This document shows, one piece after another, positions 1-64,000 of a stretch of 64,000 bases of DNA. Source of the DNA: Podarcis gaigeae (Eukaryota). Position numbers and translations under genes: made by a program. The notes beneath the pieces are model-generated. The model was not told the origin of the DNA. It made no database searches and was given only the letters and a program-made list of their open reading frames with translations. The stretch is taken from NCBI GenBank assembly GCA_964106915.2, contig OZ066914.1, one strand, 5' to 3'. The number at the start of each line of letters is the position of its first letter. The first letter of the stretch is position 1.

Positions 1-41
1 GCCCTTGTGGTCTCTTCCAACTCTATGATTCTATGATTCTA
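1..41 (+). mobile_element. 3' tail of CR1 LINE (runs off window start)
   Basis: ggtctcttccaactctatgattctatgattcta with the CR1 (ATTCTATG)n tail; reverse complement of the CR1 tail at ~31340-31380. Confidence 0.85.
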
Positions 42-1167
42 GGTTGACTCCTCTTGTTCTAAGTGGTTCTTCCTTTGTTTCCCCTCAGATTCCATCTTCC
101 TCTCTACCCTTTATTGTCCCACTTGTCGATAAATTTAGATTGTACACTCTGTACACTCCTTGGGGCACTGTTATTTTGCAATGTGCTGTGTACTGGATCC
201 ATCTTGTAAACTTGTCCATCTAAGAATCCGTCTTGTAAACTTGTCCATCTAAGAACCAGTAGTGCAATGTCTGACAGAAAATTACCCACATTGCCTTTTT
301 GTACCAGAAGGCGGACAGGAATGTTTTCCCCACCACACTAAGAATTCATGATTAGAGATATATCCATCTACTGCCAAGAAAAGAGCTTAATGTGCATTTA
401 AAGTGGAAAGAAGATTTTTATGAATATAGGTATTATGAAATATTTTTAACACAAAAATATCAAGACTACTTAGACTATCCTTCCTCAGCCTTAGGTCCCC
501 AGATGTTATTGAACCAGATGTCTCAGCATTGGCCACAATGCTTAGGGATGATGGGAGTTGGAGTCCAACAACAGACAGAGACCAAGTACTGGAGAAGACT
601 GCTTTAGATCATCATTATGATGCTAAACAGGTCCAAATCAGATTAAACTTGTTTTAGTTTACACTTAAAGTAGTACTTTGTCTCCTTTTACTATTTTTTT
701 TTAGCTAGTTCCCCTGTGCTCCCATTTCTCAGAGCATTGAGAACAATTCTGAGAAATCAGCCGTATTATTTCCATACCTAGCTGAGTTATCACACAGTTT
801 CAAGCCATCCTCACTTATTGCCACATTGTGAGAGACGTTCAAATGCCATTACATTGAGCAAAAAGCCATTCACCTCCAAGCCAAAGTGTTGTAGACTGAT
901 TTCTCCCTTTCTCTACAAAAGAGACTTATTTGCGACTTAGTTGTCCAGGAATGAATAAATAACCCTAACAGGGTCTTTTTCTTCCTACAAGCGCAGGGAG
1001 ATGTCTCGAATTCTCCCATCAGCTTGGCTTACTCTGTGTGACTAAATTGTGAGACAGACAAAATGGGAAGAAGTATGCAGAAAGTGCAACCACACAACAA
1101 AGACTTCTTTCCCAACCCAGTATCACCTCTTCAAATATGGTGTTTTTTACAGAATGTGTGCATAAAG

Positions 1168-1356
1168 CAGGCCAGCACAACTTGTGATACAACAAACTTG
1201 AATGCAGCCCACTGGCCGTGTGCAACAGATAGTGAGGGGTTCAGAAAACCATCCATGTTTGCTGCCTTCCTGGAACTGCAAAGCAACAACAGACAGACTG
1301 CCAAACACTTGGCAGGCCAACCTATAAGCTTGGGCTACACAAGCTGTGCAGGCCTG
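1168..1356. mobile_element. hAT-type MITE (probably within RGS6 3' UTR)
   Basis: 19-bp imperfect TIRs caggccagcacaacttgtg / cacaagctgtgcaggcctg; flanks gcataaag / gcataaca resemble an 8-bp TSD. Confidence 0.6.
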
Positions 1357-2534
1357 GCATAACATTTTGATCATATCGCCCAAGAAGCAGGGCCAACATT
1401 TTTTACTTGTGCAAAATGCAAAGCAACTCTGCTGAAATCAGATCCCTCACAGGAAGCTTAGAGTCTGGCTTTATGGACCAAATCCTGAGCTGGCAGTCAG
1501 TAGCTTTGCCCCTTTCTATGCAGCTGAGGACCCCAAAATATATTTTTGGACGGATATTACTGACAGTGAGTGAAGAAGCTAAAAAGCACTTTTAAAACCA
1601 TTATTTAAAAAGTGGATGATAATATGTCTACTATCTCATCGTGGTAAAACTGAATTCTTCCTCCCATCCTTAGGGAACTTTCAATTATTATTTTACTGGA
1701 CCCGAACGGTTGTATGAAAGGGGACATGTGGCAAGATCAGCAAGAGCTCTTTCTGTGGCGACGGAGTAAGGTATTTTGGACCACCCTTTCCTCTTGCTCT
1801 GATTCCTCTTTGCCTACTTTAATCTGCATTTCCACTCAAGGATGGCAACACATGTATTGCGTACCATTCTCTCAGGCGGAGGAAAAAACCTCTTCAGGTT
1901 TCGCAAAGGATTCTAGATCTGAGAAGTTACTGTCAAGTCAGCAATAGCCATTATCCATGGCTAGGGAGAATTAACGCCAGGGCTACCAAGATATGCAGAA
2001 GATGGATATTTTTGCCTGTACACATGCAGCAGCAGCAAGAGGAGACATGAGTGTGAGAAAGTGCCTGCATTGCGAATACGGATCTCAACCAAATCTTTAT
2101 CAAGATTTCTCTTAGGGCCCCTACATTAAATGACACCCATAGTCAGTCCCCCCCCCAACCATCTCTGCCTAAGTTGGCATCCTGCATACAGCAAGTTGTG
2201 CTCCTCTGAAATCAAGCGAGAAACAGAGAATTATCTTGATTGAACTCAGTGCCATTACAAAGCTGTACAAGTAGAAAAGTGTTGATGTAAACTATGAAAA
2301 GAGGAACCTCCGGGTGGGCCAGGCTCTCCCTCGTGGTTTCCTTCGCCTTCCCTGTGCTCCCTTCCGTCTCTTTCTCTTCCCATCTCGTTTGCACTCCCAG
2401 CCGTACACACACACACAGACACGCACACACACAGTGACCCATTTGCCCCCAAATGATATTTCCGCCGTGGAGGAGGTTGAGTGAGTGCAGCTGTCTTTCG
2501 GAGATGCCAGCGACCGCTTGCTGAGACGATGCTG

Positions 2535-2585
2535 TCAAGAAGATTGCATCAAGCCTGTGAGGCGCTTGCCTGCCAGTGACTTCCC
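2535..2585 (-). CDS. RGS6: RGS6 terminal coding exon (alpha-type C-terminus) GKSLAGKRLTGLMQSS*
   Basis: ctccag| acceptor, TGA at 2537-2535; identical to recalled human RGS6 C-terminus; 3' UTR continues toward lower coordinates (end not located). Confidence 0.96.
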   Translation of the reverse strand, partial: GKSLAGKRLTGLMQSS

Positions 2586-4122
2586 CTGGAGGAACAAACA
2601 AAAGGGAGAGGGAAGGAAGAAAGCCAAGGATGTGAATATATCCCAGTTACTCAGGAAAACAGGCCAGATTGCACAGGGATTGGGAGGTCAGCACAGTGAC
2701 CAGACAGGAAAGGAAAGGCAGTGATAGTTCAGAAGCCTCCTTCATCAACCTAGGGCCCACCAGATGTTTTAACCACAACTCCCATCAGCTCCACCTAGCA
2801 AGGCCAAGGTGACCTCATGTTTGGGACTACATCTCCCATCGGTTCCAGCCAGATGGCCATGCTGGCTGGTCCTGATAGAAGCTGTAGATCAGGATGGCAC
2901 CAGATGGGCTGTATGGGGGTTGGGAGGACACCTTTCTTATGCTGTGGCTCTTTCAGGTGATAAAAACCCCAGGTGCCAAACTTGCTGATTCAGCACACTT
3001 CAAATAGTTGCAAGGACGGCTGGAGAGCTGGTCGCTGAGCACATCCCAGCTGGTAGAGCAGGCTAGGTAAGTATAGTTAATCCCACCACATTTTTCCCCT
3101 GCCAAAGGGTCCTACTTGGCTGCAAAATAAGCCTCCTGTTTAATCCTGGCTTTGTTGTACTCATGCGGCAAAGAGTCCTGCCATACACTTACAAATACAT
3201 TAGAACTGTTCTCAGCTTTGCCCAGATGCTCAGGGCAATCTGGTTGTGCCTGTATGTGCGCAAGTGTGTTTTTGCATCGTTTGAAATGGCAAGTGTATAA
3301 TGTTTCACAAAAAATCCAAGGCTATTTTGCTGAGCAGCACCATATTCATCTAATTGATGGCTGCTTAAGCAACAAGCACAAAGATGTTTATATTTAACCC
3401 TTATTGGCAACCGTTAGTCCTTCCCTTGGTTGAGAAGAGATACTCTTTCCAACCTACTGATGTTGAAATTCCTCTTTTCTCTGAATTCCTTGATTCAATA
3501 AGCTTATGCCCAATTTATATTACATTTGCATCCCAATCCTGCATACATAGATACTGGCCAAGCCCCAACTGGAAGGTAAACCAAACACTTTCATACCAAA
3601 GTACCCCACATGTTCAAAATTGATGAACAGTTGACATTTGAAATTATGTGATATACTTTAAAGCTGCATGATCGTGTAATTCCACAACAAGTACCTACCT
3701 GGGCATCCACATGATAAAATTCCAGAGTTATCTCAAGGCATTCTTCCCAGAGCTACTATTCTGAGGTTGTAATGCAAATTACGGCTGTTTCTTTTACTTT
3801 TTAGCTTTGTTTATGCAGCCAGTGGTGTATGCAAAATAACAGAATGTGTGCCACAAGAATGCAACAGATTTCTCAGAATACAGTAGGTAATGTTCACCCT
3901 GATCAGAAAAATCCATAACATGCTTTATCATTCATTTCTGTAGTTTAACTCATAGTCTTCTTTTCCTCATTTGCTTGCAATCACTAGATCTAGTTGCGAA
4001 CTGAATGTGGAAGTTCTGCCCACAGCTATCTGTGTGGACCAACGTACTGTTGTTTGGAGGGCACACAAAATTTCCCCTCCTCCTGAACTTCTTGCACCCA
4101 TTTGAAGCTGAGAAAGACTTTT

Positions 4123-4268
4123 CATGGGCCTAGCCAAGGGAAGGCAGGGAGGGGGGCACCTGCCCCTCCCAATCAAGTAAATAAATAAAAATAACTGACT
4201 AATCACGTCTCAGATAGCTCAGTTCTATATTGCCCCCCCCCCCAATATAAATCCTAGCTACTCCCATG
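4123..4268. mobile_element. short hAT-like MITE
   Basis: catgggcctagc ... gctactcccatg termini; degenerate 8-bp flanks agactttt / tggctttt. Confidence 0.5.
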
Positions 4269-4629
4269 TGGCTTTTGCCTCTCTAACAGAACAATTAGAT
4301 GTGCGCCGCCTCAGAAATAAATCTCAATGTGTTCAGTAGAGTTCACTCACAGGTAAATAGATATAGGATTGCAATTTAAGCTTCTTGGGAGCTATCAAAA
4401 AGAGGGAGGAGGCATCCATGATTTCAACTCTGCCACTATTTATAAAGTTCCTTTATCCAGACACCTCTGGTTGGTTACCCATCTAAATGAAGAGTAGATT
4501 CTGTAATGTCCTCCAGAGGTTGTTGGATTATAACTTCCATCATCCATGGTGCTTTGGTGTTGCAATCCAACAGCATCTAGAGGACATTCATTGGCTATTC
4601 CTAATCTAAATGAATCTGACTGGATTATA

Positions 4630-4631
<2 letters not shown>

Positions 4632-4681
<50 letters not shown>

Positions 4682-4682
4682 A
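4632..4682 (+). repeat. (AAGC)n microsatellite
   Basis: about 12 units. Confidence 0.95.
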
Positions 4683-5033
4683 CAAACACCTAATCTGTGT
4701 GCATGTAGGAGCACTCTATGGCAGAGGCCTCCCTGATGTTGCCCATGCCCTGTCTGATAAAGTTGTCTTTAGACACCTGGAATGAGCATCCTCTCCTGAT
4801 TATGATTCCAGTACCATTGTTATTTTCAGGGTCCTGAAGGAAGCTGAAGGTAGGTCTGCCAGGGCTAACTTTATCCCTAGAGAGTCTCTGGCTCCTGGCT
4901 TTGGATTTCATAAAAGGGCAGCAAATTATAAGCTATTTTATTATTGTTGTATTTTTGCTCCCAGTGAGAGGTACCTGTATAATTTTCTGCCACAGGTGTC
5001 AAAATATTTAGGCCTTTGGTACTATCCGCCTTT

Positions 5034-5385
5034 GGGACACGGATGCTGCTGTGGGTTAAACCACAGAGCCTAGGACTTGCCGATCAGAAGGTCGGTGGTT
5101 CGAATCCCCGCGAAGGGGTGAGCTCCCATTGCTCTGTTCCTGCTCCTGCCAACCTAGCAGTTCAAAAGCATTTCAAAGTGCAAGTAGATAAATAGGTACC
5201 GCTCCGGCGGGAAGGTAAACGGCGTTTCCGTGCGCTGCTCTGGTTCGCCAGAAGTGGCTTAGTCATGCTGGCCAAATGACCCGGAAGCTGTATGCCAGCT
5301 CCCTTGGCCAATAAAGTGAGATGAGTGCTGCAACCCCAGAGTCAGTCACGACTGGACCTAATGGTCAGGGGTCCCTTTACCTTTT
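5034..5385 (+). mobile_element. full-length Sauria SINE
   Basis: tRNA-like head (ggttcgaatccc B box), Sauria body, ACCTTT tail; TSD tactatcc(g/a)cctt at 5020-5032 and 5386-5398. Confidence 0.93.
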
Positions 5386-6863
5386 TACTATCCACCTTGA
5401 CTTTTGAGGCAAGTGTAGCCAATTGCCACTCTGCCTCTGGTAGGAATATTTTGGGGGCTTTCTCTGAGGACGAGATGAGCAACTGACTTGCCTTTCCTTC
5501 CCAGGAGCTAGATTGCAGGGTTTAAAAAGCACAGTTGTGTGGTGCCTCTAATCACAAGGGGAATGCTATTCCTGAAACCTCCAGATATTCATAGAAATGG
5601 GTTCTCACAGAAGAGGAAGAAATGAGAAGAGGAACAATCTCATTTGTTAGTTAACTTCTCAAACACTGAACTGTCTCAACGGTGCTTAGCACAGCATCAA
5701 AGTTAAACTGAAGGTCAAAGGTAGAGCAGAAATGTCTTCTGTAATACGTAGACTAATTTAGCCCCTTTTGGAACATTAACTTCAGCATCTCCCTGCTTCC
5801 TCTTATTTCTAAGCAGCTACAGCAGCAGGGTGGTAACATTGAGCTCAACTGTGTTGGCAAGATGTAGGGGATGTGCTTCCCCATCTGACTACAGGCCTCA
5901 ATGGAGGAAGCTTTCAAAGAGTTGTTACATGACTATTGGCAGCCTCAGTCTTTGTGTGTCAGGCAGGATGCTGGACTTTGAAATCCTGGAATAGCGACTT
6001 GACTTTCTGAAAGCAGCTGTGAGCTATGTGCCTTCCTCCTTGCCCCAGGTTTTATTTTATTTGTTTTTTTAAAATTATATCCTGTTTTAAAAAAATTATC
6101 TTCGTCTCAAAATGGCTCTCAAATATGCACCACACAGAATAAAAAACTTATATTAAATCCCCAGAAATTTAAAATGACTGAACAGGTTTAATTTCTTGTG
6201 ATCAGCTGACTCGTCCACAGTCTCATGCACTGGTGGTGTCTATCCACTGGGTCTTATATTTGGCGAGGGGAATCAGAGTGTCATCCTATAATACATCAAA
6301 CTCCAATTGCCAACATGAATTACTCAGCCCTCCTTGGTCCTGCTGAAAGGAAGCATGGTATAGCCACTAAAAGGAACCAGCGACAGGCCCAAACTCTTAG
6401 AGGACCTAAACTCATGCATACAGGCATGAGTGGACAGCGTACTACCAAGAAGGCAAGCTCCACATCCATGAACATCCATAATTTGATAAATGCCTATCAT
6501 GTCACCATGAGCATGTGTGAAATTAAGATTCCCCCGGCATGCATAGATTTATACTTGTTTTCACTAAATTGCATTTGCCATTTTACCACCCATTGACTCA
6601 GTTAGGAGAGGTCCTTTTGGAGATCTTCACAATATATATTAATTTTCATGACTCAAGTTAAATAGCACAGGTCTCATGACCAATCCTTGTGGGGGGGATT
6701 CCACGTTCTACATCCCTGGACTGGGAAAACTGTCCATTTATTCCTGCTCTCTGCTTCCTGCTACTTAACCACTTCTGATCCACAAGAGGAACTCTTCCAA
6801 CACTGCTATTCTTCAATACCCTGGGAAACGGCTGTGAGGGGCATGATGACTCTTAACATCTCC

Positions 6864-6929
6864 TCAGGCAGGAGGCCACATAGCAACTTGCATTGACAGC
6901 ACACGATGTCTCCTGTACTTCAACCAGTG
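6864..6929 (-). CDS. RGS6: candidate RGS6 alternative terminal exon HWLKYRRHRVLSMQVAMWPPA*
   Basis: very strong acceptor tactttttgctctccgcag|, phase-0 frame of 21 codons; unverified. Confidence 0.3.
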   Translation of the reverse strand, partial: HWLKYRRHRVLSMQVAMWPPA

Positions 6930-7713
6930 CTGCGGAGAGCAAAAAGTATTATACTAATAACTCCCCCCCACCCAATTGATCAACTCCACTCACACTGAAT
7001 ATTAGATTCCTCTCAGCTATCCAGAAGGCACCCAGCCTCTTGAGAGACGTTAAACTTTTCCCACAATGACAATACAGGGAAATAAAGAGGCTGTGTTTTT
7101 GCGGGCTTATATCTACAGCTACAATATTCCTTAATTCAGGCCATGTGGTGCATTGGGCCTCTCAGAATCTGCATTGACAACAAATCTTTAAAAACACAGG
7201 GCATGCATAACCATTTCTTATTGAACCAGGATTTTTCATAGGACACCCCCAAAATCTCCATGTGTTTTCAATGCATAATTCTTTTAAAGATCTTAAGGAC
7301 CGTATCCTTTTATAAGCGGCCTTTTATTAGCATTTGCTGGGGGAGAAATGATACACACATCATAAACATAAGAAGGGTAACATAAATTAGGAAAAGAAAC
7401 AAAGTTAAATGCTCAAGTAAGTTATTTTTTTTAAAAAAAGCAACAGTAAAGAAAAGTAATGTCAAGAGAACATAAAATCTACACAGATAAATTCACATGA
7501 AAAGAGATCAAAAGAAGAATCGATTTAGCATGCATATAACAAATAATGGGTAACAACATAAAAACGAAGCCTTATATAGATTCTCTTTCTTAAAAAGTCA
7601 AAAGCATATGTCTTGAATACTATTTCCATGGAAATTAAACGTTTACCTAGATGAAGAATCACAATCTGGATGTACAAATGTCAGCTCACTAAGTACAGGC
7701 ATGTCACACTTAC

Positions 7714-7779
7714 CCTATTGGCGCCCGGAGATTGCACAGTAACTATCTGACTGCCCGATCCTTTCATTTCCAGCTGCAT
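7714..7779 (-). CDS. RGS6: candidate RGS6 alternative cassette exon MQLEMKGSGSQIVTVQSPGANR
   Basis: 66 nt, cttag| acceptor, AGG|gtaagt consensus donor, phase 0-0, no stop; no transcript evidence available. Confidence 0.55.
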
Positions 7780-10700
7780 CTAAGGTAAATTTCCTGATGG
7801 TGTACATGCACAGTCACTATGACAAATGCAATGACTGTATGTCAGGAATGGCTAACCTGGGGCCCTCCACATTTTTTATGAAAACTGTCCCCCAGCCAGC
7901 AAGACCAATGGCTGTCAAGAGATGATAGGATCATAACTCCAACATCTGGAGTGCCACAGGTTAGCCACCCCTGCTACCTGGTGTGCTGCCTACCAAGCAT
8001 GCAGACACAGCTGTCCCCTCTGCCATTGAAAAACAGCCTCGTTGTGTGTCCTCCCTTAAGGGCAGCTCTTCATATTAGTATTACAGGTGTACTTGCAGGC
8101 ATGATGGAGAACATCCAACTTACTTGTGCAATGTAAACACTGTTTTGATGCCTCTGCTACATGAGACTAAAACTGTGCCAGCTTCACGTCTTCCCCCCTT
8201 TCTTGTAGTGTCCTGATGAAAATCACACTGTGCTTATCTAGAGGGGTTACAAAGATCAGGGCACGGAGAGACACACAGCTCTCAACTCCTAACTTTTGCA
8301 TGCAAGACCTCCGTGAAACATTAAGTCTGTTGCAGTAAGGGATGGATGAACCTATCAGTTTGGGTTTCCCCCCAGTTTCTCATTTCCCCAATCTTCAGCT
8401 CACCACCTTTCTGCATCACTTTGCAAATGCTTCTGCCATTGTTTTAGTGTGTATTTCTCCTAATATAACAGTTTTGTATGCAGTTTTCCTCCTGAATTGT
8501 AGGACTGTGGAGCAGGGGCACTGGCCCCTAGGGACCCGGCCCTTCTGGCCTCCCCCTATATTTTGGGGAGTGGAGCCAGGGCCCGCCAATCACCAAATGT
8601 GGCATGCCTGGAGCAGCCGGCTTCTTCTTTCTCCTTCTCCTGCCGCAGAGGGGAAGGAGGGTTGAAGCTGCTGATGGTGCCAAGAGGAGTCAGAGGAGGA
8701 GCTGCCAGCCATTGAGTCATGTGGCCACTGCATTTGGCTCCGCCCCTGGCTCCTCCCAATGTGCATGACATCACATGTGCAATGTCAGCCCCCCCCCCCC
8801 CCGCCACTGTCCTCACAAGTTTGGGGATACATTTCCCAGCACCTCCTGCCATGACCTAGAAGGTGGGAAAGCAGAGAAAGACAGAAAAAGGGCTGCAGCC
8901 TGAGAGCAGCTCTGTGGGGCCTGTGGAAGCCCCAGTGGGGACTTGGAGACGAATAAGAGTCAGTCTAGTGATCTGGAAACAGGTAGCCCTGGGATTGTTG
9001 CTAGGCAAGGTAGTTCTGTGGGAAAGACCCTGAGAAGAAGGCCAAACACAGTCTTGAAACTGTGCAGGCCTCCTGTTGGCCGGTAAATGTAGAAGCCTGT
9101 GCTGTTGTACTTTGGGCCCAGATCTTTTGTGACACCCCAAGGAAGCTGCAGTTTTCCTTGTTTCCCCAGCTCCTTCTCCACCACCCCAATTAAATGAACT
9201 GCTGCGTGTTAACTGCATGTCAGGTGTGATTGCTCAAACTCACCAGGGTCAGTAAAGAAAATATTAATACTAAAGTGCCTTCAGCACTTTCCTCCAGTCC
9301 TGATTATATGCACCCACTACTGATTTGAAAATCCATTACACTGCATATATAAAATAACAGAAAAACTGAAAGACACTATTTAGTACATTCCTTTTTGCAT
9401 TCAAAGCAATCGAGTGTACATGAGTCTGTTTCATGCCGTTTGGGAAGCTTTCCTGGTGAGCAAACATTCAAAGCCTTTCTTAGGAGCCAGCAATGGTTCT
9501 TAAACAAGATAGAGCTATTTAGTTTTAAATGCCCTTCAGCCATGGTGAGGCGCTGGCAGTGGTTCATTAGAAAAGAAAAGCTAATCCTTGCAAAATGCGT
9601 TTTGGCTGTAGGAGGCATTTGTCCCTTCAACATGCAGGATCAGAGAGAAAAAGTAACAAACCTCACATATTCTGTGTAGGAGAGACAAGACTCTGGGCAG
9701 TATCCCAGTCCAGAGTGACTGACATCTGAACTAAGGACTCGGGCACCATTTCCTGGGGTCCTCAGTGCATGGGATGCTGAAACAGCTTCTCAGAGAAGCT
9801 TCCAGTGGGATTTCCCCAGTGCTGCCATTGCCCCCCAGCCAGTGAAGTGGGATGGGTTTGCAAGGCAGGATACACTGCCATCACGGGTCAATCAAAGGGC
9901 AATTATCAAGGAGGAAAGAGATGGTCCATCTTAGTCTTGGAGGGAAAAAAGGTAAGGAGGGGAGATGAGAGTGGTGCAGAAAATTATGCATGGTACAGAG
10001 AACATGGATAGGGAGTGTCCCCCCCCCCCCCAGTAATACTACAACATGAGGTCATCCAATTAACATGAATGCTAGAAGATTCAGGATAGACAATAGGATA
10101 AACTTCACATCATGTTCAGGGGCTTCCTGTAGGCTTTTGATGGCCACAGTGGGCAATGGGATTCTGGACCAGATAGGTCTTTGTTCTGATTTAGCATCTA
10201 TGTTTTTAATGTCATAGTCACTACAGTACCAACCGAGCTTAGAAAAAGAAATACTCTTTTTTTTCTGTGCGTGCATGAAAAGCAGTTTGGTTTCTGGAAC
10301 CCATTTCTGAATCTGCTTCTTTGCTGCTGTGCAGAAAGGCTGTGGTGGAAATCGAAGATGCATTAAAAGCTAGCTGAAGAAAGAAAAGGCAAGAATCCAA
10401 AGGGTCACCTGCCTGAACCACGGACGTTCCACACTAAAGTTCAGAAGACTTCTATTAAGAGACAGACAGCCAAGCTCAAATCTCATGGAACAGGTTCGTT
10501 GTGGCCATTTCTACTCTTTTTTTGAACACTGTTATCCACTGAAGCTGAGATTTGAAGGGGAAGACAGACATATATTTTTTCCGTCAAGGGTAGGAACAAC
10601 TTCAGGGTATGTGTGATTTTTCAGCAGGAAAGCAGAAGTCACATTCTTCCCATACCAACCTTTCCCTTCAAATGGCAACCTCAGTGGCTGCATGACACAA

Positions 10701-10970
10701 AAGGTGGTGGGATGTGAGGGAGAGCAATTTTTTTTTAAAAAAAGGAAGAACATATATTGTGTAGTTCTGTCCTCAGTAGAAATAAAAAAGGAGGGAATGT
10801 AAACAAGGAGCCTTATCCATTATTCTACAACTGAGATGGAAACCTTGTTAGACAGCCAGCATGGCTGATGGTTAGGGAAGATGGGAAGATGTAGACCAGC
10901 AACATCTGGGGGGGCCACAGCTTCCCCCTCCCTGTTTCACATGGTGGCATTTGCAATTAGAAAGCAATTA

Positions 10971-11092
10971 GGGCAGCTAATTTAGGGAAGCTTTTAATGT
11001 TTGATGTATTATAGTATTTTAATATTTTTTTGGAAGCCGCCCAGAGTGGCTGGGGAAGCCCAGCCAGATGGGCGAGGTATAAATAATAAATT

Positions 11093-11133
<41 letters not shown>
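10971..11133 (+). mobile_element. L2-type LINE 3' end with (CAT)n tail
   Basis: tttagggaagcttttaatg...gcccagagtggctgggg...ggtataaataata, same family as 49480-49905. Confidence 0.75.
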
Positions 11134-11158
11134 TAGGACTAAGATGGAACTGCTTGCC

Positions 11159-11344
11159 TTATTCATGCTTCCAAAAGTTTATTGAAAAGTGTTTTCCATG
11201 TTTTGGTGTGTTCTTCTCAGGACTATTTTCTTTGTTGTCTTTACTGCCGTCAGCTTCATTTGCTCCAAGCTGCCATTTAATCTGACTGGCCTTGGGGACC
11301 CCCTTTAGGTCAGCAATGATTTTGTGGTGCTGCCTAAGCACATC
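11159..11344 (-). CDS. RGS6: candidate RGS6 alternative terminal exon DVLRQHHKIIADLKGVPK...SINFWKHE*
   Basis: ttgtttgcacctacccag|G acceptor, 61 open codons in phase 0; unverified. Confidence 0.4.
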   Translation of the reverse strand, partial: DVLRQHHKIIADLKGVPKASQIKWQLGANEADGSKDNKENSPEKNTPKHGKHFSINFWKHE

Positions 11345-12480
11345 CTGGGTAGGTGCAAACAAGGCCACATACTGTACACCTCCACAGCCAACAGGCTGAG
11401 CAGCCATGTGGGCAAATGAGGGAGAGGATCGTGAAGGCAAGTTAGAAGGCAGAAGCCCACTAGGGCACCAAAGAGAACCAAAGGAGTACAAATGTTTTTC
11501 GTTATCGTTCAGCTGCATCATCTTTGCTAATTTCAAGGGAAATCTGGCAATGAAAGAACACAGCTGTAACTGTAATGGCTATCAAATCAGAAAATTATTT
11601 CCCCCTATTTAGCTCACAGCTAAATATTTTTCCTGTATGGAGAGTAATGACTTACAAGATGTTTCTTCAATGGCTTTGGGTGGTTGATTACTAGCAAGGA
11701 CACACGTCACTTGCTTGCAAGGGGACTGGAAAGTGAGGCAGCTAGGATGCAGATAGTGGAGATAAAATTCCTCTGAGTATCTCTGCAACTGGCTGGTGGG
11801 TTTTCAAGGCCTCCTATTTGCTTTTGGGAAACGGAAGCTGGTTTAAAGGCTTGCTCTAGCTGTCTGGGTGTTTGTCTCCTTCCTCCACAGTCAGTTGGTG
11901 TATTTGTAAATAAACACATAGTTCAGAAATCGACAATCACCTCCAGCATTCTCTCCCTTCTAAAGAATACGATACTACAGCAGCTGTCCCTGGAACTTTC
12001 TACTGTTTGGGGAAATGGGAAACAGTATGTGTAGCCTAAATTGAAAACAGATGTGGGGTTGCTGTTAAGTCCTCTGTGATTCATAATGTAGCGAGGACTT
12101 CTCCATAGAATAATATCCAGGCAGTGAAATTGTGGAACAGCAATAGGAACTTGGCACAGGTTCCCACTTTGCTTCTTTTTCACTCATGCATTCATACCTG
12201 AGTATGAAGCCCATGTGGTCAAAAAAGATAAAAGGAAATTAGTGGTTGCTGGTGTGAATGAAAGAAGCTTCAGACTTCGACCTCAAGATCCACCTCTGAT
12301 CCACCTAAGGTCTTCCACTTAGGTGGCTGAAAAGAGAAGACTTAGTAGCCTCTAGCTTACACGCCTTTGGAAGGGGATTACATGGAGGATAAGTTTGTCG
12401 TTGGCTACTAGTCATGATGGCTGTATGCTACATCCAGGATCAGAGGCAAGCATGAGTATCTGTTTCTGGGGAATGACAGC

Positions 12481-12736
12481 AGGAGGAGGAGGAGGAGGAG
12501 TTTGGATTTGATATCCCGCTTTATCACTACCCAAAGGAGTCTCAAAGCGGCTAACATTCTCCTTTCCCTTTCTCCCCCACAACAAACACTCTGTGAGGTG
12601 AGCGGGGCTGAGAGACTTCAGAGAAGTGTGACTGGCCCAAGGTCACCCAGCAGCTGCATGTGGAGGAGCGGAGACGCGAACCCGGTTCACCAGATTACGA
12701 GACTACCGCTCTTAACCACTACACCACACTGGCTCT
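12481..12736 (-). mobile_element. tRNA-derived SINE (Squam3/MIR-like), near full length, (CCT)n tail
   Basis: minus strand AGAGCCAGTGTGGTGTAGTGGTTAAGAG A box, CCGGGTTCGCGTCTCC B box, GTGACCTTGGGCCAGTCAC core motif. Confidence 0.85.
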
Positions 12737-13493
12737 CGAGAGGGCTATCACGCTCAGAAGCTTGTGGTTGGTCACAGAATGTTGGACAAGATAGGCCTTT
12801 GTTGGATCCTGCAGGGCTCTTCTTATGGTTCTCATGAATGGTTGAGGAAATGTTATACATTCTATTCTACAGCCAGGTTCAAAGAGCAGCTTAAGCTCAC
12901 ACTTTTGCTAGTCTGGATTTATTTTGTCCTCTTCTTCTTCTTTGAATTGCCAACCACTAAAGGCACATCACAAATTACTTTTAAAGCTCTCTTCCGTTTC
13001 AAAAGCAATTTGCCATGTGCTGCTGCATGAGGAAAAAGTACTTTTTAATGAAATACTATCAGGCTCATGGAACTAGTCTCACGCATCTTTGCATAGGATA
13101 GCTGACATTATTCAATCATAGCTGACCATTCCAAGATATTTTAGAGGCCCATGTTAGATCAACAGAACTGTAATGGATTTTTGAGCCTGAGTTCAGAATC
13201 TGCATGCGCTTTTATGAATGAAAATTGTAAGTTGTCCTTTATTGGGCAACTGGTTTGAAACAAGTTCATTAAACATCTCTTAAACCTAGAGCCTTGTGGG
13301 GAGCATTCTGCTTACGTTAGACTGGGGTACCATCACTGGCCGAAATCTGCATATCATGAAATTCTACCTTTTTATTGTATAGGAGTAAACTACACAGGAG
13401 GTGTAAAATTTAATAAAATAATTTCTGAAATAAAAGAAAATGCTGAAGAGAAGGTGGGGAAAAGAAAGAAAAGCAAAAGCAAAATGAACTTAC

Positions 13494-13547
13494 CACGCTG
13501 CGAGTGAACTTTTCTAGAGAAGTTCTACGACCTTGCTCATTCTCGGG
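13494..13547 (-). CDS. RGS6: RGS6 54-nt cassette exon PENEQGRRTSLEKFTRSV
   Basis: taaag| acceptor after a long pyrimidine tract, |gtaagt donor, phase 0-0; matches recalled human PESEQGRRTSLEKFTRSV. Confidence 0.94.
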
Positions 13548-13874
13548 CTTTAGAAGGGGAAAAAAAAGTTAGGAAGGAAAAACTACTGAAAAAGAAAAGA
13601 AAAGAAAAGAAAAAGAATCCCTTCAGCTTAAATTTTGATCTAAAAACATTAGCAAAAGAAAAGAAGAAAGATAAAACATCTCAAAACATGGCAGCTACAA
13701 TTTGCAAGAGCAAAGCAACTAACTTTTGTATTGTAATATTCTGGTAACTTCTCCCATTGGGAAGTATCTTGTGTTCCGTGCTTAAAATGCGGCTCTGGAG
13801 GTAGCTCTAGTCCAAACTTACATAGCTCAAGAGAAAGATACGTAATGATGCATTCTGCATCTGTCTTTTCAATA

Positions 13875-13877
<3 letters not shown>

Positions 13878-13910
<33 letters not shown>
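13878..13910 (+). repeat. (AATC)n microsatellite
   Basis: about 8 units. Confidence 0.9.
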
Positions 13911-16497
13911 CCTGAGCTTTCCCTTCTGTGGTTCAGGATAGAGCCTAAACTTTCCCAATCAGCACACGATGGTCTCCTACCATTCAGGATAGGCTAATTG
14001 GTTTTATAAAATGAACCAATATGGTACTAAAACCAGTCATTGCCCCTATCCAACATGGAGCCACCCATGGAAATACGCTTGCTCTCCTCACCCCTGTATG
14101 TTGGATGTGTCTTTTAATTTGAATGGTGATGCATTGCCTTATGGGGCCATGAACCACTTGTGACTGGATCAGGGCCAGTATCATTCAAGACTGACCTACT
14201 TATAGCTTTATTATCCTGTTGTATAGCTCTACACAGGTGAGACGCAACATATACAATGGCTATAGCACAGTGGTTTAGACTGTGCTATGAGGAACCCTAG
14301 GGTTCCTTGTAGGTTTATCAGGAATCTCTTAAGTGAGAAGGACAGTAATGGCAGGCAAGTTTCCATAATAAACAGGACTGTCCACCACCAATTTATTTTA
14401 TCCTAAAATATGCAGATGCAAGAGAGCAAGGATGAGACCAGGGCCAACCCTGCCATTAGACAGCAAATGTAGTGGATGGAGAGCAGCAGCAAGATGTTGG
14501 GAGACAGAGCTGGCTTGCGCTGCTGCCCTCAGGTGTGTTGGGTTGAAGTCATCCCATTGCCATTGTTGGTAGAAAGTCTCAGCCACCAGGATTGGCCAGC
14601 TTCTGTACATGGCTTTGGGGGCAGGGGGAGGCACCAAGGTGAAACTATGATGTGGTGGTGGTTGTTGTTGAAAAAACAAATTAATTATCTGCTAGAGCAT
14701 ATAAATAATATAATTTCATCATAACAAGAAAGCCACCAACATTTTGGGTATGTGGCTGTTCTCCAAAGTAATGTGATTCATTTGGCATAGGACAAATCCT
14801 AGGAACTATGAAAGAAGAGGTAATTTTGCTAGCAAGCCTGCCATTTTGTTGAATAAAGGGATTAAATGGTGGTGGTGGGGAACAATCAGCACATCATCGG
14901 GGGGGGGGGGACTACCCTACCTCCAGTTCACTTGTGGTTGGGAAGTAACAGAGACATGTGATTATGAATGTGTTTGGTGGTTTTATTAAATCTGCACTTT
15001 CTTCTAAAATGAAGTGTCAAGAAATCAGAGAAAAAGAGCAGACCTGCCACCCTTCTAAGCAAAGGAAGAAAGGGAAATCCTTTCTAGCAAAAGGACACTT
15101 TTGCTGAAGGGAGTTAGGAACATTGGGAAGTTATCTAAAGAGCAGGGCTTTGCACAATGGTACTAAACAATCTGCTTTGCAAGTGAATGTTTCTGTAATG
15201 GAAAACTTCCTGTCAGATGGTGCTGCATGGGGGCATGGAAGGGAGAAGAGTGATGGCAAAGGGTCAAGTTCTTTGGAGAACTTTCAGCACAACCAATTCT
15301 ACTCCTCTGGAATACAAAAGAAAGAATCAGTGCTTGTGACTTACAGATCAGATCTACGAGCAGATGGAAGAGAAGTGAAAGCGGGTGATAAAAGATTGCT
15401 TCAAGAATCTGCCTAGAATAGGGATGAGGAAGCTCTGGCCCTCCAGATGGTGGCTGGGGCTGATGGATTCAATACTAGTCTGTAGGAGCAGGCAAGGGAG
15501 TATCTGGTGAACTCTTTATGTCAGGGATGGGAAACCTTTGGCCCTAAAGACGTTGTTGGACTATAACTCCCAACATCCCTGACCCTTGGCCATACTGACT
15601 GAGGAAGACAGGAGCTGGAATCCAATGACATCTCAAAAGGTCAGAGGTTTGCTATGCCTGGAGTGCAGGGATTAATCAGATACTAGGCATTAACATATAG
15701 CCAGCCGTACAAACAGGAAGAAACACATCTTTCAGGTCAAAACATATCATAAGAAGCAAGGAGAAAAAATGGGAACTGCTGTCAACACCAGCAAAACTTA
15801 TGAGCACAAGAAAAAATTAAGATGCTTCAGTATAAAGGCTTCTTGGGGCTGTGCTACACAGGAAGCAGCCTGACCATTTAAGAGGAGTATCATCTGGCTA
15901 TGCTGGGGATTGAACCCGGGACATTGTGTCTGCTGCTATGCAGACGCTCCACCCCTGAACTAAGGCCTTTCCTTCAACTTCTTTTCATCTGGTTCTGGTA
16001 GTTTTCCATGTACACCAAAATAGAATCTTAATGGCAAAATCTCTGGTGCTTGAGATTAAATGCTCAATTAAAGAATGCATTGAGATGACCTTTGCACTGG
16101 TAGTTTAGCACAGCAATTATTAGAAAAGATGTCTGTAAATAAAATATTTTAGGCCTCGGTGTGAGGAATTGAACTCTGAACCTTTTCTGAATGGTCTTCA
16201 AATTGCCTTGCATTCAGCATCAAAGAGTAGAGCAAGACCTTTTTTTTAAAGAAAAGAAAAGCTTCTTCTTTGCAAGTGGGACCTCTAGGTATCCATAATT
16301 AAGAAAAGCTGAGGTTTGGGATCAGAGAATCTTAAAATATACAGATTTTCTTCCGGGGCTTTTTGTAGTGTCTTGCTTTGGGAGACTAAAGGAGTTCCAT
16401 TTCCTATTTTAACACTTGTTGCAAAACACCGGTTCAGAAAGACCCTGTATCTGAAAGCAGGGCCCTGAAAGTGCAGCCCATGGCCTTGTGGATGATG

Positions 16498-17103
16498 CAT
16501 AGCTGTCAAGTATCCCTTATTTGAAGGCACAATTCCTTATTCCAGCGCCATGTCCCGCTGCTGTCCCTTATTGATGGATGTCCCTTGAATGTCCCTTAAA
16601 TGATGTCCCTTAAATTTCAAAGGAAGCAGCTCCTCTCCCTCTCTCTCTGCTGGCCAGGGAGGAGGGAGGTTCCAACTGTGTTGCTTGGCTGCGTTGCTCA
16701 CCCAATAAGAAGTCTAAGAACGACTGGGGGGTGGAGCTTGCATGCCTTGTGTGTGGCTAGTTAATGCAAGCTGAGGGGTTTTTTGAATGCTGGACGCCAT
16801 TTTGTTGCACATGCTGCTGCAAACTTTGCAGTGCAAAGCCAGGCCAGGGAGCCATCTTAAGTTGAGGATGCATAGGCCTTGTGGTGCATGTGATTCAGGT
16901 TCTATTCAGTTGAACCTCTGGTTACAAAGTTGGTTGGACAGTGTTCTCAAAGCTACCAGCATGAGTTTGACCAGACTGCAGGAGGACAGGAAGACTGGAG
17001 TGCCTGGAACAGGTGAGGCTGCTGGTCCCTTATTTTGGCTGCTGGTCCCTTATTTTCAAGGCTTCTGGTCCCTTATTTTCAAATCTGTAAGTTGACAGCT
17101 ATG
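16498..17103. mobile_element. non-autonomous hAT (Tip100-like) DNA transposon
   Basis: TIR catagctgtcaa / ttgacagctatg; perfect 8-bp TSD ggatgatg at 16490-16497 and 17104-17111; repeated gtcccttatt subterminal motifs. Confidence 0.88.
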
Positions 17104-17211
17104 GGATGATGTGCACAGCTCAAGTTGCACAATGATGCTTATCTGCGTCCTGATGAACCGAAGGGATGTCTCTTGGCCTTCTTATTTGGGGCCAACATAG
17201 CACAGTGGGGA

Positions 17212-17385
17212 GGGGCTATCGTTCAGTGGTAGAGCACATGCTTTGAATTAAGAAAGGCTCGGGTTCAGTCCTTGGCATCTCCAGGAAGGCCTTGGAAAGA
17301 CTCCTGCCTGAATCTCTAAACTGCTGCCCGTCAGTGAGGATAACACCGAGTTGGATGGCCTGATTGCGCATTAGGCAGCTTCGTA
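17212..17385 (+). mobile_element. old tRNA-derived SINE
   Basis: ggggctatcgttcagtggtagagc A box, gggttcagtcc B box; related decayed copies near 23795, 24243-24400, 38630-38725, 42480-42560. Confidence 0.65.
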
Positions 17386-19546
17386 AGTATAGATTTTGGG
17401 AAATTAATAGAATTGCATTAAACCACAGCTGGTTCTAGATCCCTAATGGGTTGCATCCAATGGTGTTTAATAGGAGATGATGAAACTGGAGATTTCCAAA
17501 GTAAGGAGGGAGCTTATTTTGGCTAATTCCCTCTTCTCCCTGCAGCATCTTGTGCCACCTCCCATGCTTGTTCCAAAGCGTCCCGCAAACAGGGATGTGG
17601 GTTTTCTGGGAAAGTTGTCTGGAAAACCTTCCTATGCAGATGAGGGTAATTTGCATCAGAAAATGTTCATTGGGAAATGTTCAGGTTGCAACAGAATACT
17701 GTATGATGCCCCAGAGAGCTATTTAATGTAGTTAGTTTATTTTACAGGTATTTAGTAAACAAAGTTAAAAACCTAACTAATGTTTATTTGCACTTTGCAT
17801 TAATCCATTGTTATGAATGAATGTATAAAATTGAATTTTCTGCAAAACCAAAAACCCCTCTGCCCCACAACACTGCTCCTAACCACCTGGAGCAGATTTT
17901 TTTTGGGGGGGGGTGTGCACAGTCTGCAGCGGGAGAGGGAAGTGGTGAAAATTGTTTTCCTTCCTCTTGTGCTGACCAAAGCCTCTGCTGCGTCAAATAA
18001 CCTTCCATCAGTTCAAGAGGGAACAGCAATGAATACAACCTATTATATGCCTTTTCTTGTGCTGAAAGAGATTGAGACCAAATCAGTTCAGAGCCTATGT
18101 AATGATGAAGCAAAGGGTGTGTGCTCTGACATTTCCAGTTCAAACTGAGACACAGAATTATTAGCTTGCATTAGGCAAACAGTGGGTTTCCTCACCAGCA
18201 TCTCCTCTTTCCATCTGCAGCATGGGAACAATAATTCTGGCCTACCTTACCAGGTTCTTGTGAGGATGGCTGAAATATTGCACATCAAGCATTCTGAAAA
18301 CGGACAGGTACTATAGACATAAGCCTTGCTTAGGCATTATGCCTGAACAGGAAATGCCAATACAAGGGACATGTAGGCAGGGCAATTCCCCAATGTCCTG
18401 CCCTACCCCAACCTTCCTAAACTGAGCAGGAAAGTCTGGAGGGGGTTTCCAGGCATGCTAGACTAAATATGTTTTTAGACGCCTTCCTGCAATCAGGAAG
18501 CCCCTCTGCTATCAGAGTGCTTGTTCATGAAAAGGACTCCGAGTGCATTGTGGGAAGGTTGTGGGCGGAGTAAGTGGAGCTGATGCATGTGGGGGCCTTA
18601 GGGGTGGGGTGAACATGCAAGCTCCCACACCTCCCTGCTCATGTTGACATTCCCTGCTAAGCCATCACACCTGAGCGCGGCTATGCTGAGGCTGCAATCC
18701 TAAACACACTTCCTAGAACATAGGGGAACGTAAATTCCACATAAGTATGCATAGCACTGCACTGCAAGTATGACAAATAGATTGACACAGATCAAAAAAA
18801 GGATAGGTGTGCATTTTGTGATCAACAGTATTCCTGCCTGACGAAGTATGCTCAGATGATAACTTGTGGGTGACTAGATCTTTGTTGCTTGGTTGAGTCC
18901 ACTAAAAGTGAACATTCTGGGGGCAGTTTCGTAAACCTTGATGAATTTAATTGGAGCGTTCTGTGTGTCCCTCTTAAAGCAGGGAGAATAATTACAAACC
19001 TAACCGTTCTGTCTGTGGCAGCATGTTAACATAAGTTCTGTAAATGCAGAATTCAGCACATACAAATATGCAGGGGCTGGCTTATGCAGTTTTCAAACAT
19101 GCAAAAACAAAAAAAAGGGTTGTGGGGGGAGGGCAGTTGCCACAAGAGAACAAATCAACCCATTGTTGTAGCAAAGAGTTGGGCATAGCTATGTAAAGTA
19201 AAAAAGCTTTGATAAGGAAAGCGCTCATTCCAGTTAGCTGCAAGGGGATGAGAAAATGTGGGTCCACAAGTTTACTGTATCTGCATTCTTTCCCCTGGCT
19301 TTGCTTTAACCACACAACATGATTGTTCCTCCTCCAACCCCCAAATATCTAGTTCTTCGAATACAAGACCTAGTGCCAGGATGTGTCATTCCTGCAGGGG
19401 ATTTCACATCCAAGTCATTTTGCTGCAGAGCAACAAATGAACTCCCCCCCCCCCCGCCCCAAGTTAAGGTGCACAGGACTCCAGAGGCTGGCCAAGTTAT
19501 TTTGGCGCCTGATGCAGAAAACCTCACAACTTCTCTCTCCTATTAA

Positions 19547-19771
19547 GTAAAGGTAAAGGGACCCCTGACCATTCAGTCCAGTCTTGACCGACTCTAGGGT
19601 TGCGGCGCTCATCTTCCTTTATTGGCCGAGGGAGCTGACGTACAGCTTCCGGGTCATGTGGCCAGTATGACTAAACCGTTTCTGGCGAACCAGAGCAGCG
19701 CACGAAAACGCCGTTTACCTTCCCGCCAGAGTGGTACCTATTTATCTACTTGCACTTTGACGTGCTTTCGT
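19547..19771 (-). mobile_element. 5'-truncated Sauria SINE
   Basis: reverse complement of the 3' two-thirds of the 5034 and 21057 copies, with tail gtaaaggtaaaggg. Confidence 0.9.
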
Positions 19772-20714
19772 ACTACCTGGCATTAAAACACAACAATAAA
19801 AGCTATTTTATTTACCCATTTTCTGCCTTTTCAGGACAACCAAATTCAACTGCTGGAGGCAGCCACCCCATTCAGCTTGATGGTAGGCTGCATATGCACC
19901 ATATATTTAAAGTACATGACTCCTCCCCCCAGCCGAATCTTGGGAACTGTAGTTTCTTAGCAGTGCTGAGAATTGTAATTCTGTACTTGAAATGCCAGGA
20001 GTTGAAGACTGGGAAAAACATCACCTAGCAGAAGGAGGAACAGTAGGATACCACCCTGGGGTAAACATTTTGAATACTTTAAAGAACTCTTGTATGTACA
20101 ATTGACAGATGGATAGTTGGAAGTCCTTTTTATTTATTTTTCTTTTTTCTCTTTTTCCTGATCTTCCTTTTTTATTCTTGTATTGCTTTCTCATTCCTGT
20201 ATTACTTTTTTGCTTTCCTTTTTACTTTGCTCTTGCTTCTGTTTTGTTCTAGTTGTTGCTGTTGTTGTTCTCTGGGCCAATGAGGGGATTCGATGCTGGT
20301 GAAGGACCCTGTGTGAGAGGCAGGGAAGCTCTTCCAGAGCGGGAGGGGAAGAGAAAGGGGAGCTCCCAGGTAAGAGATGGGAGGGTCCAACTCTTTCTTT
20401 GTGAAACAAGGGTTAAAAATCTACCCATGAGAGAGGACTTTGTATTTTTCTCTTCTTCTTTTTGTTTTTGTTTAGATTAGTTTGTTTTTTATTGTAATGT
20501 ATTATGAAAAGTCTTAATACAATCTTTTTATATATATAAAAAGAACTGTAGTTCTGTGAAAATGAACTACAGCTCCCAGGATTGTTTGGGGAAAGCCATG
20601 TGCTTTAAATGTATGGTGTGGATGCAGCCTTAGACCTAGGTTACAACAGCAATGAAACCCCCAGCATGGGGCTAACATAAAACATAAAATTTAGCTGATA
20701 CTAACAAACATTCA

Positions 20715-21044
20715 GGGATGCGGGTGGCGCTGTGGGTAAAACCTCAGCGCCTAGGACTTGCCGATCGTATGGTCGGCGGTTCGAATCCCCGCGGCGGGGT
20801 GAGCTCCCGTCGCTCGGTCCCAGCTCCTGCCCACCTAGCAGTTCGAAAGCACTCTTAAGTGCAAGTAGATAGGTACCGCTTTATAGCGGGAAGGTAAACG
20901 GCGTTTCCATGTGCTGTGCTGGTGCAGGCTCGCCAGAGCAGCTTCGTCACGCTGACCCAGAAGTGTCTCCGGACAGCGCTGGCCCCCGGCCTCTTAAGTG
21001 AGATGGGAGTACAACCCTACGGGCAGGGGTACCTTTACCTTTAC
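20715..21044 (+). mobile_element. Sauria SINE (second subfamily, small internal deletions)
   Basis: head gggatgcgggtggcgctgtggg, diagnostic gtgtctccggacagcgctggcccc, ACCTTT tail. Confidence 0.92.
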
Positions 21045-21056
21045 CAAACATTCAAA

Positions 21057-21411
21057 GGGACGCGGGTGGCGCTGTGGGTTAAACCACTGAGCCTAGGACC
21101 AGAAGGATCAGAAGGTCGGAGGTTCGAATCTCCGCAACGGGGCGAGCTCCCGTTGCTCAGTCCCTGTTCCTGCCAACCTAGCAGTTCGAAAGCATGTCAA
21201 AGTGCAAGTAGATAAATAGGTACCCCTCTGGCGGGAAGGTAAACGGCGTTTCCGTGCACTGCTCTGGTTCGCCAGAAGCGGCTTGGTCATGCTGGCCACA
21301 TGACCCGGAAGCTGTACGTCAGCTCCCTCGGCCAATAAAGCGAGATGAGTGCCGCAACCCCAGAGTCCGCGACTGGATCTAATGGTCAGGGGTCCCTTTA
21401 CCTTTACCTTT
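21057..21411 (+). mobile_element. full-length Sauria SINE in tandem with the previous copy
   Basis: gggacgcgggtggcgctg head, ACCTTT tail, flanked by caaacattca repeats. Confidence 0.93.
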
Positions 21412-21611
21412 AACAAACATTCATGTTTAGATAGAGGGATGAAAAATGATATGATCAATGGTTGTTATCATGGGACAATGAAATAGTGTTATATTACCAT
21501 GAAGTTTGAAATAAGAGGTAATGACTATAGTTCTTTGCCTGCTGATGCACACTTTTTCTGGATTAAAACAAGATGTACACTTTACTCTCACTCTTAACAA
21601 TATACATTAGT

Positions 21612-21797
21612 CAGTGGTGTCCAAACATTTTTCAAAGAGGGTCAGATTTGATTAAATGAAGGGCCGTGGGGGACGGCCAAAGGGCCAACCAGCGTTTTTT
21701 AGGATTGACGTTTTTGAGCTTTTTAAGAGTTGGAGCTGGAGTTGTTGTTGACCGGTGGGCCGGATTAGACCCCCGAAATGGACTCTGAACATGCCTG
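21612..21797. mobile_element. decayed hAT/Charlie-like MITE
   Basis: cagtggtgtccaaac start, gaacatgcctg end, cattag in both flanks. Confidence 0.55.
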
Positions 21798-24663
21798 CAT
21801 TAGATGTTTCCCTCATCAACTCTTAGAGAGCAGGGCAGGCATTGCCCTAACAACTGTGGGGTAGCTCAGTTAATGCTGCCTCCCAGTGTTGCAACCAGCC
21901 ATCTTCCTAGTCGGTCAGGACTCAGAGACAGGGTTGTGCCCCTGCGCCTTCCAGCTGAAGAACACTTTGCATCAACACATCCTTATAGCTTTCCTTTGGG
22001 ATGCTTTGCTTTACAGAGCTCACTTTGTTTCCAAAGCTGTCTTGGACTCTTGTTTTTTTAAGCAACTAAACACTTTTTGCTGTCCTTCTGCAGCAGTGAA
22101 GCTTATATACCCTTTCTAGTTTTGAAATTGAAACAGAACTCCAGCAAAGCTTACATCCTCCTGAAACAACCTCTTACAATTCCATTAATTATTTCATTTT
22201 CTTCACAAAACAAAGCAAACAAGCAAACCAACCAACCAACCAACCAACCTTTGGTTACTTGATCCCCTGAAAGCACTTGGGTACAAAACCCTACATCTGA
22301 AAAAAGAAAACCACTACAGGTGATTGATCACCCAGCACCCACAGTTCAGTTATTCAAGAAGGTTACCCCTTCTGGGACCAGACTACTAGAGGAATCTGTG
22401 GCACCAGTTGAAGATCCAGACTAGGACTACATGTATACCTTAAATAAAATCTGATGCTTTGCATCATCTGACAAGATTCCAACAGAAGCAGCAGAACGAT
22501 GCTCATAGGTAGTCACTTTGCACCCTGAAGCATACACTAAAAGGAAGGTGTACTTTAAAGAAGGCCTCTCAAAACAGTAACCCATCAAGTCCACAATCCA
22601 TGTGTGGCAGCAACCCAGCAGTCTGAAGATAATCAAGCAAATAGGACCTTACCATAGTACCTGCATTTTCCCATTTCAACGTATGCCACTAAAACCTGCC
22701 TGAAGTCAATGTCTGGTATAAGAAAACCTCTTATTTGGTCTGTTGCCTCTATACAGCATTCACAATGGCAGACAGCATGGAAAATATGGTTCTGGAAAAT
22801 ACCTGGCGTACTCTTGGAGCTAAGTGAAGGCTGCTTCAGAGTACAACAGTTTTCGCCCAATTGTTCTAACACATTCAATCCAATCTAGTTGTCTCCACAG
22901 TGCATGAGAGGCCGCCGCCACACTAACAGAAGTGCGAAGGCTTTGCTCAGTAACTCCAGCTGTGCTTCTGAGCTCCTGAACAGAGAAGGGACTGCTGGAT
23001 TGTGGGAAATACATTCTAACCATTGAGGGCACATTGGAGCTGCAGTGGAGGCTAACTTTAATTTGGCAGCATATGGAAGCCCCAGCAGGATGGAGACAGC
23101 AAAGAGCAAAGCAATAGGAAACGGCAGGAAACCCAAGCTGCAGAAGCTGGGAAAACTCTGCACAAAGTGTCTTGAAGGTCAAAGGCAAATGAGAGAAGTG
23201 GGGAATTCTCTCAGATGTCTATCCAACATTGTTCTAGGTGGAGGAGCTTCTGAAAGACGTTTAAACACAGCCACAAATGGAGATAAAACTACCTCTGCTC
23301 CCCACCCTTCTTCCTTGCCTGGATAATCAGGTGATTATCAGCGCAACAAGAAACCCTTTGTTTTTTTGACCTGGATGGAAAACATATTGCTGATAATGGG
23401 CATGCAGATGCCAAAAAGGCAGAAAGGAATGGAAAGGTGTGCCGCTTTTGAGGAGTTCCCAGTCTTACTGTAATTAGTTTAAAATTAAATGGAAAAAAGT
23501 GGAAGGGGAGAAACCACATACAGGAAAGTGCAGGTAAAACAGGAGGGGAGGGGAGCCGATAAGAAATCATGACGAAGTCTCCATGCAAGGCATCCCTTAC
23601 AAGAAAAGCTACAAAGCTTGACATAAGACACTAAATGGAAGAGGGTTTTGCGCTACTTCCCAATCATTAGTTACTGCCATGGTTATGAAAAATAAAGAGA
23701 TTCATAGGTAACGTTACACAAGATCGCATATTTGTCCTAAAGGAGTTTAGAATGGGACTTTAATGCCTTATGTTTAGTTTGAGAGATCCTTGTGGAGGAG
23801 CTGTAACTCCACGGTGGATCCCATGCTAGGTCCCAGGGTCAAGCTCCGACACCTCCAGTTAAAGGTCCTCAGGGTCAAACTACACATTACACCTCCTCCT
23901 TAGCATGCAGCTGTGGCCCCAGGTGTCCTCCCCTTATGTAATTGCAGGTGTGCCCCCTCCGCTGGATTGATATTAGAACTGCAACGGGTGGAGAGGGGAG
24001 GCAATGAGAACTTAGTGCCAGTGGGAACTTTTGAACTAATCCCCATTGTGTTGCTCCTAGGGAGGGATGAGCTGAACAGTGCCAGCAACATCAGGGTCCT
24101 CCATGGCTGCAAATAAGGAAAGACAGGGATGTAGCTGCACATTGTGCATCAAGTGTATTTTGTCATTTGACCCTGAGGTAGAAGAGTTGAGAAAGGAGGA
24201 TCGGGCAGACAGCCAGTGTGCTCCACTGATGGTCGAGCCTAGGAAACTGCCTTATACGGAGTCTGACCATTGGTCCATAGTGCTCAGCATTGTCCACAGA
24301 GACTGACAATACACCTCTCTAGAATTTCAGAAAGGGGGTCTTTCCCAGTCCCACTAGGGATTGAACCCTGACCCTTTGGCAATCAAGCCATTTGCCCCTT
24401 CCCAATGACCAGGCTCAGAACTAGGCAGCTTCTAGTTCACATGATCCTTGCAGAGGATGCTCATAGTAGGTCTTCCTCATATTGACTGCTGTTTATAGGG
24501 ATGCCAAACATGGAGCTTCAAGGAGAAAGAAAGAAAGAAAGAAGTGCTTTCAGTCAGCAAGAAGCCCCCCAAATAACTTATTTTTCATGTTCACACAGCA
24601 GCAAGCGGCAGGCAGGAGTCATGAAGTGCTCAGAGATGCAAGCATGTCCTTCCCGACAGATAC

Positions 24664-24753
24664 CTTCTTCTTTGCCAGCAACAAGTCTTGGTAAGCGTTA
24701 GAACGGAGGAAACGTGCATAGCTGTCGCTCTTCATCAGCTTGTAAATGTGCTC
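24664..24753 (-). CDS. RGS6: RGS6 exon (RGS domain end) [30 protein letters not shown]
   Basis: 90 nt, cacag| and |gtatct, phase 0-0; identical to recalled human RGS6. Confidence 0.97.
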
Positions 24754-26643
24754 CTGTGGGAAGGGAAGAAACAACCGGCTGAGATTTGTTACCGGGACAC
24801 TAGTCAACATTTCCTGGCCACCTAGAAAAGAGAAACACCAAAGAGGCTTCCTGGATACGAAGCAGGCATTTATGAATACTATACAATATTTATTATTTGT
24901 GCATTTATCTAAAACATTTCCATCTCATCTTTCAGTCAGCAGACCCTCAAAGCATCCTATCAGAAGCTGGATAGAATTCATTCAGGAACAGACTTGATCA
25001 CCCAAAATACAGATGATTAACACAGCTACTGATACACAGATGTACAGATGTTCTCTACTGGTGAAGATGGGGCCATTGAGAACACTTTGAATCTGCTAGA
25101 CCTGTATCTGCCATTGCAGCATGTTTACAGTACAAACATTATTGCTGTAGTCCAGCTAGAGCAGCCTTCTCCAACCTGGTGCCCCCCAAATGTTGTCGGA
25201 CTCCAAGTCCCACCAGTCCCAACCAGCATGGCGAAAGATCTGTAGTTCAACAATACCTGGATGGTGTTTGGTTGGGGAAGGCTGAGGTGGAGTGAATGAT
25301 CCTGGTACAGAAGCACCTCTGCACACGTAACGTGCAAGGTTCCCCTTGAATTGTATCCAGGGGCATTGGCTAGGTATTTAAAATGCCTATTTGCATATGC
25401 TAATACATATGTATGCGTATTCATGGCTCTGGCTGTGAATATGGCTCTAACACTAACCCCAACCCCCCTCTTCAAACATATACACAGTTCTCCTTTCCTA
25501 TTCCATCCACCCCTATTCCATCAAGCTATTGCACATATTTACAAGTTCCTGTCACCAGTCAATACCACCTGCACTTGATATCTGTAACGGAGCGAGCCAG
25601 GCAGCAAATCACACAGGTCAAAGTTGGTGTTAACACTTTATTAGCAAAAATACAATCTTCACCGACTTGGCTGAGTGTCAGGCCTACTGAGCACACCAGC
25701 TCCTTCCTTGTAGGTCTTACTCCATGAAACCAGTTGCCAAGACTAAAGGTTCCCGCCTCCCCAAGCCATCTACTGGATGTCTTCTCCTCTCCAAGCAATC
25801 GGATACTACTTCTGCATGCAGCCTGCCTTTGCTTTGCACTTTTCATGCCGCTTGTGGTTCTGGAAGTCAGGGAGGGAGGGCGCTTGTTGCAGCAAGAGAG
25901 GGAGATCCCTGTGACTCTTCACCAGCCTGACTCATCTCTGCCCCTTGCCCTTTCCCACTTGCCTGCTTCAACTTCTGCCTGATTCTGGAGTACTGGAGGA
26001 GGAAAGGGGGGTGGGGGGAGTGTACCGCCCCCAGCACCATCAGGGAAGGGGGTACCATCACAACCACCCCCCAGACACATGCCGTGCATCCCCCCACCGC
26101 GCCAGGCACCATGCCCCTGTAGGCGCCACGCCACACCCCCAGGACTCACGCCACGCCCCTGGGACACGAGCCACACTCCTGCAGGCAGCACACCACATCC
26201 TCAGATGCATGCCACACCCTCGTGGGCGGTGTGCCACGCTCCTGGGATTCACGCCACACCATGCCACACCCCTGCAGGTGGTGTGCCACACCTCCGGGAT
26301 GCACACCACGCCCCCAGGACGTGCGCCAGCCATGCCCCCGCCTGCTCTCCACCCCCTGTGTCGGAGCATGCAGTTTTGCCACTGTTCTGGAGTTCTCTCT
26401 GCCACAGATTCTCCCAGTACATTAATTTTTCCAGAGTGCCTCTTTGTTGTCACATAAGTCTTCTACATCCGCACTGCACTGCTCAAAAAGAAGCAGCAGC
26501 AGCAGAACAAAACAAACCACAAAACACCAAGCCAACTGATGAATAGTTATTTTTGCAGATAACCAAATATGACTCGTCTCTAAGAACTGCCTATCTTGGG
26601 ACTGGTAAACCACTGCAACTCTATTATTTTCACTGGCAGGCAG

Positions 26644-26770
26644 CAGGGCTTTTTCCCCAGCCGGAACTCACTTCTGGCACCTCTCAGGTGGGCATCATTG
26701 CCACTTTAAGAGAACAAGGGAGGCGTTCATGGCGAGTTCTGGCACCTCTTTTTCTAGAAAAATAGCACCG
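26644..26770. mobile_element. hAT-type MITE
   Basis: cagggcttttt ... aaaaatagcaccg termini; perfect 8-bp TSD gcaggcag at 26636-26643 and 26771-26778. Confidence 0.82.
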
Positions 26771-28380
26771 GCAGGCAGTAATTGTTTAAAATTATTCCCA
26801 AGCTTGGAATGTTCATGAAGAAAACGCTGAAGGAAGAAATTGGCAAATGACTGGCAGACAGTCTCTTCTCTGATTGCAAAGTTTTGCAAGCTCCCCTTTC
26901 CAGATGAAGGGCTGGCCCAAGAATTGCAGCACTCCTTTTCATCCTTTGTGCAACTTGTGCTGGGGAAGCTGCACTCACCTTTGCAACCTGCAGAGAGTGC
27001 CCTCCAGCTGTCGCTGCTTCAGAGTCGCTTTCGCTGTCATACCTGAGAGAGCAGCTGTCTGCAAGGCCTCCGGCTTGAATTATAGCTTCAGCAATAGTTA
27101 ATACTTATGCAGGCAGTGGATAGAAACTCTTAGGGTAACAGATTATATTGATTAAAGTCTGCACCCCTATGGAAATGCCAATAATATCTGCTGATGCTAC
27201 AGGACTGCTAAAATGTGTGCGCAGCCCACAAAGAAAATATGCAATTAGTTCTTGGCATGGAACAACAGATTGCAAGGGCAGGGGAGTTGGCAAAGCGTTG
27301 ATTATGTGAAATATGTGAAGCCAGTTTAAATCTTCTCTCCCACTGTCCCCCTGGACCTGTCCTAGGGCACCTACTGTTACTCACAGTTAATTACATCACC
27401 ATTTTGAAAGACCCAAGTAATGACTTGAACCCTAACACCTGGATAGAGCAGTTTCCAATAACAGCAGGGGTTTCCAGCATGGTGCCCACGGACACCATAG
27501 CACCCATTAAAGATCACAATAAATATCTTCTCAAAAATCTACTGTGCATGAGAGACTGTTGTTTGCCCTTCCTGATCAGTTTCTGTCATCAATGAGCTAG
27601 ACTGCCCCTGAACATGGAGGTTCCATGTACTCTGTTCATCTAACTTTGTTGCCCCATTTAGCTGCCATGGTTTATAGATTTTGATAGAGCTATTTTTATA
27701 GGAACACCGATGTGTGAATCTACATTACATCAAATGTACGAAGCTAATGTGGATATATCAAAAATGAAAAATTTAGAAAAAGCGGCCCAAGGGCAGGGGA
27801 TAAATTCAGAATTCATATTTTCTAACTTCAGTTTTGATCTGTGGATGTCTAGTACACATCCAAACCCCCAGTCTGAGAGGATTTGAAAGCACGCGGATGC
27901 AATTTCTCTTTATGATTTTATGTGCCCTGAATACTTGAGGGAAACTTTTACCCCTTTCAGCCCGTTGCTTCTGCCTCACACAGCTCTTAGGGTGAATTTG
28001 TTCTTTTCCCTGTCTCAGCTCCATGTGCTTTGAACACCAGTCTGGGTGAAACAAAGGAGAATTCTTTTCCTTCAGCTCCTTCTTTTTGTACAAAATGCAT
28101 ATCTCTGAGTCCTGAAGGGAAGCCAGGAGGCCCCTAATGCTGCAAAGGGGCCTGACCTTCCCAGACCTTACTGTAATTCTATCACCATTGAAGGTTACAT
28201 CTGTTTCTACTGAAAATGTAACTCAGTCCAGCTGGTCTCTCTCCTGCCCCTTTTTCTGGCATGGCGAAGAATGGGATGGGGAAACCTCATGTATCAGGCT
28301 GTTTAAAGACACCAGAGTAGGCCTAATAACAAAACCATGACAGCCTGTGCTATCCCATTCATATCTTCTGTCAGGCAGAC

Positions 28381-28421
<41 letters not shown>

Positions 28422-28570
28422 GTGTTATTATTTTATTTGTACTCTGCCCATCTAACTTTGTTGCCCCAGCCACCCTGGACAGCTTTCAACAAAATATAAA
28501 AACACAGTAGAACATCAAACCTTAAAAACTTCCCTCTACAGGGCTGCCTTCAGATGTCTTCTAGAAGTCG
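28381..28570 (-). mobile_element. L2-type LINE 3' end with (TAA)n microsatellite
   Basis: reverse-complement similarity to 49770-49900; (TAA)n at 28381-28421. Confidence 0.7.
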
Positions 28571-30180
28571 TACTATTCATTTACTCATTCATTCATTTAA
28601 ATATTTCTAATCTGCAACATTTAAAATATATAATAAACTCAATCCACAAATATCCATAAAGTATTATTTGAAACACCATAGATGTTTGGTTAAAAAAGAG
28701 AAATCCATATTGCAAAGGCTTGCCTAAATAGTGCCATTTTCAGAAGGCAGGGATAGCTCCCTGCTGAACCTCCACTGGCAGGGAGTTCCACAGGGCAGAG
28801 ACTGTCATGCTAAAGATCTGGCCCTAGTGAAGGACAGCTGAACCTCAGGGGTGTGGGGAAGCACCAGAAGAGCAGTCTAGACTTTGAAGGCCCATCTTTG
28901 AAGAACTAAAGCTTTCGGAAGACCTAGGCACCCGCCCCTGGAGAAGCAAGAAGAAGCAATGGCAGCGGCTTCCAGTGAGATCTCGTGAGAGCTCCACAAA
29001 TCTCATGAGATCACACTGGAAGCCATCATTGCGCAATCCCAGCAAGCGAAGCTTTGGCAGGGTGGCAGCACTTTCCTGTTTCACATCAGGCGGCAAAATG
29101 GGACGGGGCTGTTGGTTGGTGTCGCAATATGATTGACTTTGTGAGTATAAAGAGTAAAGAACATGAAGATATAATGGTTGATAACCTATGCCCCCTCCCC
29201 GCCATGCTAATAAATCAGTCAGGAAAGTCTAGGAAGAAATCTCCAAGCACCAAGGCTGACAACTGAGGAGGGAGGGAAGTAAAACCTTGCTATAAAGATA
29301 TGGCTCCCGCATTTCCCTCCTGTTACGTACAAGCCATATCTCTGGGAAGAGATGAAGGACATTTTTCTAGAACCAAATGGAAAGGAACACAAAACCACAG
29401 CTACCCTGAACTCCAGATGGGTATGTGGGAGGTGGGATAAGATGGAGGCTGCTTCGATAAGGCACCTGCTTCAAATCAATCCACGGCAGGAAGATCTCAA
29501 GGCTCCCTCTCCTCCTACACAACCGTTGAACAACAACAACCCTGGCTAGGACACAGGGTGGGCAACCAGCCAGTCAGGGCCTTGAATGTACTAGACAAAC
29601 ATCCTGGGAACAGCTGAACTGTTTAAAATTGTGTCACTTTTATCTCTGTCTTCTGCGCTGAGTATTCAACAGAGCTAATCAGAATATAAGAAAGCATCCC
29701 TATTTTCCTTTTGTTGTGCAAACCGAAGAACTCCCCCCCTTTTTTTTAAGTGCTTGAAGAAAGAACAAGGGGAAAAGGAGGTTTCCCTTGCCTTTCATAA
29801 CTTCTCTGGAAAAGCAAGAGACAGCCTGGACAACTTGCAGTTGCAGTGTGCAGTATTCTGCTGAGGGTCCGCTGCTGTTGATGCCACTGTCCTGAGACCC
29901 TATACCTAGTTTGCCAATAGGCTTGTGGCCACTACTGTAATTGCCAAAAAGGCCCTGGGGCAAAACCATGCGATTCTGGGGCATCATGGGCAATTATAAT
30001 GGCAGCCACTGACACTAATATCACCACCACTGGCAGAAGGTCCCATTCACAGGCCCCTCGTTCCTCCTGGAAATAAACAGAAGGACAAAGCATCCTCAAC
30101 CACTTGGCAACATTGAGAGGGACGATCCACCAGCATGAGAGACATGACAAAGGAAGCCATATTTAGAGCACTGTAATCCT

Positions 30181-30544
30181 GGGACGCAGGTGGCGCTGTG
30201 GGTTAAAGCCTCAGCGCCTAGGACTTGCCGATCGAAAGGTCGGCGGTTCGAATCCCTGCGGCGGGGTGCGCTCCCGCTGCTCGGTCCCAGCGCATGCCAA
30301 CCTAGCAGTTCGAAAGCACCCCCGGGTGCAAGTAGATAAATAGGGACCGCTTACCAGCGGGAAGGTAAACGGCGTTTCCGTGTGCGGCTCTGGCTCGCCA
30401 GAGCAGCGATGTCACGCTGGCCATGTGACCCGGAAGTGTCTCCGGACAGCGCTGGCCCCTGGCCTCTTGAGTGAGATGGGCGCACAACCCCCGAGTCTGT
30501 CAAGACTGGCCCGTACGGGCAGGGGTACCTTTACCTTTACCTTT
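30181..30544 (+). mobile_element. full-length young Sauria SINE (second subfamily)
   Basis: intact A/B boxes, (ACCTTT)3 tail, taatcct TSD. Confidence 0.94.
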
Positions 30545-30913
30545 AATCCTGGAGTTGTACCTGCCCATATTAGGGCTCTGTAGATCTCTTGCTTTTTCAG
30601 CATGCCCAAGACTGCAAAAATGGAGGCTGTCAGAGAGGCTGTCACAATAAATGGTTCATGACTGGTGCTCAATTTGTTGCGTCACAAGTCGCTTGGTCTC
30701 ATGTAAGTATTTCAGGCCAAGCAGGCAGCTGCCTAAATGTACTCTTACTCTTCTAACTCCACCTGCAGCAGCATTTTTAAACATTCAATGCTAGTGGTTC
30801 TACTATAGGAATAGCTGGCTTTGCTATTGGATTAAACACATTTGCTGCTTGACTTGTAGCTACATAGTCATAGAAGAAAAAAGTACCGCGAGTTCATTTT
30901 CTGTTTCTAGATA

Positions 30914-31015
30914 CAGTCATACCTCGGGTTACAGATGCTCCAGGTTACAGATGCTCAGGTTATGGACTGCCGAAACCCGGAAGTACCGGAATGGGTTACT
31001 TCTGGGTTTTGGCCG
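30914..31015. mobile_element. Tc1/mariner (Tigger-like) MITE, one end only
   Basis: TA|cagtcatacctcgggttaca start, shared with the 31111 and 59279 elements. Confidence 0.65.
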
Positions 31016-31110
31016 TTATTTACAAAACCACTCATATAGAGATGCAAAGACCAGAAATGGTCAGAGTCAGCACCTGCTTTGAGAGTTGGCTTTATTCTCC
31101 CTACTGTATA

Positions 31111-31256
31111 CAGTGGTACCTCGGGTTACATACGCTTCAGGTTACAGACTCCGCTAACACAGAAATAGTGCTTCAGGTTAAGAACTTTGCTTCAGGATGA
31201 GAACAGAAATTGTGGACCTCTGGAACGAATTAAGTACTTAACCTGAGGTACCAATG
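31111..31256. mobile_element. Tc1/mariner (Tigger-like) MITE
   Basis: TA|cagtggtacctcgggtta ... taacctgaggtaccaatg|TA. Confidence 0.85.
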
Positions 31257-31336
31257 TACACTGAATTCTCATCCAGGTACACACTGGGTCTAAGAAGGCA
31301 GGATCAAAGTCACAAGTTCTTAGCAGGAGATTTAGT

Positions 31337-32112
31337 TCATAGAATCATAGAATCATAGAGTTGGAAGAGACCACAAGGGCCATCGAGTCCAACCCCCTGC
31401 TAAGCAGGAAACACCATCAGAGCACTCCTGACATATGGTTGTCAAGCCTCTGCTTAAAGACCTCCAAAGAAGGAGACTCCACCACACTCCTTGGCAGCAA
31501 ATTCCACTGTCGAACAGCTCTTACTGTCAGGAAGTTCTTCCTAATGTTTAGGTGGAATCTTCTTTCTTGTAGTTTGGATCCATTGTGGTCAACCAGGACT
31601 CCTAGATCCTTTTCACATGTACTGCTCTCAAGCCAGGTGTCACCCATCTTGTATTTGTGCCTCTCATTTTTTTTGCCCAAGTGCAATACTTTACATTTCT
31701 CCCTGTTATAATTCATCTTGTTTGTTTTGGCCCAGTTCTCTAATCTGTCAAGGTCGTTTTGAAGTGTGATCCTGTCCTCTGGGGTGTTAGCCACCCCTCC
31801 CAGTTTGGTGTCATCTGCAAATTTGATCAGGATGCCCTTGAGTCCATCATCCAAGTCGTTGATAAAGATGTTGAATAAGACTGGGCCCAAGACAGAACCC
31901 TGTGGCACCCCACTAGTCACTCTTCTCCAGGATGAAGAGGAACCATTGATGAGCACCCTTTGGGTTCAGTCAGTTAGCCAGTTACAAATCCACGGAGTGG
32001 TAGCATAGTCAAGACCGCATTTTACCAGCTTCTTTACAAGAATATCATGGGGCACCTTGTCAAATGCCTTGCTGAAATCAAGGTAGGCTACATCCACTGC
32101 GTTCCCGTCATC
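31337..32112 (-). mobile_element. 5'-truncated CR1 LINE, reverse transcriptase C-terminal fragment with internal deletion
   Basis: ORF 31417..31956 with GVPQGSVLGP and FADD RT motifs; CR1 3' UTR and (ATTCTATG)n tail. Confidence 0.95.
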
Positions 32113-33946
32113 ATTCAGCAGTTATATATTGTGGCATCATATACATATCATCAATACATATCATCAATTGCATAAGTTATTCAAGTATACCATTCAATCT
32201 CCCGCTACATTGAGAAGGAAAATGTGTGATTGTAAAGTGGGAAGGTGAGAGCTGATCAGTCAATGAATCCTTTGTGTCAGTATAGCGGCTACCCCATTTT
32301 CCTTGGGAGTAAAAAACAAATTTCCACAAAGAATGAAGTTGGCTAGTTCACACCAGCCTTACCCAATCTGGTGCCCCCCCCAGATGTTTTGGACTCACAA
32401 ATCCCATCAGCCCCAGCCAGAATAGCCCACAGTCAGGCTCCAAAACGCCTGAAGGGCTCCAGGTTGCAAAATGTTCACCTACACAAAAGCCCAACAGAAG
32501 GGTACAGATTCTCTGCAGGGTCCCCAGCCGTATAATGTCTGTCCTGTTTATATTTTAAATTGTGACTCAGTCATCTTATCAGTAGCCAAGAAACCACAAC
32601 ATCCTTATCCTCCCCATGTATTCCTCTGCGAAGAGCATGTTGCCCACAAGCTGAAATATTTGCAGGGGAAATATGGTGATTTTTCTTGCAGTTTGGGGTT
32701 TTTTTGGCACTCGAGTGGGAGTAGAGGGACAGGATGTGGCTTTATTCAAACAGCCTACAATAGCAAACATTCTACATTACAACAATAACTTGTCAGCACT
32801 GTAGGCCACATTCCAGCAAGTGTCAGCACTATGATATATTTGGTCACGTCTATGGGGAATTAGAAGTGAAAAACATATGCAGAGGAGTATAATGGATACG
32901 GATCTGTATCCCTTGAAAGGCAGGGCAAAACCACATTGTGGGTGTAGGCTTTGGCTGTGGGGTAATTCTCAGAACAGAACTACCATCTGGGCTTGCCGTA
33001 TGCCTGTGTTATCAGGGTGGGGGGACTTGTAACGATTGGCAAATGCTGTTTTAAAGCCCACTATGGAGATACATCGTCTGCTGCAAAGCCACAGTGCATT
33101 GCCTCTGAAACACAGTGCAGATCAACATGTTGAACGATGCGTTTACCATTATGCACTTACTCATTTGGGGGAAATCCTTTTTCATTTCCTGTATAGAAAA
33201 ACAATCTGGGCTGCTATGTCTTTTTTCTAGGCACCATTGCCTTCTAAAGCAACAGGACCGATCTAGCTCTTCTCTCCTTCCCTAAAATATATGCCTGGCT
33301 GCTTCCCATTTCTATGTCTCAGCTGATCCAGCCACACCAGTTACATTTGGGCATGCTGCTAATCAAATAGGCATTATCTGCATTTGTTTATTTATTTTTT
33401 GGTGATGGGCATCACTTCTGAAACTCATCCCACTGGACTTGCTGCCTTCTGCAAATGCTTGGCAAAAATGGTAACTCTTTACATGGTAGGTGTGCGTGAA
33501 TATGAGAAGCAGGGTTAAATTTCCCAACAGTGATCAGAATTTAGCTCCTATAAATAATCTCCGTAGGACAATATAGTTCAAGTACCTGAGACTTCCTTAA
33601 ATTCAGCTAAGGACTAAAGCCTTATGTGGATGCATGCAGAGCCCACCTGCAGTGAAGGAGGGGCGTGGCACTCACTAACTCCATCTCCTTCCTGGGCATA
33701 CCTCCGAGCCCTGATCACTCATTTGGGCTCTTCCCCACATGTAGAATGAATGCACTTATGAGAGATGGCAGCAGACTTCCACTCCTGCTGCTACATGGGC
33801 CCACGCACAAGCATACCCCAAAAGGATTCAGAATTCCTCGCTGCATGGAGCCCTGCCATCACACCTGTGCAGAGTGTGGTGATTGGCTTTTCATGGTGGA
33901 AATGGCAGCAGGTAGCGCCAGCTGCTGCCTACCACGCACATACTTA

Positions 33947-35084
33947 CAGTGGTGCCCCGCAAGACGAATGCCTCGCTAAACGAAAAACCCGCAAGACGAA
34001 AGGGTTTTCCGATTTTTTAGCGGCTTCGCAAGACGAATTTCCCTATGGGCTTGCTTCGCAAGACGAAAGCCCATAGGGAAATCTCCGGGGACAGCGGGGA
34101 AGCGCAGCGCGCCTTCTCCTCTGTTCCTGGACCTGTCCTAAGGCTTGCGGTGGGAGGTCCGGGAACAGAGGACAAGGTGCGAAGGGCTTCTCCTCTGTTC
34201 CTGGGGCTTGCGGTGGGAGGAGGGTTTTTCCTCCCCACCGCCAACATTCAGAACAGCATTCTGAATGTTGGCGGTGGGGAGGAAAGCCCTCCTCCCACCG
34301 CAAGCCTTCAGGACAGGTTCGGGAACAGAGGGGAAGGTGCGCAGCGCTTCTCCTCTGTTCCCAGACCTGTCTTGAAGACTTGCGGTGGGAGGAAGGTTTT
34401 CCTCCCCACCGCCAACATTCAGAAGGCTGTTCTGAAGGCTGGCGGTGGGAAGAAAAGCCCTTCTCCCCCCAGCCTTCAGAAGAGTTCCCGCCTAGGCTGC
34501 GGATAGCAGCCTGCTGCCCCACGCGAGGGGCGCTCTTAAGCAGAGCGCCCCTCGCGCGGGGCAGACATTCGCCGCTTGGGGAGCCCTGCAGGGGAAGTCT
34601 TGCAGGGCTCCCCAAGCTGCGAATGTCTGCCCCTCACGCGGGGCAGCAGGCTGCTATCCGCAGCTTGGAGAGCCCTCTGGACCTCTTCTGAAGGCGGGCG
34701 GGGGCAAAAGTCTTTGTCTCCCCTGCCTGCCTTCCCGGGGGATTTTAAAATGCTGGCGGGCGGCAGCGCTGCCACCCGCCAGCATTTTAAGATCGCCCCG
34801 GACAGCGGAGAAGTCCTCCGCTGTCCCGGGGTTTTTAAAATGCTGGCGGGCGGCAGCGAAGGAAGGCGGGGGGGAAGCAAAGACTTTCGCCCCCCCCCCC
34901 GTCGGCCTTCAGAAGAGGTCGGGGGACAGACTGTCCCCAGACCGGGTCTGAAGGCGGTTTCCATAGGAACGCATTGATTGATTTTCAATGCATTCCTATG
35001 GGAAACCGTGCTTCGCAAGACGAAAAACTCGCAAGACGAAAAGACTTGCGGAACGAATTAATTTCGTCTTGCGAGGCACCACTG
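33947..35084. mobile_element. 1.14-kb GC-rich non-autonomous Tc1/mariner (Tigger-like) element
   Basis: TA TSD; 22-bp TIR cagtggtgccccgcaagacgaa / ttcgtcttgcgaggcaccactg; repeated gcaagacgaa subterminal motifs; no transposase. Confidence 0.92.
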
Positions 35085-35787
35085 TATTCTATGCATGGAG
35101 AAGAGCCATAGCAAGCAAATAAGGCCCTTCTCTCCATGTGCTGGACATCACTCTGGAACAGGGGCCACTCTGGTAGATCCCAGGATGCATAGGCTCTGTC
35201 CAGTCATTGATAGCCACCAAATCAAGGGGTGCATGGAGCAATTATTGTGTGTCACCTCCTATGCAAACATGATGTTCAATGAGCTGATATTAAGAAGGCA
35301 AGAACCATTTGATCTTCCCTTGGATGCAGATTCTACACATTCTAGGGCTTAAGTTTAAAAAGATAAGCACTGCATAGCGAAACCTTTTCCTCCCCCAGCC
35401 AACCCAAGGATGTTCCCATTGTTTGTTCTCTTTCCCATCTTGCATAGTTTTTGAATAGAATAGCCTCATATCCTCCCTACCACATCACTGTTTTCTTTTA
35501 CCTAATTATGCCTGGCTTACTGCACAGGAATGCGATGTCTGTGAACTCCTGTGGGAACTCGCTGCTTAATTTGAGCCAGGGTGTGCCAGGTCTCACCCTT
35601 GAAATTTGTTTTCAATGCCAAGGCTCAGCCCCCAGAAAACGTGATATGTCATTATAATGTGTTTGCACTGGTTATCTCATGCTAAAGGAGAACTATCTCT
35701 CAGTTCCTGCTTCAAACACTTTCAAGCACTAATGGGACAGAGAGAAGTGTGGTGCCAGGTTTGTGTGTGTGCGCGGGGGGGGGGGTG

Positions 35788-35908
35788 TATCATAGAATCC
35801 CAGAGATGGAAAGGGATCCTCAGAATCATCTAGACCAACCCCCTATGCTGCTGTCCCATATAGGGATTGAATCTGCAACCTTGGTGTTATCAGCAACACA
35901 CTCTAACC
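35788..35908 (-). mobile_element. short SINE with tRNA-like head and CR1-type tail
   Basis: minus strand GGTTAGAG...GCTGATAAC...GATTCAATCCC followed by GGGTTGGTCTAGATGAT...ATTCTATGAT. Confidence 0.65.
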
Positions 35909-36184
35909 TTCTGGTAGAAGGAGCAAATTCAACAAAAGTCCCATGGATTTTGTGAATGAGCTAGGTTTGGGAGCATATCCAATTAGTTCCTTTTTGAGAA
36001 TACATTTATAGTGTGAATTGGCTTATCCAGCTCTTGTATTTTTGCCCGTAGTCCTCATTGTATCTATTAACTGGCTAAACACAAGTACATTTTCTTGACA
36101 CAATTCTTGCCCAACCTGAAATTAAAAAGTTACATCCCCTCCTCTGTTCTAGTGCACTATTAGGAATGACACCCAAGTCCGAAC

Positions 36185-36371
36185 CTGTGCATCTTCATAT
36201 GTGTACCTCCCTGGGTCTTTGACATTTTGGCTTGTTATCTCATAGCTGTGAGAGTCCAGGTTGATGGCACTCTGGGCCCCAGGAGCGAGGAACTCTTGCC
36301 AGATATCTTCCACTCTGGTAGCTACATCTTGCAATGGTTGTTTTTTCAGGTCTTGGACAGCCAACCAAAAC
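36185..36371 (-). CDS. RGS6: RGS6 exon (RGS domain) [62 protein letters not shown]
   Basis: 187 nt, tacag| and |gttcgg, phase 2-0; overlaps ORF 36149..36364. Confidence 0.97.
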
Positions 36372-37126
36372 CTGTATCAAGGGAAAAGACAGGGAAAATT
36401 CGTCTCAGAGATGTGCTTCAACCTGAGCTACCAAGGCACTGGCTAATCCCAGTCCTAGCTCCACTGAAAGTTACATTAAAGAAAATTCATTTATAGTACA
36501 GAAGCTAACATGTTATGCAGCCAATATTCAAATTATGTTAAACGCAACTCAGTTACACTAATCCAGCGGCTCGTGAAACAAACTTTGCAAGAACCAAAAT
36601 GTGATAGGTCTAACCACTAGGAAAGTGGTCGCAATTGTGGTGCATTTGAGTCTATTGTGGTTTGAGTCAACATGGAAATGCTGTTAATGTAGGAGATAAA
36701 TTGAGATGGAATGTACATTAAATCCAATGTGGAATTTACATTCATGTAAAGAACTGATAGAAAACACAGTGGATTTCTTTTATAAAAAACTTCATCTGTG
36801 AAATTGCCTTTATTCAAGATAGATACTACAATGTGCTCTATGTGGGGCTTTCCAAAGGCTGCAGTTAGGGCAGAATGCTGCAGCACAGTTGCTGACAGGA
36901 GTGAGGCCTTGCCAGCATATAACACCTATGTTCAGAGATCTGCACTGCTTGCCAATCTGAGACTCGCCCAAGTTCAAGGTGTTACTATTGATATGTAAAG
37001 CCCTTAACACCTTGGGACCAGTTTACCTATAAGATGGCCTAAACCAACAGGTGCCCAGTCAACCACTTCGACCGGCAGAATTGGCACTACTACAGGTGCC
37101 ATATAATACCCATTCTGCATTTAGTA

Positions 37127-37376
37127 ACAATAATAATTTTATCATTTATACCCCGCCCATCTGGCTGCATGTCCCCAGCCACTCTGGGCAGCTTATCCTT
37201 GACATCTGAAGAGAGGGTGTTCCACAAGTAGAGCACCACTGCCGAGAAGGTCCTCTGCCTGGTTCCCTGTAACTTCACTTCTCGCAGTGAGGGAGCTGCC
37301 AGAAGGCCCTTGGAGGAGGACCTCAGTGTCCAGGCTGAACAATGGGGGTGGAGATGCTCCTTCCATTATACTGAAC
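37127..37376 (-). mobile_element. L2-type LINE 3' fragment
   Basis: reverse complement of the family at 49480-49905 (ctggttccctgtaac, gccagaaggccc); other L2-like pieces flank it at ~36950-37110 and ~37395-37520. Confidence 0.75.
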
Positions 37377-37570
37377 AGAGAACTTGATCATTTAGTGCGG
37401 CAGCACCCCAGACTTTGGAACTCCCTGCCTGTTGAGATCAAGCAGGCGCCTTCACTGTACTCTTTTTGGCACCTGCTAAAAACATGCTTGTTTAGAAAAG
37501 TCTACACAGATGCCTAGAATGCCAAGGTAATTTTAATCTCTTTTAGTATTTTATCTTTTGTATGTTATAA

Positions 37571-37689
37571 AGTCATGCTGGCCACATGACCCAGAAGCTG
37601 TACACCGGCTCCCTCAGCCAGTAAAGCGAGATGAGCGCCGCAACCCCAGAGTCGGCCACGACTGGACCTAATGGTCAGAGGTCCCTTTA
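37571..37689 (+). mobile_element. Sauria SINE 3' fragment
   Basis: agtcatgctggccacatgaccc...aatggtcagaggtcccttta. Confidence 0.88.
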
Positions 37690-38062
37690 TGTTTTAAAGT
37701 AGGGTTATGATTTTTTTATTGATTTTACTGTTTTATCTTTTGTATGTAAACCACTTTTTTTTTTTTACAATCAAGCAGGGTATAAAATCTACGAAACAAA
37801 CAAATAATTTGTACATGTACATACACAATTTGCTGTTTTACACTGCGTGCCTGAGTTGCTTACTCCTTATAATGTGCTCATATGCTTGTCCAAGTGGATC
37901 AATATAAATCATCTGGAGCTGATAACACACCAGAGGAAACTCAAATGAGGCATTTACATTTTATCAATGCTTAACATGACATATCGATGCAACTGGATGT
38001 GTTCACACTGGTGTGGGGTGGATGTTGCCTACACATGCGTAACAAAAATATCCCCCTCCTAG

Positions 38063-38421
38063 TAAAGGTAAAGGTACCCCTGCCCGTATGGGCCAGTCTT
38101 GACAGACTCTGGGGTTGTGCGCCCATCTCACTCAAGAGGCCAGGGGCCAGCGCTGTCCGGAGACACTTCCGGGTCACGTGGCCAGCGTGACATCGCTGCT
38201 CTGGCGAGCCAGAGCCGCACACGGAAACGCCGTTTACCTTCCCGCTGGTAAGCGGTCCCTATTTATCTACTTGCACCCGGAGGTGCTTTCGAACTGCTAG
38301 GTTGGCAGGCGCTGGGACCGAGCAGCGGGAGCGCACCCCGCCGCAGGGATTCGAACCGCCGACCTTTCGATCGGCAAGTCCTAGGTGCTGAGGCTTTAAC
38401 CCACAGCGCCACCTGCGTCCC
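38063..38421 (-). mobile_element. full-length young Sauria SINE (second subfamily)
   Basis: near-exact reverse complement of the 30181 copy; perfect 14-bp TSD tatccccctcctag at 38049-38062 and 38422-38435. Confidence 0.95.
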
Positions 38422-41400
38422 TATCCCCCTCCTAGGTGCCCCTTAAAAGTAACTAGAAATAAACCTCTTTTTCCTACTGCCAAGAAAGTGCTTTGTTAGG
38501 AATCTGCACAAAGTGATAATGACACCCAGTGGGCATTCACAATAACTGCAACTTCCATCCAATTTGGGCAACCCTAGACAAGAGCTGTCAGGGCAAGCAA
38601 TTGTATAAGGAGCAACTCTTCAGGGTTTCATAGAGCAATCCCAGAAACTGCTACCTGATCTTTCTAACTGAGGATGCCCAGGACTGGAGCTGGGAGCCTC
38701 TGCATGCAAATCACATGCTCTGTCACCCTTTTGCTTTTTTTCTTGTACAAGAGGGACTGGTTCAGTTGTCTGCTATGGTTTCTCACCACTGGAAGCTGAA
38801 ATTGCATCATGTAAAAACATTACGTGTCAGGTGATACGTAAATGCAATCTGCGGAATTCAGTCTGTGACAGCTCATTCAATGTGCAAGTCACCAAATGAT
38901 GATTAAATATGTGTGACCCCCAAAATAAATAAATCTCCAAAGGTGTCCATGCTGCATATACTTTGGAGGTAAACCCTTTATGAGCAGCTTGAGAAATGCA
39001 TGGCGTTAAAAGGTCATGAGGTCATTGCTTTGCTGAAGCTCAGAAGGTGCGTGCCTTGCTCTGTGCTGGATGGGTGACCACCGGGGAACTACATGTATTT
39101 TCTGTGATGGAAGGAAAGTGGGATATAAATGCAAACAAGCACGCATCCATTGTGCCTCTCTCTTTCTCCACCACTGAAGAGAGTAAGATTGCCCTTCTCT
39201 TTAATCACAAACCTCAGCCATGTTGCTAAGGCTGGGAAAAGACATTTTCCATTCATTTGGCTTGAGCTTTGTGAAGTTTTCTCTTTTCGTACCTCCCCCT
39301 GCCCCCCAAAAGGCAGCTGTATTCTGCGATTTCCTGTTCTTAACAATCTCTCCACCCTGCAAGAAGTATTAAAGCCATCTGTGTGACAGGATCTGGTGGG
39401 CTGTTCCACAGTTGCCTTTCAAAACCGCCTGCAGTTTGATTGACCGTCCATTCCGGTCCTCCTCCCCCATAGCCATGGCAACCAAGGAGAAAGAGGAAGG
39501 AGGATAAGCCATCCGAGATATGGAACACTTTAATGATCAGCTGTGGTGCAGCCCGTCCTTGGGAGCCACAGTTGACACAGACCCATTTTGAGCGCTTGTA
39601 ATCCTGGAAGAAAACACCTAACCCAGCCTAAATTACACGCTCTCCTCCGTATACTGAAATGCAGGACTAGTGTGCAATGTGATCAGCAAACCTGCATAAG
39701 AAAGGGGGGTCCTAAAATGGACTTCCTCTGAGGTTCTGTTTGCAGAGTAAATGGGATAAGGAGCGGACATGGTGACGGTCCAAGGCAATGTCAGGCATGG
39801 AAAGCCCCTCAGCAAATAGGACAAAGCTATTCTGCTGCTACAATGGCTACCCCACACTTTAAAGACAGCCTGAGGAGAAAGGATTCTGCCTAGCCAGAGG
39901 AAAGGGATTCCTCACTACATTCTCTTTACAGACAGCACACAGTTGTGGCAGTGGGCAGGCAGAATAGAACGCAAACCTACTACAACAGGCACCGCTGTGA
40001 TTTGAGGAACACAGCAATATTGTACAGACAAAGAGGACGCAGACCTGGAATAAACAGCCATAAGAAAGAAACACATTTAGAAATGGCAAATGCCATTGTG
40101 AGTATTTGGGAAAAAAGAAGGAAAGGTGGGTTTTGAGTTTTAATATTAACCACAACCACAAATTAAGTTACTGCTAGTCAAATTCCATACTGGCTGTTAC
40201 CAGCAAGGATCAGCACAGAAGAAATCGAGGCTGTGCTTTGCCTTTTGCCTCTTAGGAAGAATCTACCCACCCAGGGTATATTTACTGTTTATTTTAACAT
40301 ATATCCAATGAGGGACTGCACTTTGGTAGATTGCACCCTTTCTAGCCAATGGGTCTAATGTAGTCTTCACAAAGACATTCAAATCATGGGAACTACTTGT
40401 GAGAATAGTATTCAAAACCCACCAGGATGTGGCAGAAATATGTTCCACATAATGTCCCCTTCTTATATAATCACTGTCTAGTGTCTGCTAAAGATAACCA
40501 TGTAATGCAATTTATACCATCCAGAAGGGAGAATATTCTCCATTTCTTCATAGTACGGTAATAGTTGTTCCTGAATGCATGCTCATAAAAAGAAACATTT
40601 ATATATACCAAATCTATTTGAATGAAAAGTGATAAGGGCAGTCCAAAAGCTGTATTTTTTTCCAGTGAAGTGATAGCTATCATTAGTGATTAGCACATAT
40701 ATATGCTCATGTTTTGAGCTACCTTAAGCATGGGTTGAACCATGGAAAGGCAGCATACAAATAAAATATATGTATTAAGTGGGGCTTAATTCTGAGAAGA
40801 TATGCCTAGGATTCTGCTGTTTGCGTTCGTTGCCATTCTCAGATCTCATTTAAGCTACCAGGCACCCAAATTACTATGTTTTTAAGGCTCATATTAATTG
40901 AGCCTAATAAAAAATTAAAACCACAGTCTTGCAAAAGAACTCATTTCCCCCTCCCAAATACTGGGAAATATAATGAATCACACTTGCTCTGATCAGGACC
41001 AGCAGTGTGTTAACGGATACTGGTGTGAAATGTATTTATTTGTGACACCTGTACTTCAATTCTCTGAGCTCAGTGCAGCTTGGATTTGCTTCTCAGATGG
41101 GTTTACAGTGCCAAAGCTTCAGACACTTGCAGGCATCATGAAAGCATGTATGATTCATCTAGAATAGATTGTCCAGCTCCTGAGACTAGGAGCATTTTCT
41201 TATGTTGGGTGTAGAAAACAAAAACATTAAGATCTCAAGGTGGGCTATAATCAGGTTGTTATTCAGACCCTGTTCACATAGTGTGGCTCAGGATACTACA
41301 TCTATGTAGATACTACATCTTCCTAAAGGAGGAAAACAGAACATGCTTCACATTTACATCTCAATTCTGAGGTGTGTGGCAAGCTTTCCATGTATAATTT

Positions 41401-42079
41401 TCAGGTCTACAGGATTTCCAGTATAACTTGAGAACACTGGTGAGTAGCAACAGTTCTACAATCAGTCAGGCTTCGGGTTCTTCTCTAGGCCTATGGAATA
41501 TAGTACTCCTTTTCGTATCCACACGATGTCAGAGATCTTCCACCTGAATTTAGCAGAAACTAGTACCTGTAGAGCATCTGCACCCTCTAGTGGCTAAGAG
41601 ACTTCAGACGCTGATGTCAACAAATGGCAAAGTTATGTCAGCTCCTTGGAATTTCTGCCTCATCTTCTTTGTACTACAGTTTAAAAGGTCACACAGAGAT
41701 AGTAATCATTACCTTTTGTACCATCTCTTAGGACAAGATGCCTTAGGAGTCTGATTAGTACCCGTCTTTCACTGTCAAGAAAATGTGTTTTGTTGTTGTT
41801 CTTCACTTCTTTATAGACACATATACGCTTGCAGTAGTGTCTTTTCCTGTTATCATGTTGGAAGTAATTTCATATAAGGTCACCAACCTGATACCTTCCA
41901 GATTTGGTACCTCCCACTTGCTAGGGCTGATGGGAGTTGTAGTTCAAAACATCTAGAGGGCACCAGGTGGGTAAAGGCATACTTTTAAGCATATACATAG
42001 TGTATATTGTTTAATCACTTTTGCCGATTTCTTGTCTTGGCAATGGGATCTTTTCCAGTTTTGTGCTGAACCTTCACGT

Positions 42080-42262
42080 TAAGCAAATGAATGAATGACA
42101 GACTGACACTGAGCTGTCACTGCAGCTTGTGTTGGTTACGATGATAACATGGTGACAGGGATTGCTCACGTTTAGCTTTTGCCCTGCATCGCAACTAACC
42201 ATTTCTACTCCCAGCTGTGGTGTCTATGCACATGGTGGCGGCTGACAGGCATTTTAGTCCAA
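42080..42262. repeat. dispersed direct repeat, copy 1
   Basis: about 120 bp similar to 44008-44137. Confidence 0.85.
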
Positions 42263-44007
42263 GGTTGTCAAAGGCAATGTACAGAGACAATGAGTCGAGG
42301 TCAAACACTGGCTACAGCTGAGGGTTAGTGAGGAGCGAGAGCAGAACCAGGAGCCCCAGGCTGGACTGCACACCAAGCCAAACCTTGTCTTTGTATATAG
42401 CACAGCTGCAAAAAGGGGCAAAGCTGGGAGCTCCTCTCTGGGAACCTGCTCTCAGTAAGCCTGTGTGTCCTGTGCTTTTCTTATCCCTACCTGGAGATGC
42501 CAGGAATTGAACCCAAGACCTTCTGCAAGCAAGGCAGGTGCTCCACCACTGAGCTGTGGTCCTTCCTCCTTGCCCTAAGCACACTGAGAGGAGGGAGAGG
42601 AAGGGGCAACTAATTCTGCATCCTGTGTATCAGGTAAGGATGTTATTGATGTGTTCACAGGGGTGGCTTTGTTGTGTTCACAACACTGTGCTGTTCTGAG
42701 GAAATGGCTACCCACTGGAATAAACAAGGAATTAAAAAAGGGTCTGAAATTAAGGGAATTTAGTAAACCTAACAAAGCCCCCGCCCCCGCCCAATTGCTT
42801 GTCTTCCATTATTTTTGTGTATGTGTGAATCCTCTTTTTTTTTTAATAACTACCCTTAAGGTCTTTAGGTACTTCACAAATGTCCCTTTTCTCAGCATTC
42901 ATACATGCTTGCTTTCAAGGTTCAGGAATTACCTTACTCTTAGGTTAATATAAAGTGAGAAAAGAGAGTTCTAATTGTGATGATGGAGATTTCTCCAGCT
43001 GGTTCGAATACACAAAAATCTCTGACAGGAAAAATCTGGAGACAGCTGGTGAAACTCCCCCTCAGGGCTCCCTTTAGGCATTTTGTCGCCATAGGCAAAA
43101 TACTGAAATAGCTTCTCCCTCCCACAGGATCCTGGAACTCCCAGAACTAGCAGCCTCTTCTTCCGCAGCCCATCTGGTCCTAGGGGCTGTTGCATTTTGA
43201 TGAGGTCTTCCTTCATCAGCCACAACTGCCCCCTCCCCTGTGATTGGACTATCCCTTCACTATTCCGGTATCATCACCACCATCTGCATTTATATTCTGC
43301 AATTTCCTCTAAGGAGCTCACATCAGCACACCTCTTCCCCATCTCTCCGCACAACAACTCTGTGAGGTAGGTTAGGCTAAGTGATAGAGACTGACTGGTC
43401 CAAAGGCAAGTGGGGTTTGAACTTGTGTTTCCCTGGTCCTAGTAGTTCAAGGCTCTAACCAGTACACAACACGCTGTGTCTCATCCATCTATACTGAACA
43501 TTCAGTTCTAGGCTCAGTGAAATAAGTATTGCATTCTTCAAGTGCCACAGAGATCCTTTGGCTATCCCTATATCAGTTATTCCTTTCTTCTTCCTGCCCT
43601 GGACATATGTGTGGGCATTCGCCAAGATGTCTGTTGCAGAACTACGAGCATCTAATGTAGCGGTTCTGAAAGTAGTCTTTAGCTGTAGCTGCAGGAGCGG
43701 TCACAGAACAGTGTTCTCAAGGTGCTGCCACATCCTTTATCAATAAATAAAGCAAAGCTATGCTTCAGTAGCCATATGTGATGTCCCAGAAAACATTGCT
43801 TAGTAATAAGGCCTGTTCTTTGTGAATTAGCTCACTCAGTAACACTGATTCAAAATCTGACCCCGTTTGACACAAGCATATAAATGTATTATCGGAACCT
43901 ACTAACAAAGCTGTCTGTTAAACACTAGAGGGGGTCTCAGATCTCTGTCCAGAGATTGTTCCTGCCCCCTTTGAAAACGATGAGGCATGTGAGTTTGCAT
44001 GTAATGC

Positions 44008-44137
44008 TAAGCAAATGAATGACTGACGGATTGACACTGAGCTGTCACTGCAGCTTGTGTTTGTTATGATGATAACAGGGTGACAGGGATCGCTCACGTT
44101 TAGCTTTTGCCTTGCATCATAACTAATTTTAGTCCAA
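44008..44137. repeat. dispersed direct repeat, copy 2 (lacks ~50 bp present in copy 1)
   Basis: taagcaaatgaatga...gagctgtcactgcagcttgtgt...cacgtttagcttttgcc...aactaa|ttttagtccaa. Confidence 0.85.
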
Positions 44138-44414
44138 CATATATGGAAAATTAACCTTTTTCTAGAGGGAATTGTAGATTTCTATCAAAATCCAACCACC
44201 ATGCCTTTTAACAAAGATTTTGGCAAATTCCTTAGTGGTACCTTAAGGGTACCTTTTAGATACAGACTAGCACTGCTGTCATGCTAATTTATAGCATTCC
44301 ATACAGGAGTCCAATTCCCACATTCCTTGCTCTTGACATGAGTGAACTTTTCTGCTGAGCAAGTACTGCAACCTTTGGAGCACTAAATCTTTAGCGTATC
44401 TGAAGGGTCTTTAC

Positions 44415-44540
44415 CTGAGGTTTTCAGAACTGAATTCCGATTCCAGAAACCGAAGAAACTGGTCACGCCCAACGGGATCTTTCAACACCTCATCTATAGA
44501 GAAGCCCCATCTTTTGACCCGGTGCTGAGAAGGCTCCTTG
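44415..44540 (-). CDS. RGS6: RGS6 exon (RGS domain start) [41 protein letters not shown](R)
   Basis: 126 nt, atag| and |gtaaag, phase 2-2; RGS EFSSEN motif. Confidence 0.97.
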
Positions 44541-45628
44541 CTATTCAAAGGATAGAAAGATAAGGATCAGCCAGGGTTTCTTTTTCGAGTCTCCCAACGT
44601 ATATTTTTCTGTGACAGCTTAATTCAAAATGCTCATTAGTGAGCCTGTAGTGATAATTTAAATTAAAGAGGGACACACACATCCTTTTGACTTCAAAAGA
44701 GTAGAGAAATCAGTATGTATGAAAACAGATGATTTGTTACCTTGTCAAAATCTCAGAAAAAGATAAGCTAGGTAGTACTCTGCTTGTGGATACAAAGCTG
44801 ATATCAGAGAGAAACACTTGCTTAGAATTTGAAGAAATCCACTCTGTAGCCCAAGAGAGGAAAATGTCAACCTGCAATATTTGGGGTGAGTTATGATTTT
44901 CTGGGGAGGGAGGGGGTATAATTTCCTATTCAGTATCTGTTTTATGTATTGAAAGGAGAATTTGAGAATGATAAGTATGCAGCCGTATTCTTTTCCTCAG
45001 AAGGGTCTCTTACTCTAATAAATTTCTTATCTCAGAAAATAAGAAATTAATGATATATTTAATGACAAGTTTGAGGGAGCCCACAAAATCCCTCTTCTGG
45101 GGTTGTATGCAGCCTGAGACAGAAAAGTTAACTACCCTTATTTTAAATTCAAATAATGACATCCAGTGTAACAGATGGGATACAATAAGGGACAAAGGAA
45201 TCTATAAAGAGGAGGAGAAGCAAATTTAGGTACCAATTCTTAAATAATGTTAGATAACTGGGCAGGGACCCTCCTTTGTAAATAAACCATCCTGTTCATA
45301 GATAGTGCTATATAAATAATAATAATTGTTACAATGACTATTAGGATTTTGGGAGTCAGTTCTGGGAAGAGAGGAGCCAGCCAGCAGCTGTTCTCTGCAA
45401 GGTCTTGCCATCTCACCTCTCCCTCTCTTATAGGCAGGTGTCAATCCTTTACATCAAGATAATGCAAACTGTGCAGCCAAAAGAGCTCTGCAATGTTTTA
45501 TCTTTGAAAGTTTCACTTTCAAAAGTATGAATGTAGGCTGTAAACAGCTTTGAGACCCCCCCCCCCAAAAAAAATATAAAGCTGTATAGAAATAATAGTA
45601 AGAAGTGTGAAAAATATTAATTTCTTAC

Positions 45629-45739
45629 CTTGTTTCTAAGTCCCAAAATACAGCGTCATCATTTATCCAGGGATTGGAAGGTTCAGCGGGAGTTAGAAAA
45701 GGGTCATAGTCAATGTACTGATCTGAATAAGTAATTAAA
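45629..45739 (-). CDS. RGS6: RGS6 exon (GGL core) [36 protein letters not shown](S)
   Basis: 111 nt, tacag| and |gtaaga, phase 2-2; DP and SNPW G-gamma-like motifs. Confidence 0.97.
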
Positions 45740-46036
45740 CTGTAACAAGAGAAAATAAAAGAAAATATACAGAGATGAGAGCTGTGTGTATAACTTCATT
45801 AAATATTACATATATTGCCATTTTAAAAAAGTACATTAATCTGAAAAGTATTCATTATTTGCCCATGCACTGCACAAATGTCAGTAAAAAGGCTGGTTCC
45901 TATAGGATACATAGTCTATGCCAAAGTGTTTGTCTTCCAATAGATGTTACAAAACAAATAATGCTACCTTGTATTATCTAAGTTCACAGGAATGTAACTT
46001 TTGTTTCCATTCCTTAAAAAAAAGAAGTGGTTAGGC

Positions 46037-46288
46037 CATGGGTAGGCAAACTAATGCCCAGGGGCCAGATCTGGCCCAATCGCCTTCTAAATCTGGCTTG
46101 CGGATGGTCCGGGAATCAACGTGTTTTTATACGAGTAGAATGTGTCCTTTTATTTAAAATGCATCTCTGGGTTATTTGTGGGGCATAGGAATTAGTTCAT
46201 CCCCCGCCCCCCAAAAATATAGTCCAGCCCCCCCAAGGTCTGAGGGACAGTGGACTGGCCCCCTGCTGAAAAAGTTTGCTGACCCCTG
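46037..46288. mobile_element. non-autonomous hAT/Charlie element (OC1-like end)
   Basis: TIR catgggtaggcaaact / agtttgctgacccctg; perfect 8-bp TSD ggttaggc at 46029-46036 and 46289-46296. Confidence 0.88.
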
Positions 46289-47194
46289 GGTTAGGCAGAT
46301 GATTGTTTTTGATCAAAAACAAAGTAGCTAACTAGATATAGTGTACCGGACAAAAGCAAGCCCCCATTAACTTCTATTGGACAGAGCTAAGCAGAAAATT
46401 AACTGGTGCTTTGTCCAATAGATGTCAATGGGGGATGTTAAACATTAAAGTTTTGTAGACTTGTGCGCATTGGTTTCTAGTGTCCCGCTTAATATAATAA
46501 TTGCATCAACAAGATATATCATTTTAGTTTTCCCCCCGCAAATGCTCCATTCACTGTGCATACTTTGAGTAGTTGTATTCCTTTCATTTCGTCTCCGTAA
46601 GGCAAGTCAACATTTTTTGCCAGATTATTGCTCAGGTGAATATTGATGGGCACATAGCTGGGATTTGCAGCCAGCAGCAGAGCAAGCCTATTGGGTGCCT
46701 GGGGCGCCGTGTATACCCTGCACCCGGGGGCGGGGCCAGCTGTCCGTGGGGCGGGGCCAACTGGGGCAGGACACTCCACGGAGCCTCTGAGGAGTCTGCC
46801 TGCCTCCTCCCACTCAACCGCCCTACAGCTGAGGGGGAGGCAATGGCCGGACTGGGGCAGCGCGGAGCCTGCAGGTGCCCAAGCTACCACATCACTCTCA
46901 GGAGAGACGCATGGCTTGGGTGTGCTGCAGGCCCCACGGTGAGTGCCACCCAGCATTTTGTCACTCCCCTCAGTGGTGACACCCCATGTAGCCTGCCCCC
47001 ACCGCCCCCCTTCCCCCACCCGTTTGCAGTACCCACATGTTTACTAAAACGCATATGTTTACTGTTAAGACTGTGCACGGACTGTAGCTAAGAATAAGAA
47101 TCAAGAATCAAACTGTCACTAGGGAGAATAGTCTAGGTTCCAAACACTGGACAATTGTTCACTTTAATTCTTCTTACCCAGGCTATATCACTTG

Positions 47195-47196
<2 letters not shown>

Positions 47197-47233
<37 letters not shown>
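47197..47233 (+). repeat. (TG)n microsatellite
   Basis: about 18 units. Confidence 0.95.
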
Positions 47234-47235
<2 letters not shown>

Positions 47236-49479
47236 ATGAGAAATGGTGGAGCTGGAGGTGTGGAGCTCTTTTCCCCTTCAGCCTGCCACAGGAAGGTTGT
47301 TGTTATTTCACAAGGCATTACAATCACACCATTTCGTAACAAAATGCAGGTCCTACCAATAAAGCCTCGGGGTCCTTAGTCCCTCCCTGTCTTATCTTAT
47401 TTCATTAATAACATTTCATGACCACCATGGATCAGTAGCTAGAGGAAGGAAAAGCCTCAATTTTCACAGTAACTGAAGCATGGGGGGGGGGGGGGGGAGA
47501 GATTTCTGTTAAAAAAAATCAATTGGGGACTATAGTTTCTGAAATTCAAATGTTTTCCAATGAAACTGCGGGCACCACAAGGAGTTAAAAATAATGTTGG
47601 TTGCAGTTCAAGCTGTTTACTTCAGAGCCATTTCATGGAATTTGATGAGCCTATTATCGAGTGGCTGTGAATTGCACCGGGCAAATTGTAAAGTCAGCCT
47701 TGGTTTTGCAGAGACATGAAAAGTAAGGGATGAAAGGAAGGAAGGAGAACTGAATCCACTGAATATTTCAGGCATGTTCTGCAGCTGAACATTGCAGGCA
47801 CTTTGCTTAGTGTTGGTGCAATGCTACATGGCAGATCTAGGAGCATGCAAGTCTGGGAAAGTCACCATCTACTTTCTCTGTGACTGCACAAGGAATTTCT
47901 TCTTTCTTCTCCCTGGTGAAAAACTTCCTCTGATGCTCGCCAACCCTGCTGAATGATACAGAATCTCTTTCTGCACTAAACAGGAGCGCTGTTTATCTTT
48001 CGGCTTCCTCACTTTTTTTGCTGTATATCTGCGGTTCTAAATTTTGTGATTCTATACATATTTTTTACGATACTCGTGGCCTCTGGAAGACCAACAGAAA
48101 AGCTGTTTAAAATGGCATTTTGCATCCCAATCCCTAATAGCTAATGGAATTCAGGGCACACACACTCATAAATTGTGCAACTAGGACAGTATTCTGATTT
48201 GCTGACACTGCAATGTGCTTTTCTTTGTCTCCTTCTAGCCAAAGTCTCCTTTACTGCTAGTGCAAAATTTGTTTGGAGACTTCTAGGAGGGAAAATAGTC
48301 TTGGGAATTAATGCTGCTCAGATAAAGAGAAAAGAAGCCCTCATGCGTTATGATCTGCTAATCTGCCACATTCCCGGCGGAAACAATAAGCTATTAAACT
48401 GTGGGTTTAGTCTGAAAGGCTACCTTACAACAACAATTCCATCGTAATCAACAAGTCTGGCCATGCTGAGCTCAGCATTTTATCCCAACTTTAAGGTCAA
48501 AGGATCTTGTTTGGGTTGGCTTTAAAACTACTTCATCCTAATTCACTCTTGAGAGCCTCTGACATGTAACACTAAATGATGCTTTAAAGCAATGCCTTGT
48601 GCTCACATGCTCCCCGCCCCCCCTTTCCTCCTTTGGTACAGCCGAAAAGAGGAGATTGGAAACTGCCACTTATTTTAAAGTAACCAGAGTCATCCTGGGC
48701 TCCCTTGAGAGGAAGAGCAGGACATAAATTTCATCAAGTAATAAACTGGGGGGAAATTTAGTTAGTTTAAATGTAATATTTACTTACTTACTTAATTCTC
48801 AGGAGAAGGTACACCCCATGATGCAGTTCTCCTTCCTGCAGGGTCAATGTCTCTGCTTAACAGAGTCACACAGCTGTTAGGTGGAAGGGTGTGATCCTGT
48901 ACAGTGCCAACAAACAGTGGCGGACCATATGCTCCTCCAGAGGGGGGCGTGGCACACTCCCAAAGGGGAGTGCGGTGCGGAGGGTGCCCTCCCAGGCACG
49001 GTATAGCCGCTTGGGTGCTCAGAGCAGTGCGTGCACCCTGCAGCTGGGGGCGGAGCGAGCTGCCCATGGTGAACATTCAGCACACCACCCACCCGGGACT
49101 CCCAAGCCTCCTCCAAGCTGTCAAAATGAAGGAGGACGGGGAGAATGCTGCGGGTACAGGGCGTGCCAAATTTCACCCCTTCAGTGAGTGCACCTGGGGC
49201 GGTCCGCCCCCACTGCCCCCTTCCTCTGCTAGCAATTGCTACTTCAATGAGTGGCTTCCCTTAGTGGCTTTTCTACACCCCCACATAGGATAGATGGGCA
49301 CTGGGGCTTACTGTTAACCCACATTAAACCAGAGTTTGCTGGTTTGGATGTAACGGGGGGCTCTGACTCAATACAAATCAGGATCTTCATGCCAAAGCAG
49401 GCATACAACAGGAGCAAGGGAAGGCAGCAGTCAAGGGAGAAATGCCCAGCTCAGGTGCTCATTCCTGGATACGAAACTA

Positions 49480-49905
49480 GTCTTGAATCATTTGATACGT
49501 TTCCAAGCACAATTCAAAGTGTTGGTGCTGACCTTTAAAGCCCTAAACAGCCTCAGCCCAGTATACCTGAGGGAGCATCTCCACCCCCATCATTCTGCCT
49601 GGACGCTGAGGTCCAGCGCCAAGGGCCTTCTGGCGGTTCCCTCACTGCGAGAACCCAAGTTACAGGGAACCAGGCAGAGGGCCTTCTTGGTAGTGGCGCC
49701 CTCCCTGTGGAAACCCTCCCACCAGATGTCAAAGAGAAAAACAACTACCTGACATTCAGGTAGACATCTTAAGGCAGCCCTGTTTAGGGAAGCTTTTAAT
49801 GTTTAACAGACTATTGTATTTTAATATTCTGTTGGAAGCTGCCCAGAGTGGCTGGGGAAACCCAGCCAGATGAGTGGGGTATAAATAATAGGTTATTATT
49901 ATTAT
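49480..49905 (+). mobile_element. L2-type LINE 3' end (ORF2 C-terminus and 3' UTR)
   Basis: FKVLVLTFKALN...RAF..VAP.LW, typical of the L2 ORF2 end, followed by 3' UTR and (TTA)n. Confidence 0.85.
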
Positions 49906-49981
49906 TGGCAGGGGGAAACAGAACAGATAGCAGAGAACCATTACAACAACGATTATAACATATGTAAATTGGGAGTCTTAC

Positions 49982-50043
49982 CTTTCTGCTACTTTAGACA
50001 TTTTTAAACAGTGTCTGTCTATCTGCACATTCAGAAATGTTAT
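49982..50043 (-). CDS. RGS6: RGS6 exon (GGL N-part) ITFLNVQIDRHCLKMSKVAE(S)
   Basis: 62 nt, ccag| and |gtaaga, phase 0-2. Confidence 0.97.
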
Positions 50044-50529
50044 CTGGCGGAAGAGAAATAAAACACCTCTTAATGCTTCAAATGACTTACACTGCAATAT
50101 ACTTAAAGATGCTGACTCCCAACCCAAACCTTCCTGACTATTCTGGTGAGCATTTGGAGGACCTTGTAAACCCAGACTTCCCCATTTGCTGAATTGTCAA
50201 TGGCCGTACATGACAGGAATGGAGAAGTGCAATGGTCCAAGAAGGAACAAGTTGATTATAGGAATGTAAGTGTCTGTGAAATAAACTGACTTGCTTTCAA
50301 AGAAATGTGTTTAGCATCAGGGGGTCCTTGGTAGCTTACAGCAAACTACAACAGTACAAGAGATATAATTATAACTTAAAAAATTGGCAGATTATGACAT
50401 ACTCTAAACACATGTGTTTCCAATTTCATATTTACTCAATATTCTGTCCTATTTATAGTAACATGGAAAGAGAAAAAGGGTGGAATATCTCCAAAAGGAA
50501 CATGAGAAGTCACAGAGAAGATTCCTTAC

Positions 50530-50628
50530 TTGCTTCCGGACATCATCTTTTGTTGTTTTCCGAGCTGGTTGGGAGGGCATATGTACAGGACTTTGGGACT
50601 GACTGTCTTCTGTAACTCCGTATACTGA
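50530..50628 (-). CDS. RGS6: RGS6 exon [33 protein letters not shown]
   Basis: 99 nt, tgcag| and |gtaagg, phase 0-0; this linker resembles RGS6 rather than RGS7. Confidence 0.96.
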
Positions 50629-50664
50629 CTGCAATGAACAGGTGAGAAACAGTATGGTAAGCAA

Positions 50665-50714
<50 letters not shown>
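50665..50714 (+). repeat. (AAT)n microsatellite about 35 nt upstream of an RGS6 acceptor
   Basis: about 16 units. Confidence 0.95.
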
Positions 50715-51248
50715 GGATTATGATTTTAAACACTAGAGCTGTTAAGGTGTTTTAGGACAATTATACCTTCATCCCTTTCCTCTTCCTTTCCTTTCTCCCC
50801 TCCCCTCCCCTCCATTGGTGGTCATTTCTATTTCACAGTAAATATCTCAGAGTATGGTCCTATCTTTTCACCTCCTAATTATTGTGTTATTTCAGCCTTA
50901 TTAAATCTCAGGTGCTTCTGACTACAACTCCCATCACCTCTGACCATTGGCTACATTGGCTGGGGCTAATGGAGTGGATAGTCGAAAAGAAATAGAGGCC
51001 GACATATTGGGGAAGGTTGTCTTACGCTGTAAAGTACCATATACATCAGCAGCCCTATATATAATGCTAAGCCATAAACAGCTTAGGCCCAAATATCTGA
51101 AAGACCACTTCCATCCCTACTGACTCTCTTGGGTGTTAACGTTCCACTATCCTCAGAAGTGCGAGGAATGGCAGCCTGAGAGTGACTTTTCTAAATTTAG
51201 GCATCCCCTGAATTGTGGAACTTCCTCCACACAGAGGTGCATCTAGCA

Positions 51249-51385
51249 CAGGCATCCCCAAACACGGCCCTCTAAGGTGTTTGGGGACTACAATTCCCAT
51301 CATCCCTAGCTAACAGGACAAGTGGTCAGGGATGATGGGAGTTGTAGTCCCAAAACATCTGGAGGGCTGGGTTTGGAGATGCCTG
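51249..51385. mobile_element. palindromic hAT-type MITE (best-preserved copy of an abundant family)
   Basis: caggcatccccaaac / gtttggagatgcctg TIRs, internal gactacaattcccatcatccc / gggatgatgggagttgtagtc, TSD a(t/g)ctagca; decayed relatives near 480-600, 2735-2910, 7843-7972, 15522-15660, 25160-25283, 32355-32465, 41880-41980, 50905-51020, 52985-53118. Confidence 0.85.
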
Positions 51386-51943
51386 AGCTAGCATTTCATT
51401 GCATAGCTTTTGTCACATCCTGAAAACACACCTCTTGACATACACTTGTCATTTAAGGTGTTTTTGTAGCACCAACCTCTTCAGTTTCTTTAATCTATAG
51501 TATGCAGCTTTCACCTAGAAAGGCTTTATTTGTTTTTATGATTGGATATAAACTGTTTTAATTACTTTAGTTTTTAAAAATTTACATGATTATATTGCTC
51601 TGAGCCACCTCGGGATCTTACAATGAAGGTAGAAACCTGGTAAATAAATAAAAGAAGTAATCAGGTCTACATGTTATGTTGTATGATTCTTCACAACTAG
51701 TACACACAATTTATCTACCTCTAGTAAAAGGTGAAAGATTTATATGATCTGAGGTGAAACCAGAGTATTCACAATTTATTTACCTCAATGAAACTGAAAA
51801 GCAACTTATATGTATGTATCTTTGGCATGGCCATGTGCCTCCTGCTATATAACAAAAACATCCCATGAAACTCTGATATTCTTATTGTAAAGGTATGGCA
51901 TAATTTAACGTTAACTTTTTTTGAGGCGGGGGAGGAATCTTGC

Positions 51944-52018
51944 CTTTTTGACCCTCTGTGGATTTTTCATACGCCGACACTTTCTGATGTCCATCTCTGT
52001 TGTGTTCACGCAGCCTGG
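51944..52018 (-). CDS. RGS6: RGS6 exon [25 protein letters not shown] (GC donor)
   Basis: 75 nt, ttcag| acceptor; homology places the donor at AAG|gcaaga (GC-AG intron); phase 0-0. Confidence 0.93.
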
Positions 52019-52637
52019 CTGAAAAACACACATTTATGAGATTACTGGCTGCGTTTAATTTCCATACTGTCCTTGCTTTCTAAAAACCAGTAATTTCAAA
52101 ATATGATCCACATAGCCAAAATTGCTGTCCTTTATTTAAAGTGCCGTTATTAAAAACAGGAGCTGTTCTAATGCAGGGACAGGGAACCTGCTGTCATCCA
52201 TATATTACTGAACTTTCAACAGCCCTAGGAAGCATGATGTGTGAACAGGCACAATATGAGCTGCAGTTCCAACAACTTCTGGAGGGCCAAAAGTTCCTCA
52301 TCTCTGCTTTTAAAGTCTCAAAAGGCCACTATGAGGTACAATCCAGGACGAATTAGCTGCAACTGAATTCAATTCTATACATTGCCAGTGGCATTGCTCT
52401 CCTTTGTGTGGTGAAATGCTTCTGCCTCCCCACTCTTCCCAGTGGGAAGATTCATGCTCTCTGATGCAAAAAGTGAGCTCTGAAGGGGCTTTAATCTACA
52501 GAATTGTGCAAATTCTTCCATACTATAGGAAATAGGATAAAATAAAGAAAACATGAAAGCTCACGCGATATCTATGTGTGAAAACAAAATAGAACATGTC
52601 ATCGGAGTGTATAGCAGCAACAAATAATTTAACTTAC

Positions 52638-52719
52638 CACTGGCCTATGGACATCCCAGAAGGCTCTTTCTTGACTATCCAAAATTTTCCTTTCTGTTTT
52701 ATCCTTTTTTCTGTCAATT
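52638..52719 (-). CDS. RGS6: RGS6 exon [27 protein letters not shown]
   Basis: 82 nt, tttag| and |gtaagt, phase 2-0. Confidence 0.97.
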
Positions 52720-55700
52720 CTAAAACAAACCACAAGAAAATCACAAAAGTTTGATTGGGGTTTATATGAGAATCTAGATTAAGCTTTAGTGTGGTGTTTT
52801 GACTGATTGGATTTTAGGGTCTATTGAATAACCTTCGGAACATTACAAACACAATTGCTATATATAAAAGCAAAGGCAGAATACAAATGCAATGTAATAT
52901 TAAGCACCCACAACAGCTCATAAAATCCCCCACAAGGACAATCCCACAATGAAATCAGACCACAATTTCACTAGTTGGAGTTAGCAAAGGGCAGAGCTGG
53001 GGAACCTCTGGCCCTCCAGATGTTGTTGGACTCCCAACACCCACCAACCCCAGTCAATGGTCAGGGATGAGAAGATGGAGTCCAACAACATCTGGAGGGC
53101 CAAATGCTCTCCACCCTGGGCCAAAACTCTTGTCTTCCCCAAGGTTTATTGAACTCAACAAGGCATGTATAGGATTGTGAGGCTAATTTGTTAGACTTGA
53201 TAGTCAGATTAGAAAGGCTTTGCAGGAATGCTGTTGTCGCTAACTCTGCACCAAAAACATGGTGCTCACTGCATCCTGTTGGGTGGACTTGTATGTGCAT
53301 TATTGTCAGGAGCGAGCCAGCAGTAAATCACACCGTGCAACTTGGAGTTAACTCTTGATTAGCAAAAAAAGTGTCAGGCCTAATGACCACAGCAACTCAT
53401 CTCTGGTAGTTCTTGCCTCCATGAAGCAGTTGTTCCCCAGCTGGCTCCTCCCCGCATTCCTCTGCATCCAACCAGTCCATGAGAACTATACTACAAGTCC
53501 TCTCTGTGGTATCAAGAGGCAATTGCCATATTTCTTTTCACATAGCAGAGAGCATGCCTTGAAACTATGACACGAATTTATTCCTTAGCAGTAAGCAAAA
53601 ATATATGGGGGCTACATTCACCCTACCTTTAGAATAACATGGGGGCAGAAAGCAGTTAAACATACATAATGCCTAGATGAATTTTGCGGGAGGCCATTTA
53701 CATATCACCAAAAAGGAGCACACAAAATTGCACAAAACTGGCATGTCCTAATTTACATCTGTAGGTGCAAATTTAGAAATAATTGCTATAATTTAAACAG
53801 AAATACATTACACCATAGTGGTTAAGTCTGTGCCCAGGTGACTTGTTTGCCTGCTCAATCTGCTGCCTAAGTGGTAACAGCTGATGGTCAATTTCAAGGT
53901 CTCTGCTCTCTCTGCTGATGGATCCTTACCTTTCAACCAGACCTGGACAAGATAGATATTCAAAGAAAGGACCTCAAATAGAGGACTGTCCTCTGTAAAG
54001 CGGGACACATGGCCACCCACTGGCAGGGCTCCATTACACCTGTGTTTGTCATTCAAATGCAGCCCAGTTATGAACTAAGCTTTTTGCCCCCCCCCCAATG
54101 TTGACAACTGCCAGAAGGGAAATACAGAGGAAGTAATGACATGGTAGGCACAACTGTTAAACCTAAGTACTTAATATTAGGCACATAAATCTAACAGTCT
54201 TAGCAGCAAGAGTTTAATGATGAGCATCCACACTTATCGCTGCGGTTGACACTGACTAATGTGGCTCATTTAATGTTGCCTGCGGCTTTGGGAATACCCC
54301 ACGGATGGGGGTAGAAGGCTCTGTCATAGCAGAGAGGCCTTCGAATGAAGGTGGCCAGGAACAGGCAAAACAAACACCCTCTATTCCAGTTTCTGCTCAA
54401 GTATGCTCAAGTATGTAGGGATGGCAAAAAAAAAAAGTGAAGAGAATCAGAGAAGGCAAGAGTCAAATGAAGTTTTAAAACCTTTCCCGTGTTAATAAGA
54501 CAAATTGCAGCAAGTGACAAAAGTAGCTTATTTAATTATGATTAGCCTCGAAGTTCTTCACACCACACTGGGACTATAAGGTTTAATCGGGAGATTAAGC
54601 AACTGACAGGGAAGATTCACACTTAGCTGGGAGACTCACGGAGCAACAGGACTTACTTCTGAGAAGACATGGACAAGGTTGTGCTGTAAGAGTTCAGTGG
54701 ATTAACTGGCGGAGCCCAATTTTAACTGGCAAGAATGGAGGTTAGGGGCAAACATTTATTTGGGGCTTGTGAGTGGTTGCGTGTGTGTGCTATTTTTGTT
54801 TTGGTGTGTTAATATAATAGGGAATGGGGGGGAAAGATGGTGCTATAATACAGACTGTGTGTTTTAATCTGTAATCTGTTTTTAGTTTGCTGCAAAATTT
54901 GTGTTTTTTCTAATGTTTTAAGCAGTTGCTCTTAACTGTTTTTACCAATAATGTCATCTTTTTTTATTCTCTTTTCAGGTTTTTCACAACCAAGCATAAA
55001 TTTAATGAAATAAATAAATCCCCTCCAGCAAGGTGTGATCATTTTTGTCTACCAAATTGTAAGTTGACATGTTTATTGCAGAAGGCATCTTTATTTATTT
55101 TTTATTTTTTTTGGAGGGGGCAGGGAGCTTCATCTTCAGACAAATTAATGTATTGTGGTTTTGAGAATATGCAAAATCACTGAAATGATTCATTGGTTCA
55201 ACAGCAGGTGATGGCTCAATAGTCAACCATTCACAATGGCAAATTAGGCCTAACGCCATCATTCCCACCTGCCCTTTCCATGTACAAGCCATGCACAGGG
55301 TGATAGCCAATGAGGGTCCCACCAGAGACAATTGGTGCGCACATGTGTGTGTATGCGCACACATGGTGGACTGAAGAGGAAGGAGAAGTCCCACTGAACA
55401 AGTGGAAATCTGCTTGACTTGTGCGGCACTGGGTATCACCCACAGAAAATATGGGTGATGTTTATGTTTGTTTTATTAAATTGATATACTGCCCTTCATC
55501 CAAAGACAGCATTTTTGGGGGAGGGGGAAAGGTGAAGAGTCAACCATATGAAGACCACATCATTGTGCCAAGAATCATCATGCCAGAGCTGCACATGTCT
55601 GGTGGCTGATGCCATCAATGGAGAGGTTCTCCTTGTGAATGGAGCCAGATATGCAGTGAAGGAAATGTTAACTGTTCAGATCCTGAACAGAATGTAGCAT

Positions 55701-55822
55701 CTTTCAGTTCCCTCCACTTTACAGAGGGGAAGGGAAATGTACCCTTGAAACCTAAGCTTTAAGAAGGAATGGTTAGCCTTAACACATTCTCTCCCCAGAA
55801 GATTCGTTCACTTGGTACCTAC

Positions 55823-55899
55823 TTCACTTGAGCTTCAGCTTGCATAAAGATGAATTCCCACTTCCTTGCAAAAGCTCTCTGGAGTCTTGCCAAGTTCTC
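55823..55899 (-). CDS. RGS6: RGS6 exon ENLARLQRAFARKWEFIFMQAEAQV(K)
   Basis: 77 nt, tttag| and |gtaggt, phase 0-2. Confidence 0.97.
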
Positions 55900-57420
55900 C
55901 TAAACGAGAGAGGAAGATGAGGTGAGCCACCAATTATACCAACCCGTGCTCAAAATGAACCTCTCATTATAACGTCAGTCACATGTATCTGCAAAGCCGG
56001 ACAGTCACAAAGCAATGGCGGCGGCAGTTGAAACGACAAGAATGGAAATTGCATTGAGCATAAAAGGAGTAAAGAACAGAACACAATACCTTGAGTTGTA
56101 GCAGGGCATGAAACCACCTTTCTTGTATTACTGGTGTGCACACCCCTTTGTTTCATGTACCTCAGTATATTGGGAATTATTTAGCTGCTGTCTGTTCGCT
56201 TCACATAAGATGAGTCCCATGGTCTTGATGTCAGTGTGGCGTTTATAGAGAGGATTTGAGCCAGCATTTTTAGAGTCCCATTGACTTAAATGGGAGCGTT
56301 TCAAGTATCTACTTAACATTTCAATCAAGTCAGTAGGACTTGAAAGCACTCAATTTTAGCTCAATTCTTTCCATATAACGTATCCATTATGTGTATTTTT
56401 CTCTCTCTACCCCCCCCCCCATGTATTAGTGAAGCAACCTACACTATGGAAATGCCCTTGTCAACACATTGGACTAAATATTAAAGCCCAGCCATTTTAA
56501 GCGACAAATCCACCGTGAGCCAGAATATGCAGACAACATGCCTTGCCTAAAAAAATTAAATAGATACGAACTCACATATAGACAAAAGAATGGGAAAAGA
56601 AGGTATAAGCAAAGGAAAAACAGATTAAAAAAAAGAATTACAAAAACCTCCAAAACATCTGCAGTAATATATCCAATGGTTTGTTTGTAACCACAAAAAC
56701 AAAATCACCCCTAAAAAAATGGAGTTCCTAGTTTTAACAAGAGCTTCTGTTAAAGCCATACACCACCATTCTTATCTTTAATTAACCGGGAAAGTGTTGA
56801 TGTGGTTGCTCATCACGTGAGCTATGGGCTTGAAGAAAATGAAAGATGATCTAATCGTTTGGCCTTTTCTGATAATTATTGCTCTCAATAGGCCCCAGAA
56901 TACTGCATTTTGGTGCCATGCCTTCTCTGCATGTATACCAGAGCATGACTGGTGGCTCTGAGTAAACCCTTTGTGATTCATAAAGAAGCTTTATAACCCG
57001 CACAATTGACTAGCTGATAGTAAGCAAAGATTTGTAACTGAATTTATAAATAATGAAGTTGGAAATGTGTGGGAGTAAAACCCTGTAAAGAGTGATAATA
57101 TAGCATATAAAAATGTTTAATATGCCATGGTTGGTGGTTAGAGTCAATTGGCAGTTCTGCCTGGGTTGCAGGGATGGAATGTGTATCTGTTTAGCAAGCC
57201 AGAGGAAGCACTGGGTTGTGCAGGAATAAACATCCACTGTGGTTTAACAAGCATCCAAAAAGTGAAAGAGCATGAATTTCCTGACATTTATTTAAGAGTT
57301 TCCAGCTAGAAGCAACGATTAGAAAGCACAGATTCCACCTTCAAGTTTGTTGTACAAAGAAAAGAGGTTTGCTTTAGAGGACAACATTACACTTTGTAAC
57401 TGTAAAATCAGTATACCTAC

Positions 57421-57485
57421 GGCTTCATAATCCGCCAGCTCCAGCCTTGCTTTGTTCTGCATGGTCCTCTTGCAAAGATAGATGG
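57421..57485 (-). CDS. RGS6: RGS6 exon (DHEX) (A)[21 protein letters not shown]
   Basis: 65 nt, catag| and |gtaggt, phase 1-0. Confidence 0.97.
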
Positions 57486-59278
57486 CTATGGAGAGAAAGA
57501 AAACAAAATGTCACCATTAAGGCAAGGACAGTTGCTACAGGGGGGAAAAACCCAGCCACAGGTGTAGACCAACTACCATAACTGCAAAATCACATTTTTT
57601 CAGATGCCTGAATCACACACAAAAATCATTTCTGGGTACCCAGAAATTCTGAGCATGTCTGTAGAATTGTTGTGTGTATCATACAAATGCTGCCCTGAGC
57701 TACTTCATGATGATTGGTAGGATACAAATGGAATAAATGATAATAAAATAAATCTTAGCAAAACATCAACATGAATAACATGGGAGAAGAATTTTGACTG
57801 TGAGTGCTAGTCTTTCAAGATGGTTCCCTGTGCATGCTCTACGTGCTAGGGTGTATTTCCCTTAAAAAATGTGCCTACGGTTAAAATTGCCGCCCCAAGC
57901 GTCATCTGGTCCAACAGCCTGCAATGCAAATGCAGCAATGTATTGGGTTACCGACTGGATGGATTTTGCCAGTTATAAGGGAACAGAAATTGCCATCTCT
58001 TAAGCATGAAGCACCTGCTTAAATATCTCCCACTGAAATAAAATGGACTCAGAACTGCTTAGACAGCTGCACAATGGACTCAATGCCTAAAGGAGGAGAA
58101 GAATTGTTTGTTATACATCTTTTTTTCTTACTGACTTGTTGGAGTTATTAACAGTTAAATAAGAGATTGAATGTGATTACCATTATATGACTTCCACAGT
58201 GATGGCAACTCTGCTTCCAACTATAACTACAAATCCTACAATATATTTATTAAAAATTGTGCAGTGATAAGGAAGAAAGGGTTTTTGTTTGTTTGTTTTG
58301 TGTGGTCATAAATTGCTTCTGGTCAACCTGTAAAAAAAAAAGCACTGCCAAAAGCCCTTGTTTTATGAGCACAGGTATATTCATTTCCTTTGCCAGTGCC
58401 CCGGTTGAATGAAAAAATTGATTTTATCATTTCTGCGTGAGAGGAGTATGGCTGTAGAAGAGACAGCAATAACGCATAGAGACAGCTAAAGATAACAATG
58501 CTGACATATTCCTTTTATGCATTAGTACTCAAGCTGTTCAGACATTTAATAGAGAATTCTGTGGTTTATTAGCTCATAAACCACTGTTATTTCTTTCCCA
58601 ACGCCAGACACCAGCCGCTAATATAAACTGATCACTCTTCTTTCCCCCCGCTATACATCAATGCAGTGCCATTTTCATTTACTGCTGCTAAGGGATTTCT
58701 AATTTTGGTTAGAGAACAGTTTATTGATCAGCCAGACTATATATTAGTGTCCAGGCTATATCATCATTTATCGTACAGGACACCAAATTCATCCACAGAT
58801 CACAGCCTGACCTTCGTACAAAAACCATACTAATGATGCGAGATGGCAATAACCTTAAGGCATTTTACAACGCAATCATTTTATACACAGGGAGTGCATT
58901 CATATCTGCAGCTGTAGATCGACACTGTTGCATCTGAATAAAGTCCTATCTTAATTTCCATATTAACTTAATCTCTGTTCTGTACGCAATTTTGTATATG
59001 GCTCGGCACTATTGAAATTACTCTTAATGTCTGCCCTTTTCACACAACAATTAATATCACCACAGCCGGCCCAAGGGGAGCAACAAGTGGTGCCCCATCC
59101 TAAATCAAGGTGCTTAGTATTGAAGGCTGTCAAATTATTTGGCATTAGAGGCACAAACTCCACAAGCACCCCTCCCGAATAGGAAAAACAATAATAAATT
59201 AAACAACTAACAATTTGCTGCCCAATCATGGCACCCAAAACCAGCTTAATAGTAGGGTTGGCTCTGAAAGACACTGTA

Positions 59279-59522
59279 CAGTGGTACCTCAGGATGCGAA
59301 CGGGATCCGTTTCGGAGCCCCATTCGCATCCTGAAGCAAACGCAACCCACGACTGCAGGTCGCGATTCGCCACATCCGTGCATGCGCATGACGTCATTTT
59401 GACCGTCCGCGCATGCGCAAGCGGCGAAACCCGAATGTAACGCGTTCCATTACTTCCGGGTTGCCGCAGAGCGCGACCCAAAAGCGTTCAACCTGAAGAA
59501 GCTTCAACCTGAGGTACGACTG
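59279..59522. mobile_element. Tc1/mariner (Tigger-like) MITE
   Basis: TA|cagtggtacctcagg ... cctgaggtacgactg|TA; CpG-rich. Confidence 0.88.
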
Positions 59523-59949
59523 TAATGTTTCCAGTGTAAAATGAATGTATGGGAATTGGGGGCAGAACTGTGCTGTGACTTCGGCTCAGCTCTGTTTGCC
59601 TTGAGGCAGGTGGGCGCCAACAGAGCAGAAGCAAAAAAAGGGGAGGGAGGTGGTCTTGACAGCCACTGAAACACTGTGGCTGGTGCCCACAGTTTTAATT
59701 TCTCCCCAAATTACTCTGGGGCCCCAACTCAGGGTAGCTCTGGAGCAAGGTTACACTGGGGCCCCTAGTGGCAGAACTGGATAAGGCATGGGTACACAGG
59801 AAAAACGTAACAGTTTTTAAATCTTCTCCCCAAACACTGTGAGATTGGAGAGAGCCCTGGAGAAATGATTCACAGTAATTAAAAACTAGAGTCAAAACAA
59901 AAAAAATTCCTTCCAGTAGCACCTTAAAGACCAACTAAGTTAGTTCTTG

Positions 59950-59987
59950 GTATGAGCTTTCGTGTGCATGCACACTTCTTCAGATAC
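59950..59987 (-). ncRNA. minimal type I hammerhead ribozyme motif (sense to RGS6 pre-mRNA)
   Basis: exact reverse complement of 60313-60350. Confidence 0.75.
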
Positions 59988-60312
59988 ACTGAAACAGAAG
60001 TTACCAGACCCTTCTATATAGTGAGAAGGTGGGGAGGGGTATTACTCAGAAGGGTGGTGGGAATGGGTGATTGGCAGATAGCTGTGATGAGCCTGTTGAT
60101 GACTCTTAACGACTGCAATAGGTCTTACATGACAAAGCCATTTTTCACCTTCTCACCCCTTGCTTTTTCCTGTAAGACCTATTGCAGTCGTTAAGAGTTG
60201 TCAACAGGCTCATCACAGCTATCTGCCAATCACCCATTCCCACCACCCTTCTGAGTAATACCCCTCCCCACCTTCTCACTATATAGAAGGGTCTGGTAAC
60301 TTCTGTTTCAGT

Positions 60313-60350
60313 GTATCTGAAGAAGTGTGCATGCACACGAAAGCTCATAC
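60313..60350 (+). ncRNA. minimal type I hammerhead ribozyme motif
   Basis: GTAT-CTGAAGA-A-GTGTGCATGCACAC-GAAA-GC-TC-ATAC: CUGANGA and GAAA cores, palindromic stem II, AGCU stem III, CUC site, stem I GUAU/AUAC. Confidence 0.75.
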
Positions 60351-61056
60351 CAAGAACTAACTTAGTTGGTCTTTAAGGTGCTACTGGAAGGAATTTTTTT
60401 TGTTTTGACTATGGCAGACCAACACGGCTACCTATCTGTAACAGTAAAAACTAGAGCTATCTGTTGACATATAACTGCCGTTATATTAGTTAATGGGAGG
60501 CTAGGATTAAGACATTTAACACAATATGCACATCTGTTGCATTAAATTTAAATTTCCATAGATTTCAAATTGTATTACATACAGTAAGTGCAATATGAGA
60601 AATAAAAGAAGCCAGAAGAATACAATCCAAAATAATTCAGCACCTAGCAGAGCATATTACAATTGCTACAACAGGAAGGGAAATCATTAAGTGGGCCACC
60701 AAGACCCTCAGCAATTTTCAAGTGTTCAGCTAGGAAGAGGGAAACACTGCTCTTGAAAAAAAAATCTACTGTTAATTTAATAATTCATCCCATAATGTCT
60801 CTTGTGCTTGCTCATTGTATATATCATGAATTTGCTCCAGGAGATGCTGCATGTCAGTTGAATGAGGGTTAATATTATTATTATCATCCAAACTGAAAGA
60901 CAGTCCAGCTCTAGTCATGCGAATAGAACTGTTTCTTACATGGGAAAGGAAAGCAATGTGGGTCATATAACGAATCATCTCTTTTTAGAACAACTTGGTC
61001 ACTGGAAATATATTTACAAATAACATTTTAAAAATTACATCACCGCAAATTCTCAC

Positions 61057-61108
61057 CATAGTCTGTGTTTTCTGGTTCCCAACAATTTGAAGGCCAAAAA
61101 TATGGAGC
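61057..61108 (-). CDS. RGS6: RGS6 exon APYFWPSNCWEPENTDY
   Basis: 52 nt, ttcag| and |gtgaga, phase 0-1. Confidence 0.97.
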
Positions 61109-61344
61109 CTGAAAAACAGTGAATTTTTATCACTATGATGCATTCATCCAAATATAATTATTGCTGTTATCATAATTAATATGTTTATTTTATGAATCAC
61201 TTCTCATGAGGCATCCCAAAGTAATTTACAATATAACAAAAACATATTTACAACAGTTGCGCATATTAAAAACAGTTAAAACAATTAAATGTATAGATAC
61301 AATTTTAAAAACAATTCGCGCACGTGTGTGTGTGTAAAATCTGA

Positions 61345-61508
61345 TGGGAGGGTGTTGCACAGGGCAGGCGCCACTACCGAGAAGGCCCTCTGTTTGGTTC
61401 CCTGTAACCTCACTTCTCGCAATAAGGAAACTGCCAGAAGGCCCTCGGCGCTAGATCTCAGTGTCTGGGCTGAAGAATGGGGATGGAGACGCTCCTTCAG
61501 GTATACAG
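61345..61508 (-). mobile_element. L2-type LINE fragment
   Basis: gaaggccctctgtttggttccctgtaacc...gccagaaggccctcggcgct; same family as 37127 and 49480. Confidence 0.75.
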
Positions 61509-61749
61509 GACATTCTTATGTTAATGAGAAATATTCATAAAACAAGATTTGATCAGTTGTAAAATACTGTGAGAATTATATTTTCTTTCATTGCCTCCTC
61601 ATATGAAGAAAACTGATATAAAGCCGTGTGATGTAACCAAGATGTGTAGCCATTCCAGCAGGAAGAAGATGGCGAATTTCCCCCCAGAAATGCTTGTATT
61701 GATGTGGTTTGGGAAGTCAAAACAAGCTGGCAGACTCAAGTCTCATCTT

Positions 61750-62392
61750 AGAACTTTAGACTTGGGAGGAAGTTGGGAGGAATCCTGAGGGTAATCTAGT
61801 CCAACCCCCTGCAATGGAGGAATCACAACTAACACAGATGGAGGAATCACAACTAACACAGATGGTCATATAACCTTTGCTTAAAAACCTCCAAGGAAGA
61901 AGAAAGTCCACCACCTCTCATGGGATTCTGTTCCACTGCTGAACAGCTCTTACCATCAGAAAATTATTCCAGATGTTTAGCTGGAATCTCCTTTCTTGTA
62001 ACTGGTTCAGGTCCTAGGCTCTGGAGCAGGAGAAAACAAGCTTGCTCCATCTTCCATGTGACACCTCTTTAGATATTTGAAGATGGCTATCATATCTCCT
62101 CTCAGTCTCTTCTTATCCAGGCTAAACATACCTAACTCCCACAACTGTTCCTCAGAAGGCTTGGTTTCCAGACCCTTTATCATCTTGGCCACCCTCCTCT
62201 GCACACATTCTAGTTCATTAATACAGTGGTACCTAAGTTCCCAAATGCCTCCATTGTCGTACATTTCGGTTCACGAACGTCAAAAATCCAGAAGTACCAC
62301 TGTATCCTTATTAAACTGTGGTTTCCAGAACTGGACACAGTACTCCAGATGGGATCTGACCAAGGCAGACTGGAACAGTACTATAACTTCCC
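61750..62392 (-). mobile_element. older CR1 LINE 3' fragment
   Basis: ORF 62007..62264 LECVQRRVAKMIKGLE...RLRGDMIAIFKYLK matches the CR1 ORF2 C-terminus; 24-bp tandem duplication at 61814-61861. Confidence 0.9.
62224..62302. mobile_element. 79-bp Tc1/mariner MITE nested in CR1
   Basis: TA|cagtggtac ... gtaccactg|TA. Confidence 0.8.
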
Positions 62393-62825
62393 TTGCGGCA
62401 TCGCATTGTGGGTATGTCAACTGCCAATGGGTGGAAAGTGTAGGAAAATAAGTTGGGCATGAGACTGATCATAATATGCCATGCCACGGGGCATAAGTAT
62501 GTGGTAGAACACATGGTTAGCAACCAAAATGGTGTGAGACTCAACACCTAGCCCTACTAGTTTAAAAGGAATCTCTGTCACAGTTAAAACAAACCAACCA
62601 ACCCCCCAAACTTAACTTTATATATAAGCATCTGTTAATGCTTAGTTATAATAAAAGTTAAGCATTTCCATGCCGCTGTCAAACAACTAAAGCAGCTCCT
62701 CCAAAAGTTAGAAGGCAGCAGGTGTGTGTAGGAATGCCTTTACTCTAGGTTCATTCCTCTTGTCAAGGAGAAAGCAGGAAGTTCTTATCAAGGAGGGTGT
62801 TGAGTTGTTGTGTAATCCAAATTAC

Positions 62826-62932
62826 CTGAAAGCGATAGAAAGTCCCATCATCCTTCAAAGTAAGTACATGGTCTGAGATTGGGAAAATGTATCCCTGTGC
62901 TGCAATGAGACTTCCCATATGTATTGCTTCAG
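62826..62932 (-). CDS. RGS6: RGS6 exon (DEP) (A)[35 protein letters not shown]
   Basis: 107 nt, ccag| and |gtaatt, phase 1-0; near-identical to recalled RGS6. Confidence 0.97.
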
Positions 62933-63738
62933 CTGGAAATTAAGGCAGAAAAAATATATGTCAAATATCTGTACAAAGCAACATCTCCCAAGGCCTAGGG
63001 TGGCAGGACCTTGTTGGTACAGCAGTCCCCGAGCCATGACCACCTCCTTCCTTACAGACACGCCTGGGTGCTAAAATTGGCAGAGGGGGCCCCTCTTGGT
63101 AGTTCCTCCACCCTCAGAGCCTGGTGGCGGCCCAAAAGAGGACATTCTCCGTGATAGGCCCTAAGCTGTGGGAGTCCCTCCCCACAGAGGTGCATCTGGA
63201 GCCTCGCCTTCATTCAGAGACATACAAATCCCACTGAATTCATTGGAGCTTCTTCCCAGTTAAGTGGGTACAGGATTGCAGCCTCAGGTTTTGCTATAAT
63301 GCCTCTGCAATCACTGAAATAGCCTCAATATATGACAAGTCTGCTGACCCAGACAACTTTAAAAACTATGTTAATATATCATAATAAAAAAATTCTCAAG
63401 TTCTGAAGAGTTTACCACAATTCTGAATGTGTGGTAGGCACCTCCCTATCCTTCTCTAAGGTTTTCGTCAATCCAAATGTGGTAGAAAGAATTCTGGAGA
63501 ACTCAGAAGAGAAAATGAAAGGGATGGCACGAAACTACTTTCAACCCGTCTTTCATCTTGTGGTCACTTTCCCCACCTGGGTCTCAGAAACAATGTTCCC
63601 AGAATCTTAACCCTTTAGTTTGGGATGCCACAGAATCACAAGATTCCGAGTTTAATTTTATAGCATACAATATTGCAAGCCATAGATAATACCAAGCCCC
63701 AAGCTTATATATTTTTTGGCATTGGAAGAACAAATTAC

Positions 63739-63789
63739 CTGGGTCTTCAATGTTGAGATTCTTCATGAGCCACTGCACTATGTCAGTCC
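63739..63789 (-). CDS. RGS6: RGS6 coding exon (first in window; DEP domain) (G)TDIVQWLMKNLNIEDP
   Basis: 51 nt, ctag| acceptor, |gtaatt donor, phase 1-1; translation matches recalled RGS6 GTDIVQWLMKNLSIEDP. Confidence 0.96.
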
Positions 63790-64000
63790 CTAGAGAACGG
63801 AAAGGAGAGGAAAGGAAAGGAAGAAAGCCAAAAGGAATGAGACAAAGAATACATAAGCAATAAGAATGATTTTCAGCCGTGTGGTGGAGAGGAAATGCTG
63901 TGGGGAGGGGTTCGGCTTTTTTACAGCAGGAGCAACGTTGTCATCAGGAGGAGAACCAGGATAATTGTTGAGTGCCCCCCCCCCCCGCTCTAGTAGGTGA

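Follow-up and report, generated by a model that had tools for sequence, protein, structure and literature searches.

An inverted-arm Penelope-like insertion in a lizard RGS6 intron, probably made by priming from both ends of a staggered cut

The long hairpin in an intron of RGS6 within the window (the whole 64-kb stretch of DNA that was analysed) is best read as an insertion, likely recent and truncated at its 5' end, of a Penelope-like element (PLE) with a high copy number; the insertion likely arose when a staggered cut primed two reverse transcriptions, and its hammerhead motifs are likely inert passengers (probability about 0.85). A single locus of this kind is of little weight, being one among thousands of similar units. 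The element family, by contrast, opens two questions to genome sequence alone, namely the origin of the inverted ends of PLEs and whether the template RNA is cleaved by the hammerhead. The counts presented here speak for twin priming at two fixed start sites, on an uncut template, in agreement with one in vitro study (PMC11167929).

The two arms of the unit (59890-60129 and 60171-60410) are mutually reverse-complementary except at two positions (60100/60200 and 60101/60199), lie around a 41-nt spacer, and are bracketed by a 12-mer direct repeat that has no third copy in the 64-kb window (Table 1). The original prediction had described a 240-bp hairpin with two mismatches, a 41-bp spacer and a 12-bp bracketing repeat, and all of this was recovered at the same positions. 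A looser comparison stretches the arms to 249 nt, with mismatches increasing. The two mismatches are opposite changes within a single CpG of the family sequence. Two features had been missed in the first reading. A 32-nt tail is present only beyond the right arm and is absent from the left, and the 'spacer' is itself element sequence, its first letters being the stop codon of the open reading frame (ORF); the tailed plus-strand copy begins at the final ORF codons of the element. Folding of the full unit is predicted to give one hairpin of -485.5 kcal/mol, compared with -6.8 kcal/mol for the hammerhead motif by itself.

Table 1. Features of the insertion and its host intron, in window coordinates
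Feature	Position	Strand	Remark
Left target-site duplication, 12 bp	59880..59891	+	Final 2 nt shared with arm end; match of organism B and C contigs ends at 59891
Inverted tail-less arm, element 3' end ~-280 to -32	59890..60129	-	Sense to RGS6
Minimal type-I hammerhead motif, catalytic sense on RGS6 strand	59950..59987	-	Predicted cut after 59954
Mirror TATA/initiator copy, putative	59988..60020	-	Mirror of 60280-60312; presumably in RGS6 direction
TACA microhomology, 4 nt, at inversion junction	60126..60129		Junction comparison
Main tailed copy, 5'-truncated (-316 to 0)	60126..60442	+	Antisense to RGS6
Stop codon of RT-GIY-YIG ORF	60130..60132	+	Start of spacer; rest of ORF missing here
Putative pLTR core promoter	60280..60312	+	TATA-like box 60280-60287 and initiator-like A 60310, 30 nt apart
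Minimal hammerhead motif, catalytic sense on plus strand	60313..60350	+	Predicted cut after 60346
PLE tail, 32 nt, on a single arm	60411..60442	+	Comparison with sister copies
Right target-site duplication	60445..60456	+	Repeat search in window
Host RGS6 intron between two DHEX-region exons, 3.57 kb, GT-AG	57486..61056	-	Exon map

The host gene lies on the minus strand and scores 120.7 bits to RGS6 against 100.4 to RGS7, and its RGS exon is 100% identical to lizard RGS6 entries across 95% of the query, which places the genome among the squamates and likely among the lacertids. The exon map and this preference for RGS6 over RGS7 confirm the proposed location in an RGS6 intron, where the hairpin lies ~600 nt away from the splice donor. 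The long duplex expected in RGS6 pre-mRNA is also supported, as a folding prediction. The coding exons of RGS6 extend over ~198 kb of the minus strand (C1:46190001-46390936), with the first exon ~137 kb outside the window.

We take Neptune to be the name of the reptile clade of PLEs. The genome searched consists of 1.51 Gb in 211 contigs, in which the 275-nt right part of the unit has 1,442 candidate places, the best 30 of these being 99-100% identical. The 39-nt ribozyme motif has 8,960 exact genomic copies and a 28-mer downstream of the ribozyme has 15,461, while the reversed control of each gave 0. The hairpin locus has thousands of counterparts of similar build, and its structure is a known one. 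Longer sister copies contain a single ORF with a reverse transcriptase (RT) followed by a C-terminal GIY-YIG domain; the longest pieces examined cover ~1.4 kb of the 3' end, none being full-length. In sister copy L009 the RVT_1 match (E=1.7e-6) is to a partial domain, at 28.4 bits against a cut-off of 29.6, and GIY-YIG is matched at E=1.2e-5. This copy (C2:66028082-66031354) also has an inverted pLTR piece joined in frame with a long RT-EN ORF that is truncated at its 5' end, and in another, L008, the inverted arm exceeds 1.1 kb.

Translations of the sister copies have a C-x4-C-x2-C linker between RT and EN, and a C-x2-C between the VY and YIG positions, as in the definition of EN+ PLEs (PMC8557442). 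According to the same source, a CX2-5CxxC linker between RT and EN is common to Neptune and Nematis and absent in Penelope/Poseidon. By these definitions, as applied to translated sequence, the family is a PLE of Neptune/Nematis type. The Penelope-like origin suggested at the outset is borne out by the RT, GIY-YIG and linker of the sister copies, and the suggested inverted 5' pLTR with its target-site duplication (TSD) is seen here as an inverted truncated copy, a tail at one end and the 12-bp repeat. An inverted pLTR, a tail, a TSD and a TATA/Inr in the pLTR are published features (PMC3846280; PMC8557442). As in the EN+ PLE units described there, such as Pen2a_Av, a direct pLTR adjoins a shorter inverted pLTR, and the likeness to Pen2a_Av includes a tail of 30-40 nt on one end, a TSD and a TATA plus Inr-like site. 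Unlike in the Pen2a_Av units as described, there is no ORF past the stop codon here and the copy number is far higher.

The copy population was sampled from the first 88 of 100 listed 28-mer matches (C1:0.08-4.69 Mb), which were grouped into 64 consecutive units; sampling by exact 28-mers somewhat favours two-armed units. Both strands are present in 42 of the 64 units, so that about two-thirds are inverted, and 40 of these 42 are tail-out. The inverted form is the norm for the element family. Two complete cores on opposite strands occur in 10 units of this sample. Six of the 40 tail-out units were set aside because their outer end fell outside both 3'-end classes, and among the 34 left a tailed arm is paired with a tail-less arm in 33, one unit being double tail-less and none double-tailed (P=2e-9). 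In 13 of the 33 pairs the 5' extent of the tail-less arm exceeds that of the tailed arm by 10 nt or more and neither arm contains the other; the other 20 may be nested. Flanking repeats of 11-15 bp (mode 12) are found in 32/41 pairs, a set of 43 from which one cross-pair and one microsatellite site had been removed.

Paired arms agree at subfamily marker 60359 in 35/37 cases, where 48% discordance would be expected under independence, and they differ by 1.5%, compared with 2.1% for shuffled partners (0/1000 shuffles were as close). The agreement at this marker indicates that the arms of a pair mostly derive from one source locus or subfamily, and it led us to reject a separate source element for each arm as the usual case. 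Non-CpG markers are discordant between the arms at three loci (L011, L016 and L029/L089).

If each strand were primed from its own single start site, twin priming would account for the pairing of tailed with tail-less arms, for the 12-bp repeat and for arms that are not nested. We propose that a dimeric RT/GIY-YIG protein would nick both target strands ~12 nt apart, with one nicked end priming at the start site of the tail and the other starting 27-49 nt further upstream. The two cDNAs would end early and would then be joined, at TACA in this unit. In LINE-1 twin priming two target ends also prime, the cDNAs meet at microhomology and the TSD is retained, as here. Unlike here, however, the inverted part in LINE-1 is upstream sequence, whereas both arms of this unit are the same 3' end with two fixed start zones. 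A second class of junction was seen in L005, L017, L027 and L028 (oriented ~900-1400): these have an L1-like inversion, with the inverted portion coming from further upstream in the element and overlapping little.

A lizard Poseidon protein, PAc of Anolis carolinensis, has been reported to nick and extend both target strands, to use two RT start sites spaced by the length of the tail and to be predicted to form a dimer; its hammerhead did not cleave in the absence of the protein and was unnecessary for insertion (PMC11167929). PAc is thus like the present element in being a lizard PLE with both strands extended, a dispensable hammerhead and start sites at tail-length spacing. It differs in that the element here has a zinc-finger linker, which Penelope/Poseidon are described as being without, and in that the evidence for PAc is biochemical whereas the evidence here is genomic, per insertion.

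Two other origins for the second arm have to be considered. In PMC3846280 self-priming was put forward for the inverted-arm structure, and an ordinary PLE insertion could accordingly have gained its second arm when one cDNA, or an antisense template, primed itself or was copied by folding back. We regard this as unlikely, despite several points that suit it. The marker at 60359 is shared by nearly all pairs and arms are closer to each other than to shuffled partners, several junctions fall within the palindromic stem II, and at the RGS6 locus the tail-less arm is nested. The marker concordance fits fold-back and twin priming equally well, provided that the twin priming used a single tandem RNA or RNAs transcribed from a single locus. 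The non-nested arms, which a single folded-back cDNA could not yield, favour two priming events, and the strict pairing of tailed with tail-less arms and the three loci with discordant non-CpG markers also speak against fold-back. In this the arm geometry departs from the self-priming proposed for Pen2a_Av (PMC3846280). It is extremely improbable that the hairpin is a fold-back artefact of assembly. In a second sample of this organism, a contig (59378-59917) runs from the flank into the inverted arm with one difference, and the TSD, the asymmetry of the tail, the microhomology and the opposite changes at one CpG are unlike products of read fold-back. What such an artefact has in its favour is that no compared contig covers the entire unit, that the left-junction contig reaches 28 letters into the arm where the bridging rule is 31 letters, and that the X1 contig ends at 59870, before the unit.

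Contigs of two related organisms, B and C, match the window through the end of the left repeat and then continue with 269 letters foreign to the stretch. Judging from where the match ends, both are likely to have an empty site and to lack the insertion. Being likely absent there, and one of thousands alike, the insertion is unlikely to have a selected role.

The CUGAAGA...GAAA...CUC pattern has one match per strand, with cores at 60317-60342 (+) and 59983-59958 (-), and these are the sole matches on both strands of the 64 kb. The motif is made up of a 4-bp stem I, CUGAAGA, an extra A, a 5-bp stem II, GAAA, an AGCU palindrome and a CUC triplet, and the plus-strand copy has all minimal type-I features (cores, NUH triplet, extra base after A9 and palindromic 15.2-16.2). 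The stem and loop of stem II together form a single palindrome. The cores, palindromic stem II, AGCU and CUC triplet that had been predicted on each strand are therefore present, but an Rfam covariance-model scan of 54000-64000 (E<=5) returned zero hammerhead families among seven hits. These seven are hairpin-shaped miRNA matches below the gathering score and were dismissed as by-products of the stem. The ribozyme is therefore identified from the anatomy of the motif, by comparison with the published description of minimal hammerheads.

This anatomy resembles that of the hammerheads in PMC4209133 in the CUGANGA and GAAA cores, the extra nucleotide between A9 and G10.1, the G10.1-C11.1 pair, the palindromic 15.2-16.2 and the 4-bp stem I, and so argues for the minimal, dimer-type hammerhead originally claimed. 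Unlike in the hammerheads described there, stem II here is entirely self-complementary. Among minimal metazoan PLE hammerheads, a single motif was found not to cleave and dimers were weakly active (PMC4209133), and a review agrees that the minimal motif alone is inactive and that dimers are of low activity (PMC6765202). Hammerhead pairs on opposite strands, 100-700 bp apart, have already been published (PMC4209133). The lowest-energy predicted dimer of two monomers joins via stem II (14 bp), not stem III. As each transcript has one catalytic-sense copy, there is no dimer partner in cis, and the hammerhead is likely idle rather than locked. Within RGS6 pre-mRNA the unit would form a duplex, and the lone sense ribozyme would have no dimer partner, so that a lock would be unneeded and the insertion likely neutral. 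Non-LTR retrozymes (bioRxiv 10.64898/2026.07.22.740005) likewise come from PLE pLTRs and have a type-I hammerhead, but theirs are head-to-tail tandems able to dimerise in cis, whereas the copies here are inverted with one sense copy per strand. The head-to-tail hammerhead tandem expected of a non-LTR retrozyme was not found in the unit, which has one inverted pair only.

The 5' ends of the arms bear on whether the template RNA was cut. Among the 88 arms, 31 start at -135 to -127, around the TATA/Inr-like site (Poisson P=3e-12), and 4 start no more than 3 nt from the predicted cut site, where 5 would be expected and there is thus no excess; two rows of the underlying 5'-end table rest on an ungapped estimate. 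A second, BLAST-based sample gave 19/46 starts at the TATA/Inr site and 1/46 at the cut site. Where arms start at the equivalent of 60313, 7/9 are preceded by a G absent from the element (by eye; P=0.008). A copied cap would leave an extra 5' G of this kind, as in L1. The pile-up at the TATA/Inr and the lack of excess at the cut site suggest that the template RNAs were likely uncut. The pile-up was also considered as a splice acceptor, from its pyrimidine-CAG look, and this was judged less likely as the upstream letters are not a shared exon.

A more specific proposal, to which we give about even odds, is that the family records the PLE mechanism as it runs in vivo, that inverted insertions are made by an asymmetric dimer using each RT start once, and that around a third of arms are run-offs of the capped 5' end of uncut RNA, which would start 0-3 nt before the hammerhead. 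If true, the ribozyme would not process the insertion template and might instead be a protein-gated switch or a folding handle at the start of the transcript. The promoter of Drosophila Penelope is internal and TATA-less (PMC2377424), which indicates that promoter type varies among PLEs. In the genome, as noted from sister copies L061-L130, there are many 100-135-nt copies and mini-hairpins resembling run-offs of RNA 5' ends. Loose ends were found at 59987 in 4/4 runs, at the same boundary as the pile-up of arm starts. At title and abstract level, mostly without subscription journals, the literature gave no claim of twin priming in PLEs or of an antisense lock, no report of a start-site pile-up and no statement of a per-insertion tail rule with counts.

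The original prediction had offered an antisense lock as something that could let the insertion persist. On this reading the sense hammerhead would cut RGS6 pre-mRNA, as a trans dimer or with help from protein, were it not paired first by the other arm. This is very improbable. The predicted folding energies make capture in the hairpin physically plausible, and in Xenopus tandem retrozymes are underrepresented within introns (bioRxiv 10.64898/2026.07.22.740005), although those retrozymes can dimerise in cis, unlike this unit. The main copy, which has the tail, lies antisense to RGS6, and the antisense arm is, as predicted, transcribed first; however, a tail-out unit reads antisense-first on both strands, so that arm order is uninformative about RGS6. 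RNA from the arm's own putative promoter, moreover, would be without the antisense arm. Sense and antisense cores were compared in 1.55 Mb covering three genes of known strand, namely a neurexin on C1, a neurexin-superfamily gene on C24, which is presumably CNTNAP-like, and RGS6. These contain 28 units (18 inverted, 6 solo sense and 4 solo antisense), and the predicted bias towards inverted copies is not seen, at 18/28 in the genes and 42/64 in the unselected stretch (Fisher P=1.0), where the in-gene sample is small and BLAST-found and the comparison stretch is unannotated and exact-28-mer-found. The three genes have 13 complete sense cores, of which 9 have 23-38 nt of antisense cover (6 fully and 3 partly covered) and 4 are covered over 0-3 nt. 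Two of these uncovered cores are exact, at 98-99% identity, and a third has CUU at the cut site. In the fourth, stem II is altered and there is a short inverted stub, which BLAST had overlooked. Uncovered sense hammerheads occur in neurexin introns. Antisense cores without sense cover number ~3, and no asymmetry is visible. RGS6 alone, with 5 units in ~200 kb, is too small a sample for such a comparison, and its only complete sense core is the covered one. In this small sample the strong form of the lock fails.

It is also quite unlikely, if less so than a lock, that an insertion of neutral origin has since acquired an effect on its host, with the duplex being ADAR-edited or diced, or with the promoter or pyrimidine-CAG of the sense arm starting or capturing an alternative RGS6 transcript. 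A near-perfect 240-bp duplex so close to a splice donor, and a TATA/Inr-like site directed down the gene, would suit such an effect; the likely absence from two related organisms and the thousands of units alike argue against it. Across the introns of lacertid-type lizards very many near-perfect hairpins are implied, and with them a large possible load of candidate ADAR/Dicer substrates.

Other repeats were also noted in the window. A separate high-copy repeat at 59270-59531 is MITE- or SINE-like, with internal palindromes and terminal inverted repeats that are imperfect; organisms B and C share it, and a related end lies near 62222-62304. At 61814-61861 there is a perfect tandem duplication of 24 nt.
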